Origin: Planctomycetota bacterium
GTDB taxonomy: Bacteria > Planctomycetota > GCA-002687715 > DRQF01
Assembly (NCBI GenBank): GCA_036479435.1
Contig: JAZGFI010000103.1
Coordinates: 1-64,000, forward strand
Direction of reading: 5' to 3'
Length of the DNA stretch: 64,000 nucleotides
In this document: positions 1-64,000 of the stretch, piece by piece
Numbering within the stretch: the first letter of the stretch is position 1
Layout of the letters: each line of letters starts with the position of its first letter
Made by a program: the position numbers and the translations under genes
The notes under the pieces: generated by a model
The model's database searches: none
The model's input: the letters and a program-made list of their open reading frames with translations, nothing else
What the model was told of the DNA's origin: nothing

Positions 1-33
1 CACGCCCATTACAAATTCACTATCGTTACTCAT
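1..33 (-). CDS. 5' end of a gene running off the left edge (MSNDSEFVMGV...)
   Basis: ATG at 33 preceded by GGAG on the minus strand, downstream of the ygfZ-like gene; only 11 codons visible. Confidence 0.45.
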   Translation of the reverse strand, partial: MSNDSEFVMGV

Positions 34-132
34 GGCCGGTCTCCGTTTTTGTTTTGAGAAAAACACTGAGCCCCATTTTAGGTGAGCTCGACGACGGAGG
101 CCGGCCCTCTCATCTCATCTGGCACCGACTAG

Positions 133-1194
133 TCACTCTTGGTGTTTTGGCAGGCTGTAGATTTCTACTTTGTTGCCGTCTTGGTCTTTTAGGATTTGGC
201 CCGCTTCGTTGTGACGTCGTTTGGCGTAGCCCATAGCGATGGGGCGGGCCAGGTGATGCGAAAAGGCGGTGGACGTGACCCATCCGACTTTTTTGTCGCC
301 GTCGAAGAGCTCACTGCCGGCTGGCAGGACCTCCTTACTGTGAAAGCCGCAGAGGCGCTTGTTGGTTTGCCCGTAGGTGCGCAAGCGGGCGACGGTTTCT
401 TGTCCGACGTAGCAGCCCTTGGTGTAGCTGATGGCGTGCGCCATGTTGCATTCCGGCGCTAGGTTATCCTCACTGAGTTCTTGGCCCCATCTCGGCGTGC
501 CGGATTCGATGCGGAGGACTTCTTGTGCCTCAAAACCGACCGGAGGCAGTCCGCTGTTTCCAGCTAACCATCGGATGAACTCAAGGGAATCGGATAGTTC
601 GCATTCGATGAGAAAGGCCGGGACTCCATAGTCGGGGAGAGCTTGCGCTCGTAGCTCGAAGGTTTGCATGTTGAACTGCAATGAGTCGTAGTCCGCCAAT
701 TCAGATAGTGCTTGCGGGGCACCGAGGGCCAGTAGCTCCGTCACCGCCTTGGGACCGGCAATCAACACTCGGCCGTCTTCGGAACTCGCATCGCGAAGCG
801 TGCAGTCGGCGAGCATGGCGACCGGAGCTAACTTTTTCAGGATCACCGGGATGCGATTGGGATGCACCAGAACTCGGACTTGCCCGGGTGAAGGCTGGGC
901 CAAGATGAGGTCGGAGATCATGCGGCCCTTGCGGTCGAGGTAGGCGGCGTAGCCCCCGTTGCCCTCACTCCATCCGGCGACGTCGAGGGTTAGTTGGCCC
1001 TGGAGCATCTGGAGTACGGCCTCGCCCTCAAATTTGATCACTCCCCAGCCTCGCACATCCATCCAACCGCACTCATTGGCAAGAAGTCCTGCTTCTGCGG
1101 CTGAATCACCGAAATGACCCCAAGGGATGGGGAAGCCGCCAGATCCTTCGGCTTTGAGGCGAAGCATGATCTCGTCGAGTTCGTTGGCGCTCAC
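133..1194 (-). CDS. ygfZ: YgfZ/GcvT-family folate-binding protein (Fe-S cluster repair / aminomethyltransferase-like)
   Basis: KGCYVGQE signature, LQGQLT, RIESGTPRWG; GTG start at 1194 with GGAGG RBS. The ORF-track extension to 1992 is antisense to iscS. Confidence 0.85.
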   Translation of the reverse strand: MSANELDEIMLRLKAEGSGGFPIPWGHFGDSAAEAGLLANECGWMDVRGWGVIKFEGEAVLQMLQGQLTLDVAGWSEGNGGYAAYLDRKGRMISDLILAQPSPGQVRVLVHPNRIPVILKKLAPVAMLADCTLRDASSEDGRVLIAGPKAVTELLALGAPQALSELADYDSLQFNMQTFELRAQALPDYGVPAFLIECELSDSLEFIRWLAGNSGLPPVGFEAQEVLRIESGTPRWGQELSEDNLAPECNMAHAISYTKGCYVGQETVARLRTYGQTNKRLCGFHSKEVLPAGSELFDGDKKVGWVTSTAFSHHLARPIAMGYAKRRHNEAGQILKDQDGNKVEIYSLPKHQE

Positions 1195-1272
1195 TTCAAT
1201 CCTCCAGGATGATTGGTTGATGGGTGCGGAGGAGCGTATCATGAGCACTCTACTCGCTTTTTCGAGGGCACC

Positions 1273-2451
1273 ATGTGCGGCTCTGACGCAACGATCTATC
1301 TGGATAATAACGCCACCACACCCCTGGACCCTCGCGTCCTCGAGGTGATGATGCCCTATCTTCAGGGAAAGTTCGGTAACGCTGCGAGTCAGACCCACGT
1401 TTTTGGGCACGATGCGATGGACGCGGTGACCCGGGCGAGGTCGCAGATCGCGAAGCTCATTGGCGCCAAAGCCGACGAGATCGTCTTCACCAGTGGTGCT
1501 ACTGAATCGACCAATCTCGCGATCAAGGGTTTGGCCGAACATCTGGTCGCTGGGGCTCACCTGCTCACCGTGGGTACCGAACACAAAGCGACCCTCGACA
1601 CTGCGCACGCGCTTGAGCGACAAGGTTTCGAAGTCACTTACCTCGATGTTGATTCGGACGGGCTTTTGGACCTTGATGATTTGAAAAGTGCCTTGCGTCC
1701 TGAGACCTTCGTGGTGTCGGTCATGATGGCGAACAACGAAACGGGAGTTATCGCTCCGGTGGCGGAGATTGGTGAAATCTGTCGCTCCCACGGAGCGACA
1801 TTTCACAGCGATGCCGCGCAGGCCTTCGGGAAGATCCCGATCGACGTCAACAACATGATGATCGATCTGATGAGTGTTTCGGCTCACAAGATTTACGGCC
1901 CCAAGGGTTGTGGCGCGCTTTATGTTCGTCGTTTCGACGAAACCCAAGAGCGCGGTGCCAATCTCGCCGAGCAAATACACGGCGGAGGCCACGAGGGTGG
2001 CCGTCGCTCGGGTACTCTCAACGTGCCGGGCATTGTGGGGCTTGGCGAAGCCGCCAGGTTGGCTGGCCTTGAGATGGCCGAAGAGCGCTGCCGATTACTC
2101 GCTTTTCGCGACCGTTTTCTCAGCCAGATTCAAGACGGACTCGGGGCCGCCCACATCAATATCAACGGGTCGATGGAAAAACGGCTGGAGGGAAACCTCA
2201 ACGTCAGTTTTGATGGCGTATCCGGCGAAACCCTGATCATGGCGCTTTCGAAACTAGCGGTTTCCAGTGGCAGCGCCTGTAATTCCGATACGATTGAACC
2301 CAGTTACGTATTAAGGGGCCTGGGCCTCGATGACGAACGCGCACTCGGGGCTATTCGCTTTGGGTTTGGGCGTTTCAATACCGAACAAGAAATTGACGAA
2401 GCCGCTAAGATTGTGACCCAGGCCGTGACGGCGCTGCGGCAGATGGCCTGA
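1273..2451 (+). CDS. iscS: Cysteine desulfurase (IscS/NifS, class V PLP enzyme)
   Basis: IYLDNNATTP, FTSGATES, SAHKIYGPKG (PLP Lys), SSGSAC catalytic Cys. Confidence 0.93.
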   Translation: MCGSDATIYLDNNATTPLDPRVLEVMMPYLQGKFGNAASQTHVFGHDAMDAVTRARSQIAKLIGAKADEIVFTSGATESTNLAIKGLAEHLVAGAHLLTVGTEHKATLDTAHALERQGFEVTYLDVDSDGLLDLDDLKSALRPETFVVSVMMANNETGVIAPVAEIGEICRSHGATFHSDAAQAFGKIPIDVNNMMIDLMSVSAHKIYGPKGCGALYVRRFDETQERGANLAEQIHGGGHEGGRRSGTLNVPGIVGLGEAARLAGLEMAEERCRLLAFRDRFLSQIQDGLGAAHININGSMEKRLEGNLNVSFDGVSGETLIMALSKLAVSSGSACNSDTIEPSYVLRGLGLDDERALGAIRFGFGRFNTEQEIDEAAKIVTQAVTALRQMA

Positions 2452-2474
2452 GCGATGCACATGACGAGGAGTGA

Positions 2475-2801
2475 ATGATGATTATTGTGACCGATATGGC
2501 AGCAGAAAAGATTGGGAAGCTGAAGGCCGAGACCGGCGCCGCCGAGGAAACCGGCCTGCGCGTCGCCGTCGAGGGCGGCGGCTGCTCTGGTTTTCAGTAC
2601 AAGATGGACTTCGAACTCGAAAAAGATGGCGACAACGTGTTCAGCAACGGTGATGCTCGCGTCTTCGTCGATGCCAAGAGTCTGATGTTCGTCGACGGTT
2701 CAGTCCTCGATTACAACGAAGCGTTGACCAACGGCGGGTTCGTCATCAAAAACCCTCAGAGCACCGGCGATTGTGGCTGCGGCTTGTCGTTTTCGATGTG
2801 A
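2475..2801 (+). CDS. iscA: Iron-sulfur cluster assembly accessory protein (IscA/ErpA, HesB family)
   Basis: GGGCSGFQY and C-terminal CGCGLSF motifs; AGGAG RBS. Confidence 0.9.
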   Translation: MMIIVTDMAAEKIGKLKAETGAAEETGLRVAVEGGGCSGFQYKMDFELEKDGDNVFSNGDARVFVDAKSLMFVDGSVLDYNEALTNGGFVIKNPQSTGDCGCGLSFSM

Positions 2802-2971
2802 GTTGGAGTTAATTGAAAACAGCACCGCGTCGTCGGCCGTTCGATGACTCAGCGCTGCCGCCTTTGGGCCACGGTCTTAGCGGGTTTAGCCGCCAAGACG
2901 AGTGGCCTATCTTTTGAACCCCGGCCGGCGGCAAGTTGTGACGCTTATTTTGTGAGTTCTTGACCTTGGTG

Positions 2972-3433
2972 ATGAACCGTCAATTCGGATCGGCCCCCCT
3001 TTTTCACTTCGCGTTTGCCGTCGACGATCTGGAGGCCGCGCGGACTTTTTACCGGGATGGTTTGGGATGTCGTGAGGGCCGGTGTTCCGCCCAGTGGATC
3101 GATTTTGATTTCGGGGGGCACCAGATCGTCGCTCATTTAGTACCGACCACTCCCAAAACCGCAGCGCCACTCACCGGCCGCAATGTCGTCGACGGCCATG
3201 ACGTTCCAGTTCCTCACTTCGGATTGATCTTGGAACCTCTAGCATTCCACACCTTGGCGGATCGTTTACGAGCCATGGGCATCGTTTTTGTCATCGAGCC
3301 CTACTGCAGGTTCGCGGGCGAGGCCGGGGAGCAGTGGACGATGTTTGTGAATGATCCGAGCGGCAACACCCTGGAGTTCAAAGCCTTCGCCGACCGCCGC
3401 GCGGTTTTCGCACAGAAGCTATCGCTGCCCTAA
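2972..3433 (+). CDS. VOC/glyoxalase-family protein (putative extradiol dioxygenase)
   Basis: [49 protein letters not shown]. Confidence 0.85.
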
Positions 3434-3494
3434 CCAACCATGTTGCGAGCCATGTATGGCCACGTTTCGGCCAGCTCGGAGAGACCCCGATATC

Positions 3495-3531
3495 AAAAAA
3501 GACCCCCCAGCCGCGCTGAGAGGTCTTTTTT
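3495..3531. terminator. Bidirectional intrinsic terminator between the VOC gene and tRNA-Gly
   Basis: AAAAAAGACC...GGTCTTTTTT inverted repeat with A/T tails. Confidence 0.7.
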
Positions 3532-3534
3532 GAG

Positions 3535-3606
3535 AGCGGGTGATGAGATTCGAACTCACGACAGCTGCCTTGGCAAGGCAGTGCTCTACCACTGAGCTAC
3601 ACCCGC
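3535..3606 (-). tRNA. tRNA-Gly (anticodon GCC), CCA not encoded
   Basis: Minus strand GCGGGTG-TAGCTCAGTGGTAGAGC-CTGCC TT GCC AA GGCAG-...GTTCGAATC-CACCCGC-T gives a full cloverleaf. Confidence 0.97.
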
Positions 3607-3755
3607 TGGGATGTGGCGGCATTCTATCGGGGTGCGAGACTCCCTCAAGCCTTCAAGGTGACAAAAAGAGTGATTTTCGCCGTCAGTTGGGAGCCTCAAC
3701 TGGCGGCTGCCGTTAGCATTAGCGACAGATCCGGACCTAGGAGGAGCCCAAAATC

Positions 3756-4937
3756 ATGATGACGCCTTGGACGGCCCGCTGGGGCCTTGTGGCCGCCTTA
3801 GTCTTGACCTCGGCCTGTTCGTCGACGCCGGAGCCCCGGCCCCGCAACTGGCAGCATACCCTAGATTTTGCCGCCACCATGATCGCAAGAGGAGACCACG
3901 GCCCGGCCCAGGCGGCGCTCTTGGACCTGCGCTACCGAAAAGGAGATGTGGAAGACCGAGTTCGGGGCTTCAAGCTGCTGGGAGATGCCGAGCTGGGGCT
4001 TGAGAATTGGGAGGCCGCGCTCAATGGCTACCACCGCGCTCGCGCTCTCAATCGCGATTCAGACCTTGAGTTTGTACGTGCCACCGCGTTTGGATTGGGA
4101 CGCGCGAACCAGGGCCTGAAACGCTGGACTTCAGCCGAAAGGCACTTTGAGGAGGCCTTATCCTCATCTGTGGAATCGAAACAGCGCGACCGGGTGAGAA
4201 TCTTTTTAGCGAAGGGCGCCTTGGCCCAATCGCGGCTTTCGCTGGCGCGACGGTGGTTGGCAGGTGTTCGCGACCCATCGGCTTTTCAGTTCCGAGAGCT
4301 GGCCGAAAAAGTGAGCTTGTCCGACGGCTTACCGGCCGGTCAGGGCGCCACGCCGCAGGGAGCCCGCGCCCTTAGCGACGCCGATGCGCCCGCCAAATTT
4401 CTCGCACCTCGTATTTTGCCGCGCGAAGAGTGGGCTGCAGCTTCATTGCGCATGCGCGGAAAGCCGGTGCGGATGACACGCCCCTACCGCATGACGATCC
4501 ATCACGGTGGTGATGGCAAGGCGGCACCGACGGATAAAGCCGCGGCGACGAAGGTGATGCGCGCCTATCAGCGGGAGCATTTCGGCCGAGGATGGGCCGA
4601 CATTGGCTATCACTTTGTCATCGATGGGGCGGGAAGAGTGTGGGAAGCGCGCTCGATGGACTGGCAAGGAGCCCACGCGGGTACCGAAGCCCTCAATCGG
4701 GGTAACATCGGTATTTGCTGTATGGGGACCTTTGAAACCGTAACGCCGTCCGAGGCTCAAAAGCGCAGCCTTTCTCAGCTCGTTCGTTTTCTGACTTCAC
4801 GTTACAAAATCCCTTGGCAACAAGTGCGCGGACATGACGAAACTCTTAGCTCTGAGCAGGGCCGCGCTACGGCTTGCCCGGGTGCGAGGCTGTCGACGTA
4901 TTTGGATTTTCTTCGCGCGGACTTGCGTTCCGAGTAG
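3756..4937 (+). CDS. Lipoprotein with TPR repeats and a C-terminal N-acetylmuramoyl-L-alanine amidase (Amidase_2/PGRP-like)
   Basis: Lipobox LTSAC; TPR-like helices; TIHH, GWADIGYHFVID, GAHAG, RGH, TACPG; AGGAGG RBS. Confidence 0.85.
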   Translation: MMTPWTARWGLVAALVLTSACSSTPEPRPRNWQHTLDFAATMIARGDHGPAQAALLDLRYRKGDVEDRVRGFKLLGDAELGLENWEAALNGYHRARALNRDSDLEFVRATAFGLGRANQGLKRWTSAERHFEEALSSSVESKQRDRVRIFLAKGALAQSRLSLARRWLAGVRDPSAFQFRELAEKVSLSDGLPAGQGATPQGARALSDADAPAKFLAPRILPREEWAAASLRMRGKPVRMTRPYRMTIHHGGDGKAAPTDKAAATKVMRAYQREHFGRGWADIGYHFVIDGAGRVWEARSMDWQGAHAGTEALNRGNIGICCMGTFETVTPSEAQKRSLSQLVRFLTSRYKIPWQQVRGHDETLSSEQGRATACPGARLSTYLDFLRADLRSE

Positions 4938-4943
4938 CAAGAA

Positions 4944-5393
4944 CTAAGGGCGCTGCGAGAACGGGATCAGCAGCGATTGTCCTTCAAGGAGACCCTCGCC
5001 GGGAACGAGGCCTGGGTTCACATCGAAGAATAGTTGTACGAGACGGCGGTCGCCGAGGTATTTGAGGGCCAAAGTCGCGAGAGTATCGCCGGCCGTGATG
5101 GTGTAGTTGTAGTCGACTCCGCGGGCCAACAGGTCTTCTTCGGCCAGGGTGAGGATTTCCTTATCGTCGACGTCGAGCAAACGGTCGAAGAATGGCGTCG
5201 CATCGTCTTGGGCGTAGAGGCTCGCTGAGGGTTGAAGACCGTCAACGACGTCCGGGCGCTGGATGAAAGCCTGGCGCTCGATCTCGGCTCGCCGGCCAGA
5301 TCCCATACATCCACGGTCCAAGAACAAAACGATGGGCAGGCAGACTCCCGAAAGCACGATCAACACCGCGACGCTTTTGTTGTCGATCTTCAT
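4944..5393 (-). CDS. Membrane-anchored LysM domain protein
   Basis: N-terminal TM helix; C-terminal YTITAGDTLATLALKYLG...NPGL...L.EGQSLLIP. Confidence 0.8.
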   Translation of the reverse strand: MKIDNKSVAVLIVLSGVCLPIVLFLDRGCMGSGRRAEIERQAFIQRPDVVDGLQPSASLYAQDDATPFFDRLLDVDDKEILTLAEEDLLARGVDYNYTITAGDTLATLALKYLGDRRLVQLFFDVNPGLVPGEGLLEGQSLLIPFSQRP

Positions 5394-5420
5394 GGCCTGC
5401 CTCCTAAATCCGACCGCTCA

Positions 5421-5459
5421 AAGAAAAGGGCTCCCACCGCACTATCGGTGGAAGCCCCT
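5421..5459 (-). terminator. Intrinsic terminator after secDF
   Basis: Minus strand GGGGCTTCCACCG...CGGTGGGAGCCC followed by TTTTCTT. Confidence 0.7.
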
Positions 5460-5509
5460 CCTTAGATCAAGAATTCTTTTGTCGCCAAAAAGCGACCATT
5501 GCCCATTCG

Positions 5510-8278
5510 CTAAGAGGCGGCGACCGCGGCCTTCGCGACTTTCTTGCTGCCTTTTTGCTCGCGGTTGTGCGCCCAGATGAGCAGGGGGCTGGCCACAAAC
5601 ATGGAGGAGTAGGTTCCGACCACAACCCCGATCAACAAGGTAAAGGCGAATCCTTCCAAGGGGCTTTCGATGCCGAGGTTGCAGAGCAACACCGCCAAAA
5701 CCACAAAGCCCGTGGTGAGCGAAGTCAAGATTGTCCGCGAGAGCGTTTGGTTGATGCTGCGATTTACCACGTCCCCAAAGGTGCCCTTCATGTTGTCCCG
5801 ATTCTCACGAATACGATCAAACACGACGATGGTGTCGTTCAAAGAGTAACCGATGATGGTCAAAAACGCCGCGACCACATTCAGCGAAATCGGCACATGA
5901 ATGATGCCAATGGCATTTGCCGCGACGGTCACGCCCATGGCGATGAACACGTCGTGGATCAAGGCCACGGCCGCTGCGAATCCAAACTTCAGCTCCTTAA
6001 AGCGGAACCAAATGTAGGCCAAGATGAACAGCAGCGACGCGACCATGGCTTGAATCGCCGAGGACTTCAGGTCAGAGACCACGCGGGGGCCGACGAAACG
6101 GGTGCCCTCGAAGGGACTCGACACTTCGATGCCGCCGATTTCGCGAATGCCCTTAAGGAAGCTCTCTGGGACACTCGGAGCGCCGTTGGCGTTGATGACC
6201 CCTGAGACGCGCCAAACTTTGCCTTCGCTGTCACTGCTAGCATTGCGCTTGTCGAGACCCGTTGCCGCAAGAGCAGTATCAATGTCTTTTTGCTCGGCTC
6301 TCGTCACCAAGTTGAGCGTAGCGCTCCAGCTTTGGCTGGTATTGTCGTAGTTGCGATCCACCAAAGAATCGGCGATCAGTTTGCCCGCGAGGACGGTTTC
6401 CAACTCTCGTTGGATGCGATCGTACTCGTCTTGTCCGTCCTCACCTTCTTGCGTTTCTGAAGAGTCAGACGGTGCGACATAGTCAAGGACAACCTTGATG
6501 TCCTTCGACTTGCCACCTTCGGGCGAGATCATCGCCACTTCGATCTTTTGGTAACGAGACTTGCCGGAGGCGTCGGTGATCTTTTTGATCGCGTCGCGAA
6601 CCTCGCCTTCCGCCATGGGTTCTTTGAACGCCATGCGGACCGAGGTGCCTCCCGTGAAGTCGAGACCGTATTTTTTGTCGCCGCCCGCAACGAACATCGT
6701 GACGCCGAGGACGACCAAGACGATCGAAAGGACTGCGGCCTTTTTGAACATCGCTTGGAAGTTGTACTTCGAGCTGGTGAGCAGGGCGCCGTACTTGATG
6801 TCCTTCAACCAACCCGCTTTCAGGGCCATGCCCATCAAGGTGCGGGTGATGTAAAGGGCTGAGAACATCGAACACACGATGCCGACCATCAGGGTGTAGC
6901 CGAATCCCTTGATGGGTCCTTGGCCGTAATACACCAAGAAGGCAGCAACGATGAAGGTGGTCAAGTTGGCATCGAAGATGGTGACGAAGGCGCGGTCGAA
7001 GCCGTTCTTGCTGGCTTGCAAGACGGTCTTACCTTTCGACAGTTCTTCGCGAATGCGCTCGAAAATAAGGATGTTGGCGTCCACTGCCATCCCGACCGTG
7101 AGCACGAGACCCGCGATTCCGGGCAGGGTGAGTGCTGCTTCCAGCAACATCAAGATGCCGAAGATCAACACGAAGTTGACGGTAAGTGCGATGACCGCAA
7201 AGACTCCGGAAATCCGGTAGTAGAAGAGCATCATGAACACGACGGCGGCCATGCCGATGATGAAGGCGATCATCCCGCGGTTGATTGCCTTGTGGCCCAA
7301 AGTAGCGCTGATTTCATCTTGCGAGATCAGAGTCGGCTTCAGTTTGAGCGAGCCGGATTTGAGGCAGTTGATCAGCCAAGCCTGCTCGGCTTCGGTGTAG
7401 CCGGTGCCGCCTTTGGTGATCTCGACGTTGTCTTTGAGGACGCCGTTAATGTTGGCGAGACTCCAAATCTCTCCGTTCAAGACCACGGCCATACCGCGTT
7501 CCATGAACTTGGAAGTGTAGGCCGCAAATTCAGTCTGATAGGCTTCGTCGACGTTGTAGGAAACGGCGCGCATGCCATTTTTGTCGAACGAGGTCTTGAC
7601 CGACTTGATCATCTTGCCGGTGAAACCGTCAAGGTCGCCCCCCCAAAAATCAGGGTCGAAGAACATCCAAGCCCCTGTGACCGCCCAGGGCTCTGCAACC
7701 AGCTGAGCGTTGTAGGTCTCCATCTCCGCGCGATAGTCTTCGTCGCTTTGCTTCTCTTTTTGCGCCGGGCGTTTGGGGTAGAACTTAAAGCCCGGTGGCG
7801 ATTGGAAGATTTTCCCGGCCTTCAGAGCGGCTTCGCGTCGGGCCGTGAGCTGTTGTTCGTTGAAGCTGACGCGTCCCGCCTTATCGCCGCTCTGCGCTTC
7901 GATAGGGAACTCAAGTCTTCCGACCTGGGTCATCTTGCGACGGATCTCATCGGTTTCCGACTTGGAGACGTCCCGACAAACGAGTTCGATGTAGTTGTCG
8001 CCAACCCGTCGAACTTGGATGTCATCCAGTCCTTGCGAGTTGATTCGCTGCGCGATCACGCCGACGGTTTCGTCGACGTCTTCGCGACTGAATCCGAGAG
8101 CATCGGTATCGGCTTGGTCGTCCGCGTTGTTCGTCAGTTCCGTCACCTGATAGGTGAGGATGCTGCCGCCACGAAGGTCGATGCCGAGCTTTACCGGCCA
8201 ATTTAGGGCCATGCAGGTGAGGGCCAAAGCCATCACGGCGCCGATCACCAAATAGCGAGTCACCAGGTTGCTGGTCAC
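5510..8278 (-). CDS. secDF: Protein translocase subunit SecDF (fused)
   Basis: LGIDLRGG, GMAVDANILIFERIREE, GLDFTGG, GYSLNDTIVVFDRIRE, RTILTS; GTG start with GAGGAG. Confidence 0.95.
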   Translation of the reverse strand: MTSNLVTRYLVIGAVMALALTCMALNWPVKLGIDLRGGSILTYQVTELTNNADDQADTDALGFSREDVDETVGVIAQRINSQGLDDIQVRRVGDNYIELVCRDVSKSETDEIRRKMTQVGRLEFPIEAQSGDKAGRVSFNEQQLTARREAALKAGKIFQSPPGFKFYPKRPAQKEKQSDEDYRAEMETYNAQLVAEPWAVTGAWMFFDPDFWGGDLDGFTGKMIKSVKTSFDKNGMRAVSYNVDEAYQTEFAAYTSKFMERGMAVVLNGEIWSLANINGVLKDNVEITKGGTGYTEAEQAWLINCLKSGSLKLKPTLISQDEISATLGHKAINRGMIAFIIGMAAVVFMMLFYYRISGVFAVIALTVNFVLIFGILMLLEAALTLPGIAGLVLTVGMAVDANILIFERIREELSKGKTVLQASKNGFDRAFVTIFDANLTTFIVAAFLVYYGQGPIKGFGYTLMVGIVCSMFSALYITRTLMGMALKAGWLKDIKYGALLTSSKYNFQAMFKKAAVLSIVLVVLGVTMFVAGGDKKYGLDFTGGTSVRMAFKEPMAEGEVRDAIKKITDASGKSRYQKIEVAMISPEGGKSKDIKVVLDYVAPSDSSETQEGEDGQDEYDRIQRELETVLAGKLIADSLVDRNYDNTSQSWSATLNLVTRAEQKDIDTALAATGLDKRNASSDSEGKVWRVSGVINANGAPSVPESFLKGIREIGGIEVSSPFEGTRFVGPRVVSDLKSSAIQAMVASLLFILAYIWFRFKELKFGFAAAVALIHDVFIAMGVTVAANAIGIIHVPISLNVVAAFLTIIGYSLNDTIVVFDRIRENRDNMKGTFGDVVNRSINQTLSRTILTSLTTGFVVLAVLLCNLGIESPLEGFAFTLLIGVVVGTYSSMFVASPLLIWAHNREQKGSKKVAKAAVAAS

Positions 8279-8412
8279 GTCTCAAACTCCTCTTGCTGCT
8301 TTTCCTCTTACGAGGAAATCCGGGTCTCGGATTCGCGGTGGCGAACCAAGCCCGGACCATTCGAAGGCGCCGCGTCATGGGATCAACTCGATCCCGCAGC
8401 GCGACGTTGTCT

Positions 8413-8775
8413 TTATTTCTTTTTGGTACGAACGTCGAGCTTTTCGCGAACGCGCGTGGCTTTGCCGACGCGATCTCGCAAGTAGTAAAGCTTCGCGCGG
8501 CGCACATCACCACGGCGAATGACGTTGATGGATTCGACTTTGGGTGAGTGCAGCGGGAAGGTGCGTTCAACCCCTTCACCCTGAACGATGCGGCGGATGG
8601 TGACGGCCTCGGACGGGCCTCGTCCACGGCGGGCAATTACCGTGCCGTGAAAGACCTGGGTACGGGTCTTGTCACCTTCTTTGATCTTCACCGCGACGTC
8701 GACCGTATCCCCGATCGCGAAGTCGGGAACCTCCGACTTCATCCACTGTTTTTCGATTTCGCTGAACTTGTCCAT
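8413..8775 (-). CDS. rplS: 50S ribosomal protein L19
   Basis: [34 protein letters not shown]. Confidence 0.98.
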
Positions 8776-8873
8776 CGCTCGTTCCGTCCTCGCCGACCCG
8801 TTTCGAGGGGCGGCCTAGTTGATATTTCTTGTTCTCACCGTTTTGGGGACGAACCCTCAAGGCAAAAACTTCG

Positions 8874-9569
8874 CTAACTCTCCGGTGGCGGCTCCAGCAG
8901 ATCGGGCCGGCGCTCTTGAGTGCACAAGCGCGCTTGCTCAAGGCGCCAAGCTTCAATCTTGGCGTGGTTACCTGAGCGCAAGACTTCAGGTACCGTCATC
9001 CCGCGAAACTCCACGGGTCTGGTGTAATGCGGATGGTCCAAGAGTCCGTTTTCAAAGGACTCACGAGCCGCTGATTCCGCGTCTCCAAGAACACCGGGCC
9101 GGAGTCTAACCAGCGAATCGATCAGAACCAACGCTGGTAGCTCGCCTTGGGTCAAGACGTAATCCCCGATCGACACTTCTTTTAGGGGCAGTCCGTCAAA
9201 GATTCTCTGGTCGAAACCCTCGTAGTGCCCGCAGAGGATAACGATTCGGATTTCTTTGCTTAAGTCTTTAGCCATAGTCTGGTTATAGCGCTCGCCCTGC
9301 GGCGACATCGCCAAAAGGGGGATCGAGTTCAGTTCCTCGGGGCTCAAAAAGCTCTCCAAGCACTCGAAGATCGGCTCGGGCTTCAGGACCATTCCCGGCC
9401 CGCCGCCAAAAGGCCGGTCGTCGGCTTTTCGGTGGACCCCCTTGGTGAAATCCCGGATGTCGTGAATCCGGTACTCCGCGCAGCCCTTGTCACGCGCGAT
9501 TTTCAGCATGCTCGTGTCGAGCACCGCCGCCATCATGTCGGGAAAAAGAGTGAGGATGTCGAATCGCAT
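8874..9569 (-). CDS. trmD: tRNA (guanine37-N1)-methyltransferase
   Basis: MRFDILTLFP, DDRPFGGGPGM, CGHYEGFDQR, SIGDYVL, YTRP, SGNH. Confidence 0.97.
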   Translation of the reverse strand: MRFDILTLFPDMMAAVLDTSMLKIARDKGCAEYRIHDIRDFTKGVHRKADDRPFGGGPGMVLKPEPIFECLESFLSPEELNSIPLLAMSPQGERYNQTMAKDLSKEIRIVILCGHYEGFDQRIFDGLPLKEVSIGDYVLTQGELPALVLIDSLVRLRPGVLGDAESAARESFENGLLDHPHYTRPVEFRGMTVPEVLRSGNHAKIEAWRLEQARLCTQERRPDLLEPPPES

Positions 9570-9723
9570 CGATCAGCTACCTTTGGATGCGCTTGATTCC
9601 GGCCCGGCCGGATGAAAGGGTGCAGGGGTTCCATGCTAGACCGCAGCGGTTCCGAAAAAACCGCGGTGGCTCCCAAGGATCGCCGATCGGACGCGTCACG
9701 ACAAGTTTGAAAGAAGCCCTTTG

Positions 9724-10401
9724 ATGTTCACCGGCATCGTCGCCAGCCAAGGTTTGTGCTTTGAGGTCGCGCAAAGTGACGCGGGGCTCGACTTTTGGGT
9801 CGAGTTGGGAGATCTTCGGGCTGCCGCTCGTGTCGGCGACTCGATCGCCGTCAAGGGTTGTTGTCTGACCATTGAAGAATTGAGCGCAGTCGCGGCCTTG
9901 TTTCACGCGGGTCGAGAAACCCTCGACCTCACCAGCCTCGGCAAGCTTGCCGATGGTGAGATCGTCAATCTCGAAGCTGCGTTGAAAATGGGAGACCCCT
10001 TAGGCGGTCACGTGCTAAGTGGTCACGTCGATGCTTGCGGCGAGATCGTCGCCATCAAAGCGGAGTCGAGTCAAACCGTCATGACTTTTGAGCTTCCATC
10101 GGGGGGGCAGCGTCGCGTTTTGAAAAAGGGCTCCATCGCGATCGACGGCGTGAGCCTCACCATTACCGAGGTCGCACAAAACCAGGTGAGCGTAGCCCTC
10201 ATTCCCCATACTCTTAAGGTCACCGGTTTTGGCCGCGCCTCAATCGGAGACGCCGTCAACATCGAATTCGACCAAATGGGAGCCTGGATACAAAAGGGCG
10301 TCGAGGCTGCCCTTCGCGACGAGATGAACCGGGACACCCTTTTAGATCAACGCGTCGAGGCCCTGGTAAGTAAGGCCCTTCGCGACCGAGGAATCAACTG
10401 A
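9724..10401 (+). CDS. ribE: Riboflavin synthase (alpha chain)
   Basis: MFTGIV start, GDSIAVKGCCLT, VNLE, GGHVLSGHVD, KGSIAIDGVSLT. Confidence 0.95.
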   Translation: MFTGIVASQGLCFEVAQSDAGLDFWVELGDLRAAARVGDSIAVKGCCLTIEELSAVAALFHAGRETLDLTSLGKLADGEIVNLEAALKMGDPLGGHVLSGHVDACGEIVAIKAESSQTVMTFELPSGGQRRVLKKGSIAIDGVSLTITEVAQNQVSVALIPHTLKVTGFGRASIGDAVNIEFDQMGAWIQKGVEAALRDEMNRDTLLDQRVEALVSKALRDRGIN

Positions 10402-10402
10402 G

Positions 10403-11386
10403 ATGAGCGCTCGCCCCATTTCGCTGACGGGTATTAAGCCCACCGGAACGCCGCATATTGGCAATCTCCTCGGTGCCATTCGGCCCGCCTTGGAGTTGAC
10501 CAAGTCCTACCAGGGCACCTACTTCATCGCCGACTATCACGCGCTCACCACCGAGCGAAACGGCGATGAGATGCGCGAAAACATCTATCGCGTCGCGGCA
10601 ACTTGGATGGCGCTCGGCCTCGACACCGAGGCCAATCTCTTCTTCAAACAATCCGACATTCCCGAAGTCTGTGAGCTCGCTTGGATCCTCTCCTGTTTTA
10701 CGGGCATGGGATTGTTGTCGCGTGCGCACGCCTTCAAGGACGCTCAAGCGAAAGGGCGTGAGACCAATCACGGTCTTTTTGCCTACCCCGTGTTGATGGC
10801 CGCCGACATTTTGTTGTACGAAACAAACGTCGTGCCCGTGGGCAAAGATCAAAAACAGCACGTCGAGATGTGCCGCGAGATGGCGCAGAGCATCAACCAC
10901 ACCTACGGCGAGGACACCCTGATTGTTCCCGAGCCCTTGGTGCAAGAAAACGTCGCGGTCATTCCAGGTTTGGACGGCCGCAAGATGAGCAAAAGCTACA
11001 ACAACACGATCGAGATCTTTTTGCCGCCGAAGAAGATGCAAAAGATGTTCAACAAGATCGTGACCGGTTCGGAGACTCTCGAAGAGCCCAAAGACCCCAC
11101 GACCTGCAACGTGTTCAGGTTGTTTTCCCTGTTTGCCAGCGAGTCTGAGACAGCCGAGTTGGCCGCGAAATACCGCGCTGGCGACTTTGGCTACGGCGCC
11201 GCCAAAAAAGCCCTGTTCGAACAATATGAAGCCGCCATGGCGCCCTGCCGCGAACGTTACGAAGCCCTTTTGAACGATCGTGGCGAAATCGACCGGACGC
11301 TGCGATCTGGAGCCGAAAAAGCCCGCGAAGTCGCAGAGAGGGTCATGGATCGGCTGCGGACCCGATGTGGTTTCAAACTGGGTTAA
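10403..11386 (+). CDS. trpS: Tryptophan--tRNA ligase
   Basis: TGIKPTGTPHIGN, YPVLMAADILLY, VPVGKDQKQH, KMSKS. Confidence 0.97.
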   Translation: MSARPISLTGIKPTGTPHIGNLLGAIRPALELTKSYQGTYFIADYHALTTERNGDEMRENIYRVAATWMALGLDTEANLFFKQSDIPEVCELAWILSCFTGMGLLSRAHAFKDAQAKGRETNHGLFAYPVLMAADILLYETNVVPVGKDQKQHVEMCREMAQSINHTYGEDTLIVPEPLVQENVAVIPGLDGRKMSKSYNNTIEIFLPPKKMQKMFNKIVTGSETLEEPKDPTTCNVFRLFSLFASESETAELAAKYRAGDFGYGAAKKALFEQYEAAMAPCRERYEALLNDRGEIDRTLRSGAEKAREVAERVMDRLRTRCGFKLG

Positions 11387-11510
11387 CGTGCCAACTTGGG
11401 TTCTGGGTTTTCACCCAAGTTCGACCTCAAATGCGCCGATAGGGGATGAGTCGGCGGTCCACTGGAGGGCCGCATCCCTTCGTCCCCACGAGATGAGGTG
11501 CTTGCGAGCC

Positions 11511-12182
11511 ATGCGTCTTTTCACCTTCGCCCTGTTGTCGATCAGTTTTTTGTTCACGGCCTGTGCCTCAGACCGCCGCGCTTTGGTCTATTCGAACGAA
11601 ATCTCAGCCACTAATTCGGCGGCACCAATCTCTCAGACGACCTCTGATGCCATTGAAGGGCGACGCAGCTTGGTCTCTCGCTCCGGCAAGACCAAAAAAG
11701 GCCCCATCGACCCGAAGCTGGGCATGCCCTCCAAACTCGTTCATGACTCGAAAGAAGTTCCTGAGCAGGTTCGTGCTATCGAGGGGTTCATCGATGTGAA
11801 ATCGGCCATTATCGCCGACGAAATCGTCATCGAAGTATCTAAGAACTACCAGTTCGACGTGAGTCTTGCCGGTGATCGGGTGGGGCACGTCTTGGCGGGC
11901 AAGACCGGAACCGACAGAATCGCGATGGGACCGGCGACCGCTTTCGTGCGCAATCTCAGGATTCGGGGTGACAAGCGTATCCGCTTGAGGATCGCTGGTG
12001 TCGGTACCAAGCCCTTTATTCGCATTACCGCGAAGGGGCATTGCTCACATATCGTGGCACCGGAAGGGCGTCAGCCCAAAATCACCCGCGCGGATGCTAT
12101 CCTTATTCGCAATGACAAAGTCAGCTACGTCCAAAACAACAACGGCCTCGCCAGCGCGAAGCCGACGGCGAAGACCAAGTAA
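11511..12182 (+). CDS. Hypothetical lipoprotein
   Basis: MRLFTFALLSISFLFTAC lipobox; beta-rich C-terminus. Confidence 0.6.
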   Translation: MRLFTFALLSISFLFTACASDRRALVYSNEISATNSAAPISQTTSDAIEGRRSLVSRSGKTKKGPIDPKLGMPSKLVHDSKEVPEQVRAIEGFIDVKSAIIADEIVIEVSKNYQFDVSLAGDRVGHVLAGKTGTDRIAMGPATAFVRNLRIRGDKRIRLRIAGVGTKPFIRITAKGHCSHIVAPEGRQPKITRADAILIRNDKVSYVQNNNGLASAKPTAKTK

Positions 12183-12186
12183 ACTC

Positions 12187-13158
12187 ATGACTTTCCGGGC
12201 GGCCTGGCGTCGTCCGGCGGTCTATTTGTGTTGGGCCTTACTTTGCACGGGCCTGTTTGGCACCGCCTGCGCTAGTGGCGGGCGGAGTCGAGGCTGGAGT
12301 TCGGGCTCTTCATCCAGTCCGTACCGTGGCCAGGGCTTTAGCCGCGAGGACTATCGCCAAGCCCGCATCGCTAACCGCTACGATCTCGCCGCTTGGCTGG
12401 GCGAAATCGAGACCTCGCCCTCGGCGCAACAACGCGCTCGGCTGGGCCGTGACCTTGAAGCCCTCTTAAAATCCGAAACCGACTCCTCACGCCGCGCCGA
12501 GTTCGTCGCCATGGCCAGTTTGGTGGCTAGCGCTGACAAGAGCTTCGACTCTCGTTTGCAATTAGCGCTCGAACGAGCCCCCGACTCGCCTCTCGTCTTG
12601 GGAGCCCGCGCTCGCTACCTCGAAAACCGTGGAGACGCCGAAAAATCTGACCCCCTGTGGCTTCGTGCCGCTCGTCATCAAGATGCGCCGCCCTTTGTGC
12701 TGGAAGGGTTGGCGCGATCTCAGATTAGGCAGCGAGAGTTAGAAGACGCCGCCGATACCCTCGAGCTCTTTTTGGAGTTGCGCCCCCAAGACGAGTGGGC
12801 CTTGTTCAACCTGGCGACCATTCTTCTCGATCCCCTAGACGACCCGGACGGCGCCTTTAAGATCCTCAAATCCTTGGCGACTCGACGGCCCGATGATCTC
12901 GACGTCGCCTTAAATTACGCCACCGCGGCTTTGCTTTCGCGCCGCAACGAAAAAGCTCTCCAAATCATGAAGCAGACCGCGCAGAAGTTTCCGGGCGAAG
13001 CGCTACCCCAATTCAATCTCGCGGTTTATCACGCGGATCACGGCCACAACGAGGCGCAGGCTATCCGTCATTTCGAACGATATCTTGAACTCGGCGGCGA
13101 GCACACCCTGCGAGTTGAGCGCTGGATCCGTGAGCTAAAAAAAGAGACCAACTCATGA
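12187..13158 (+). CDS. TPR-repeat lipoprotein
   Basis: Lipobox FGTAC; TPR motifs (ALFNLA, ALNYA, QFNLAVY..AIRHFERYLEL). Confidence 0.75.
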   Translation: MTFRAAWRRPAVYLCWALLCTGLFGTACASGGRSRGWSSGSSSSPYRGQGFSREDYRQARIANRYDLAAWLGEIETSPSAQQRARLGRDLEALLKSETDSSRRAEFVAMASLVASADKSFDSRLQLALERAPDSPLVLGARARYLENRGDAEKSDPLWLRAARHQDAPPFVLEGLARSQIRQRELEDAADTLELFLELRPQDEWALFNLATILLDPLDDPDGAFKILKSLATRRPDDLDVALNYATAALLSRRNEKALQIMKQTAQKFPGEALPQFNLAVYHADHGHNEAQAIRHFERYLELGGEHTLRVERWIRELKKETNS

Positions 13159-13655
13159 CCGACGTCCGCGCCGAAACTCAGTTTGCGCGTGAGCGAGTTC
13201 TCGACTTATTGGTCAGTGAGCACTGCGGCCTCGTCTCTGAAAGCAGTGCTAAGTCCGATGGATGGCGGGCCGAGTTCATACGCATTGACGATGGCGATCA
13301 GTTCGCTTTATGGGCGCACAAGCCAGATGATGCGCCCTATATCTGTATAGGCATAATCACGTCCATGCCGCCGCCCCGCGGAGCGCACGAACTCGAAGAA
13401 GTCGTCGGCTGCGCCGCCGCCTTTGACCTAAGTCTGAGTTTCGCAGATGGCCGCCGCACCGCGACTCACCTCGCCGCGCGCTTGCCCCTATCTGCACTGA
13501 ACGCCGCCGACCTCAGATTTCACCTCGAAAACCTCGAACAAGGACGGCTCGAAATCCTCGACTGGGATGAGCGCCGCGCCGCGGCCGAAGAAGCGCGACC
13601 CGTGACTTCCCAAGACGTCGATGAGACCGGGGCCGAGAGCGACTCACTTATCTAA
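13155..13655 (+). CDS. Hypothetical protein (possible YbjN/CesT-like fold)
   Basis: ATGA overlap with the upstream gene and TAATG overlap with dtd; acidic 166 aa; the fold is only a guess. Confidence 0.55.
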   Translation: MTDVRAETQFARERVLDLLVSEHCGLVSESSAKSDGWRAEFIRIDDGDQFALWAHKPDDAPYICIGIITSMPPPRGAHELEEVVGCAAAFDLSLSFADGRRTATHLAARLPLSALNAADLRFHLENLEQGRLEILDWDERRAAAEEARPVTSQDVDETGAESDSLI

Positions 13656-14098
13656 TGAAGGTCATCTTGCAACGAGTCAGCGAAGCAGAAGTCCGCGTGC
13701 ACTCCCAAGTCGTCGGCGCCATCAACTCCGGCCTCCTGATCTTAGTCGGTATCCACCAAGACGACACCCCGGCCGAGCTAAGCTGGATGGCCGACAAGGT
13801 CGCCGGCCTTCGCATCTTCCGCGACGCCGCCGGCAAAATGAACCTCTCTGTCGGCGATGCCCAAGGTGCCATCCTAGCCGTAAGCCAATTCACCCTTTTT
13901 GCCGATACCAAAAAGGGCAAACGCCCCAGCTTCGGCGCCGCCGCCCGCCCTGAACAAGCCAAGGCCCTGTTCGACGACTTCTGCAACCTGCTGCGGGCCC
14001 ACGACCTCAAAGTCGAAACGGGCATCTTCGGCGCCGACATGCAGGTAAAGCTCGTCAACGACGGCCCCGTCACCATCCCCATCGAACGAAACGCCTAA
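13655..14098 (+). CDS. dtd: D-aminoacyl-tRNA deacylase
   Basis: MKVILQRV, SQFTL, FGADMQVKLVNDGPVT. Confidence 0.97.
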   Translation: MKVILQRVSEAEVRVHSQVVGAINSGLLILVGIHQDDTPAELSWMADKVAGLRIFRDAAGKMNLSVGDAQGAILAVSQFTLFADTKKGKRPSFGAAARPEQAKALFDDFCNLLRAHDLKVETGIFGADMQVKLVNDGPVTIPIERNA

Positions 14099-14131
14099 CT
14101 CACTCAGCCGAGAGACCCTGAACTTTGTGGA

Positions 14132-14689
14132 TTACTTGCGCGCGGCCTGGGCGACGGCGTAGTTCCATTCTGAAGCCAGTGTGAAAGCCAAGCCGAGGGC
14201 GTCGCTGGCGTCTAAGGACTCGGGCGCGGTGGTCATGTTGAGGAGTTTGACCAGCATGTAGCGGACTTGGGTCTTGTCGGCGCGGCCGTTGCCGACGACG
14301 GATTTTTTGACGGTGGCGGTGGGGTATTCCCAGATGGGAATGTTGCGTTTGGCGCAGGTGAGCATGAGGGCGCCGCGGGCTTCGCCGAGGCGCATGGTGG
14401 ATTGGATGTTCTTGCCGAGGAAGGCCTGCTCGATGGCGATGCCGTCCGGGTGGTGGTTTTCTAAGAACTCGTCGAGGGCTTGGGCGAGTTGCACCAAGCG
14501 TTGGGGGAGGGGATCACGGGCCTTGGTGCGCCAGGTGCCACAGGAGACGGCGCGAAGCCGATTGCCTTCGCGGCGGATGAGTCCCCATCCCGTGGCGGCG
14601 GTGCCGGGGTCGATTCCTAAGATGAATTCGCTTTTGGGTCGCGGCGGCGTGCGGCGTGAATCGGATGGGGAAGTGGGGCTGGGACTCAT
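14132..14689 (-). CDS. ruvC: Holliday junction resolvase RuvC
   Basis: ILGIDPG, IAIE, VKKSVVGNGRADKTQV, DASDAL. Confidence 0.95.
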   Translation of the reverse strand: MSPSPTSPSDSRRTPPRPKSEFILGIDPGTAATGWGLIRREGNRLRAVSCGTWRTKARDPLPQRLVQLAQALDEFLENHHPDGIAIEQAFLGKNIQSTMRLGEARGALMLTCAKRNIPIWEYPTATVKKSVVGNGRADKTQVRYMLVKLLNMTTAPESLDASDALGLAFTLASEWNYAVAQAARK

Positions 14690-14796
14690 GGGCGGGATCT
14701 TAGCAGGGGAGGCCCGCGCCGGGCGGCTGTGCTATTCTCAGCGGCGGGGATCGTTCGTTTGGTTCCCAAAACAAATCATCGGGAGAATTGAGATTC

Positions 14797-15507
14797 ATGG
14801 ACTGCGGAGTCGTCGTGGTGGCTGCGGGCACCGGCAAGCGCTTGGGCCGATCCGAGAATAAAGCGATGGTCCAACTGGGTGATCGGCCGCTGCTATTTCA
14901 CTGCCTGGAACGCTTTGCGGCGGTGAAGGAAGTGAAAGAGATCGTGCTGGTGGTTCACGCGGATGATCGTGCCGAACTCAGTGAAGGTCGCAATCAAGAG
15001 CTTCTTCATGAGTTCGGCGTGGAGCGGATGGTCGAAGGGGGGGCGAGACGACAAGACTCGGTCTTGAACGGCCTCTATGCGCTTTCGAGCAAGCTATCCG
15101 AGGGCGCGATGATCCACGATGCGGCGCGACCCTTTGTGTCACCGGGCTTGGTTTCGGTGTTGGCGAAGTCTCTGTCCAAAAACGCGGGGATCGTCCCCGC
15201 GATTCGCGCCATGAGTACCGTGAAGCGGGTGGGGCAAGATGAGTTCGTCAGCCGGACTGAGAACCGCAAGGACTTTTGGTTGGCCCAGACGCCCCAGGTG
15301 GCGCGCCGTGATATCTTGATTGACTGCCTGGAACGAGTCGATCGCGAATCTTTGGCGGTGACGGACGACGCCCAGGCGCTCGAGTCTTGTGGCTTTCGCG
15401 TGAAGGTCATCGAAGATTCGCGTTGGAACTTTAAGATCACGACGCCTGAGGATTTGGCCTTGGCGGAGCTCGTGTTGAAACAGCGACCCTGGGAGATCAA
15501 GCGGTGA
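14797..15507 (+). CDS. ispD: 2-C-methyl-D-erythritol 4-phosphate cytidylyltransferase
   Basis: AAGTGKR, GGARRQDSV, IHDAARP, AQTPQ, TDDA, NFKITTPEDL. Confidence 0.95.
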   Translation: MDCGVVVVAAGTGKRLGRSENKAMVQLGDRPLLFHCLERFAAVKEVKEIVLVVHADDRAELSEGRNQELLHEFGVERMVEGGARRQDSVLNGLYALSSKLSEGAMIHDAARPFVSPGLVSVLAKSLSKNAGIVPAIRAMSTVKRVGQDEFVSRTENRKDFWLAQTPQVARRDILIDCLERVDRESLAVTDDAQALESCGFRVKVIEDSRWNFKITTPEDLALAELVLKQRPWEIKR

Positions 15508-15980
15508 TCAGAGTGGGATTGGGATATGACTTTCACCGACTGGTTGAGGGCCGGCGATTGGTTTTGGGTGGCATCGAGATTCCCCATGAAAAAGGCCTCT
15601 TGGGACATTCTGATGCCGACGTCGTCTTACATGCGGTCATCGATGCCTTTTTGGGTGCCGCCAACTTGGGCGACATCGGTGATTTGTTTCCCGATGATGA
15701 TGCCGCCTTCAAAGACGCGGACTCGCGAGAGTTGCTCAAAGTTGCGATGGCGAAAGTCGGTGCAGCGGGCTGGAAAGCTGCGAATATCGACCTCAACGTC
15801 TTGGCGGAAAGGCCCAAGCTGAAGCCCTACAAAGAAGCCATGCGAGCGTCGATCGCGGACCTCATAGGCCTCGAAGTTGACGCGGTCTCGGTGAAAGCCA
15901 AGACGCGCGAAGGACTGGGAGACGTCGGGCGCGGCGAAGCCATTGAGGTGCACTGTGTTGTTTTGCTTAGCAAAGTTTAG
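15504..15980 (+). CDS. ispF: 2-C-methyl-D-erythritol 2,4-cyclodiphosphate synthase
   Basis: RVGLGYDFH, GHSDADVVLHA, GDIGDLFPD, KAKTREGL. Confidence 0.96.
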   Translation: MIRVGLGYDFHRLVEGRRLVLGGIEIPHEKGLLGHSDADVVLHAVIDAFLGAANLGDIGDLFPDDDAAFKDADSRELLKVAMAKVGAAGWKAANIDLNVLAERPKLKPYKEAMRASIADLIGLEVDAVSVKAKTREGLGDVGRGEAIEVHCVVLLSKV

Positions 15981-15996
15981 ATGGAGACCGGTTCGA

Positions 15997-17412
15997 TTGA
16001 GCCCGTTCCCGCGTCATAGTCAAGTCGCGGAGCGCTTGCCGACGCCCAAGCGAGCCGTGCGGTTTTCGATTGAATTTTTGGCCGTCATCATCTTGAGCTT
16101 GGGACTCTCGGCGTCACAACTCACCGCGCAGATGCCGGCCAAGCCAAGCGACCTTGAAAGATTAGACCGGCTGACGCGGGCTGTCGAAAGCCTGGTGGCT
16201 TGGGGCGCACTTGCGAAAGACCCGATTTTCGCTCGCCAAAGTCTGGCCAAGACCCGCAGTGAAAAGCGCCTATGGCGCGCGCTCGCTAAGGCCGTCGATG
16301 GGTCATCGAAAACCCCTGCCGTGGATGACCGGCGATGGCCTCAAAAGTCAGTTGATGAACTTGTCGAAAGCCTCAGTGAACTCTCGCCGATTAGCCTGCC
16401 CATGATCGAGAAAGTCGAGACTCGATGGGCGCGCCTCAGCGCGACCTCACCGGGGGCCTTGCGCTATCGACTCGGGTTTTTGAAACAGCATCTTCTTTTT
16501 GAGCTCGGCAAAAGCAGGCTCGAGCCCTGGCGTGACAAGGGCTACTACGACGACCTTTTTCGCTCGCCATCGGCTGAACAGGCTCACTGGTGTGCGGCCT
16601 TTTTCCAGGTCCTGGAGGCGACCGAGCCCGGCCTTCATCACTTGGCCTTGCAAGGTCTCATTGACAACACCGACCTTGCTGCCCGGCCCCAGGTTGTAAA
16701 GCGTTTGCAGGAATTGCGGATTGCCTCGCTCGCCCGGGACGCACAAGCCTCCCTCATCGACGTGACCTTGGCTCGCCTGGGATATCGCCGCCACTATCAG
16801 GCGAGGGTGAAGAAACTGTCGATCTTCATTCGCAGCGAAGCCGCAAAGGGAGATAAGGCGAGCCTGTTGAAGATCTTGGAAGCCGAGGAGAAACTCGCGG
16901 ACCTGTTCGTGGGCCTGCGTGATCACCTGAACGCCGCGATTGCCTACATGGACTATCTCGACATCTTGCTGCCGAATTTCGAAGGTCGCACCGTCGCGCA
17001 GATTCCTCAGGCCTGGCTGGCCAAAACTCAGCGGCAATTTTATTCTCTTGCCTGTTCCGCCACGGGTCTCGGCCGACTGGAACTCGCCTTGTACGCCTTG
17101 GAAATGTCTTTTTCTTACGGCGGGCCGTACTTGGATTGGAGTCGCGAAGACGTTGACCTGAAGAAATTACGCGGTCACAAAAGCTTCAATCCCATGTTGG
17201 ACGCCTGGCGCAGCGACAAGAAACCCGGGGATGCTAAGTCGCGACCAAAGTTTTTTGCGGTGGAAAAAAAAGCACTCGCGGCGCTACGGGCGGTGCAAGA
17301 ACTGTTTGCAGCTTCCCTTCAAGACCAAGGGATCTACAGCGACAGGGCGCGAGCCTTTTGGGGGCTATTCCACTGGGGCTTCGGAGGCATCGTGAAGCGG
17401 GCGTTGGGCTAA
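15997..17412 (+). CDS. Secreted helical protein with a C-terminal TPR-like domain
   Basis: Signal-peptide-like segment ending LTAQ; YSLAC...AL..L...DVDLKKLRG motif; start uncertain (15997 or 16057). Confidence 0.6.
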   Translation: MSPFPRHSQVAERLPTPKRAVRFSIEFLAVIILSLGLSASQLTAQMPAKPSDLERLDRLTRAVESLVAWGALAKDPIFARQSLAKTRSEKRLWRALAKAVDGSSKTPAVDDRRWPQKSVDELVESLSELSPISLPMIEKVETRWARLSATSPGALRYRLGFLKQHLLFELGKSRLEPWRDKGYYDDLFRSPSAEQAHWCAAFFQVLEATEPGLHHLALQGLIDNTDLAARPQVVKRLQELRIASLARDAQASLIDVTLARLGYRRHYQARVKKLSIFIRSEAAKGDKASLLKILEAEEKLADLFVGLRDHLNAAIAYMDYLDILLPNFEGRTVAQIPQAWLAKTQRQFYSLACSATGLGRLELALYALEMSFSYGGPYLDWSREDVDLKKLRGHKSFNPMLDAWRSDKKPGDAKSRPKFFAVEKKALAALRAVQELFAASLQDQGIYSDRARAFWGLFHWGFGGIVKRALG

Positions 17413-18270
17413 GACGGAGATACTGTCGCCCTTCAAGCTAAAGCGGCAGGCGATGCTCCAGGGGAGCTTTTTCAATTCTTCCGCCCAGCGGGCCAGGCCC
17501 TCAAGGCGTGGGAGATGATTGGGACGGAAACGAACCCCATGGGTCGTCATTTCCAAGACGATCAAGCCCGCCTTTTCGCAATGCCGGCGCATGGTCTTGG
17601 GGCTATAGAGACAAAGGTGGTGGGTCGGGTCGATGAGCTTCCATTCTGCACCGATGTTTTCGCGCGTGTAGGATTCGTAGTTGACGGTGTCGATGTAGAC
17701 CACTCCGCCGGGCCGCAGGAGTCGCCGTACTTCCGCAAAGGCCGCACTCGGTGCCGGCAGATGCTCAAAGACAGCGTTCGAGTAGATGGCATCGAAGGAT
17801 TCCGCATCAAGACCGGCGTTTTCCAGATACTCGGAAATGACTTTGAGGCCATGCTGCGATTTGGCGAACTCAGCACAGGCGACGACGGGCTCGATTCCCA
17901 CCGAATCCCAGCCTTGCTCGCGGGCTTGGTAGACAAAGCCCCCGACGTTGGCCCCAATTTCGAGCAGGCGGTTTAGCTTTCGATAGGGCCGGAACTGACG
18001 GAGCTTTTTGGCGTATCGTTTTTGTTTCTTGAGAGCGAAGCTCTTTTTGACGTACTTGTCGATGGTCTCGGCGAAGTAGCTGTCGTTGGCTTCATCCGAT
18101 TCTGTTTTGCCCAAAGACGTGACAATGAAGCGACACTCACGGCAGCGACGGTAGGCCGCACCGTGTTTTTCCAGCAGCAACTCAAAGTCGTTTGCGCCGC
18201 AAAGATCACAGTCGGACGAGTTAGCCGTTTCGGAAGAGGCAGACTCTTGGGGTTTACTAGAAAACCCCAT
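17365..18270 (-). CDS. Class I SAM-dependent methyltransferase with N-terminal CxxC..CxxC Zn site
   Basis: CDLC/CREC, LLEIGANVG, FEHL, LLRPGG, HHLCLYS. Confidence 0.88.
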   Translation of the reverse strand: MGFSSKPQESASSETANSSDCDLCGANDFELLLEKHGAAYRRCRECRFIVTSLGKTESDEANDSYFAETIDKYVKKSFALKKQKRYAKKLRQFRPYRKLNRLLEIGANVGGFVYQAREQGWDSVGIEPVVACAEFAKSQHGLKVISEYLENAGLDAESFDAIYSNAVFEHLPAPSAAFAEVRRLLRPGGVVYIDTVNYESYTRENIGAEWKLIDPTHHLCLYSPKTMRRHCEKAGLIVLEMTTHGVRFRPNHLPRLEGLARWAEELKKLPWSIACRFSLKGDSISVLAQRPLHDASEAPVE

Positions 18271-18328
18271 GGCTTGGGTCTCCGTGTCGCTGAAGGGTTG
18301 AGCGCGGAGTCTAACGAATCTGGTTGAT

Positions 18329-20917
18329 TCAAGCTTCGGCGAGGGCGATGTTCAGAATCTTTTCTTCGTCGACTTCGTCGATTTGGGCGGGAGTCAAGTG
18401 TGACTTGCCGTACTCAAGATAGACCTTTTCGCGAACGAAGAGCTCAAAGAGCTCGGGGTCGATGTGACCTTCGACGGTCATGAAGGCCAAGATCTTTAGG
18501 GACTCAGCCAAGGTCTTGGCGGTCTTATAGGGACGGTCCGCTGCGGTCAGCGCTTCGAAGATGTCGGCGAGTCCGAGAATTCGACCTTGTAGAGTGATGT
18601 CGTGCTTGGAGAGCCCCATGGGATAGCCTTTGCCATCCATGCGTTCGTGGTGGGCCCCGGCGATCTCGGGCACGCGCTCTAGCCCCTTGGGGAAGGGCAA
18701 CTTCTCCAACATCTTGACGGTGGCCACGACATGGTAGTTGATGACTTCGCGCTCGGGAGCGGTTAGCGTGCCTTTGGCGATGGTGAGGTTTTCGATTTCC
18801 TCCGCCGAAAGGAAGGGAACTTTTTTGCCCGAGAGACCACGCCAGCTGTGCCGGTTCCCAATTTCAACGATGCGCTTTTGCTTTTCGGGTGGCATGTATT
18901 CTACGCCCGTGTTGCTGTTGCGGATGAATTCTAGATCCTCTTGCAGTTGGGCGTTGTCCGACTCCAAGGCCGCGTCGATCTGGTTGAGATCTCCGGCGGC
19001 GGGGTTTCCGGCGGCGACGGCCTTGCGCAGAAGGGCGATTTCTCGGTCGCGCTTCACTACCTCGACTCTGGTTTCAATGAGGCTGATACGATCGTAGAGA
19101 GTCTCTAACTTCGTGGCCTTGTCGACGACGTGAACGGGGGTGGTGACCTTGCCACAGTCGTGGAGGAGAGCTGCAACATGGAGTTCGTAGAGTTCCTCTT
19201 CGCTGAACTCGCAGTGGCGAAACAGGCCAAGATCGGACTTTGTAACGGCGTCCGCGATGAGCATCGTCAAGATGGGCACGCGCCGGCAATGGCCGCCGGT
19301 GTACTCTGACTTTTCATCGATAGCGACGGCCAAAAGCTCGATCAAAGAATCGAACATGTTCTTGAACTCTGCCACCAACTGGAGGTTGGTCATCGCGACA
19401 CCCGCCTGAGATGCCAACGATGTCGCCATCCGGATTTCTGAAGCTTCGAACTCTCGAGGTTCTCCAGCTTCGTCGTAGGCGTTGAGAAGCAGCATGGTGC
19501 CGATGAGGTCGCCGCGGTGGTCTCTCAGCGGCAAGCCGAGGACAGAGTGGACCGAGTATGAGTGGCGCTCTTCGAGCCAGGACATGTCCTGCCAGATACG
19601 GTGGTCTGGATCGTTCGGCCGAAAGGCAGTTAGTATCTCATCAACATGTTCATGGTGGACCCCCGTCCAAGGATCTGACCCATCGACGAAGATGTTGCGC
19701 GAGAACATAGCCAAGGATGCCAGTTCTAACTGACCTTCGCTGTCGGTGAGGTGAACCGCGCAACCGTCGCAATCAAACAGGGTGTCGACACCACGCACAA
19801 GGCCTTCGATGATCGTGGACGCTTTTCGCTCTTTTGAAAGAGAGAGCCCAATGCCCTCCAGGGTTCTCAGTTTTTGCCGATTTCGCCCCAGTGACGTCGC
19901 CATAGCGTTGAAGGATTGGCCGAGGTTTTCGAACTCGTCTTTGGAGTCGATTTGGACTCGCGTTTCCAGATCTCCGCCGCTCAGTTTTTTCGTCGCTTCG
20001 TCGAGCGCTTCGATTGGAATCATGATGCGGCGCACCTGAGAGCTGCATAACAAGGTCACCAAAGAAAGCGTGAGCAGGATCGTCTGGAGGAACCCGGTCT
20101 TAAAGGCCTCAAGGGGCGCCAAGATCTCATCTACCTTGCGGTGTTGAAAGACGTAAAGCGCTTTGCCGAAAGCTGGCTTGGTGTTGAGCATCCAGTACCG
20201 ATTCATGTACTCGGTATCTTCGAAAGTCAGGTTGAACTGCCCCTGAGAGTCATCGCCAATGGAGACGGCGTGGAACTCGGGACGTTTGGACAAGTCGGGA
20301 TTGGTGCCAAACAACAGCGTTCCGTCGCGCAGCGCCACTCCGATGTCCGCGCCGTGCCCGACCAGAGCTCCCTTTTCCCAAAGGTACTGGAATCGAGGAA
20401 GCACGACGATGATGAGATCCTCGCCGGCTCGACTGCGCAACCCGCGTGCGAGCAGCGTTCGCTTCAACGGACTCTTCATGTCTTCGGGGAGAATGAGGCA
20501 GTTGCCGTCTACAAGTTGTTTTCGCTCTTCTTCGGTGAGCGTGGGCACAACGAAACTATGGCCGCCCTCGACGACCAGGGACTCGTCATCCCAACGTATG
20601 ATCTTGATGCCATCGAATTTGCGATCAACGGTCTCCGGGAAGTTGCTTTCGACCTCTTGGCGAGTTTTTCCCAGGGTATCGACGGATGCGGCGAGGACCA
20701 CGAGAGACTCATCGAGAATGTAGAGGCGCTCTTGAATGATAATCGCCGCGCCTTTAGTGTCGGCGGCCATCCGTCGGCTGGCGTTTTCATTGAGATTCGA
20801 GTTGACGTGCGCCCACACGTAACCAGCAAAGCAAATCAGGGGAATCACGGAGCAGATCAAAAATAGCGCGAAGACTCGCCGAGCGACTCTAGTGGTGAGA
20901 AACTTCCCCGTTACCAT
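18329..20917 (-). CDS. Membrane-bound HD-GYP phosphodiesterase with periplasmic, HAMP and GAF domains
   Basis: Two TM segments, HAMP (DEFENLGQSFNAM), GAF (LGLPLRDHRGDLIG), YTGGHCRRV, LLHDCGK, HHERMDGKGYP, ADIFEALTAADRPYK. Confidence 0.92.
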   Translation of the reverse strand: MVTGKFLTTRVARRVFALFLICSVIPLICFAGYVWAHVNSNLNENASRRMAADTKGAAIIIQERLYILDESLVVLAASVDTLGKTRQEVESNFPETVDRKFDGIKIIRWDDESLVVEGGHSFVVPTLTEEERKQLVDGNCLILPEDMKSPLKRTLLARGLRSRAGEDLIIVVLPRFQYLWEKGALVGHGADIGVALRDGTLLFGTNPDLSKRPEFHAVSIGDDSQGQFNLTFEDTEYMNRYWMLNTKPAFGKALYVFQHRKVDEILAPLEAFKTGFLQTILLTLSLVTLLCSSQVRRIMIPIEALDEATKKLSGGDLETRVQIDSKDEFENLGQSFNAMATSLGRNRQKLRTLEGIGLSLSKERKASTIIEGLVRGVDTLFDCDGCAVHLTDSEGQLELASLAMFSRNIFVDGSDPWTGVHHEHVDEILTAFRPNDPDHRIWQDMSWLEERHSYSVHSVLGLPLRDHRGDLIGTMLLLNAYDEAGEPREFEASEIRMATSLASQAGVAMTNLQLVAEFKNMFDSLIELLAVAIDEKSEYTGGHCRRVPILTMLIADAVTKSDLGLFRHCEFSEEELYELHVAALLHDCGKVTTPVHVVDKATKLETLYDRISLIETRVEVVKRDREIALLRKAVAAGNPAAGDLNQIDAALESDNAQLQEDLEFIRNSNTGVEYMPPEKQKRIVEIGNRHSWRGLSGKKVPFLSAEEIENLTIAKGTLTAPEREVINYHVVATVKMLEKLPFPKGLERVPEIAGAHHERMDGKGYPMGLSKHDITLQGRILGLADIFEALTAADRPYKTAKTLAESLKILAFMTVEGHIDPELFELFVREKVYLEYGKSHLTPAQIDEVDEEKILNIALAEA

Positions 20918-21090
20918 GGCGGCAGGTCCTGTTTTGAAGGTCGAGGCCTCTGCACCGCATCAAGCTCGCCACAAAGGCAGAAGCTAGAGCGTAGCGTTGG
21001 GCTTGAGTTTGCTTTGAGAAAAGAACGAGCGAGAGAACGCGCTGGGACCGAGGCGAAACCACGGGTTTGCCAGTGAATTGTCCTCGGGCG

Positions 21091-21687
21091 TCACGCGACC
21101 GGTTCTAGCTCTTTGATGACGTTCTCGATGCGGCCACGAGTAGCCGAGTCGACATCGAGACTAATGGTCTTCAGCTCCGCTGCCGCGACCTGATTACGCT
21201 CATCAATCTCGACGCGAAGGTCGTCAACTAAATGAGCGACATCCTTGAAGAAGTCCTTTCGGCGCAAGCGGACCGGGCGGACTTTCTGCCCGGCGATGAG
21301 GCCATTCAGCGCGCCTTTGATGCGAACCATGGGGCCCGCAATACGGTGGCTGAGGGCAAGGCTCATCAAAGAGACGATGATGGCGCCGAGTCCAGCTGCC
21401 GGCCAGAACTTGCGGTCCAAGGCGAGGATCTGCCGCGCTTCTGGTGCCAAGGGATGGGTCGAGCGGTCCATCGCCAACGCGAGTGGGATGAACAAGGCGG
21501 CCGCGAGCGCGCAGATGAAGATAAGGTTCGAGAACAAGACGAGCCCGACCACAGAAAGCTGCAGCTTCACATCAACGATGTACTGGCGGCGCCGCCAGAA
21601 GCGCTGCCACGCTCCCATCGTGGGGATAGCGCTCTTGGGTCCTTGACTGGTACTGGTCGCGTTTACGCTCGGATTTGAATCCGACAT
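21091..21687 (-). CDS. Small two-TM protein with a HAMP-like C-terminus (RRQY.VD..LQ / SHRIAGP type)
   Basis: RRRQYIVDVKLQ, two hydrophobic helices, LSHRIAGPMVRI, LRRKDF. Confidence 0.7.
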   Translation of the reverse strand: MSDSNPSVNATSTSQGPKSAIPTMGAWQRFWRRRQYIVDVKLQLSVVGLVLFSNLIFICALAAALFIPLALAMDRSTHPLAPEARQILALDRKFWPAAGLGAIIVSLMSLALSHRIAGPMVRIKGALNGLIAGQKVRPVRLRRKDFFKDVAHLVDDLRVEIDERNQVAAAELKTISLDVDSATRGRIENVIKELEPVA

Positions 21688-21840
21688 TGAAATCCCCCTG
21701 GCCCTAAGTGCAGGCTCTATTCGATCTTCTCTTGATTTGGATCGACCGGGGGAGTGGGTTTTCTTGAATGATGGGCGCAATTAAACCCAAAAAGATGATC
21801 GCGGCAGCCTAGCTGGTCTCAGCGGGCGCCAATGCTGACC

Positions 21841-22425
21841 TCAATACTCGCTGGCCAAGCCGATGAACTGGCCGTTGTTGGCCCGAATGATGTCGTCTTG
21901 GCTTTCAGGTGAAGACAACAGGCGTGAGCTCTTGCCGTCTCGACCGAGGCTATAAAGGTCGTAGTCGGTGTTGAGTGGCCACAGGTTACGGTCTCTTTTT
22001 GCCTTGGGATTAATGCGGCTTCCGCCAATGGGTTCCATGTCGGAGCGGCCCAGCAGGGCAACATAGGTTGCCGTCAAAGGCCGTCGACCAAACAGACCCG
22101 TGACGCGTTGCTTGCCGGGAATGAGCCTTCCCTTGGAGTCCAAGCCTCCGTGTCGATCTTGGCCCCAGGGGTTTTGCCAATCCTGGCTCTCAAGTTCGCT
22201 TAGGGTCATGCCGTATCTCAGCGCCAATTCTCGAACCGTGTTCTCCTCCGTCTCGGCGGTGATGCGGTCGCGCTCATTTTGGGTGTCGAGTTCAATGGGG
22301 CGAATGAGCGGGATAAGAAAGACGGCAATAACGCCCGTGACCGTGACGTAGAACAACACACTCGCCAATGAGAACCCGAATTGGCGGCGCAGTCGTTGCG
22401 ACGGCGTCGTTAATTCAAAGGCCAT
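21841..22425 (-). CDS. GspG-like pseudopilin / type IV pilin-like protein
   Basis: RRQFG|FSL prepilin-like N-terminus with hydrophobic helix, NPWG, YDLYSLGRDG...DDII C-terminal motif. Confidence 0.75.
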   Translation of the reverse strand: MAFELTTPSQRLRRQFGFSLASVLFYVTVTGVIAVFLIPLIRPIELDTQNERDRITAETEENTVRELALRYGMTLSELESQDWQNPWGQDRHGGLDSKGRLIPGKQRVTGLFGRRPLTATYVALLGRSDMEPIGGSRINPKAKRDRNLWPLNTDYDLYSLGRDGKSSRLLSSPESQDDIIRANNGQFIGLASEY

Positions 22426-22546
22426 GCTGGTACCTTTCAGATAGCTCGATCCACTTCCTTCTGTGGCATTGTCGGCTGTAGTCCTAGCGAGCCTTAGGTC
22501 CGGATAACAATGCGCTGCATCTTCACCCGGCGCGGGCAAGTCAAAG

Positions 22547-23236
22547 CTAGCGATCCTGGTTTAAGAGCTGATCGTAGAGCGGGCGAATGCGTTGGGGTGA
22601 CACACCCAGGCAAAACAAGGTCATGGAAAGGGCATTGATGGTCGTGGTCTTGATCAGGCCATTGAGCTGCCAGCGTCGACTCGAAGTGTTGACCGTCGAC
22701 TGTAGGCAAACGATCTTGCCCCGAGTTTTCATGCGCTTCACGAAGTCGAGGTCTTCCATGATCGGCAAGTCGCGAAATCCACCTAACTCCCAAAAGACAT
22801 CGCGACGGCAAAAAAGCGCCTGATCGCCGTAGGGCAGACCGAACCATCTGGTTCTCAGATTCGCACCCCAGGCAACAAGGCCGAGACCTGCACCCGCCTC
22901 ACTGAGGCCGAGACGAAAAGACCCGCCGCGGACGTCGGGTTGATCGAAGCAGGTACGAAGGTCTTCGATGCCGCCATCGGGAATTTGTGTATCTGCGTGC
23001 AGGAACAAGAGCAGCTCGCCACGAGCCCTTGCCGCACCCGCGTTCATCTGTGCTGCTCGTCCGGCGCGACAAGCGAAAAAGGTCGCATCGTGCTGGCGAG
23101 CCAACTCCGCCGCGCTGGGCTCACCGTGGACGCCGACGACAAGGGTCTCGACCTCAACTTTTGCCAGACTCTTGAGGGTTTCGCCCAAGTGAGCGCTCTC
23201 GTTTCGAGTCGGTATGATGACCGACACTGTTCTCAT
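22547..23236 (-). CDS. Glycosyltransferase family 2 (TIGR04283-like)
   Basis: VSVIIPTRNE, GRAAQMNAGA, LFLHADT, LPYGDQALF, PIMED, TSSRRW. Confidence 0.88.
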   Translation of the reverse strand: MRTVSVIIPTRNESAHLGETLKSLAKVEVETLVVGVHGEPSAAELARQHDATFFACRAGRAAQMNAGAARARGELLLFLHADTQIPDGGIEDLRTCFDQPDVRGGSFRLGLSEAGAGLGLVAWGANLRTRWFGLPYGDQALFCRRDVFWELGGFRDLPIMEDLDFVKRMKTRGKIVCLQSTVNTSSRRWQLNGLIKTTTINALSMTLFCLGVSPQRIRPLYDQLLNQDR

Positions 23237-23329
23237 GAATCGAGCTCCTCCGCCGCGGTTGCGGACTATTGGGTGACGCGGACCGCGGCATCACGGCTCA
23301 CTCTATCGCATTTCGGTCGGGATTGGACC

Positions 23330-24772
23330 TTGTTGACAAGTATCCTCATCTTGGTGCACGGCGTCGTCGTCTTGTTGGTGGGGACGAGACTGGTGATGAG
23401 CCGTCGGCCCGTGGGAGCAACGCTGGCCTGGCTCTACCTTGTCGTGTTGATTCCAGTGATGGGTGCAGCTGCTTACTTGCTGATCGGTGAAAACCGTGTG
23501 GGCCAGCGTCGCCGCCGCAAGTTGCGAGAGAAAATCGGGCCCTACGAGAATTGGTACGCCGAGCTCTCGGATGCGCATCGCCCCGAATGGGGCTTAAAGG
23601 ATGCTCCCGCCGCACGCCTAGACCGGCTCGCCCGTGAGATGACCGGATTCCCTGCTTTGGCGGGCAATGATTTGGAATTGCTCAAAGACGGCCAGGTGGC
23701 CTTGCAGCGGCTTCGGGCCGATATCCAGGCTGCAAAGTCCACGATCTTTCTTGAGTTCTACATCTGGGAGTCCCATGGGCTTGTTCTTGAAATCGAACGC
23801 AACTTAGAGGCTGCGTCGCAACGGGGGGTGTGTTGCCACATCCTCGTGGATGGTGTCGGCAGCTCGGAATTTTTGTTGTCGCTCTCCGCAGAATCTTTGC
23901 GAAGAGCTGGCGTGCAGATCGTCGAGACGATGCCGATTGGGATCATGCGGAGCATCGTGGCGCGCCTCGACCATCGCAACCACCGAAAGATAGCGGTGAT
24001 CGATGGCCTGATTGCCTTTACCGGAAGTCTCAACATGGCAGATCCCGTCGTCCTCAGAAAAGACGAGGACGTCGGCGATTGGGTCGACTGCATGGTGAGG
24101 TTGAAAGGTCCCGTTGTTGACGAGCTAGCGTTGCTGTTTTTGAGTGACTGGGAACTTGAGACTGAAGAGGGATGCCTCGATGGCGCTTTGTCCCAGGATC
24201 TTGGACGGTCCAAGATTGCGGGGCACGCGAATGCCCTCGTCTTGCCTTCTGGTCCCGCGACCTCGCCGGACGCTATTCGCGACATGCTGCTCACCACGAT
24301 CTATTTGGCCCGAGATGAACTCGTCCTGACGACGCCTTACTTCATCCCCGGGGAGCCCCTTTTGGCCGCGATCAAGGCGGCGGCGCGTCGTGGGGTCTGT
24401 GTCAAAATCATCGTCCCGAAACAAAACGACTCTTTGTTTGTGAGGCTGGCAGCACCAGCCTACTTTGACGAGCTACTCGAAGCTGGCGTCGAGGTCTTTA
24501 TCTACGGCAGAGGACTTTTGCACTCCAAGACAATCTGCGTCGATCGCGAGTTCTCTGTGGTCGGTTCCGTCAATCTCGATCTTCGGAGTTTTCACCTCAA
24601 TTTCGAGGTGTCGCTCTTTGCCTTTGATGAGGCCTTCTCCAAAGACCTTAGGGAACTTCAGAACCAGTATTTGGCGGCGAGCGAAGGTCTTGATCTTAAA
24701 AGCTGGATGAAGCGATCATGGCTGCGACGGTTGGTGGAGAAAATCGCTCGACTCCTAAGCCCTTTGCTGTGA
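23330..24772 (+). CDS. cls: Cardiolipin synthase
   Basis: PLDc_N (ATLAWL..PVMG..YLLIGE), two HKD motifs (NHRKIAVIDG; LHSKTICVD), LTTPYFIP, SVNLDLRSFHLNFE; start approximate (TTG). Confidence 0.92.
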   Translation: MLTSILILVHGVVVLLVGTRLVMSRRPVGATLAWLYLVVLIPVMGAAAYLLIGENRVGQRRRRKLREKIGPYENWYAELSDAHRPEWGLKDAPAARLDRLAREMTGFPALAGNDLELLKDGQVALQRLRADIQAAKSTIFLEFYIWESHGLVLEIERNLEAASQRGVCCHILVDGVGSSEFLLSLSAESLRRAGVQIVETMPIGIMRSIVARLDHRNHRKIAVIDGLIAFTGSLNMADPVVLRKDEDVGDWVDCMVRLKGPVVDELALLFLSDWELETEEGCLDGALSQDLGRSKIAGHANALVLPSGPATSPDAIRDMLLTTIYLARDELVLTTPYFIPGEPLLAAIKAAARRGVCVKIIVPKQNDSLFVRLAAPAYFDELLEAGVEVFIYGRGLLHSKTICVDREFSVVGSVNLDLRSFHLNFEVSLFAFDEAFSKDLRELQNQYLAASEGLDLKSWMKRSWLRRLVEKIARLLSPLL

Positions 24773-24866
24773 AGGCCCAAGCCGACCTTTAGAAACTCAA
24801 GGTTCGCTCGTTCTTTGGAATTCAAACAACTGTTTGATATCTTGCTCTCGAGCGGAGATCGCCCCC

Positions 24867-26411
24867 ATGACCTTGTTGTTTCGAGTCCGACAGTTCTTCT
24901 ATGGTCCCTTGTGGCATACGAGGCCGAGATTAGGGGCCGGGGGCGGAGTTCTTGCGATCGCGTCTTTCCTAATCGTGCTGAACGTCGCGTGCCAAGTTCA
25001 CGAGCCCCGTCCCTTCGCCGATCCCCCGGTCGCAGCGTCAAATCACTGGCGGAATCTGAAAGAATCGGGCGAGGGTCGATTGGAGTCCTGGTGGAAGTCC
25101 TTTGACGATCCCACTCTTCACCGACTGGTGAAGGAGGCCTTTCGCGGCAACTTCGAGCTTGAACAAGCATGGGCTCGACTCGATCGCGCGCAAGCTGAAT
25201 GGCAGCGGGCCGGAGCGCCCAGCCTACCCTCCTTGGATCTTCAGAACTCTTTCAGTCTCAGCCGCTTCGTCGACGAAGACATCGGGTCGAGTGGCGGGGG
25301 TTTTCAGATCGAGCCCATCGACGAACGCAGCGCGGGATATTCGATCGGCCCGCGTGTGAACTGGGAGATAGATTTGTGGAAGCGAATCGAGAATAGCCAG
25401 GCTGCGGCCAACTACCGTTTTGACGCGACCGTCGACGACCTCCAAGCCACGGCCTTGTTGTTAACCGCCCAGATCGCTGATTCATGGTTTGTGTTTCGCG
25501 AGCAAAAAGCACTCCTGTCGCTACTTTTTGAGCAGCTTGATTCGAGTCGTGATCTTTTGGAACTGACCGAGCTCCGGTTCTCCTTGGGCCAAGGGACAGC
25601 GCTCGACGTGCTGCAGCAGCGCAGTCAAGTCGCCTCGGTGGAAGCGCAAGCACCCGCGGTGCGCCGCAATCGTGAGATCGCGCGCAACCGCCTCAGTGTG
25701 TTGTTGGGTCGAGCGCCGGTGGATCTCAATCTCGGCGCCGTCCCGGACGAGCGCATTCCCTTTGCGGGCTTGCCACAGTTTCCGAATATCGGAAGTCCAG
25801 CGGAGCTGATCAGACGCCGTCCCGACCTGCGAGCGGCGAGGTCTCGTCTTCGTGCCGCAGATCGGGAGATTGCAGTCGCCATAGCTGAGAAGTTGCCGCG
25901 ACTCGACTTTTCGATTTCTTATGCCTTCAGTGCTGCGCGTGGCTCGGGCTTGTTTGACCAAGAAGTGGGCAGTGTCCTCGCTTCCATCCTAACTCCGCTT
26001 TTTGACGGCGGCCGCCGCGATGCTGTCCTTAGACAACGCGAAGCGGAGGTCCGAGAGAGTTTGGCCCAGTACGCGCAATCCTACTTGCTGGCCCTCAGGG
26101 AGATCGAAGATGCTCTCGTTCGTGAGAACGAACAAAAGAACCGGCTCAAGATTTTAGACCGGCAACTAGACCTTGCGACAAAAAACCTCCGAGAAGCGCG
26201 GTCGAGATATCAAAACGGCCTGGTGGATTTCCTCAGTGTGCTGAACGCCGTGGGCTCACTGCAAACGCTACAACGTACTCAGATCAGTGAGCGCCGGGTC
26301 TTGTGGGGAGCGCGCAGCGAGCTCTATAGCGCGCTCGGTGGATTGGATTTGGAAGGCCTTGAGGCCCGTCCCCTGAGCCCAAGGCTCGGGGCGCAAATGG
26401 AGGACGAGTAA
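24867..26411 (+). CDS. RND efflux outer membrane lipoprotein (TolC/NodT family)
   Basis: Lipobox LNVAC, WWKSFDDPTL, WEIDLW, RRRPDLRAA, PLFDGGRR, LYSALGG. Confidence 0.92.
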   Translation: MTLLFRVRQFFYGPLWHTRPRLGAGGGVLAIASFLIVLNVACQVHEPRPFADPPVAASNHWRNLKESGEGRLESWWKSFDDPTLHRLVKEAFRGNFELEQAWARLDRAQAEWQRAGAPSLPSLDLQNSFSLSRFVDEDIGSSGGGFQIEPIDERSAGYSIGPRVNWEIDLWKRIENSQAAANYRFDATVDDLQATALLLTAQIADSWFVFREQKALLSLLFEQLDSSRDLLELTELRFSLGQGTALDVLQQRSQVASVEAQAPAVRRNREIARNRLSVLLGRAPVDLNLGAVPDERIPFAGLPQFPNIGSPAELIRRRPDLRAARSRLRAADREIAVAIAEKLPRLDFSISYAFSAARGSGLFDQEVGSVLASILTPLFDGGRRDAVLRQREAEVRESLAQYAQSYLLALREIEDALVRENEQKNRLKILDRQLDLATKNLREARSRYQNGLVDFLSVLNAVGSLQTLQRTQISERRVLWGARSELYSALGGLDLEGLEARPLSPRLGAQMEDE

Positions 26412-26413
26412 AC

Positions 26414-27649
26414 GTGAGTTTTCTGAGCATGATTGCCCCTGCGATCGGAGCCACGCTGCGATTCATTTTGCCGCTCGCGATCCTCGGTGCCGCGGCTTGG
26501 GCTGCCTTATACCTTTCGAAACAAAATCCCGACGTCAAAAGAAAACCCTCCGAGACCATCGCGACTTTGGTTCGGGTGGAAGTCGTGCAGCCTCAAGATG
26601 AGCGCATCATGATCCGAGCTTTTGGCACCGTCCGCCCTCATCGCCAAGCCACGCTGCAGGCCCAAGTCGGCGGAAGAATTGTGAAGCAACACCCAGAGCT
26701 CACGCTCGGTGGGATCATAGTTGCGGGCACGCCGCTGTTGGAGATCGACGAACGTGACTATCGCATTCGCATCTTGGAGAGAAAGACCGAACTCGCCCGC
26801 GCCGAAACCGAGCTGCAGTTGGAGCTGGGGCGTGCGCGAGTCGCACAACGCGAATGGAAGATGCTCGAAAAAAGCATTGTGAGCGACGGTGAAGGCCGTG
26901 AGCTGGCTCTCAGGAAACCTCAGCTTGCAGAAAAACGCTCCTTGATCGCAGGCATCAAGTCGCGGATCGAACAAGCCGAGTTAGACCTCAGCCGTACCGT
27001 CATTCTATCGCCGTTCAACTCCTTAGTGCTCGAAGAGTCAGTCGAAGTCGGCGAGCTGGTTCGTCGCCAAAGTTCGGTCGCTCGCCTTGCTTGCGTGGAT
27101 GATTTTCATGTCGACGTCAGTCTTCCGCTGCGTGACCTCGAGCTAATCGCAAAACTAACGCGAACGGGTAAGACCGTCTCGGTTCGAGTTCGACAAGAAC
27201 TCAGCCCCGGCCGAGCGGTCTACTTCGACGGTGTTGTTGAGCGCTTGCTGGGTGCTTTGGTGGCCGAGAGCCGAATGGCGCGAGTCTTAGTTCGCGTTGA
27301 GGACCCACTTCGTATCGAGTCCAAAGATCCGGCCGCGCTGCCGTTGTTGCTGGGAAGCTACGTCGAAGTCGAGATCAAAGGCCCGGTGCTCAAAAGTGTT
27401 TTCGTCCTGCCGCGTTCCCAACTACGCCAAGGCGACAAAGTGTGGGTCATGACCGCAGGTTCACGTTTGACCATCCGCGACGTTGAGATCGTGGACCGGC
27501 AAGATGACCGAGTGCTGATATCTGGAGGCCTTGAGGCGGGAGACAGGGTTGTCGCTAACTCTTTGCCGCTCGCGGTCGAAGGTATGAAGATCAAGGTTGA
27601 GTCGGACGAGAATGCTGAAGCGGTGTCAGCTTCCGAGAACTCCCAATGA
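26414..27649 (+). CDS. RND efflux periplasmic adaptor (membrane fusion protein)
   Basis: FGTVRP, QVGGRIV, LSRTVILSPF, GLEAGDRVV; lies between the OMF and RND genes. Confidence 0.9.
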   Translation: MSFLSMIAPAIGATLRFILPLAILGAAAWAALYLSKQNPDVKRKPSETIATLVRVEVVQPQDERIMIRAFGTVRPHRQATLQAQVGGRIVKQHPELTLGGIIVAGTPLLEIDERDYRIRILERKTELARAETELQLELGRARVAQREWKMLEKSIVSDGEGRELALRKPQLAEKRSLIAGIKSRIEQAELDLSRTVILSPFNSLVLEESVEVGELVRRQSSVARLACVDDFHVDVSLPLRDLELIAKLTRTGKTVSVRVRQELSPGRAVYFDGVVERLLGALVAESRMARVLVRVEDPLRIESKDPAALPLLLGSYVEVEIKGPVLKSVFVLPRSQLRQGDKVWVMTAGSRLTIRDVEIVDRQDDRVLISGGLEAGDRVVANSLPLAVEGMKIKVESDENAEAVSASENSQ

Positions 27650-30600
27650 GCGAGCTTGACGAGTCCGCTGAGACCTCGACGCCGCGCCCGCGCTGGAAGC
27701 GCGGGCCGATTTCATGGATGGCCCGAAACCCAGTCGCCGCCAACCTGTTAATGGCCTCGTTAGTCCTCGGTGGGCTAATGTTCATGGTCACTCGCATGAA
27801 ACAGGAGGTCTATCCCGAATTCAGTATTGATCGCATCTCGATTAGAGTCTCTTACCCCGGCGCCAGCCCCGAAGAAGTTGAAACCGGGATCGCCTTGGCC
27901 GTCGAAGACGCCGTGCAAGGCCTCGACGGCGTCAAGCACGTCGATTCGACTACGAACGAAGGCTCCGCTGACTTTTCGGTCGAACTGTTGACGGGATCTG
28001 ATCGGCAGAAGATTCTCCAAGACGTCAAGAATGCTGTTGATCGCATTCAGTCCTTCCCCGAAGAAGCGGAGCGACCGACAGTGAGTTTGGTCGAAGTCCG
28101 CAATCAGGTTTGCTCGCTGATTATCTCCGGTGATCAGACTCCATCGACCTTGCGTGCCTTGGCGGAGCGCGTTCGCGATGAGCTGCTTGGTCGCGACGAC
28201 ATCACCTTGGTAGAGATCGCGAACGCGCGGCCTTTGGAAGTTTCCATCGAAGTCCCGCGCGCCAAGCTTCGCAAGTACAACTTGACTATAGACGGCATCG
28301 CTCGAACTGTCCGAGATAGCGCGCTAGAACTGCCGGGTGGGGGAGTGCGGGCACCGGGCGGCGAGTTGCTGATCCGGGTACAAGAGCGCCGGGACTTTGC
28401 CGAGGAGTTTGCCGACATACCGATCATCGCTACGAGCGATGGGGCCCGAGTTTCTTTGGGCCAACTCGCGGATCTACGGGACGGATTTCGCGAGACCGAT
28501 CAAGAAGCGACATTCGCTGGTAAGCCCGCCATCAAGGTGGATGTCTATCGCGTTGGCATGCAAACGCCCCAAGATGTGTCAGATTCGGTCTACGACTACT
28601 TGGAGTCATCGGGACCGAGTTTTCCGGACGGCGTCAGCCTTGACGTTTGGGACGACCGTTCCGAAATCTATCGAGATCGCATCGACCTGTTGCTTCGTAA
28701 CGCCGCTATCGGGTTGGCACTCGTGCTCTTGTTACTCGGCCTATTTCTCGACGCCCGCTTGGCGTTCTGGGTGACCGTTGGAATTGCCTCGAGTGTCATT
28801 GGGGCTTTTTTGATCATCCCCTTCACGGGTGCGTCGATCAACATGATCTCTTTGTTCGCGTTCATCGTGACGCTTGGGATCATCGTCGACGACGCCATCA
28901 TCGTGGGCGAGAATATCTACGAGATGCGAGCGCAGGGGGCCACTTACCTTGAGGCCGCTATCAAGGGCACGCAAGAAATCGCAGGCCCCGTGGTATTTGC
29001 GGTGCTCACGAACATTGCCGCCTTTATGCCCTTGTTGTTTGTGCCCGGTGGGGCGGGCAATCTCTTTCGCCAGATCCCCTCCGTCGTCATCGCCGTGTTT
29101 GTGATCTCTTTGATTGAATCGCTGTTCATTTTGCCCGCTCACTTGGCACACGTTCCCGCGCAGGGGTTGGTGTGGCGACTTTTGGCGATCCCCCGCCGCT
29201 TGTTCGGCACGGTTCTTGAGTGGTTTATTCGGGTGATCTACCCAACGATCATCCGATTCACGGTTAGCTTTCGGTATCTAGTTTTCGCCTTGGCACTCGG
29301 GATCTTGCTCTTGGCTCTCGGCGCGGTTCGTGGCGGCTTCGTTAAATTTTCATTTCTGCCGCGAATCGATGCGGACGTCGTGCGGGTTTCTGCAACGCTC
29401 CCCTTCGGTATCGCGATCGAAGACACGCGCTCCCTGCAACGCCGCTTGATAGAAGATCTCGACGAGGTGGTGAAGCAGGCCGGCGGCTGGAAGATCGTTC
29501 GGGGGGTCTACACTCAAATAGGCGAACCGATTGGCACTGGATCACCGGGGCCCGTCGTCGACAACCAAGCCCGCGGTAGCCATTTGCTCGGCATTTCGGT
29601 TCAATTGGTTTCCAGCGATGACCGCGACATCTCCGGCATTGAGTTCAGTAATCTTTGGCGAAAAAAGGTCGGAAACCTAGCGGGCCTGGAGACTTTGTCG
29701 ATCTCCGCTGAATCGGGTCGCGGGGACGGCGCAGCATTGGAGTTTCAGCTTAGCCACCGTGATCGTACCCGGCTCGATGACGCAGCCATTGATCTGGCCA
29801 AGCAGATATCCGCTTATCCCGGCGTCAAGGATCTCGACGATGGTGTCAATCGCGGCAAGCCTCAAGATAGCTATCGGGTCAACGCCCAAGGTCGCAGCCG
29901 TGGCCTTTTGGCCGGGGATGTGGCCCGACAAATTCGCTCGTCATTTTTTGGCGCCGAGGCGATTCGACAGCAACGGGGGCGCAACGAACTGCGGGTTTAC
30001 GTTCGATTACCTAAAGCAGAACGCTCGACGACGCGCACCCTTGAAGACATGATGCTACGCACTCCGTCCGGCGGGGAAGTCCTGTTGACGGAGGCCGCAG
30101 ATGTCGAGTCAGGATTCGCCTACACTCAGATCCGCAGGCGCGATGGCCGCAGAATTGTCTCGGTGACCTCAGATGTTGACGAGACAGAAGACGATGCCAA
30201 CGCCAACGACATCAGGGATGCCATCGAAGAAGATCTGATGCCGAAGTTACAAGAGAAATACCCCGGCCTTAGCTATTCGTTAGAGGGTGAACAAAAGGCA
30301 CAGGCCGAGTCTCTGGAGGCGATTTTATCCGGCACGATCCTCGCCTTGATGGCGATTTACGCGATGCTCGCCATTCCCTTCAAAAGCTATTTGCAACCCA
30401 TGATTGTCATGGTGAGCATCCCCTTTGGGGTCATTGGGGCTTTGATTGGCCACATCATACTCGGCTTCGACCTCAGCATTATAAGCATGTTCGGCATCAT
30501 TGCCCTGTCGGGAGTGGTCGTCAACGACTCGATGGTCTTGATCGTCACCGCGAATCGACTGCGCGAAAATGGGATTCCCACGGCGCAGGCGATTGCGCAG

Positions 30601-30834
30601 GCGAGCACCCGACGCTTTCGGCCGATTATCTTGACTTCGCTGACGACTTTTTTTGGTCTGTCTCCGATGATCTTCGAGACTTCGGTTCAAGCTAGGTTCT
30701 TGGTCCCCATGGCCGTTTCTTTGGGGTTCGGCATCCTGTTCGCGACCTTCATCATTCTTTTGGTCGTGCCCGCCATCTACACGATCTTGGACGACATCAG
30801 CCGTTTTTTCCGAGCCTTCGGCTCGACCGACTGA
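27646..30834 (+). CDS. RND efflux permease (AcrB/AcrD/AcrF family)
   Basis: NPVAANLLM, YPGASPEEVE, LGIIVDDAIIVGEN, GVVVNDS, RFRPIILTSLTT. Confidence 0.95.
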   Translation: MSELDESAETSTPRPRWKRGPISWMARNPVAANLLMASLVLGGLMFMVTRMKQEVYPEFSIDRISIRVSYPGASPEEVETGIALAVEDAVQGLDGVKHVDSTTNEGSADFSVELLTGSDRQKILQDVKNAVDRIQSFPEEAERPTVSLVEVRNQVCSLIISGDQTPSTLRALAERVRDELLGRDDITLVEIANARPLEVSIEVPRAKLRKYNLTIDGIARTVRDSALELPGGGVRAPGGELLIRVQERRDFAEEFADIPIIATSDGARVSLGQLADLRDGFRETDQEATFAGKPAIKVDVYRVGMQTPQDVSDSVYDYLESSGPSFPDGVSLDVWDDRSEIYRDRIDLLLRNAAIGLALVLLLLGLFLDARLAFWVTVGIASSVIGAFLIIPFTGASINMISLFAFIVTLGIIVDDAIIVGENIYEMRAQGATYLEAAIKGTQEIAGPVVFAVLTNIAAFMPLLFVPGGAGNLFRQIPSVVIAVFVISLIESLFILPAHLAHVPAQGLVWRLLAIPRRLFGTVLEWFIRVIYPTIIRFTVSFRYLVFALALGILLLALGAVRGGFVKFSFLPRIDADVVRVSATLPFGIAIEDTRSLQRRLIEDLDEVVKQAGGWKIVRGVYTQIGEPIGTGSPGPVVDNQARGSHLLGISVQLVSSDDRDISGIEFSNLWRKKVGNLAGLETLSISAESGRGDGAALEFQLSHRDRTRLDDAAIDLAKQISAYPGVKDLDDGVNRGKPQDSYRVNAQGRSRGLLAGDVARQIRSSFFGAEAIRQQRGRNELRVYVRLPKAERSTTRTLEDMMLRTPSGGEVLLTEAADVESGFAYTQIRRRDGRRIVSVTSDVDETEDDANANDIRDAIEEDLMPKLQEKYPGLSYSLEGEQKAQAESLEAILSGTILALMAIYAMLAIPFKSYLQPMIVMVSIPFGVIGALIGHIILGFDLSIISMFGIIALSGVVVNDSMVLIVTANRLRENGIPTAQAIAQASTRRFRPIILTSLTTFFGLSPMIFETSVQARFLVPMAVSLGFGILFATFIILLVVPAIYTILDDISRFFRAFGSTD

Positions 30835-30845
30835 GCCGCTTGGTC

Positions 30846-33029
30846 TTATTCTTCAACCACAACGCGACCGCGGTTTTCACCCGCCAGCTTGGATAAGAAC
30901 TCCCGCTCGCTCGCTGCAAGCCCGATCCCGATGGTGTGGATTCGAATGTGTCGGAAGCGGTTGTAGCTTTGCACAAACTCCAAGATGCTGGCTTTCGAAG
31001 TGACGTCGCCGACCGACGGGGCTCCGTCGGACAGCACAAAGATCGTATCCACGTTGGGAATAGCCAGGGCCTGCTTGATGCCGGCGAAAAAGTTCGTGCC
31101 GCCATCGGCCTGAAGGCCGTCCACCCAGCGTTTTGCGCGGCCTAGCCACCGGTCCTTAGCGGGGCGCAGCTTGGCGTCATAGGCGATTGTGTCTTTCGAG
31201 AAGGCGATGATCGCGAACTCGTTGTGACTCGAAAGGGAGTCGAGGACTTTTTTGAGTTCAATTTTTGCCTGACGAAGTCGGCTCGACGTCGAGCGCGGCG
31301 CGATCTCTTTCATCGAGCGCGACACGTCGATGACAAAGGCGACTCTCGCCGAATCGATGTTGATGCCGTAGAATTGACCGTAACGCCCGCCGGACGTCGT
31401 CGCGGCGGAGTTGCCCTGTTTCTTGGGGGGCAGCGGGAATTCGTCGCGGATTGGCGTCCACCATTTCTTCCAGCGATTCGAACTGGTTCCCCAATGAAAG
31501 GAAGTGAGATCGGAAAGTGATGTGGCGAGGTCCTCAAGGGGGCGACCCTTCTCGCGACCCAAGCGATCAATCATGAAATCCACCACGCTCGGGCGCCTCA
31601 GATAGGTCATCGCCTTGTAGGCCGCGCTGCGCACGAAGGGATTTTTGTGATCGCAGTTCTTGCGGAATATTGCCGCCGCGATCTCGGGGCGATCACCTCG
31701 AAGGATCTCCATGGCGGCGATCCGTAGCTGCCACCGGGGCGATTTGTCAGCGACCTCAAGGACAAAGCCACGCATAGGTGCGATAGCCGGTGCCGCCTGA
31801 AACAAAACCCTCAGTGCGAGCGCCGCGATGATGGGGGTTTCGTCGTCACAGATATCGCGAAGTTGCTTCCGTGCGGCTTTGCTTGAATCCTGTCCTAAGC
31901 AAGTGATGGCAGCAAAGCGCGTGGCCAGGGGACCGCCTTCACTCAATTGCTTGAAGAATAAGAAGTCTCCTTTCTTCGGATGCGAGCTGAGGTGCGCGAG
32001 GACGGCTCGCTTGATTCTTGGGTTTGGATCGGCGATCCCCGTGGTGCGAAACCAGTCACTTGCTTGCTGGTCATCGAGAACTCTGGCGACCTCGACAAAG
32101 GCTTCTTGAGCTAGTTTGCCGCCCGGTTGCATCAAGGCGAGGATTTCCTTCCAGGCTCGTTCGCCTCCGTACTGGGCCCACAGGTAAATCCAGCCGGCCC
32201 GCTCGTAGTCGCTGATGCAAAAGGGCTTGAGCTGTTGGGCTCGCTTGAGAAATTCCTCTGGGTTTCGTCTCCCGATGACACCGAGGGCCGCGACGCGTAG
32301 CGCAGGATTGGATCGTTCGAGGATATGGGGCCTCACGAAGTTCGGATCGACTAAGGCCGCGGGATAGTTTTGGGCGGCGACTCTAATGACGAAGGCTTGA
32401 AGCTCGCGGTCAAGCGTCGTCCGAAAACAGCGGATCAGAAAAGTGATACCGAGGTGATCGCCGGGCGCACCAAGGGCCTTGATACTGGCGTGTTTAGCGG
32501 AATCAGCTAGGTCCGCCGCGACGTTTTCTACCATGAGCGTGCGCCAGTCGAATCGGCAGCCTTCGACCTTCGGAATCGCGAAAAGCTGCGCGTGTAAGCC
32601 GTGTATGCCGGAGGCAGCCTCACGCAAAATGGTCTCGGCGGGTTCAAATTGGAGCTGAGTGGCCAAGACTCGCAGGATCAGCAAACGACGTGCATTGCGC
32701 TCCGAGCTTTTGGGTGGAGTGCGGTCGCTCCGCGTGCCGGGGGTGCGGTCACTCCGCGTGCCGGGGGTGCGGTCACTCCGCGTGCCCGGCGCGCGGTCAA
32801 ACTCCTCTGCGAGGCAAGCCGCTCCCGCCTCCGAGTTCAAGCCAGCGACCGCAAGGGCTGCCGCCAGGACTTGGCGTTCGTTGAGACCTCGAGTCTTTTG
32901 GAGGGCGTCGCGTCGAGCCGCTAGTTCAGCATCTCCCTGGGCAAGGGCAAAATTCGTCAACAGAAAAACGAGTGCGAACACAGGGGCCCAAACCTGGCCT
33001 TGGTATTCACAGAGCCTTTTAGGAGACAT
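30846..33029 (-). CDS. Secreted HEAT-repeat protein with a C-terminal vWA domain
   Basis: Signal peptide, HEAT-like repeats, FYGINI..RVAFVIDVSRSM (MIDAS DxSxS), GGTN, LSDGAP, IHTIG. Confidence 0.88.
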   Translation of the reverse strand: MSPKRLCEYQGQVWAPVFALVFLLTNFALAQGDAELAARRDALQKTRGLNERQVLAAALAVAGLNSEAGAACLAEEFDRAPGTRSDRTPGTRSDRTPGTRSDRTPPKSSERNARRLLILRVLATQLQFEPAETILREAASGIHGLHAQLFAIPKVEGCRFDWRTLMVENVAADLADSAKHASIKALGAPGDHLGITFLIRCFRTTLDRELQAFVIRVAAQNYPAALVDPNFVRPHILERSNPALRVAALGVIGRRNPEEFLKRAQQLKPFCISDYERAGWIYLWAQYGGERAWKEILALMQPGGKLAQEAFVEVARVLDDQQASDWFRTTGIADPNPRIKRAVLAHLSSHPKKGDFLFFKQLSEGGPLATRFAAITCLGQDSSKAARKQLRDICDDETPIIAALALRVLFQAAPAIAPMRGFVLEVADKSPRWQLRIAAMEILRGDRPEIAAAIFRKNCDHKNPFVRSAAYKAMTYLRRPSVVDFMIDRLGREKGRPLEDLATSLSDLTSFHWGTSSNRWKKWWTPIRDEFPLPPKKQGNSAATTSGGRYGQFYGINIDSARVAFVIDVSRSMKEIAPRSTSSRLRQAKIELKKVLDSLSSHNEFAIIAFSKDTIAYDAKLRPAKDRWLGRAKRWVDGLQADGGTNFFAGIKQALAIPNVDTIFVLSDGAPSVGDVTSKASILEFVQSYNRFRHIRIHTIGIGLAASEREFLSKLAGENRGRVVVEE
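32719..32798. repeat. 24-bp in-frame tandem repeat, about 3.3 copies (TPGTRSDR)
   Basis: GTGCGGTCACTCCGCGTGCCGGGG units at 32719, 32743 and 32767, plus a partial copy at 32791. Confidence 0.92.
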
Positions 33030-33116
33030 CTTTTCTTCCTTTTGCCGTACCAGAGCCCAGGATATGGTCTCGCGAACCGGTTTTTGACCCGCTGACCCTA
33101 TCCGAGACCCCTATCC

Positions 33117-34391
33117 TTGAGACGCCGAAAACGCCGGTCGCGTAAAAAGCCCGCTGAAATAGCTTTGGATTCCGTGTTGGCTGAAGGCAAGGGTCTGGCG
33201 GTGCCAGATTGCGTCATGCACCGAGACTGCGGCGGTTGTTCCTGGCAACGCGTGAGCTATCCGCGTCAATTGAAGATGAAACTTGCCTCAATTCGAGAGG
33301 CTTTTGCCGCGGCAGAGATCGAGGATGTCCCCTTAGAGGAGATCCGTCGTTCGCCTCGGGCTTTCGGCTACCGGAACCTAATGGAGTTCTCCTTTTCAGC
33401 CCGGCGTTGGCTGAGCCGCGGCGAAACGCAGCAGGATGGGGCGATCGACCGAGATTTCTCGCTGGGCTTGCATGCCCCCGGCGGAATCGGGCGCGTGTTG
33501 CAGTTGGAACGCTGCTCTATCCAAGACGACCCATCGAATGCCATCATGGTTGCCGTACGTGAGTTCGCCAGGTCTTCGGGCCTGGGGGCTTGGGATCATC
33601 GCAGTCACGAGGGCTTTTGGCGATTCTTGCGCTTGCGCAGCGGATACGCCACCGGCGAGAACATGGTCGCCGTCGTCACGAGTCGCCGTGATGACAAAGT
33701 GATGGGACAGCTGGTTCGACGGCTGGGCGACCTAAACTTGTTGCCGACGACTCTCGCTAACGGCGTGACGGATCGGGTCGCCGATACGTCAGAGGGTGCC
33801 AACTACTTCATTGATCACGGACCCGAAGAGTACGCCGAGCGCCTGGCCGGATTCGATTACCGCATTGGGCCCGCTTCGTTTTTTCAACCCAACACTCAAA
33901 CGGCGGAACTGATCGTCGCCGAAGTCATGGCAATGGCCAGACTCAAGGGCCATGAGCGCGTGATCGACCTATTTTGCGGCGCAGGCACTCTTTCTTTGCC
34001 CTTGGCGAGCCAAGCGCGTGAGTTGCGCGGCTATGAAGTTGTCGAGAGCTCGGTGGCTGCGGCGCGCAAGAATGCCGATCGGAACGGTGTCAGCGGCACG
34101 CACTTTGAAGTTTTCGATCTCAACGCCGGCTATCCCACTGGCCTTAGCGATGTTGATGTTGTGGTCACCGATCCGCCGCGCTCTGGGATGCACCGCCGAC
34201 TGTTAGCGGGGCTTATCGAAGCGTCGCCGCCCGTCATCATTTCGGTGGGGTGTAACCCGAAGACGCAGGCCGAAAATTTGGCCGTCATTTTGGCATCCGG
34301 AAAATACCGTCTCGAAGGCATGGTGGGGGTCGATCAGTTTCCCCAAACCCCGCACGTTGAAAACCTCGCCCGGCTCACAAAGATTGATTGA
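33117..34391 (+). CDS. rlmD: 23S rRNA (uracil1939-C5)-methyltransferase RlmD family
   Basis: C.....CGGC Fe-S motif, SFFQPN, DLFCGAG, DPPRSG, GCNPKT, DQFPQTPHVE. Confidence 0.9.
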   Translation: MRRRKRRSRKKPAEIALDSVLAEGKGLAVPDCVMHRDCGGCSWQRVSYPRQLKMKLASIREAFAAAEIEDVPLEEIRRSPRAFGYRNLMEFSFSARRWLSRGETQQDGAIDRDFSLGLHAPGGIGRVLQLERCSIQDDPSNAIMVAVREFARSSGLGAWDHRSHEGFWRFLRLRSGYATGENMVAVVTSRRDDKVMGQLVRRLGDLNLLPTTLANGVTDRVADTSEGANYFIDHGPEEYAERLAGFDYRIGPASFFQPNTQTAELIVAEVMAMARLKGHERVIDLFCGAGTLSLPLASQARELRGYEVVESSVAAARKNADRNGVSGTHFEVFDLNAGYPTGLSDVDVVVTDPPRSGMHRRLLAGLIEASPPVIISVGCNPKTQAENLAVILASGKYRLEGMVGVDQFPQTPHVENLARLTKID

Positions 34392-35223
34392 AATGGGCGA
34401 GGGTTAGGCCCACCGCCGCATCAAACTCAAGGGTCGCAGCCAAAAAGGGGTGTCGGCAATTCATGACATGGTCCGCCCCAGAGATGATGGATGTTGTCGG
34501 CAGCGCTTGCCAGGAGGCAGCATAAAGAGATTCCAAGGACTCAAGAGCTACCGCTCGATCCTCGCGGCCATGGAGGCCAGCGAATCGTGCGCCCAGAATC
34601 TTTAGCGCGGGGTCGACGTCCAGTTCGGCTGGCAGTGGATTCAAGTCATCGAAGGCGCTGCGGTCGAGCGTCATGATTTGGCCGGTACGGGCGTTGGGGA
34701 TCTCCAGCTTCCCCTCCGATCGAAAAACTTCAGCCTGCTGCTCACTCCAGGCCAACCGTCGTACCGAAGCCCAAGTCATGACGGGAGTATCCGCACGCCG
34801 GGCGGCGGCCAGTATCGCGATGGGCCCGCCTCGGCTGTGCCCCAAGAATCCGAGGCGTTGACGGTCCAGGTTGGGGCTTGCTGACGGAAACAGCGTTCCT
34901 TCTTCGAGGGCTTCGACGACCGTCTGCAAGTCGCGAAGCTCATAGCTCGCGCGATTTTTTCGAAACAGGTCCAGTCGGGTGAAGCCTTGAGACTCATTGC
35001 CGAGGCCAACACCGTTGTGAGAGAAGTTGATGCGGACGGCGGCCAAACCATCGGCGGCCAAGCGCGCTGCGAGCTCGGGGAAGAATCCCCAGTCCTTGAA
35101 ACCCTTAAAACCGTGCAGGATGACGACGATGGGGCAAGGCTTGCGACCTAAAGCGAGGGGAAGGTCGAGGTCGCAGGCAATCTCGCAGCCATCGACTCCG
35201 ATCAGGTTCTCGTTCAAGGCCAC
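34375..35223 (-). CDS. Alpha/beta hydrolase
   Basis: HGFKGFKDWG, GHSRGG nucleophile elbow, HG.ED, GADH. Confidence 0.88.
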   Translation of the reverse strand: MALNENLIGVDGCEIACDLDLPLALGRKPCPIVVILHGFKGFKDWGFFPELAARLAADGLAAVRINFSHNGVGLGNESQGFTRLDLFRKNRASYELRDLQTVVEALEEGTLFPSASPNLDRQRLGFLGHSRGGPIAILAAARRADTPVMTWASVRRLAWSEQQAEVFRSEGKLEIPNARTGQIMTLDRSAFDDLNPLPAELDVDPALKILGARFAGLHGREDRAVALESLESLYAASWQALPTTSIISGADHVMNCRHPFLAATLEFDAAVGLTLAHFNQSL

Positions 35224-35230
35224 TGGGAAG

Positions 35231-35785
35231 TCAAAGGTTGTTGTGGAAGGTCAGGTTGCGGTCCGTCGTCGAACCGCTTTTCGGATCGTAGACGCGGCAA
35301 ATTTTGGCGGGATCACCGTAGGTATGAATGGTCAGGCAGGGCGTGGAACAAGAGTTCGCCATGCGGTGAATGTTGTGTTCTCGGGGCGGGACGATCTCCA
35401 AGACCTCCCCGGCTGCGGCGGTGCAACGTGAGCGTTCCGAGAGTGAACCGTCTGGCGACGGTGCATCGTAGTCGATGATGTCGATGGTCTCTTTCAAGAC
35501 TCCGACGACTCCCCAGGTTTGATGATCGTGGACCGGCGACCCTTTTGCAGCTCCCCACACGATGGCGACGACGGTGAATCTTCCCTCGGGATCGGCATAG
35601 AGGAGATTGCGGGTGTAGGGGACGTCATCAAGCCCCCGATGAAAAAACTCGGGGCAGATATCGGCGTTTTCGAGCAGACGTTTTTTGAGCGGAACGATCT
35701 CGCGCACGACGTCAGCCGGGTTGTTGCAGCGGCCAATAATCTCAGTGACGCTCTTCGCGTAGTCTTCGACGCTCATACAAGCCAT
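35231..35785 (-). CDS. Cysteine dioxygenase type I-like cupin
   Basis: YTRNLL, SPVHDH, IHRMAN, TIHTYG (3-His cupin). Confidence 0.85.
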   Translation of the reverse strand: MACMSVEDYAKSVTEIIGRCNNPADVVREIVPLKKRLLENADICPEFFHRGLDDVPYTRNLLYADPEGRFTVVAIVWGAAKGSPVHDHQTWGVVGVLKETIDIIDYDAPSPDGSLSERSRCTAAAGEVLEIVPPREHNIHRMANSCSTPCLTIHTYGDPAKICRVYDPKSGSTTDRNLTFHNNL

Positions 35786-35819
35786 AGTGTCTCTCACGGC
35801 AACTTAGGTATCAGCGCGA

Positions 35820-35848
35820 ATTATAGACCGGCGGGGCAAAGAGGCCAA
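35820..35848 (-). promoter_or_regulatory. Putative sigma70 promoter of the cysteine dioxygenase-like gene
   Basis: Minus strand TTGGCC (35848-35843), 17-nt spacer, TATAAT (35825-35820). Confidence 0.6.
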
Positions 35849-35849
35849 A

Positions 35850-35990
35850 CTCTTTCGTCAGAGCCCAAAAAAGAGGGGTGACGGGGTCGCGCTACTTGCC
35901 GCTGGACTTTCGAACACCCCGTAGGAAAGTCCCGCCACGCGACCCGTCAGGAACCCAGTCGACCGTAGTTGGGGTTCGGATCGGAGAAAG
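35850..35990. ncRNA. Candidate structured small RNA / long hairpin element
   Basis: TGACGGGGTCGCG (35879-91) pairs with CGCGACCCGTCA (35938-49); inner GGACTTTC/GAAAGTCC; side hairpin GAACCC/GGGTTC. Confidence 0.35.
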
Positions 35991-36806
35991 TCATTTTTTT
36001 TGGGATTTCCACGCTTTCGCGAAGTTTTCGAGGCGTGCCTTGGAGACCGGGTTTTCGACGTAGCCCTCTTCTTTCAGCGCTGATCCTACGATGACGCCGT
36101 CCGCAAATCGCAGCAGGTCGCCAAGGTTCTCTGAGGTCACGCCGCTGCCGACGAACAAGGGGTGCTCTGGAATCGCAGACTTCACCTCAGCGAGGTCGGA
36201 TAGATCACAAGCCGCCCCCGTCGCCGTCCCGCTGACGATCAAGCCGTCCGCGCCGCCGCGAAGGGCGGTTGAGCGCGCCAAGGTTCCGAGGTCTGGGCGA
36301 TATAGGGGCGTGCCAAATTTCACGTCTAAGTCGGCGAGGATTGCGGTGTCGACGCCGACGCGCGCGCGGTAGCGCAAAAGCTCGTTGGCCTTGCCCTCGA
36401 TCAATCCCTGGTCGGTGGCGGTGATACCGGTGAGTACGTTGACGCGGATGAAGGCGGCACCGGCCGCGGCCGCCGCGCCGTAGGCGCCAAGGGCATCGTT
36501 GCGAAGAAGGTTGATCCCCACTGGCAAGGAAAACTTCCGACATAGTTCGGCGGCATAGACCGCGCTGGCCGCCACCACATGGGGCTCGACTTCATCTTTG
36601 GCGAAGGGCGCGTCGCCGTGGTTTTCGAGGATGAAGGCGTCGACACCCTGGGCGCAGTAGAGCTCAGCTTCTCTGAGCATAAAGCTCCCTACTTCGTCGA
36701 AGCCAAGCGTGCTTCGCGGTGAGCCCGGAAGGGGTGGCAAGTGGAGCACGGCAATCCAGGTCTTGGTGTTGCGGTCGCGAAAAGGGGCTCGAAATCGGGC
36801 GGTCAT
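35991..36806 (-). CDS. btpA: BtpA/SgcQ family TIM-barrel protein
   Basis: HLPPLPGSP, ENHGDAPF, GINLLRND, FIRVN, ADGLIVSGTATG, GSGVT, ADGVIVGS. Confidence 0.9.
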   Translation of the reverse strand: MTARFRAPFRDRNTKTWIAVLHLPPLPGSPRSTLGFDEVGSFMLREAELYCAQGVDAFILENHGDAPFAKDEVEPHVVAASAVYAAELCRKFSLPVGINLLRNDALGAYGAAAAAGAAFIRVNVLTGITATDQGLIEGKANELLRYRARVGVDTAILADLDVKFGTPLYRPDLGTLARSTALRGGADGLIVSGTATGAACDLSDLAEVKSAIPEHPLFVGSGVTSENLGDLLRFADGVIVGSALKEEGYVENPVSKARLENFAKAWKSQKK

Positions 36807-36894
36807 GGGGGGGGGGCTTTCGAATATTTACTCAAGCACTGAACCTAAGCTAACCGAAAGGACGAGGTGTGGTGAAACGCAGGGAGCGCACATC

Positions 36895-37716
36895 GTGAAA
36901 GCCGTGTCGGTCGCGTTGGCAGTCTGGGTCCTATTCGGCTCACTGCTGGCGGCACAATCTGAGCCAAGCCCCACGAAGGGTAAAACTAGGGGGCTCAGCG
37001 TCGCGGATATCGAGGCGCTGTTACAAGTTGGCGTCTCGGATCTAGACTTGATCAAGCTCGGCGACCGTCGCGGCTGGCCCTCTAAGTTGCGGCAAGCCGA
37101 TCTGATGCGGCTCGACCGGGTGGGCGCCCAAAGACGACTCCGCGAACGCCTCCTGGCCCGCTTGGAACTAGGCTCCAAGCGCGGTCAACGCTTGAAGACT
37201 CTGCGGCCCTACGATGGCCGATTCACCAATGCTCGCAGGCAAGAGCAGCGCTACGCCTTATTGGTGCCGCAGGGGTTTGAGTTCCGCTCGAGCCAAGGTG
37301 GACGGCGCTTAGAGATCATTGGGTCGGGTTCGGCGGATTGGTTTTCAAGGCGCAGCTACTTCCTTTGGATTTTGGACCGGAAGACATGGCGGCCATCCGA
37401 TGCGCTAGCTCTGAGTAAAGTTGTCGCCGATTCGGCGCTGGCACGTATGAAGCGCGGCGGATTGAAGCTGAGCCCGCTCGAATTCTCCTACCTCACGGAC
37501 CCCGAAACCCGAACTCGCTACCCGCACTATGATGCCCTCGGTCGCGATCCTGAGACGGATCGTGGCGGCGTTTTCGCCCTCGCGCTGAAGATCCCAGCTG
37601 ATGGCGACTATTTCGCGGTGATGGGCTACACCAGCCCCACGAAGATCGCAGGACAAGATGAAAGCGATGACCCGGCGACTATCCTCAGCCTGATGCTCGG
37701 TTCCCTTAAGCTCTAG
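36895..37716 (+). CDS. Hypothetical secreted protein
   Basis: GTG start after AGGGAG; signal peptide ..LLAAQ; LSVADIEALLQVGVSD helical N-terminal motif. Confidence 0.6.
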   Translation: MKAVSVALAVWVLFGSLLAAQSEPSPTKGKTRGLSVADIEALLQVGVSDLDLIKLGDRRGWPSKLRQADLMRLDRVGAQRRLRERLLARLELGSKRGQRLKTLRPYDGRFTNARRQEQRYALLVPQGFEFRSSQGGRRLEIIGSGSADWFSRRSYFLWILDRKTWRPSDALALSKVVADSALARMKRGGLKLSPLEFSYLTDPETRTRYPHYDALGRDPETDRGGVFALALKIPADGDYFAVMGYTSPTKIAGQDESDDPATILSLMLGSLKL

Positions 37717-37799
37717 GCAGATCGTTGGCGGAATCGCCTAACATAGCCCTGCCGGGCTCAAATCAATAAATTGTATGACTTGTGCGGGGCCAAGGATGT

Positions 37800-38290
37800 C
37801 TTGACTTTTGTCTCGGCGATCTTCAGGTTGGAAGCGTCCATCCGGTGGAAACGCCGGAAAAAATGAAATTGGGAAAAGGGTAGACGGCGAGGATGTGGAG
37901 GTGTGCCGTAGATGAGGTGTGTTTCAACGTACCCTTTTCTTTGCCAATGAGTGCGGTGTGCTGAGAGCCGTCCCCTTTTCCCAATTCCCAATCCCTTTGA
38001 CTTTCGGACGTCAGGGGCCTCGACCTTGAGTCGAAGAAACCCCAACACTCCCATTGCCGCGAAGATCGATGGTCACTCAGTTGTCCAAGCCCGAGTGACC
38101 TGGCGGGTGGAGTCTACGTTCTCGTCCCGCCGCTGGTATAGATAATACAAACTGGGTCTAAGTTCGGAAGGGACTTTAGGAAAGGAAAGGTTTAGACCCG
38201 CAGATTTCGGCCTCTGCTGCCGCAAGGAGGGTTTGCGACAACACTAAGGGCGGCGGTTGGAAGAGAGAAAGTCCCTAACTTCGGCTAGAT
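37800..38290 (+). ncRNA. Candidate large structured non-coding RNA of unknown family
   Basis: About 10 helices in 480 nt between convergent genes, GAAA and UUCG-type loops and G-U pairs on the + strand, long-range pairings and a pseudoknot (see findings). Confidence 0.5.
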
Positions 38291-39280
38291 TTTCTTACCT
38301 TCAGGCGATTTCGCCGGTTTCTTGGGGGTCTTTTTTGTGGGTGGGCGCTTTCCGATCGTCCAGGCGGCAAGCCATTCCACTTTTCGCAGCGACAGATCGG
38401 GCATACGCTTCTTGAGGCGGCGCTCAAAATCCGCCATGTGTCCCGCGCCGTAGAGAATAGCCACTCTCCGGGTTGTTTTGAGCCCGCGAAGGCGATCGAG
38501 CTCCAAAAGAGCGTGCTCATTGCGCGCCTCGATGATGATGGCGTCGCGTTTTTCCTCTTCGCGGCGTTTGAAGCGCTGGTAGTAAGCGTTCCCGTCGCCC
38601 AAGACTTGCGCCAGGGAGCGCTTGGCGCGGTCGCGGATCAGGTTGAGGAAGGCTGGCGTCTTGCCGTCCTCCTTGGGTTCCAGTGCTTTCAGGAAGCGGC
38701 TGAGTAAAGGTCCCATCGATTGCACGATGTTGGCGGCGGGGACGAGGGTGATCTTGGCCTCTTTGAGTCGCTGTTGCACGTCTTTTGCCGAGAGGTCGGC
38801 ATGGACGAAGTTCTTTCCCGTCGTCACCAAGCGATCGCGTTGGTGTTCCAAGGCCAAGTAGTCCTTCAGTTGATTTTGAAGGCGGTCCAGGAGCGTCAAG
38901 AGTGAATCCTCGTTCAGCTCTGGGTCCGGTTTGAGGCCCTCGAAAAGCACATGGGGATAGGGTTGGAGCTTTTTTTGAAGGCTGTCGTAGTAGCTGCGGT
39001 CGCCAATGTGAACGGCTGACACCAAGGTAATATCGAGGTCGGCTTCTTCACTGCGGTACTGAACGATGGCGGTTTCAAGCCGCTGGATCTTGCGGCCTTT
39101 GCTGTAACGGATAAAGCGCGTTTTTTCCTGATGCGTGTTCGGCGCTAGGGCGCCAAGTCTAGTAGCCTGTAGGCTCGGTGGCGCTGCAACGGGGCCATCG
39201 AGCTCGCCCGCTGAGATACCAAATGACAGAGTAAACAGAGTCAGCCAAAGGCTGAGTGTTGCGGGACCGAAGCTAATCAT
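38285..39280 (-). CDS. Secreted TraB/GumN-like protein
   Basis: Signal peptide; LETAIVQY, LVSAVHIGDRSYY, VLFEG, VHADLS, IIEARN, AILYGAGHM. Confidence 0.7.
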   Translation of the reverse strand: MISFGPATLSLWLTLFTLSFGISAGELDGPVAAPPSLQATRLGALAPNTHQEKTRFIRYSKGRKIQRLETAIVQYRSEEADLDITLVSAVHIGDRSYYDSLQKKLQPYPHVLFEGLKPDPELNEDSLLTLLDRLQNQLKDYLALEHQRDRLVTTGKNFVHADLSAKDVQQRLKEAKITLVPAANIVQSMGPLLSRFLKALEPKEDGKTPAFLNLIRDRAKRSLAQVLGDGNAYYQRFKRREEEKRDAIIIEARNEHALLELDRLRGLKTTRRVAILYGAGHMADFERRLKKRMPDLSLRKVEWLAAWTIGKRPPTKKTPKKPAKSPEGKKI

Positions 39281-39377
39281 CTATTTGTCTCCTCAGCTCC
39301 CCAATTTGGGATTAATGAAAATAGCAGTTTCGGGGCCCCGAAACATCCGCCGGGCCAAATCAGGAGGTGGCAAGTCT

Positions 39378-40334
39378 TTGACGAGCGAAGGGAATGCATC
39401 CAGCGCGATCCGAGCCGAGGGTCTTTGCGTCCGCTACGGGAAGTTTGAGGCGCTTTCAGAGCTCAATCTCGACTTCCGTGGACCCAGCTTGGGCCTTTTG
39501 GGCCCCAACGGCGCCGGGAAGAGCACTTTCATCAAGACCCTGCTGGGGCTTATTCGCCCCAACGCCGGTCGTGCATCGGTCTTGGGCCTGGACTCCCGCC
39601 GCCAACGCTTGGCGCTTAGGCGCAGCGTCGGCTACGTCCCCGAAAAAGATTGCCATATTCCAGAGATGAGCGCGGTGGACTACGTCACCTTAGGCGGTGA
39701 GCTTGCCGGGATGCCACGCAGTGACGCGATCCAACGGGCCCACGAGATGCTCCAGTTTTGCGGAGTCGGTGAAGCCCGCTATCGCGCCGTCGATGACTAT
39801 TCAGCCGGCATGCGGCAACGGACAAAGCTGGCACAAGCCTTGGTGCACGACCCCAAGTTGGTGTTCTTGGACGAACCCACGAATGGCCTGGATCCAGAGG
39901 GTCGCCTGAAGTTGCTGTCCGTTCTTCGCGACCTGCAGGAGAATAAGGGCATTCGGATCGTGCTCTCATCGCACCTTCTGCGAGACGTAGAATTCGTCTG
40001 CGAAGAGGTGATGGTTTTGCGCCGAGGTCGCCTCGTCGTACATGGCAACGTTCTCGAACTAAAACAGCTTTCCGATCGCCACTTGCTGGTGAAAGCGCGA
40101 GGCGACATCGCCGTCTTTCAGCGTGCGCTCGAAGGCAAAGGCTGCCAGTTCGAAGACGACGGTAAACAAAGCTACCGGGTGATCGTGCCGAGCGGTTGCG
40201 GGAGCGAACTCATCCTCGAGACGGCCCTCGAAAACGATATTCAAATCCGACATCTCAAACGCGAAGAGTCAAGCTTGGAGGAGGCCTTCCTCTCCGCGCT
40301 CGACGGTGAGGCCAACCGTCATGCCGGTCTATGA
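39378..40334 (+). CDS. ABC transporter ATP-binding protein
   Basis: GPNGAGKST, YSAGMRQR, FLDEPTNGLD, SSH; TTG start after AGGAGG. Confidence 0.92.
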   Translation: MTSEGNASSAIRAEGLCVRYGKFEALSELNLDFRGPSLGLLGPNGAGKSTFIKTLLGLIRPNAGRASVLGLDSRRQRLALRRSVGYVPEKDCHIPEMSAVDYVTLGGELAGMPRSDAIQRAHEMLQFCGVGEARYRAVDDYSAGMRQRTKLAQALVHDPKLVFLDEPTNGLDPEGRLKLLSVLRDLQENKGIRIVLSSHLLRDVEFVCEEVMVLRRGRLVVHGNVLELKQLSDRHLLVKARGDIAVFQRALEGKGCQFEDDGKQSYRVIVPSGCGSELILETALENDIQIRHLKREESSLEEAFLSALDGEANRHAGL

Positions 40335-41238
40335 CCAAAGCTATCGTCACTGGAAAGGCAGTTTTCGCCGCAGCCCGCTTAGATGGGCACCCATGGTTTC
40401 CTACCACATGAAACACTTGATGCGCTCGAAGCTGGTGTGGTTTTTCCTGCTGGGGGCCTTTGCCCCGGCTCTGGGCGCGATCATCTTCGTATATGTGGGC
40501 TATCTTGAAGGTCCCGAAGTGCTCAGCCGAGCGGTTGATGTGCTGCTGATCGATTCGCTCGGCGAAAGCGCCACCCGCGATGACGAGTACCGGATCATGG
40601 CTCGCTACGGCATGTTGAGCATGCTCGTGTTTCCGCAGTCTTTTGTGGTCTTGTCGATCACCAGCATTGTCGGTTCTGGCCTGATCGCCAAAGACATCAG
40701 AAGCAATGCCCTCGAGATCTACTTGACGAAACCCATTACCCCGACGGACTACATCCTGGGCAAGCTCGCGGTCATCGCGATTTTCATCTTCTTGGTCACC
40801 TTCGCGCCGGCGGCCTTGGTGCTTTTGGTGGCATCATCACTTTGGGAGGGTTTCGGTGCCGCCGCCTTGTCGGTGACGCCGGCTTTGTTTTTGGCCTGCG
40901 CTATCACGGCCTTAGTGAACGGCTCGGTCATCTTAGGTCTGTCTTCGTTGACGAAGTCTTCGCGCTATGCGACGGTCATTTGGTTCGCGATCTGTTTCGT
41001 TTCGCAAGCGACGGCGAGCGCTCTGCAAGAAATCACGCGTGAACCCATGTGGCAGGTGATCAGCTATCGCCAGAATTTCGCTTTGATCATCGCAGAGATC
41101 ATGGGTTCGACGGAATTGCCCAATGTCGTCGTGAGTGATCCGCCTCATATGGGTATTCCCATCGCCCTTTTGGGGTTTGCGACATTGACGGCGATTCTCG
41201 TCCTGCGACGGACGATTCGCGCTGTGGAGAACGCTTGA
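40321..41238 (+). CDS. ABC-2 type permease
   Basis: MPVYDQSYRHW, GLIAKD...ALEIYLTKPI...YILGK; multiple TM helices. Confidence 0.85.
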   Translation: MPVYDQSYRHWKGSFRRSPLRWAPMVSYHMKHLMRSKLVWFFLLGAFAPALGAIIFVYVGYLEGPEVLSRAVDVLLIDSLGESATRDDEYRIMARYGMLSMLVFPQSFVVLSITSIVGSGLIAKDIRSNALEIYLTKPITPTDYILGKLAVIAIFIFLVTFAPAALVLLVASSLWEGFGAAALSVTPALFLACAITALVNGSVILGLSSLTKSSRYATVIWFAICFVSQATASALQEITREPMWQVISYRQNFALIIAEIMGSTELPNVVVSDPPHMGIPIALLGFATLTAILVLRRTIRAVENA

Positions 41239-42179
41239 TGTCGGCACCGTTGCTATCCGCCCGAGGAGCTAGTAAGTGGTACGGGCAAGTGATTGCGGTC
41301 AACGACGTCACGCTCGACATTCAACCCGGTATTACGGCTCTGTTGGGACCCAATGGAGCCGGTAAATCGACTTTGCTCGGCCTGTTCACGGGGCAACTCA
41401 GGCCAACGCGAGGCCTCGTGGAGGCCTTTGGTGAGCCGATCTGGGACAACCCGCGGCTCAACGAGCGCATCGGGCTCTGCCACCAGTACGACAATTTTTA
41501 CGAAGAGATGACGGCGGTCGAGTTCTTGCGATTCATCTGCCGGCTCACCGGTTTTAGGGGCACGGCTGCCCGTCAACGCGCCGACTATGTTCTCGACCGC
41601 GTGGGCTTGGAGAAATGCGATCGAGTTCGCGCAATCCGAACCTACAGCAAGGGCATGCGACAACGAACCAAACTCGCACAGGCTTTGGTCCACGAACCCG
41701 AGCTTTTGTTTCTCGACGAACCGATGACGGGGCTCGACCCGGTGGGGCGCTACGAAATTTCCAAGTTGCTAGAAGGCCTGGCAAAGATGGGAAAGAGCAT
41801 CGTCGTATCGACACACATCCTCCATGAGGTCGAGGCCTTAACCGACCAGATCTTGCTACTTGCCGAAGGACGCATTCTTGCCGAAGGCGACATTCACCAG
41901 ATTCGGGCCTCTTTGGAACAACATCCCTATCAGATTCGAGTGGTGTCCAACGCGGCCCGCGCGTTAGCGGTTCTACTCACAGCGGATGAACACGTTAGCG
42001 CCGTCAAAATCCAAGAGTTGACCGTCGATAGAGAGGCCTTGACCATAAGCACGACGCGAGCGGATCTTGTTTTCGACTCTTTGCCTCGGCACGCGCAGAC
42101 GGCCGGCGCCTATATCGAAGAGATATCCTGCCCCGACGACAACCTTGAATCGGTCTTTGACTACTTGGTGGGACAATGA
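41238..42179 (+). CDS. ABC transporter ATP-binding protein
   Basis: SKWYGQV, GPNGAGKST, YSKGMRQR, LDEPMTGLD, NLESVFDYLV. Confidence 0.92.
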   Translation: MSAPLLSARGASKWYGQVIAVNDVTLDIQPGITALLGPNGAGKSTLLGLFTGQLRPTRGLVEAFGEPIWDNPRLNERIGLCHQYDNFYEEMTAVEFLRFICRLTGFRGTAARQRADYVLDRVGLEKCDRVRAIRTYSKGMRQRTKLAQALVHEPELLFLDEPMTGLDPVGRYEISKLLEGLAKMGKSIVVSTHILHEVEALTDQILLLAEGRILAEGDIHQIRASLEQHPYQIRVVSNAARALAVLLTADEHVSAVKIQELTVDREALTISTTRADLVFDSLPRHAQTAGAYIEEISCPDDNLESVFDYLVGQ

Positions 42180-43033
42180 ACGAGACCCAACAAATCGGCG
42201 CTAAACTCGCTGAAGAGACCCCGAAATTCATCCGACCCGATCCCCCTGGCTTCGTCAGAGCATCGGTCCTGATCGCGTGTCATACCGTTCAGAAACTGAT
42301 CGGACCCAAACGGCTGATTTTTCTCACAGCCTTGCTGTTCATTCCCGTGTTCATCGTTGCCATCAGCAAGCACGAAGGGCAGGCGGATGAGTTTTTGTCC
42401 TTCTTTGCTCCGGTGGCCTACTTGCTGGTCTTGGCGCCGCTCACGAGTCTATTTTTGTCGGCGACAAACTTCGCTGACGAAGTGGATAACCGGACGCTTG
42501 GCTACTTGTTGTTGCGACCGATCTCCCGCGAGACTCTGCTCTTTGGGCAGTGTCTTGGATCTGGCTTCGTTGCGACCGCGCTCATTCTCTTCTCGGCGGC
42601 CGCAGCCCACTTGGTCGCGGCCTGGCCCGGTCACATCACAGGATTGATCCCCAGTTATTGGATGGGGGAGTTCGCGGGATTCGCGGCCGTCGTCGTCTTA
42701 TCGATCGCACTCTATACCGCCTTGAGCTCCGTCGCTGGCCTCGTCTTGAAGCGCCCCGTGCTGTGGGGGATCGTCTACATGGTGATCGTCGAAATCACTT
42801 TTTGCTACGCCGCGGGACCACCCTCAAAGATCGCGATATCCCACCACACCACCCGTTTGCTGCCAGAAGCTTACTTGACTCCCGAGATCCTCGTCACCGA
42901 AGCGGCCAACCGCCCCTTCGAGGCCGTCCCCATTCCGGTCACGATCATCGGTCTTGGCGTCACACTATTTTTGCTGTTGGGATTGGCGGTTGTCGCAGTG
43001 CGGCGTTCGGAGTTCACCTCCAAAGAGGACTAA
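42176..43033 (+). CDS. ABC-2 type permease
   Basis: DEVDNRTLGYLLLRPISR motif; about 6 TM helices; ATGA overlap. Confidence 0.85.
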   Translation: MNETQQIGAKLAEETPKFIRPDPPGFVRASVLIACHTVQKLIGPKRLIFLTALLFIPVFIVAISKHEGQADEFLSFFAPVAYLLVLAPLTSLFLSATNFADEVDNRTLGYLLLRPISRETLLFGQCLGSGFVATALILFSAAAAHLVAAWPGHITGLIPSYWMGEFAGFAAVVVLSIALYTALSSVAGLVLKRPVLWGIVYMVIVEITFCYAAGPPSKIAISHHTTRLLPEAYLTPEILVTEAANRPFEAVPIPVTIIGLGVTLFLLLGLAVVAVRRSEFTSKED

Positions 43034-43148
43034 AAAACTAGATCTAAGAAATCATAGAAACAGCGAGACAGAGGCGCACGTTTTTCGCTTTTCAGATAGG
43101 AGCCTCTTTTATTGATGAGGCTAGATTCCGTCCCTGGAGACCCTCCGA

Positions 43149-43260
43149 TGATACTGCGCAGCCTGCTTACCTTCCTCGCCATTGCGGCCTCTGCTTTGGC
43201 TCAACTCCAGCATTCCCCTGCCACAGTTTCCACAACCTCTGGGCGCGATCATGAACGTTT
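43149..43260 (+). pseudogene. Remnant 5' end of a secreted-protein gene
   Basis: GGAG RBS + MILRSLLTFLAIAASALAQ signal peptide, then runs into the antisense of the NHL remnant. Confidence 0.4.
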
Positions 43261-43590
43261 CACCATCGGAACGCGGGTCCATCGCCGTGGCCTTCTAAGG
43301 TCGGCCCTCCGGCAATGGTTCGTACCCATCCATCAATCGTCATCGTTCGGATGGCGTGATTGTTGATGTCCGCAAACACGACCGTGGTTGGATTCAGCGC
43401 GGCCAAGCGAATAGGTTTGTTCATCCGGACGGCAGAACCCCTACCGTCACGAAAACCGCTTTCGCCGTTGCTAACGATGATCATCGTCGGGTGCTCGGAC
43501 CCATTTAAGGCTGCGGCATCGGCGGGATTCGCGGCACAGGCCGCAAGGCAAGCGACGGCGGCGAAAAGAATGGTGTAGCGAATGATGATG
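43260..43590 (-). pseudogene. Truncated NHL-repeat lipoprotein remnant
   Basis: ILFAAVACLAAC lipobox without an ATG start, GESGFRDG..A.RMNKP, FADINNHAIR, TIAGG...GHGDGPA, then a stop after about 1.3 repeats. Confidence 0.6.
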
Positions 43591-43628
43591 AAGTCGAGCC
43601 TTGGGAATGAATGGAATCGGGAGTGGAG

Positions 43629-44885
43629 CTACTCGATGACGACCCGAGTGCCGTTAGTCGCGACCCAATCTTCAGCGAGGGCCGTCGGCGAACTGTAGAG
43701 CACGCCAGCCGCGTAGAAGGTCATCCCGACCAAGAACGGCGCGTTGGGGAGCAGCATTCCAAATACTGCGAGCCCATCGGCGTTTAGGTTGCCATTAAAT
43801 TCCGCGAAGGCTAGTGGGCGCGGAAAAGTGATGGATAGATTGAAAAGGGCATCTGAATCGAGTGGGAGGACCTGCATGGTGCCGGGAATGAGGATTCCAC
43901 TGTTTGCGGTGCTGGCGATGGCCATGGCAAATTGCCAGTTAGGTTGCGCAGGTGCGTTGAGACGCCATTCTACTCGAGCCCCGACTTCGGCCGGGGTTAC
44001 TTGACGCAGAAGGCGTTCGATCGCGATGCGGTGGATCTCTCCGGTGTTGACGGTAACAAGGACGCTTTTCCCACCGACGTCGATGGCGATATCCTCGGCG
44101 CCGCTACCGTCACCGAGCGCCGACGCGATGACTTCAATTTGGCCCGTGTTCGCGTTAATTTTGGTGACGTCGCCGTTGTAGATGGTGGAAGCGAGGATGA
44201 CTCCTGATTCGGTGGCGACAATATCGCTAACGAGAAAACAATTGTTGGCGACGGATACGGCGGTATCGGCGATGGGGTCGTACTCGTAGATGGAGGTCAG
44301 TCCCAAAGCACCGATGTAGAGCTTGCCATTCATGCCGTCGGCGACGTCCGTGGCGCCGGGAATTCCCGATGCCAAGAGTAGGCGGCTGACTTCGATGCCG
44401 TTGACTAGCTCGACGCGCCAAAGATCGGTGCCACCGGTGAAGAAATTACTCGAGGTCAAATCCGCCACGTACATCGATCCACTTTGATCAAAAATGACAT
44501 CGATGGGGATGAAGTAACCCAGGCTCGAGGTGGTCAGCAGCCCGGTCACAAAATCATAGCGCACGATAGTGTGGGTAATGGAGTCGCCGATGTAGAGCGC
44601 GCCATCGGGTCCAAGTTCCATCGACAAGGCCAACAGCGGCTGTGTTGAGAGCGGGGTCCAAACGGCGGTGGTACTGTTGGGGTCGTAGATACCAACTTCT
44701 TGGATGTCCACCCGCGAGAGAATAATTTCACCGTTCGGCCCGATGACGATGTCATCCACGGTGTCCGGCAAGACTCCGACCAAGGGCTGATAATCGGAGA
44801 TGTCGAGGCTCTGGGCCAAGGCCACTGGCATACACATCGCGGCGCCTATTATCAGGGCCGCGATCAAGATGGATCGGTCAAGCAT
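43629..44885 (-). CDS. Secreted beta-propeller protein (Vgb/SGL-like) with a beta-rich C-terminal domain
   Basis: Signal peptide ..ALAQ; repeated GPNG/GPDGALYIGD/DQSGSMYVAD/GMNGKLYI blades. Confidence 0.75.
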   Translation of the reverse strand: MLDRSILIAALIIGAAMCMPVALAQSLDISDYQPLVGVLPDTVDDIVIGPNGEIILSRVDIQEVGIYDPNSTTAVWTPLSTQPLLALSMELGPDGALYIGDSITHTIVRYDFVTGLLTTSSLGYFIPIDVIFDQSGSMYVADLTSSNFFTGGTDLWRVELVNGIEVSRLLLASGIPGATDVADGMNGKLYIGALGLTSIYEYDPIADTAVSVANNCFLVSDIVATESGVILASTIYNGDVTKINANTGQIEVIASALGDGSGAEDIAIDVGGKSVLVTVNTGEIHRIAIERLLRQVTPAEVGARVEWRLNAPAQPNWQFAMAIASTANSGILIPGTMQVLPLDSDALFNLSITFPRPLAFAEFNGNLNADGLAVFGMLLPNAPFLVGMTFYAAGVLYSSPTALAEDWVATNGTRVVIE

Positions 44886-45012
44886 GCGGTCTACTCTGGT
44901 AACGTTGAAGGGCGAGCATAGCAGTCCCCAGCTGCCGGTTCCTATCAGAATTCGGTTTAGAGATCGCCAATAGCCCCAATCGTGGTCCGGAATCGACAGA
45001 ATCATCGTTGAG

Positions 45013-47193
45013 CTAAGGACTTGGCTCGCTTTTCCATACTTGGGGTTTCAGGCCCTGTAGCCAGGATCTTAGGCATCCATGGCGGTGTGCATAATCGTTC
45101 GCCCCTACCGCCAGGGCCAAGGCCCGAGGATCACCGACAATGACCAAAAGGCGTTTCGCGCGCGTGACGGCGGTATAGAGAACGGGTCTTTTGAGCAGCA
45201 GGAAGTGCTGATTATAGACCGGCAAGATCACCGCTGGGAACTCTCCGCCCTGGGATTTGTGCACCGTCATCGCCCAGGCGGGCGCGATGTCCGAAAGGCT
45301 CGATCGGCCGTATTCTTGGCGAGCGTTGCCGAAGCGCGCCATGAGTTGCCCCCGCGCCAGGTCAATCGACTCAACTCGCCCCAAGTCTCCATTGAACAAC
45401 TCGCGGTCGTAGTCGTTTCGGCGCTGCATGATCCGGTCGCCTCGGGCAAACCTAAGATCCCCGTGTTCCAAGAATTCCGCATGAGGATCACGGGCCTGTT
45501 GCACGGAACGATTCAGTTCCAGAGTGCCGACGGGACCTTTGTGCATCGGGCTGAGAATTTGAACGTCACCAGGCCCAGATTGGTCGAGACGTCGAGGGAC
45601 TTCTTCCAGCAAAAGTCGCGTGACAATCTCGGCGCCTCGCCTCGGGTCTTTCTCCTCGATGAACAACAAATCCGCGCCGTCGTCGGCAAGATCTGGTATT
45701 CGTCCGGCCAAGATCTCGTGCGCGACTCGAATGATGCGACTGCCCTGAGCTTGTCGAAACACCCGGGTGAGGCGGAGGACGGGGACGACTCCCGCGGCAA
45801 TGACGTCTCTGAGGACCGTCCCCGGACCGACGGATGGAAGTTGTTCCGCGTCGCCCACCAACAACAGGCGTGCGCCCTCGGGAAGGGCCCTCAGCAGGTG
45901 TAAGAACAGTGGAAGATCTAGCATCGATGTTTCGTCGATGACGATGATGTCCGCAGCGAGCGGATAGTCCGTACCGTGAGCAAAACGACCGTGGCCACCG
46001 TCAAACTTCAACAGACGATGAATGGTGGTCGCCTCCAAGCCGGATACCTGTTCCAGTCTCTTGGCGGCGCGACCGGTGGGGCAGGCCAAGGCGATGCGGA
46101 GGCCGCGGTCGCGCCAGATGCGTACGAGACTGCGAAGGACCGTCGTCTTGCCGACGCCAGGACCACCGGTCAACACGGCGACCTTAGATTGCAAGATTCC
46201 TCGAATGGCCTCTGATTGCTCGCTCGACAGTTCGGCCTGGATCGCCTTCGACGCTTGCGTTGGCAGCCTTGGGCCTAGGGGGTCGCTCGAATTGAGGTGG
46301 GTTGAGAGTCTTTGCGCCGCCTCGGTCTCGGCATCAAAAGCGAAGGCGTCATAGACATTGTAGTCGCGTTCCGGAGAGTCTCGCGCGATGACGATTTTTC
46401 GCGTTGCGACCAGTTCTTTGAGCTGCTGGCGCAGCGGAGCTTGATCGACCTCGAGTAAGTCTGCCGCTCGCTCGAGCAAGACCGGTCCCGGCAGACAGAT
46501 GTGACCTTGCACCAAAGCTTCGTCGAGAGCGTGGCTGAGGCCGGCATTGAGCCGCGAGGGGGCATCCGCGGCGGTGCCCTGAGCCCTGGCGACGCGATCT
46601 GCCAATCGAAATCCGACACCCGATACTTTCTCGGCGAGGAGGTAGGGATTGTGCTGCACCCGTCCCAGGCCGTCGTCGCCGAGGGCATCGGCGGCCCGCA
46701 AGGCCAAAGCGGGCCCCAGGCCGTGTCCCTGGAGAAAGATCAAAAGTTCGCGGCGTTCGCGCTCGCTACGCCAAGTGGTGGCGATGGTGTCGGCGCGCCT
46801 TTTTCCAATTCCCTCGACTTCGGTCAGCCGCACGGGTTCGTCGTCCAAAACTTCGAGGGTCTTGTCGCCGAAGGCTTTGACGAGTCGCCGCGCGAGCTCG
46901 GGTCCGATGCCCTCAACGCGAGGCCCCGCCAAGTACTTTTCAATACCGATGAGAGTTTGCGGGGTCAGGCGTAGGGCGCTTTGGGCTTTGAAACGGGAGC
47001 CAAACTTGGGATGCTCCTCGAAGATTCCGTGGAGCCGAAGCTCGTCGTTTTCAAACAGATCTCCGGTAATGCCGACAACGGTAAGCTCGCCACCGCGGGC
47101 AGGCCGAAACGAAAACACGGAGAATCCCGTGTCTTCGTTGGCAAAGATGACGCGCTTGACGCGCCCTTCAATGAGTTGGAGATCATCGTTCAC
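45013..47193 (-). CDS. recD2: ATP-dependent RecD2-like DNA helicase
   Basis: HPKFG, GIGPELA, NPYLL, TGGPGVGKTT, DETSM, GDAEQLPSVGPG, FRQA, TVHKSQGGEF, LYTAVTRAK. Confidence 0.95.
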   Translation of the reverse strand: MNDDLQLIEGRVKRVIFANEDTGFSVFSFRPARGGELTVVGITGDLFENDELRLHGIFEEHPKFGSRFKAQSALRLTPQTLIGIEKYLAGPRVEGIGPELARRLVKAFGDKTLEVLDDEPVRLTEVEGIGKRRADTIATTWRSERERRELLIFLQGHGLGPALALRAADALGDDGLGRVQHNPYLLAEKVSGVGFRLADRVARAQGTAADAPSRLNAGLSHALDEALVQGHICLPGPVLLERAADLLEVDQAPLRQQLKELVATRKIVIARDSPERDYNVYDAFAFDAETEAAQRLSTHLNSSDPLGPRLPTQASKAIQAELSSEQSEAIRGILQSKVAVLTGGPGVGKTTVLRSLVRIWRDRGLRIALACPTGRAAKRLEQVSGLEATTIHRLLKFDGGHGRFAHGTDYPLAADIIVIDETSMLDLPLFLHLLRALPEGARLLLVGDAEQLPSVGPGTVLRDVIAAGVVPVLRLTRVFRQAQGSRIIRVAHEILAGRIPDLADDGADLLFIEEKDPRRGAEIVTRLLLEEVPRRLDQSGPGDVQILSPMHKGPVGTLELNRSVQQARDPHAEFLEHGDLRFARGDRIMQRRNDYDRELFNGDLGRVESIDLARGQLMARFGNARQEYGRSSLSDIAPAWAMTVHKSQGGEFPAVILPVYNQHFLLLKRPVLYTAVTRAKRLLVIVGDPRALALAVGANDYAHRHGCLRSWLQGLKPQVWKSEPSP

Positions 47194-47213
47194 GGGCCCA
47201 GGATACTCGATCC

Positions 47214-47356
47214 GGTGCCAGGCACCACGCCGTCACTCTGTGGTGCCTGGCACGGAAAAGTGACGGCGGGGTGCCTGGCACGGAAAAGTGACGGCGGGGT
47301 GCCTGGCACCGCCTAGGGTGCCTGGCACCGCCTAGTCACTCTGGGGTGCCGGGCAT
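47214..47356. repeat. Array of six GGTGCC(T/A/G)GGCA(C/T) palindromes (REP-like)
   Basis: Copies start at 47214, 47242, 47270, 47298, 47317 and 47345 (28/28/28/19/28 periods); spacers duplicated or inverted. Confidence 0.9.
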
Positions 47357-47378
47357 AGACAGGAGAGGGGAGCTTCCG

Positions 47379-48536
47379 TTGTCAGATTCGCTTCGAATTC
47401 TTCGGGTCATCACGCGTCTTAATGTCGGCGGGCCTTCGCGTCATGTGGTGCAGCTCATGCAGGGGCTGGAGTCGAATCGTTTCGAGCAGACTCTGGTTGC
47501 GGGTGAACTCAGCGAAGGCGAGGCGGAACTGCCTGACGCTAGGGCTTTGAAGCCGAGGTATTGCCGGGAACTTGCGCGCCGCGTGAGCCCTCAAAAAGAC
47601 CGCCGCGCCTACCTTGAACTGAGGGGCATCATTGCCGAGCTGAAGCCGCACATCGTGCACACCCATCAAGCCAAGGCCGGATTGTTGGCGCGTTTGGCGG
47701 CGAAGCACGAGGCGGGGCCTAAGCTGGTCCATACCTACCACGGTCATACTTTTCAGGGTTACTGGAATCCGATTTTCGGGCGCCTCGTGCGAGGCCTTGA
47801 ACGGCGGCTCGGCATGATGTCAGATGCCCTGATCGCGCAGTCAGAGTCTCAACGCGAAGAGCTTCGTCAACACTTGGGGGCTCGAGTCGCGGATCGGATT
47901 CGGATCATCAAGCCCGGAGTGAACTTCGACTTGTTCGAGGGAACAAGAGTTGGAACACGGTCCTCAGAGACGATCTCAATTGGATTCGTCGGACGGCTTG
48001 CCACCGTCAAGAATGTGCCGGACTTCTTGGCAACGCTAAAGCAGCTCCAAGACCATCATTCACTTTCCTTCAAAGCGAAGATCATCGGCGACGGTGCGGC
48101 ATCGCTTCGAGAGCGACTTGAAGAACAAGCGCGAGCGCTGGGGGTGGCGGAAAAGATCGAATGGAAGGGTAATTGCAAGGACATGGCAAAAACCTATCGG
48201 GAGCTCGACGTCGTGGTCATGACCAGCCGCAATGAGGGGACCCCATTGGCCGCGATTGAGGCGCTTTATTGCGGTTGCCGTTTCCTGTCCTACGACGTTG
48301 GGGGGATTCGTGACACGGTGGGAGATTTAAGCGGCGTGACATTGGTGCCGCCGCGAGACTTCAAACAACTGGCGGAAGCTCTGGTCAAGGTCGTTGCAAA
48401 GGGAGGACCCTGCGTTGATCTCGAATTGGAAAATCTGCAGCGGGAACTGAGTCAGCGATTTGGAAGCGCACGCCTAACGGCCGAGATTGCCGAGCTCTAC
48501 GAAGACATCACCCGCGCGTCGCCGACGCGCTCTTAG
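47379..48536 (+). CDS. Glycosyltransferase family 4
   Basis: ITRLNVGGP, HTHQAKAG, VHTYHGH, GFVGRL..VKN, TSRNEGTP..AIEA, DVGG. Confidence 0.9.
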   Translation: MSDSLRILRVITRLNVGGPSRHVVQLMQGLESNRFEQTLVAGELSEGEAELPDARALKPRYCRELARRVSPQKDRRAYLELRGIIAELKPHIVHTHQAKAGLLARLAAKHEAGPKLVHTYHGHTFQGYWNPIFGRLVRGLERRLGMMSDALIAQSESQREELRQHLGARVADRIRIIKPGVNFDLFEGTRVGTRSSETISIGFVGRLATVKNVPDFLATLKQLQDHHSLSFKAKIIGDGAASLRERLEEQARALGVAEKIEWKGNCKDMAKTYRELDVVVMTSRNEGTPLAAIEALYCGCRFLSYDVGGIRDTVGDLSGVTLVPPRDFKQLAEALVKVVAKGGPCVDLELENLQRELSQRFGSARLTAEIAELYEDITRASPTRS

Positions 48537-48931
48537 TCGTCGCAGCGAAGGCGATCCGCGATGAAATTGCGGATGCTGTTCTGAGCTTCTTCGTCTTTCC
48601 AGCCAATCCACCAAAACTCGACGCCTATCTCGTAGCCGCCTTTTTCTTGGGCGTCGCACCAGGAGACTTTGCCCATTGAAATGACCTCCATCGGGAAGCC
48701 CGGAAGCTGCAATTCCAATGCCAGCATTTGGCCTTCTGCGACGGCCGCTGGAGCTTCAAAACTGATACCACCGCCGGAGATGTTGTTGAGGGCCGCGGCA
48801 TGCTTGGTCTTGAGATCGTCAAATCGCCCGTCGGCGTCCTCGACGGGCCGGAAGGTCATTTCACAGTTGGCGCTCACTCGCGGAAACCCGCGGTTTTCCA
48901 TGAGGGCGGGTTTTTGCTTGTCGTTCTTCAT
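48533..48931 (-). CDS. Stand-alone PilZ domain protein (c-di-GMP receptor)
   Basis: ENRGFPR (RxxxR), NISGGG (D/NxSxxG), GKVSW, YEIGVEF. Confidence 0.85.
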   Translation of the reverse strand: MKNDKQKPALMENRGFPRVSANCEMTFRPVEDADGRFDDLKTKHAAALNNISGGGISFEAPAAVAEGQMLALELQLPGFPMEVISMGKVSWCDAQEKGGYEIGVEFWWIGWKDEEAQNSIRNFIADRLRCDD

Positions 48932-49060
48932 GACGCGCCGATCTCCCTGGTCCAGCTCGGGCTTTATCGACTCATTTGAGGTCGATCTTGACTGTAATCG
49001 CTAACAGCCCCAGCGCGGATGAATCAGACATTGCGACACAAGTTGTTTCAGATCAATGTC

Positions 49061-50257
49061 TTAGGGGATGGGAAGGCCGAAGCAAGAACTCCTTGGGTCC
49101 CAACACAAGATGCGGCGGTGTTTTTTGTAGACCTTGCCCAGTTCGGCCAAGGTGTTCGCGGCCGCGAAGTCTCGCCTGACCACCCCGTGGAAAAAGCGTC
49201 CGAGAGCTTTTGTCGCCGCTCCCTTGTCGCCCTCCTCCTTTGAGCCGTAAAGCCTCAGGCAGGCGAAGAACAAAGTGGGATGACCAAACTTTGGCAGCTC
49301 TTTGACGAGGACGCGGCGGTCCCCTTCGAGCAGCAACTTCATGACATCTCTAATCTCGCGAAGGTGGCGCGGCCGCAGCGGCGTGCCTGGTGCCGTCGAC
49401 TTCAGTTGCGAATCCAAAATCGCCCGCATGCCTTGCATCGCCAACTTGAGGGCTCGGGCCTCGACTTTACGTTTATCGCTGGGACTGAAGACGCCCAGTA
49501 GCGGGCCGCGTCTGCGTTTTCCTGAGAATCGAGCCGCAGTCGCTTCGATTTCCGAGCTGGGGCAAAGGCTAAAACTCACCGCGTCGACACCCGCCGACCA
49601 AAAAGCTCGGTGGTCGCCCGGAGGTGCAAAACCCATGATTCTCGATTCCGCCGGGCCCAAGCATCTTGCGAACTCGGCGCTGATCGAATTCGATCCGCGG
49701 CCCAGTAAGAAGACGTCGCCAACCCCGCAAAAGTCGGCGTGGAGGACCGAGCGTATGACGCGCGCCTTGTTAGCGGCAATCCAAGCCTTCGAACCACTCA
49801 AGCTGCGAGCGCCGCGGTCAAAAAAGCAGATCTTCAGCGCGGCCTTGGGGGGCTGGGTTTGATAGTGGTGAGCCAGTTGAATCGCCAAGATGCAGCTTGA
49901 AATCGCTCCGTTGGCGTTTTTTTGGCGCGCCGCGGCGTCATGGTGGACGCTGAGGACGGTCAAAGCCCCGGTTTCGGGCCCAAAAGACAACTCGAGGTTG
50001 CGGCCTCTTTTTCCGCCCTCGCTGAAATCGTGGCGCTCAAAGGGGATCTTGAGGCGGTCGAGTTCGGATTCAATCCAACTGCGGCGCGCAGTGGCCGGTT
50101 GCCGGTGAAGAGCGGCGGTGAGGGCCAACAGGTCCGTTTTCGCTTTCTGCTGGACTTGGTCATCGACCGGCGACGGGAGCGGACCGGCCTCAAAAGCACG
50201 CATGATGGCGATGAGAGTGAGGATGGCCACAATCTGAGGAGATTCGAGCTTGAGCAT
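49061..50257 (-). CDS. M28-family peptidase-like protein, probably catalytically degenerate
   Basis: GRNL, LSVHHD, NANG, ICFFD...LSGS, ADFCG, GDHRAF...GVDAV. Confidence 0.65.
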   Translation of the reverse strand: MLKLESPQIVAILTLIAIMRAFEAGPLPSPVDDQVQQKAKTDLLALTAALHRQPATARRSWIESELDRLKIPFERHDFSEGGKRGRNLELSFGPETGALTVLSVHHDAAARQKNANGAISSCILAIQLAHHYQTQPPKAALKICFFDRGARSLSGSKAWIAANKARVIRSVLHADFCGVGDVFLLGRGSNSISAEFARCLGPAESRIMGFAPPGDHRAFWSAGVDAVSFSLCPSSEIEATAARFSGKRRRGPLLGVFSPSDKRKVEARALKLAMQGMRAILDSQLKSTAPGTPLRPRHLREIRDVMKLLLEGDRRVLVKELPKFGHPTLFFACLRLYGSKEEGDKGAATKALGRFFHGVVRRDFAAANTLAELGKVYKKHRRILCWDPRSSCFGLPIP

Positions 50258-50439
50258 GCGGCGACTATAACAGCTCGGTCTGGGCTGAAGCGATTCTCGA
50301 TCACAGCGCATGGTCACCGGGCGGCGGTTGACCGATTCAGCTCGCGCGGGTCAGATAGGGCTACGCGAAAGCGTTGTTCTTGACGCGCAGGCCGTGTCTT
50401 GAGTCTTGAACGAACTGGGAGAAAAGGGACTTGCTTAAA

Positions 50440-52581
50440 ATGAAGCTCCTCGGAGGCCGGCGACTCGCCATGATCGTGGCTTGTATGGTTTTGACGACCA
50501 TGACGGCTTGGTCTGCCTTCAGTCCCGATCCCTCCCCACAAGAAAATGGGAGTTTTCGCGCGAGCGTGCAAGACGAGAAAGTCGCGATTCGCAACGCGCC
50601 CTTAGACGTCAAGATTGAGCACGTCGACTTGCGAGGCGACACGATCCCCGGTTTTGACTGGAACGGCGCGAACCTGGACATCAAGGGCATTGATGACCTC
50701 GACGGTAAAGCTATCGAGAGCGCAGCTCTGCGACCCGAGCCAAAAGACGGACGCCGCACGACAATCATCGAAATCGACGACGGAGCGCTCCTACTTCGAA
50801 ACGTCGTCTTGGTTGATGACGTTTCGGTGACTTACCGAGCAAAGAAGTACGACGTGATTCCGGACACCGTGCCGGGGATCGTTGCGATCTTGCCGGCGCT
50901 CATTGCGATCTTGTTGGCGATCATGTTTCGCCAAGTGTTGCCCGCCTTGTTTGCTGGCGTTTGGGTCGGCGGTATCTTCATTGCCGGAGGCCCCTGGGCT
51001 GGTTTCCGCTACGTCGTTACTGAGCTAATTCCGACCACGCTGTCCGATTCGAGTCGGCTCAGCATTCTCGTGTTTTCTTGTCTACTCGGAAGCGTCGTCG
51101 CCTTGATCGCACGCATGGGGGGCACGCGAGGACTCGTCGACTCCATGTCGAAAGTTGGCGATAGCCGGCGAGGGGCTCAACTGACGACTTGGTTTTCCGG
51201 GATGTTGATCTTCTTCGACGACTACGCCAACGCGCTTCTCGTCGGCAATACGATGCGACCTATTACCGACCGTTTTCGGGTGAGCCGCGAAAAGCTGGCT
51301 TTCCTCGTCGACAGTACGTCAGCGCCGGTTGCCTGCGTGGTGGTTATCTCGACCTGGATCGCGGCCGAAATCGGCTACATCCAAGGCAAGCTCGAATTGG
51401 AAGCGGTGCAGATTGCGACGGGGTGGACCCCGGACAAGGCCTACCAGATTTTCTTGGAGACCATCCCCTACAACTTCTACCCGATCTACTGCATCGCCTT
51501 TTGCTTTTTCATTTGCCTCTTCCAACGCGACTTCGGTCCGATGCTAAAAGCGGAGCGCCGCGCCTTTCACGACGGCAAAGTCCTCGCCGATGGGGCGGTG
51601 CCGCTCAGCTCCCGAGAGATGGATCAGCTCGAACCCGCCGACCCCAACCGCCAGTACTGGTGGAACGCGATGATCCCCATTGGGACGGTCATTATCTCGG
51701 TCTTGGGGTTCCTCTATATCACCGGGGCCGAAGTTATTGAGGAGAGCCACCAATCCGCTCTCCAAGAGATTCGCGCGCTCGAATTTACCCGAAACTCTGC
51801 GGACACCGCGGTGTCCGAGAAGTTAAGACTCGTGTCCCAAATTGCCGTGGAGGAAAACCGGGCCGAAGCCTTGGCATCGCCGCCGCTTCGAGACATTTTT
51901 GGTGCCGCAAAGAGTTACCACGCCTTGCTCTTGGCCGCCTTCCTTGGCGTCATCGCCGCTTTGATCTGTGGGATGGGGCAAGGCCTGTTGCGCCTCGGCG
52001 AGTCATTCGAGGTCGTGACGGCGGGCATCAAGGCGATGATCCCCGCCGTCCTGGTGTTGACCCTGGCATGGGCGCTGCAAGACGTCTGTGAACGCTCCAA
52101 TACCTCACAATGGCTCATCCACCACATCACGCTGAAGTCCACGATCTTGCCGATGTTGATCTTCCTCTTGGCCGCGGTCATCGGATTTTCGACCGGGACG
52201 AGCTGGGGAACGATGGGGATCTTGGTGCCTTTGACCATGGATTATGTCGTCAGCCTGAGCGTGGAGGAGTCCTTCATGGTGGCCGAGACCCAAGTGCTCT
52301 TGGTCAGCTCGGTGGGGGCGGTGCTCGCCGGGGCCGTTTTCGGCGATCATTGTTCGCCGATCTCAGATACGACGATCATGTCCTCGATGTCCTGTGGCGC
52401 CGATCACGTCGATCACGTGAAAACCCAGCTGCCCTACGCCTTTTCGGTGGCCTGCATTGCCATCTTAGTGGGCTATCTACCCGCAGGTTTTGGAATCTCG
52501 CCCTGGATCCTACTTCCTCTCGGAATCCTGCTTTGTGCGGTGGTTATCCGGGTCTTGGGGCGCCGAGCGACGGACAGCTAA
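50440..52581 (+). CDS. Na+/H+ antiporter NhaC-family transporter with an N-terminal extracytoplasmic domain
   Basis: IFFDDYAN, SREKLAFLVDSTSAP, FSTGTSWGTMGI, GAVFGDHCSPISDTTIMSS, HVKTQLPYA. Confidence 0.9.
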   Translation: MKLLGGRRLAMIVACMVLTTMTAWSAFSPDPSPQENGSFRASVQDEKVAIRNAPLDVKIEHVDLRGDTIPGFDWNGANLDIKGIDDLDGKAIESAALRPEPKDGRRTTIIEIDDGALLLRNVVLVDDVSVTYRAKKYDVIPDTVPGIVAILPALIAILLAIMFRQVLPALFAGVWVGGIFIAGGPWAGFRYVVTELIPTTLSDSSRLSILVFSCLLGSVVALIARMGGTRGLVDSMSKVGDSRRGAQLTTWFSGMLIFFDDYANALLVGNTMRPITDRFRVSREKLAFLVDSTSAPVACVVVISTWIAAEIGYIQGKLELEAVQIATGWTPDKAYQIFLETIPYNFYPIYCIAFCFFICLFQRDFGPMLKAERRAFHDGKVLADGAVPLSSREMDQLEPADPNRQYWWNAMIPIGTVIISVLGFLYITGAEVIEESHQSALQEIRALEFTRNSADTAVSEKLRLVSQIAVEENRAEALASPPLRDIFGAAKSYHALLLAAFLGVIAALICGMGQGLLRLGESFEVVTAGIKAMIPAVLVLTLAWALQDVCERSNTSQWLIHHITLKSTILPMLIFLLAAVIGFSTGTSWGTMGILVPLTMDYVVSLSVEESFMVAETQVLLVSSVGAVLAGAVFGDHCSPISDTTIMSSMSCGADHVDHVKTQLPYAFSVACIAILVGYLPAGFGISPWILLPLGILLCAVVIRVLGRRATDS

Positions 52582-52831
52582 GCGAGTATTCAGCCGCAAA
52601 CGAGCCGCCATTTTGGCAAAATTGCCGCTTTTGGAAGAATGCCCCGGTGCAAGAGAGCCAGCATGGCGCTTCTTTTTCGACAAATCGTCGATTTGAAGCA
52701 GTTGCTATCACTCTGCTGCGCGCGGTCCGACGACGCATGGGCGTGAGGGACCGTTTTCAATACAAGATTTGCCGAACAACCTATCTCGAAGAATGCGGCC
52801 TTAGGGCCCCGAGTGGAAGCGAAACGGAACC

Positions 52832-55669
52832 ATGGACAAGATTGCAATTCCTTTCCTATTGCTACTGGCTCTGATCGGCGCTGGTGCCGCGGTCTGGTTT
52901 TATGTTGCAGAGGACTCGATTGAGCCCGATGACACCAAGCAACCCGAAGTCGTTGACGTCGATGAAGAAATGGCAACAGTCGACAAGAAGCCGGACCCCA
53001 GCGCGGTCGTTGGTGAACGCATCGAGATTGCGAAGGGCTCTGGCGAAAAAGCGGTGGCGGAGATCGGCCCCGAGGGAATCCTCCAGGGCACGGTTTACGA
53101 TCTCAACGGAAAACCTCTCGCGGGAACGAAGATCAAGCTCTTCAAGTTCAAGCAGGTTCCGATGCCCAAGACCGGACGCACCCGCATCGACTTCGCTCAA
53201 AAAGAGGTGAAGATGGCGACGACGGACGCTACGGGTCACTACGAATTCAAAGAGTGCCTCGCCAAATATCCCGGCAAACAGCTCTCGATGAAAAGTCTCA
53301 ACCGCGAGTACGTTGCGGTGCTGAAGGACCATGTCGGAGCCGGCATGGTCGTTGACTTCAAATTGCAACGTGGCGCTCGCGTTATGGGCGTCATTACGGA
53401 TCGCGATACCGGTAAACCCATCGAAGGCGTTCGCGTCAAAGGTGACGTCAAGAACGTTACCTCTTCGATGCACAGCTATGAGCGCTTCACGGAAGTCACC
53501 AAGACCGACTCTCAAGGACGCTACGAACTCAATGGAGCGCCAGCGGGTCGGCTGCAAATGCTCTTAGAGCACGAAGACTATGAGATGTCCTACATTGCGC
53601 CTTCGCAGGGCCTCGACACCACCTTAGGTAATGATCTCAAGTTTAGCTTCAAAATGAAGCGTGGCATCGTCTTGAATGGTTTGGTTATTGACGCGACGAC
53701 GCGGAAGCCGATTGCCGGTGCGGTCTTCACTTACAAAGAAATGCCCTTCATCTCGCATGCAAAAGAGAAGACGGGAATCCTCGGAAAATTCAGGGTCAAG
53801 GGAATCTCACGTGGGTTCCGCTCGATCGAGATCATGGCCAAGGACTACACACACCTGAGACAAAACGTCGACTTTAATGACGACGATATGGCGAAGGAAA
53901 TCATTTTCGAGTTGAAACCCGCGGGTCGCGCCCGTGGGCTCGTGCTCGACGACAACGGCGATCCGGTTGAGAACGCCGACATCTACGTCGCGATCCAAAT
54001 CGGTGTCTTCTTCAAGATTCGGGATTATCCCGAAACAAGAACCGATGCACAGGGCCAATTCGAGGTGAGAAATCTCGGCGATGGCGTCGAGTACAAGATC
54101 TGTGCCGCTCGGGAAGGATGGACCGTAGGGGTCGGCGAAGTTCTGCGCGGGGCCACCGGCGAGGTCGTCGAAGACGTCATCGTCACCGTTGATCGAGGCT
54201 CGGTGGTTCAGGGCCAGATTTTGGATCAATCCGGCGTGGCTATCGCCGGCGCCGAAGTTGCCCTCTACAAGCCGCCCGTGCAGGGCGTCTGGTTCCCGCC
54301 GGGATTCAAGGTGGGGCAGAAATCCGACGAGAGCGTCGTCGCCGACGAGACCGGTACTTACAAGTTCAAAGGGCTCCATGCCGGTCGCTATCGGCTCTCG
54401 GTCGACCACGTCGAGTACATCGCCGTGGCCTCCAAACAGGTCGATATCAGCGCTGGGAATGAGAGCCTCAACTACGACTTCAATCTCGAACGCGGCCGCA
54501 CAATTTCGGGTCGCGTTGTTGACGATGTCGGCAACGTGGTCGCCGGTGCTCGCGTCGACGCCACTCAGGGGCGGAACATCCGGCAAAGAGTCTCGGCTAC
54601 GACCGACGAGAGTGGCGAGTACGTCATTCGACGCCTTCACGATCGTCCCTACCGAATCTTCGCCAGCAGCCGCAGCAAGGTTGGCACCGCGCTGGACGAT
54701 GTGCCGGCCGATAGCTCGAACATCGACTTTGTGCTGCAAAACTACGGGTCGTTGAGAGCCCACTTGGCGTCCCGGTCTGGCGAAACTCCGGAGAAAATGA
54801 AGATCACCCTCTTCCCCTTGGCAGATGTCGAGCGCAAGGGTGCAAAGTATGCAAAGGACCGAATGGCACAAAAGATGATGCGAACGAGTGAGGCGTTCAT
54901 CGAGAAGGATATCTACCCTGAGAACGGTTACATCGATGTGCAGAAGATCGTGCCTGGCGACTACCGTATCGAACTCAGTTCAGATGAATTCCGAGAGTAC
55001 AAACTCGAGCTCATTACGATCGCTTCCGGTTCCCTTACTAACGGCCCCGAGATTGTGCTCCTCAGCGGCGGGCGGCTTGAAGGCTACATCTTAGACTCAG
55101 AAGGAAATCCAGTTGGCGGCAAGGAAATTCAGATCTTCCTTCGTGCCGGTCGCGGTACGCTGAAAAAGACCTCCATTGGCAAGGGCGGCAAGAGAGTGAC
55201 GACTTCTAGCCGAGCCGATTGGCCAGGCAAACAAGTCGTACCGGATAGCGAGGGCTTCTACAGCATTGGCGGGTTGCCCCCGGGCAAGATTGAGATGGTC
55301 ATTCGATCGCGCTTGTACTGCGTTCCGCAGATTGAGGAACTTCAAGTTCCGGGCGAGAGCATCCTAAAGAAGAACGTGACGATGGTCCGCGGTGGAACGG
55401 TGCTGTTCCACGTCAAGGACGAAAACGCGGCTCCGGTGCCTCACGCGCAAGTTTCAGTGGTCACGATGGACGGAAACCCGGCGAAAGTCGATGGTCGGCG
55501 GGTCGCCGCCCGAGGTTCCGTGCGGGGTGAATTGAGAGTTCCGAAATTGATGCCTGGCAAATACAAGTTCTATATTCGACGTCGTGGACACGACACCGTC
55601 GAACTTGAGATTGAAGTCGGTCCCGGCGAACAAGCCATTCGGGATGTGACTTTGCCGGTCATCCGTTAA
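52832..55669 (+). CDS. Membrane-anchored protein with tandem carboxypeptidase-regulatory-like (beta-sandwich) domains
   Basis: N-terminal TM; repeated G.V.D..G.P(I/V).GA.V ... TD..G.(Y/F) units. Confidence 0.85.
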   Translation: MDKIAIPFLLLLALIGAGAAVWFYVAEDSIEPDDTKQPEVVDVDEEMATVDKKPDPSAVVGERIEIAKGSGEKAVAEIGPEGILQGTVYDLNGKPLAGTKIKLFKFKQVPMPKTGRTRIDFAQKEVKMATTDATGHYEFKECLAKYPGKQLSMKSLNREYVAVLKDHVGAGMVVDFKLQRGARVMGVITDRDTGKPIEGVRVKGDVKNVTSSMHSYERFTEVTKTDSQGRYELNGAPAGRLQMLLEHEDYEMSYIAPSQGLDTTLGNDLKFSFKMKRGIVLNGLVIDATTRKPIAGAVFTYKEMPFISHAKEKTGILGKFRVKGISRGFRSIEIMAKDYTHLRQNVDFNDDDMAKEIIFELKPAGRARGLVLDDNGDPVENADIYVAIQIGVFFKIRDYPETRTDAQGQFEVRNLGDGVEYKICAAREGWTVGVGEVLRGATGEVVEDVIVTVDRGSVVQGQILDQSGVAIAGAEVALYKPPVQGVWFPPGFKVGQKSDESVVADETGTYKFKGLHAGRYRLSVDHVEYIAVASKQVDISAGNESLNYDFNLERGRTISGRVVDDVGNVVAGARVDATQGRNIRQRVSATTDESGEYVIRRLHDRPYRIFASSRSKVGTALDDVPADSSNIDFVLQNYGSLRAHLASRSGETPEKMKITLFPLADVERKGAKYAKDRMAQKMMRTSEAFIEKDIYPENGYIDVQKIVPGDYRIELSSDEFREYKLELITIASGSLTNGPEIVLLSGGRLEGYILDSEGNPVGGKEIQIFLRAGRGTLKKTSIGKGGKRVTTSSRADWPGKQVVPDSEGFYSIGGLPPGKIEMVIRSRLYCVPQIEELQVPGESILKKNVTMVRGGTVLFHVKDENAAPVPHAQVSVVTMDGNPAKVDGRRVAARGSVRGELRVPKLMPGKYKFYIRRRGHDTVELEIEVGPGEQAIRDVTLPVIR

Positions 55670-55706
55670 TTCAACCAAGGCCGAGGCCAACTCAGCGAGC
55701 CAAATC

Positions 55707-55739
55707 AGAGCCTGAAGTCACTTGTTGGCTTCAGGCTCT
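55707..55739 (+). terminator. Hairpin after the carboxypeptidase-repeat gene
   Basis: AGAGCCTGAAG...CTTCAGGCTCT 11-bp perfect stem; weak U-tail. Confidence 0.55.
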
Positions 55740-56130
55740 CTTCGTGTCGAAACCGGGTTGAACCATCCCGCTGGCGTTGAAAAAGTTAAACATGAGCCCT
55801 CAAGGCTCCAAAAAACAGAACATGACACTTAAGTTCAAGGGCTTAAGTAATTTAGCGCATAATGAATGCGCGATGGCGGGTTCGGCCGTGGTAAATGGTG
55901 AACATAGCGCTTCACCAGCTTGCGGCATTCCGCCGCCGCACCGTAATGGAAGTCCTAAATGCCAAAGGACTTGCGAAAGTTCTGAGATTTTCTATTGCCG
56001 GGCACGCCGTTTGTTTGGGTTTTCAGCCACACGAGGACAGTGTTCTCGCGGTAAAGCGCTGAAAAAAAGAGCTTTGGGTCTCAGAGAACTTTCCCTCCCC
56101 AACCGCCCTCTCTAGCTCAAAGTTCTTTTT

Positions 56131-56577
56131 TCAGCGCTTTTCTTTTTCCAGGGCCGTCATCTTGTCAACCCGCCTTCGGTGCCTTCCTCCCGCGAACTCG
56201 GTCGCCAAAAACGTCTCCATTGCGGACTCTAGTTGGGCTGATCCCAAGACGCGAGCTCCGAGGCAAAGCACGTTCGCATCGTTGTGTTCTCTCGCGAGGC
56301 GAGCGCTTAAGTCGGAGTGGCAAAGAGCGGCGCGGACGCCGTTGATCTTGTTGGCTGCGATCGAAATCCCGATGCCGCTGCCGCAGAGCAGGACCCCGAA
56401 ATCGGCCTCTTTGTTGGCCACCAATCGGCCGACCTTCGCGGCCACATCTGGGTAGTCCACCGAGTTGCTGTCATCAGTTCCGACATTGGCCACTTCATGT
56501 CCCATGGATTGTAATTTCTCCATCAAGCTGGCCTTCTCCGCGAAAGCGGCGTGGTCGTTTCCGATGGCGATCTTCAT
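56131..56577 (-). CDS. rpiB: Ribose-5-phosphate isomerase B
   Basis: IAIGNDHA, VDYPD, CGSGIG, ANKINGVRAA, REHNDANVL, FAGGRH. Confidence 0.97.
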   Translation of the reverse strand: MKIAIGNDHAAFAEKASLMEKLQSMGHEVANVGTDDSNSVDYPDVAAKVGRLVANKEADFGVLLCGSGIGISIAANKINGVRAALCHSDLSARLAREHNDANVLCLGARVLGSAQLESAMETFLATEFAGGRHRRRVDKMTALEKEKR

Positions 56578-57626
56578 GGTGCCTCCCTCAGTTTCTTCAA
56601 GGCCAAGCTGATCTGCTCGGCGGTGCTTCGGTAAAGATCAACGTCGCCGCCAAAGGGATCGATGATGTCGGCCCTAGGGTCAAGGGGGCGGATGCGGTCG
56701 GCGAAATCCGGGAATTCATGCGCGAGGATTTCTGCGTGGTGTGCGGTCATCGTCAAGATGCGATCCATGCGCCGGAGAAGGTCACCGCTGATCGGTCGCG
56801 AGCGGTGTCCCCTCAAAGACAGACCGCGCTCTTCCGCCACGATCTGTGCGGCCTCAGACGCGGGTGTTCCCGCCCAAGCTGAAATGCCCGCCGAAAAGAT
56901 TCGAATGGCGGGCGCTTCGTCGCCCTCAGTGCCGCCTTCCTGCTCGATCTGCTGCCTCAAAATGGCCTCAGCCATCGGGCTGCGGCAGGTGTTTCCGGTA
57001 CAAACCAAGAGGATGCGCTCGGCCAGTTCTTCGGCGACCGTTGTGGCCTCGATGGCACCTTCTCGCAACACCTCGAAACTGCCATTTTCGAACACGCGGA
57101 CTACGGTGGAGGGAACGCCTCCGAGCGGTCGGTCGTACTCGACAATAAGATTGACGCGGTCGCCGAAAGCCTCGTTGATTGCCTGTGCCGTCGTGAAGTC
57201 GGGGCGACCGCTCACGTTGGCACTGGTACCGACGATGGAAAAAGGGGCGCGGCGAGCGAGCGCCGGCGTGAAAGCGTCAGAGGGGCAACGGAGACCAACG
57301 GTCCCTCCGCCGCGGTTGTCGACGACGAGCGTTATGGCACCCGGCCATAGGGCTCGCGCAAGCCGTTCGGCCGCAGGGGCTAACTCGCCACCAGCGGCGG
57401 CGCGGGCCTGGACCAGGTTGCACACGTAGCGGGCCAAGGGCTTGCGCTCGCTGCGTTGCTTCAGGGCGTAGAGAGCTTTTGTCGCTTCGGGATCGTCGCC
57501 GCGGATTCCCAATCCATAGACCGTTTCGGTGGGGAAGGCCAAAATCCCGCCGTCTTGAAGGCACTCGATGGCCCGTGCCAGAATCGGCTCCAAATTGGCC
57601 GCATCAAATTTCAGAATCTCGGTCAT
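56574..57626 (-). CDS. tsaC: Sua5/TsaC threonylcarbamoyl-AMP synthase fused to an LMW phosphatase (YwlE-like)
   Basis: FPTETVYGL, ALKQR, WPG, GLRCP, TSANVSG, STVV, LREG; then VCTGNTCRSPMAE ... IIDPFGG. Confidence 0.88.
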   Translation of the reverse strand: MTEILKFDAANLEPILARAIECLQDGGILAFPTETVYGLGIRGDDPEATKALYALKQRSERKPLARYVCNLVQARAAAGGELAPAAERLARALWPGAITLVVDNRGGGTVGLRCPSDAFTPALARRAPFSIVGTSANVSGRPDFTTAQAINEAFGDRVNLIVEYDRPLGGVPSTVVRVFENGSFEVLREGAIEATTVAEELAERILLVCTGNTCRSPMAEAILRQQIEQEGGTEGDEAPAIRIFSAGISAWAGTPASEAAQIVAEERGLSLRGHRSRPISGDLLRRMDRILTMTAHHAEILAHEFPDFADRIRPLDPRADIIDPFGGDVDLYRSTAEQISLALKKLREAP

Positions 57627-57748
57627 GATTTTTGAGGTTATCAGCATCCGAGGACCGGTGCGGACTTTTGACCAAATCCACGGAGCGTGTTAACAGGCGG
57701 GTAGGATCATGGCCCCGCAAGGGCCACCGCCTCTTGAGAGCGCAGGGA

Positions 57749-58495
57749 ATGTCCGAGCACCAATCCAAAGAACGATTGCAACAACTTAGCGCACTTGTGG
57801 GCGGGCTCGCCCACGAGATCAAAAACCCCTTGTCGACGATTAACATCAACCTTGAGCTGTTGCGCGAGGACTGGCATCACGACGGCGGGCCGCTGGCTAG
57901 TCGTTCGATTCGTAAAATCGACGTCTTACTGCAAGAATCGAGGCGCTTGGAGGGGATGCTGACAGAATTCATCAGACTAACTTCGACCGCCGAGCTCGAC
58001 CCGAGCATCGTGGATATCAATGTCCTCTTGGAGGACGTCCTCGATTTTACGGCGGCCGAATGTCGGAATCGCAATATCCAGATCACCAGCCAGCTGGACC
58101 GCTCGCTCCCGCGCGTTGAGTTGGACCCCAACTTGATCCGCCAGGTGGTCTTGAATCTCCTCAAAAACTCCTTCGAGGCCATGGAAGAGCGTGGCGGCAC
58201 GATCACCGTCAACACCAGGCGCAAGGCGGCGGGGAGTGACTCGGAACTTAGGGTTGTGATCGAGGTTATTGACAACGGCTCCGGCATCACCCCGGAATCC
58301 CAAAAGCGGGTCTTTCAGGCTTACTTTTCTACCAAAGCCGAGGGAACTGGATTGGGTCTTCCCTCGGTACAAAAGATCGTCGAACGGCACGGCGGTCGCA
58401 TTAGCTGTGAGAGCGCTCCCGGTTTGGGAACTCGCTTCGTGGTCGAGCTCCCAGCCAGGCAACCGTCAGCACCAGCACCTGACGAGGGACCCTGA
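57749..58495 (+). CDS. Histidine kinase (HisKA + HATPase only)
   Basis: LAHEIKNPL, QVVLNLLKNSFEAM, DNGSGI, FSTK..GTGLGL. Confidence 0.92.
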   Translation: MSEHQSKERLQQLSALVGGLAHEIKNPLSTININLELLREDWHHDGGPLASRSIRKIDVLLQESRRLEGMLTEFIRLTSTAELDPSIVDINVLLEDVLDFTAAECRNRNIQITSQLDRSLPRVELDPNLIRQVVLNLLKNSFEAMEERGGTITVNTRRKAAGSDSELRVVIEVIDNGSGITPESQKRVFQAYFSTKAEGTGLGLPSVQKIVERHGGRISCESAPGLGTRFVVELPARQPSAPAPDEGP

Positions 58496-58500
58496 ACGTC

Positions 58501-59886
58501 ATGGAACGTGATATCAAGGTTCTGGTCATCGATGACGAGGCTAACCACGCCCAAGCCACCGCCGAGATTCTTGAACGCATGGGCTACGACGTCGCGGTGG
58601 CGACCTCGGGCAAAAACGGTCTCAAAACGATCGCGGCGGATGTCTTTGATCTCATCGTCACTGATGTCGTCATGGGCGAAATTGGCGGCTTGGACATCCT
58701 CCAGGCGGCTAAGGCCAAGAACGCTGCAACCGAGGTCATCTTGGTGTCGGGTCAAGGTAGCGTTGGCATGGCGCTAGAGTCCATTCAGCTCGGTGCGGCG
58801 AACTACCTCACAAAGCCGCTGAAAGTCGACGAGGTCCGCACTGAAGTTAGAGAAGTCGTTCGCCGGATTAGGGACCGGCGGCGAGGGAATGTGCCGAAGG
58901 CCATTCCCGTCGCGGTCGAACGTATTCCGTCCGAAGAGTACGGCGATTTTCACGAGTTCATCGGCCGTTCCGCCGCTCAGCTGCAAGTCTTCGAGATGAT
59001 CCGCAAGGTCGCTCCCACGTCGGCGACGGTCTTGGTTACAGGACCGAACGGGTCCGGCAAGGAGCTCGTCGCCCGGGCGATTCACCGCCTGAGTCCACGC
59101 CACGCCAATCCCTTCGTCGCCTTGAATTGCGGCGCCATGGCCGAAAACATTCTCGAGAGCGAACTGTTCGGTCACGTTCGGGGCGCTTTCACCGGGGCCA
59201 CCGCGAACCGTGAAGGTCGTTTTCAGTACGCCGACAAGGGCACCCTGTTTCTCGATGAGATTGGCGACACCTCGCTTTCGTTCCAAGTCAAACTATTACG
59301 GGTCATCCAAGAGCGAGAAGTGACGCCGGTTGGTTCCAATGCCACGCGTCAGGTCGATGTCCGAATTATCACGGCAACTAACCGTGACTTGGCGGAAGAA
59401 GTCCGCCGGGGCAACTTTCGCGAGGATCTCTACTACCGCTTGAAAGTCGTGCATATCCAAACCCCTCCGCTCAAACATCGCCGAGAAGATATCCCCGCCT
59501 TAGTTCAGCATTTCATCACAGAAGCCAACGCGAGCTTCGGCAAGCAGGTAAGCGGAATCCAAAAAGTCGCGCTCCAACAACTCATCAACTACGACTGGCC
59601 CGGCAACGTCAGACAACTGAAAAACACCGTCGAAACAATGGTGGTATTGGGCTCAACGACGGAGCTAGGAACGGAAGACATCCCCTCGGACGTCGTGGGG
59701 ACCGCGACCCCCGGTCAGGCGCTCGCACCGCTGGAGATCTTTGAGCAGTTGACGCTTTCGGGCATCGAAGAGTTCATGATCCGTCACCACCTAAAAAAGT
59801 TCGACGGGAGCCGCGCCAAGGTCGCCGAAGCCCTGGGGATCTCAGAGCGGACCCTCTACCGCAAGCTCAAAGAGTACGGCGTCTAG
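58501..59886 (+). CDS. Sigma54-dependent response regulator (NtrC family: REC-AAA-HTH)
   Basis: [67 protein letters not shown]. Confidence 0.95.
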
Positions 59887-59921
59887 GCAGGCGCCGCAGG
59901 GCGTCAAGGTCAAACTCAACC

Positions 59922-59975
59922 TGTCAGATTGGCACTGCACACCTAAAGCCTTTCCCTCCGCTGTCAAAAAGACAG
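59922..59975. promoter_or_regulatory. Two palindromic enhancer-like sites upstream of the dnaK promoter
   Basis: TGTCAGATTGGCA (59922-34) and CTGTCAAAAAGACAG (59961-75). Confidence 0.45.
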
Positions 59976-60024
59976 GGTGCCCGCAGCCCCCTCGATTCAC
60001 CTAAAACACGCCTATCAAGGGAGT

Positions 60025-60041
60025 TGGGCGCATGCCTTGCG
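60025..60041 (+). promoter_or_regulatory. Putative sigma54 (-24/-12) promoter of dnaK
   Basis: TGGGCGCATGCCTTGCG: GG (60027-28), N10, GC (60039-40) with TTGC. Confidence 0.5.
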
Positions 60042-60116
60042 GCGCCACGTTCGGCCTCATATTTGCGCCCTGGAGCCCGTAAACACTCAACCGGAATAAC
60101 CAAAAAGGAGTCCGGC

Positions 60117-62042
60117 ATGTCCAAGATCATCGGAATCGATCTCGGTACCACCAACTCAGTCGTCGCCGTCGTAGAGGCGGGCAAACCCACGGTCATCACC
60201 AATGCCGTCGGCAATCGGACGACACCCTCAGTGGTCGCTATCACCGAGTCAGGCGAAGAACTCGTCGGCATGAGCGCCAAACGGCAAGCCGTCACGAATC
60301 CTCTCAACACCATTTTCTCGATTAAGCGTTTCATGGGACGCCGCCACTCGGAAGTCCTCGACGAAGAAAAGCGCTTACCCTACAAGCTGGTGGGTGCCAG
60401 CGATGAAATCGTCAAGGTGGAAGTGCAAGGCCGCACCTACGCCGCACCCGAGATCAGCGCCAAGATTCTCAAGTCGCTGAAAGAAACCGCGGAAAACTAC
60501 CTCGGCGAGCCGGTCGAGAAGGCCGTGATTACCGTGCCCGCTTACTTCAACGACAGCCAACGCCAGGCAACGAAAGACGCGGGTCGGATTGCTGGCCTCG
60601 AAGTGGTGCGCATCATCAACGAGCCCACCGCGGCGGCGCTCGCCTACGGCATCGAGAAAGACTTCACCGGCAAGATCGCCGTGTACGACCTCGGTGGCGG
60701 CACATTCGACATCTCAATCTTGGACGTTGACGCCGGTGACGGCGACGAATTGGGCAAGACCTTCGAAGTGCTCAGCACCAACGGCGACACTCAGTTGGGC
60801 GGCGATGACTTCGATGAAGCGGTTCTCGATTGGATCGCCCAAGAATTCTTGCGCTCGAATGCCGTCGACCTTCGCGACGACAAAATGGCGCTCCAACGCT
60901 TGAAGGAAGCGGCAGAGAAAGCCAAGTGCGAGTTGTCGACAACGGTTCAAACCGAAATCAACCTTCCCTTCATTACGGCGAACGCAAGCGGCCCGCTTCA
61001 CTTGCAGATGACCTTGACGCGTTCGCGCTTCGAACAGATCGTGGCACCGCTCATCGAACGCACCAAGCTGCCCTGCCTGAACGCTTTGAAGGACGCAGGT
61101 CTCCAGCCCTCGGATGTTCACAACATCATCTTGGTTGGTGGTTCGACCCGAATTCCCGCCGTGGAGGCGATGGTCAAAGAACTCTTCGGCAAGGACGTCG
61201 ATGGCGGGGTGAACCCCGACGAAGTCGTTGCGCTTGGAGCCGCCCTACAAGGTGGGATCTTGGCTGGCGAGCGCGACGATGTTGTGCTCATGGATGTGAC
61301 GCCCTTGTCCTTGGGCATCGAGACCCTCGGGGGCGTGATGACCAAAGTCATTGAGCGTAACACGACCATTCCCTCGCAGAAGACGATGCCGTTCTCGACC
61401 GCAGACGACAACCAAACCACGGTCAGTATTCACGTCTTGCAGGGCGAACGCGAGATGGCTGGCGACAACCGCACCTTGGGTCGCTTTGATCTGACCGGAA
61501 TCCCATCGGCGCCACGCGGCCGACCGAAAATTGAAGTCAGTTTCGATATCGATGCGAACGGCATCTTGAAGGTCGCGGCGAAAGATTCCGAGACCGGCAA
61601 GCAGCAGGACATCAAGATCACTTCGTCCTCGGGTATCTCCGAAGAGGAAATCGAGCGCATGAAGCGCGACGCCGAAGAGCACGCCGCCGAAGACAAAACC
61701 AAGCGCGAACTCATCGAGTTGCGCAACCGTGCCGACATGGTGGTTCACGACACCGAAAAGAACCTCAAAGAGCACGGTGACAAGATTTCGGAAGAGGACC
61801 GCGCCAAAGTCGAAGCGGCGCGCGAAAAACTCAAAACCGACCTCGAAGGCGGCGACAAGGAGAGCATCGAGAAATCTGTCGAAGCTCTTATGGAAGCGTC
61901 GCAGTCTTTAGCCAAGGCGCTTTACGAAGCCGAAAACCCCCAAGCGGGCGGTCCCGAGGCGAGCGGCCCGGGTCAACCCGAAAGTGAGCAAAAAGACGAC
62001 GACGACAACGTGATCGACGCCGATTTCACCGTCAAGAACTGA
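60117..62042 (+). CDS. dnaK: Molecular chaperone DnaK
   Basis: [50 protein letters not shown] tail; AAGGAG RBS. Confidence 0.98.
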
Positions 62043-62066
62043 GCTTTCGCATCTCATTCACTTGAG

Positions 62067-62105
62067 AGGCCCCAGTCGTCAGACGCGATTGGGGCCTTTT
62101 CTTTT
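62067..62105 (+). terminator. Intrinsic terminator after dnaK
   Basis: AGGCCCCAGTCG...CGATTGGGGCCT followed by TTTCTTTT. Confidence 0.8.
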
Positions 62106-62222
62106 GGCGCCGACCCCGCGAGAATCTGATCGCTTTCGCACAACAGGGCCATCGCATTTTCTATGCTGCGTCTGCAAATGCTCTCTGGACGCTCGGATTG
62201 GCAATCGGCCGGCGCGCTGGCA

Positions 62223-62239
62223 TTGGCTCGACGCTTGCT
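62223..62239 (+). promoter_or_regulatory. Putative sigma54 promoter upstream of the GldA-like ABC operon
   Basis: TTGGCTCGACGCTTGCT versus consensus YTGGCACGnnnnTTGCW. Confidence 0.5.
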
Positions 62240-62413
62240 TGTCTTCCTTGCCTTCACTGGTCTGGCGCGGCAATCGTGTCAAAGCGCTCACTGTGTCGAC
62301 TCGGCTCGGGGACCTTGTTATGTCTGGTCTGCTGGGGCAGAACTGAGGGGCGCCGACGCCACCACTATCGCCTTTGACAATTACGGAGATGGCAGTTTGG
62401 ATTCTCTTCTTCG

Positions 62414-63358
62414 ATGATCGAAGTTCACAACTTATTCAAACGTTTCGGGGCCTTTGAGGCTTTGAATTTCGTCAGCTTTGAAGTGGAAAAAGGAGAGTCG
62501 GTCGGTCTTTTGGGCGTCAACGGCGCGGGCAAGACCACGACGATGCGGATCTTGTCCTGTTTTTTGCCGCCAAGCTCTGGCACCGTAAAGGTGGGCGGGC
62601 ATGACGTCGTTTTTGGCTCCGGCTCCGTCCGCAAGATCATCGGTTACCTCCCCGAAAACGTCCCACTTTACGGTGCGATGCGAGTCGATGAGTTTTTGCG
62701 TTATCGCGCAAAACTCAAGGGAATACGCGGACGCGAGGTCAAAGAGAGCGTCGATCGAGTTCTCGGCATGGTTCACCTTGATGGCCGCCGGCGCAGCCTG
62801 ATTCAGACCCTGTCGAAGGGTTTGCGCCAACGTGCTGGGCTCGCTGACGCCTTGGTGCACAATCCGGATCTGCTCATCCTCGATGAGCCGACTTCCGGTC
62901 TCGATCCCACCCAAAGGATTGAGGTGAGAGAAATGGTGAAGTCTTTGAAAGAGGACCACACGATTCTGATCTCGAGCCACATTCTTCCTGAAATCGAAGC
63001 TTCCTGTGATCGCGTCGTGGTCATTAACGACGGCACCGTGGTCGCCGAGAAAAAGATCGACGAGTTGCGACGCTTCGGCGATTCGGACCGTTTCCAAATA
63101 TTGGTGCGCGGTGACAAAGAGACGATCTTGAAAGTGCTCGAGGAGCAAATTGACCTCAGGGTTGAGGACAGCGAAGAGCGCGCCACATCGGAGTTCCTTT
63201 TCTCCCTTTCGACCCCTGATCGCGAAAATGGCCGGGCGGACGTGAACCGGCGGCTAGTACGGGCGGACTTTGCCGTGCTCGGACTCATGAGCCGTGACCT
63301 GAGCCTCGAAGAGGCCTTCGTTCGTCTGATCAAAGCGGGGGAGGGTGCTTCAAAGTGA
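62414..63358 (+). CDS. ABC transporter ATP-binding protein (GldA-like)
   Basis: GVNGAGKTTTMR, IGYLPENVPLY, LSKGLRQR, LDEPTSGLDP, SSHILPE. Confidence 0.92.
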   Translation: MIEVHNLFKRFGAFEALNFVSFEVEKGESVGLLGVNGAGKTTTMRILSCFLPPSSGTVKVGGHDVVFGSGSVRKIIGYLPENVPLYGAMRVDEFLRYRAKLKGIRGREVKESVDRVLGMVHLDGRRRSLIQTLSKGLRQRAGLADALVHNPDLLILDEPTSGLDPTQRIEVREMVKSLKEDHTILISSHILPEIEASCDRVVVINDGTVVAEKKIDELRRFGDSDRFQILVRGDKETILKVLEEQIDLRVEDSEERATSEFLFSLSTPDRENGRADVNRRLVRADFAVLGLMSRDLSLEEAFVRLIKAGEGASK

Positions 63359-64000
63359 GACGCTTCTTCGTTCTGTTTGGTCGCGAACTCAAGGCGACTT
63401 TCGATTCTTTCGGGTTCTTTTTGCTCCTAGCCATCGTGATGGGCATCACCGGCTTCACTTTCCAAAACCTCTTGCAGGGAACCGGGGGTGAAATGGACTT
63501 CGCTCTGCGAGGCCTGCAGTCCTGGTTGTTTTGGCTAACCATCGTCTTGACGCCGCTGTTGACGATGCGCCTGTTTGCGGAAGAAAAGCGCTCAGGGTCT
63601 TTTGAACTGTTGATGACCGCACCGGTGTCAGACGCCCAGGTCGTCTTGGCGAAGTATTTCTCGAGCGCATTGATCTTCGCCACTTTCATGCTGCCCTTGT
63701 GGGTGCTGCATGCCTTGCTTGCTCTTTTTTTTGACGCCGAACCGGATTGGGGCCAACTCTGCGCGACGAGTATCGGCCTGTTGGGGCTCGCTATTGTCTT
63801 CCTTGCGGTGGGGCTGTTCGCATCAGCGGTGAGCAGTCAGCAGCTATGGGCCGGCATCTTGGCCCTCATCGGCAACATGGTCTTGATGGCCTTGGGGACC
63901 CTGCAGAGTTTCTTTGACGCGGGTAGTACCTTCAGTCGATTCTTCCGGTACATCAATCTCAGCGAACACCTTGGCACCGCGCTCGGTGGGGTGATTGACT
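63355..64000 (+). CDS. ABC-2 permease (GldF-like), truncated by the window end
   Basis: GTG at 63355 (GTGA overlap): MRRFFVLFGRELK...PLLTMRLFAEEKRSGSFELLMTAPV...VVLAKY; absent from the ORF track because it has no stop in the window. Confidence 0.88.
   Translation, partial: MRRFFVLFGRELKATFDSFGFFLLLAIVMGITGFTFQNLLQGTGGEMDFALRGLQSWLFWLTIVLTPLLTMRLFAEEKRSGSFELLMTAPVSDAQVVLAKYFSSALIFATFMLPLWVLHALLALFFDAEPDWGQLCATSIGLLGLAIVFLAVGLFASAVSSQQLWAGILALIGNMVLMALGTLQSFFDAGSTFSRFFRYINLSEHLGTALGGVID

Follow-up and report, generated by a model that had tools for sequence, protein, structure and literature searches.

In the Firmicutes, the small RNA RsaE/RoxS and the UCCC loops of RNAIII are C-rich and target Shine-Dalgarno sequences, in organisms that, like the one studied here, have no detectable requirement for Hfq. 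The element analyzed here, found in an intergenic region of a 64,000-nucleotide stretch of planctomycete DNA (the whole of which is referred to below as the window), resembles them in having several C-rich motifs, predicted to be exposed, that could in principle pair with GAGG-type sites. It differs from them in belonging to the Planctomycetota and having no homology (Rfam, E up to 10), in carrying its motifs within a single loop of ~78 nt closed by a helix of 15-22 bp rather than in separate hairpin loops, and in having received no target support from either a duplex scan or a genomic count of GAGGTGTG. Its repeated short motifs, long invariant stretch and single-copy, housekeeping-like conservation recall CsrB/RsmZ, CrcZ and 6S RNA. 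Unlike the setting of CsrB/RsmZ and CrcZ, however, the class that carries the element had CsrA in none of 23 genomes and Hfq was not found in G000, the genome of the window, and the rod with a central bubble that characterizes 6S RNA is absent.

Two further groups of RNAs invite comparison. The element shares with P1-closed riboswitch aptamers a covarying closing helix around a conserved core that has little Watson-Crick pairing, but it differs from them in that no co-oriented gene lies downstream in the family of the window and its likely strand is opposite to that of the transporter genes. With OLE, GOLLD, ROOL and raiA it shares an intergenic position and, in this genome, many predicted hairpins; those RNAs are 400-800 nt long, whereas the conserved part of the element is ~120 nt and its outer hairpins are not conserved between genera.

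Conservation of the element and its neighborhood

The gap that holds the element measures 568 bp and separates an ORF at 36709-37716 (+) from a converging ORF at 38285-39280 (-), in agreement with the ~570 bp between convergent genes given in a preliminary description of the locus. That description had proposed a large multi-domain RNA on the plus strand, and a script check located all 10 of the complementary pairs that it named, nine of them perfectly Watson-Crick and one (37841-47/37852-58) with a single G-U. The gap is richer in inverted repeats than expected by chance: between 37800 and 38290 there are 16 perfect inverted 8-mers, 7 of which derive from a single 14-bp helix, vs a mean of 2.4 in 500 dinucleotide shuffles (0/500 reach 16), and 9 perfect inverted 9-mers vs 0.55 in the shuffles (0/500). 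The preference for the plus strand did not follow from these confirmed pairings, because the whole gap folded better than its shuffles on the minus strand only (z -4.33, 0/100 shuffles as good) and not on the plus strand (z -1.19, 13/100 as good).

Within its own genome, the gap sequence occurs once. A blastn search over 40 relatives returned a match in all 8 genomes of the same family and in none of the 32 others, with every match confined to query positions ~140-278 (window 37856-37994), and alignment between genera, in which the genus of the window is represented by its own genome alone, revealed no similarity outside this core. Within the core, an alignment (A2) of 9 genomes from 5 genera has 66 invariant columns. 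A covariance model built from 9 sequences (R1) found the element in 12 of the 23 genomes of the order, which are the same 23 that represent the class, and a second model rebuilt with second-family sequences (R2) found it in 13 of them, with one copy per genome in both cases. By family, R2 detected it in 9/9 genomes of the window's family, 4/8 of the second family (genera g10, 3/3; g13, 1/1; g12, 0/1; g7, 0/3), and 0/5 and 0/1 of two other families. When 151 genomes sampled evenly across the phylum, G000 among them, were searched, the 128 outside the class gave no credible copy; two apparent distant homologues were discarded, the one in G140 being a 22.5-bit match inside a long ORF and the one in G092 a 42-nt hairpin only. 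An exact-pattern scan returned 20 metagenome and 38 genome-collection stretches, of which 4 and 12, respectively, were confirmed by the model, and all the confirmed copies belong to lineages already known to carry the element. Among the genomes searched, the element is thus restricted to one class of uncultured planctomycetes.

The loci are syntenic, with the single copy always in the same gene neighborhood. A weakly conserved protein ("up", 25-28% identity), to which no family was assigned and which is 4.5 kb away in one genome, lies left of the core in 8 of the 9 family loci fetched, and a converging TraB/GumN-like protein ("down", 37-43% identity) lies to its right in 7 of the 9. The interior of the core is nearly invariant across the same genera in which these flanking proteins are only 25-43% identical, which argues for strong selection on the element. 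The converging gene of the window (38285-39280) had no Pfam or NCBIfam match at E up to 0.01; a protein atlas placed its product with TraB/GumN-family clusters (feature score 0.95, TM 0.71), and its N-terminus resembles a signal peptide. Beyond it, 39135-40334 (+) encodes a DrrA-like ABC ATPase whose listed GTG start overlaps the converging gene by ~145 nt; because of this overlap, and because homology begins near residue 78-92, its true start is probably later. In the homologue of the "up" protein at G001:C3:82506-83411, two in-frame TGA codons were reported, which could reflect a frameshift, a pseudogene or an assembly error.

In the second family, a methyltransferase gene, an unknown gene and an ABC ATPase gene are all co-oriented on the plus-sense strand, with the ABC gene of G019 starting ~200 nt downstream of the element. 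At three loci of this family (L021, L022 and L023), the class I methyltransferase ORF runs 22-25 nt into the element, and at L022 (1520-1522) the UGA of the conserved GUGAGGAU (plus sense) serves as its stop codon.

As stated in the preliminary description, the gap holds no credible ORF. The mechanical ORFs inside it are 98, 64, 53 and 50 aa long, and a Pfam search of the 98-aa and 64-aa products gave no match. The invariant block is interrupted by indels of 1, 2 and 3 nt, and an AUG-initiated frame stops after 3 codons in genus g3 and after 12 codons in G000. In tblastx comparisons between genera, the core was matched in all frames with none of them consistent, and the stretch from the core to the converging gene showed no conserved peptide. 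The frame-breaking indels and the lack of a conserved frame indicate that the element is non-coding, and on the same grounds we rejected a reading as a small ORF.

Comparison with known RNA families

The 4227 models of Rfam 15, a library that we take to include OLE, GOLLD, ROOL, raiA, RNase P, group I/II introns, small ribozymes and riboswitches, were searched with a score at or near the gathering threshold as the criterion for a match. At gathering thresholds, only tRNA matched in the whole window, and nothing matched on the element; the match is a tRNA gene at 3535-3606 (-) with 72.8 bits. In the region 37650-38350, on both strands and at E up to 10, the only result was a 15.7-bit chance match to CRISPR-DR8, and in seven homologous or related loci searched at E up to 1 no family matched the element. 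ARAGORN found 0 tmRNA or tRNA genes in 37500-38500. The preliminary description had seen no signature of tmRNA, RNase P, SRP or group II introns; the bacterial SRP RNA was found at full length (62.3 bits, above the cut-off) on another contig, C252.

Several specific identities were also discarded. The element, a stem with one large loop, lacks the architecture of 6S RNA, for which the best genomic match lies elsewhere: this 6S-like candidate, at G000:C271:8802-8988 (+), covers the full model length and scores 35.2 bits vs the Rfam cut-off of 46.4, and its contig also carries the 16S 3' end. GAGG/GGA motifs in the plus sense raised the identity of a CsrA sponge, which was rejected as CsrA (PF02599) was found in 0/23 genomes of the class and in 3 of 14 controls. 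Dependence on Hfq or ProQ was discarded as neither PF17209 nor PF04352 was found in G000 (one genome, 92% complete), and a bacterial Y RNA as Ro/TROVE (PF05731) was not found in the same genome and the neighboring genes encode a protein of no known family, a TraB/GumN-like protein and an ABC ATPase. For a generic riboswitch, the right-hand gene converges in the 6 family loci in which that gene was found, and is co-oriented only in the second family. A full-text literature search found no description of such an RNA. As the element matches no tested family, we rate it as a new, lineage-specific small RNA family.

Structure and likely transcription unit

The core folds with z -3.9 on the plus strand and -4.5 on the minus strand (coordinates in Table 1). 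In a model-fitted alignment, 11 of the 13 pairs of the closing helix P1 changed on both sides, and 95.8% of its cells paired vs 85.6% in shuffles (0/500), values to be read with the caution that the arms are a purine tract opposite a pyrimidine tract. In a structure-naive alignment, P1 registers that have been slid retain 66-86% pairing, and covariation shows a modest excess, at 0.439 vs 0.356 (2/500). P1 is the only well-supported structure of the element; the inner helices are unproven, since the interior varies too little within the window's family, and is too idiosyncratic in the second family, to demonstrate them. A small inner hairpin, GGGUA/UACCU in the minus sense, is retained with two compensatory changes in G013 (read by eye), and the inner pairs proposed by RNAalifold differ between strands.

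Table 1. Positions of the features of the element and its candidate transcription unit in the window.
Feature	Position	Strand	Basis or remark
Conserved core (P1 + ~78-nt interior)	37867..37986	-	Sole part conserved across genera and families
P1 5' arm (14 + 6 bp), minus sense	37967..37986	-	Exact complement of 37867-80 and 37883-88
P1 3' arm, minus sense, with 2-nt bulge at 37881-82	37867..37888	-	Pairing and alignment
Interior "loop", C/A-rich in minus sense	37889..37966	-	Nearly invariant in family; open in the minus centroid
-10-like hexamer TATTAT	38142..38147	-	TAnnnT search, 13/13 loci
-35-like hexamer TTCCGA, weak match	38164..38169	-	16 nt from the -10-like hexamer
U-rich tail UUUCAUUUUUU after P1, candidate 3' end	37856..37866	-	Read from sequence
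Putative 5' leader	37987..38135	-	Sequence not conserved between genera; hairpins in minus-strand MFE
Leader hairpins	38102-38131, 38071-38100, 38020-38034, 37993-38017	-	Pairings confirmed
Quasi-palindrome GTACA-N3-TGTAC, degenerate (3 mismatches)	38139..38151		By eye in G000

In the minus sense, the interior is predicted to be mostly unpaired. It holds 3-4 anti-Shine-Dalgarno-like motifs that contain CCUC, AUUGGCAAAG and GAAAAGGGUAC, together with a purine-rich AUUGGCAAAGAAAAGGGUAC stretch; the motifs common to both families are CAC(A/G)CCUC, AUUGGCAAA, CCUCAUC (degenerate in G021), C(A/C)CACC and (A/U)(U/C)CCUC. Another interior motif, GAAAAGGGUA (minus sense), is almost a copy of a segment of one P1 arm and could form a perfect 10-bp pairing with the opposite arm, with an 8-bp version in most genomes of the family. 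The pairings concerned, 37873-37882/37930-37939 (I5) and 37928-39/37969-80 (D2), could represent an alternative conformation in which P1 is open.

We consider that the element is probably read from the minus strand. Within genera, conservation halts ~10-25 nt to the left of P1 but reaches ~120-150 nt beyond the core on the right, where the conserved block terminates in a TAnnnT hexamer; a -35-like hexamer is found 16-18 nt upstream of this hexamer in the minus sense. Such -35/-10-like hexamers lie upstream in the minus sense in 13/13 loci at distances typical of each lineage (112-118 nt from the core in 7 loci, 149-155 nt in G000 and G003, 56-75 nt in the 4 second-family loci), and the same search in the plus sense was positive in 2/13 loci, at scattered positions. 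All 4 second-family loci share TTGC(G/A)C-N16-TAnnnT, the last hexamer reading TA(A/T/C/G)G(G/C)T; here the hexamers are kept and the 16-nt spacers have diverged, as expected if the sites form a promoter. The -35-like hexamers of the window's family are weak, and a stricter sigma-70 scan of 37600-38400 called no promoter. In relatives, the quasi-palindrome GTACA-N3-TGTAC overlaps the -10-like hexamer, at a distance of 117-122 nt rightward from the core. Of the 9 family loci, 5 match it with 0-1 mismatch; it has 2 mismatches in G003, is degenerate in genus g5, and is a possible candidate operator for a dimeric regulator.

These signals delimit a likely transcript of ~280 nt on the minus strand, from ~38135 to ~37856, for which the predicted fold has z -4.21 (0/200 shuffles) on the minus strand and -1.49 (13/200) on the plus strand. 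A U/C-rich tail follows P1 in the minus sense at homologous loci as well; as P1 encloses ~80 nt, the combination of P1 and U-tail is not a canonical intrinsic terminator. In the putative leader, one hairpin keeps its pairing with different letters in genus g3. The wobble pairs of P1 give mixed indications of strand. Taken alone, the P1 arms are more stable in the minus sense in 8 of the 13 loci, including 4/4 of the second family, in which the arms have A-C mismatches in the plus sense, and the plus sense is favored in the other 5. The outer P1 pairs in 91.7% of cells in the minus sense, where 24 G-U cells correspond to A-C mismatches in the plus sense. On the other hand, an inner P1 pair is U-G in plus (C-A in minus) in 5 of the 9 family genomes, from two genera, and only the plus strand accommodates a 3-bp GCC/GGY pairing in which a G-U has changed to G-C.

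Possible function and alternative readings

The best explanation that we can offer, to which we would give slightly less than an even chance, is a small RNA of ~230-280 nt that is transcribed on its own from the minus strand, with strand, promoter and ends inferred indirectly. Its 5' half would be a fast-evolving leader of simple hairpins, four of which had been listed in the preliminary description, and its 3' half the conserved core, in which a P1 of 15-22 bp would hold out the ~78-nt, largely unpaired, C/A-rich interior, followed by the U-rich tail. The exposed CCUC motifs might then pair in trans with purine-rich, ribosome-binding-site-like stretches of mRNAs. This mode of action, suggested by the resemblance of the motifs to the anti-Shine-Dalgarno end of 16S rRNA, is possible and yet doubtful in our judgment. 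The 16S 3' end of G000 is canonical (...GGAUCACCUCCUUUCU). The complement of the commonest motif, GAGGTGTG, was not enriched at ribosome-binding positions genome-wide: among its 75 genomic sites, 5 had a start codon 4-11 nt downstream and an ORF of at least 80 aa, and 2 of these 5 were near an ORF 5' end, eight control 8-mers having given 1-10. When the interior was scanned for duplexes with each of the 13 loci, only GC-rich, non-recurrent sites near neighboring genes came up. A 17-nt perfect inverted match was seen between 37941-37957 and window positions 1066-1082 (E 0.018 for the genome), the latter ~105 nt into a minus-strand CDS whose mRNA is complementary to the minus-sense RNA; as a target it was rejected as probably due to chance, given that it involves genome-specific letters and that the version of the relatives gives a stop codon.

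The same minus-strand RNA could act, instead of by base pairing, as a decoy or scaffold for a protein or ribonucleoprotein; it could, for example, imitate the 3' tail of 16S rRNA or provide an RNA-binding factor with a C-rich, G-poor landing site. We regard this as unlikely. A nearly invariant stretch of ~78 nt, which speaks as much for a protein or ribonucleoprotein partner as for pairing with mRNAs, is far longer than a seed for base pairing has to be, and such stretches typify RNAs recognized by a conserved macromolecule; the motifs are repeated, and no target class emerged; but the usual partners were not found (CsrA in 0/23 genomes; Hfq, ProQ and Ro/TROVE in 0/1, G000), and no candidate partner gene is consistently adjacent, as the "up" protein has no family and is once 4.5 kb off. 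A more elaborate reading, which we hold to be rather improbable, would make of the element a new RNA class and a multivalent mimic of the ribosome's 3' tail, in which the large loop displayed by the helix carries 3-4 copies of the anti-Shine-Dalgarno core and either clamps the ribosome-binding sites of many mRNAs or titrates a factor that binds the 16S 3' end, with a genus-specific sibling RNA, in a class where CsrA (23 genomes) and Hfq and ProQ (G000) were not found. In 2 of the 3 genomes of genus g3, a second conserved intergenic block of ~100 nt lies between converging genes, at L086 (G006:C180, 989-1011) and L087 (G008:C755, 855-872). It shares with the core a purine-rich motif of 19-21 nt, GGCAA(A)GAAAAGGGUACG in the core's minus sense, and is flanked by a -10-like box, TATA(C/T)C, and, on its opposite side, by a bidirectional terminator hairpin; a blastn search of the remaining 7 genomes of the family did not return it. 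This block may be a sibling small RNA.

If the element is instead read from the plus strand, it could be a cis element in the 3'-UTR or an intergenic part of a longer mRNA, downstream of the "up" or methyltransferase gene and, in the second family, ahead of co-oriented transporter genes; we assign a low probability to this reading, that of a riboswitch- or attenuator-like aptamer closed by P1. All the second-family neighbors lie on the plus-sense strand, with the G019 ABC gene at ~200 nt; a conserved junction closed by P1 is the usual layout of aptamers; in the plus sense an inner hairpin is followed by CUUUUCUUU, which was flagged as terminator-like; both the GCC/GGY pairing and the U-G pairs of P1b suit this strand; and an alternative partner for the 3' arm of P1, a downstream GAGAGAGGG, is present in G019 and G022. 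However, alternative pairing of this type is absent at other loci, the next plus-sense gene converges in the window's family, leaving nothing to regulate, no conserved promoter or block lies upstream in the plus sense, the plus-strand z of the region is not significant, and no Rfam riboswitch matched. A DNA-level element without an RNA function of its own, such as a protein site, a cruciform or a bidirectional transcription stop, would account for the strand-neutral Watson-Crick covariation in P1, the mixed wobble evidence and a position where transcription units meet, but G-U/U-G cells are tolerated in P1, a non-palindromic invariant interior of ~78 nt is far larger than a protein operator, and the flanking genes of the second family are co-oriented and not converging, so that we consider this reading very improbable.

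We find it equally hard to sustain the plus-strand RNA of ~490 nt (37800-38290) that was first proposed, with a long-range helix and a pseudoknot, as a member of the ribozymes or large ornate RNAs. Its listed helices all exist, the inverted repeats exceed those of shuffles, and its outer parts were compared across genera only. But the ~120 nt at 37867-37986, which hold the 14+6-bp helix, are the sole part conserved in other genera, the plus-strand fold is no better than shuffles, and no OLE, GOLLD, ROOL, RNase P, tmRNA or intron model matched, nor was there any other indication of such a class. The 9-bp pseudoknot and the hairpins at 38154-38290 are situated between the promoter-like site and, upstream of it, the stop codon of the converging gene, in the 3' tail of that gene; the hairpin at 37841-58 and one arm (37817-24) of the long-range pair fall beyond the likely minus-strand 3' end. 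What stands of the proposal is a conserved, structured, non-coding element, undescribed and without an Rfam match; its size, strand and class are not supported. The element is real and under strong selection, but smaller and less exotic than first proposed, and probably on the opposite strand.

To our knowledge, post-transcriptional regulation in the Planctomycetota is almost unexplored. For the PVC group as a whole, the table of a 2022 review gives only 8 sRNA families (PMC9029176). On a conservative reading, the element adds one more orphan sRNA family, in a lineage in which the usual RNA chaperones and sponge partners were not found (CsrA, 23 genomes; Hfq and ProQ, G000). It may also show an unusual architecture, a giant loop clamped by a helix and bearing repeated anti-Shine-Dalgarno-like motifs, and, if its transcript is confirmed, it would provide an entry point to RNA-based regulation in this uncultured class.
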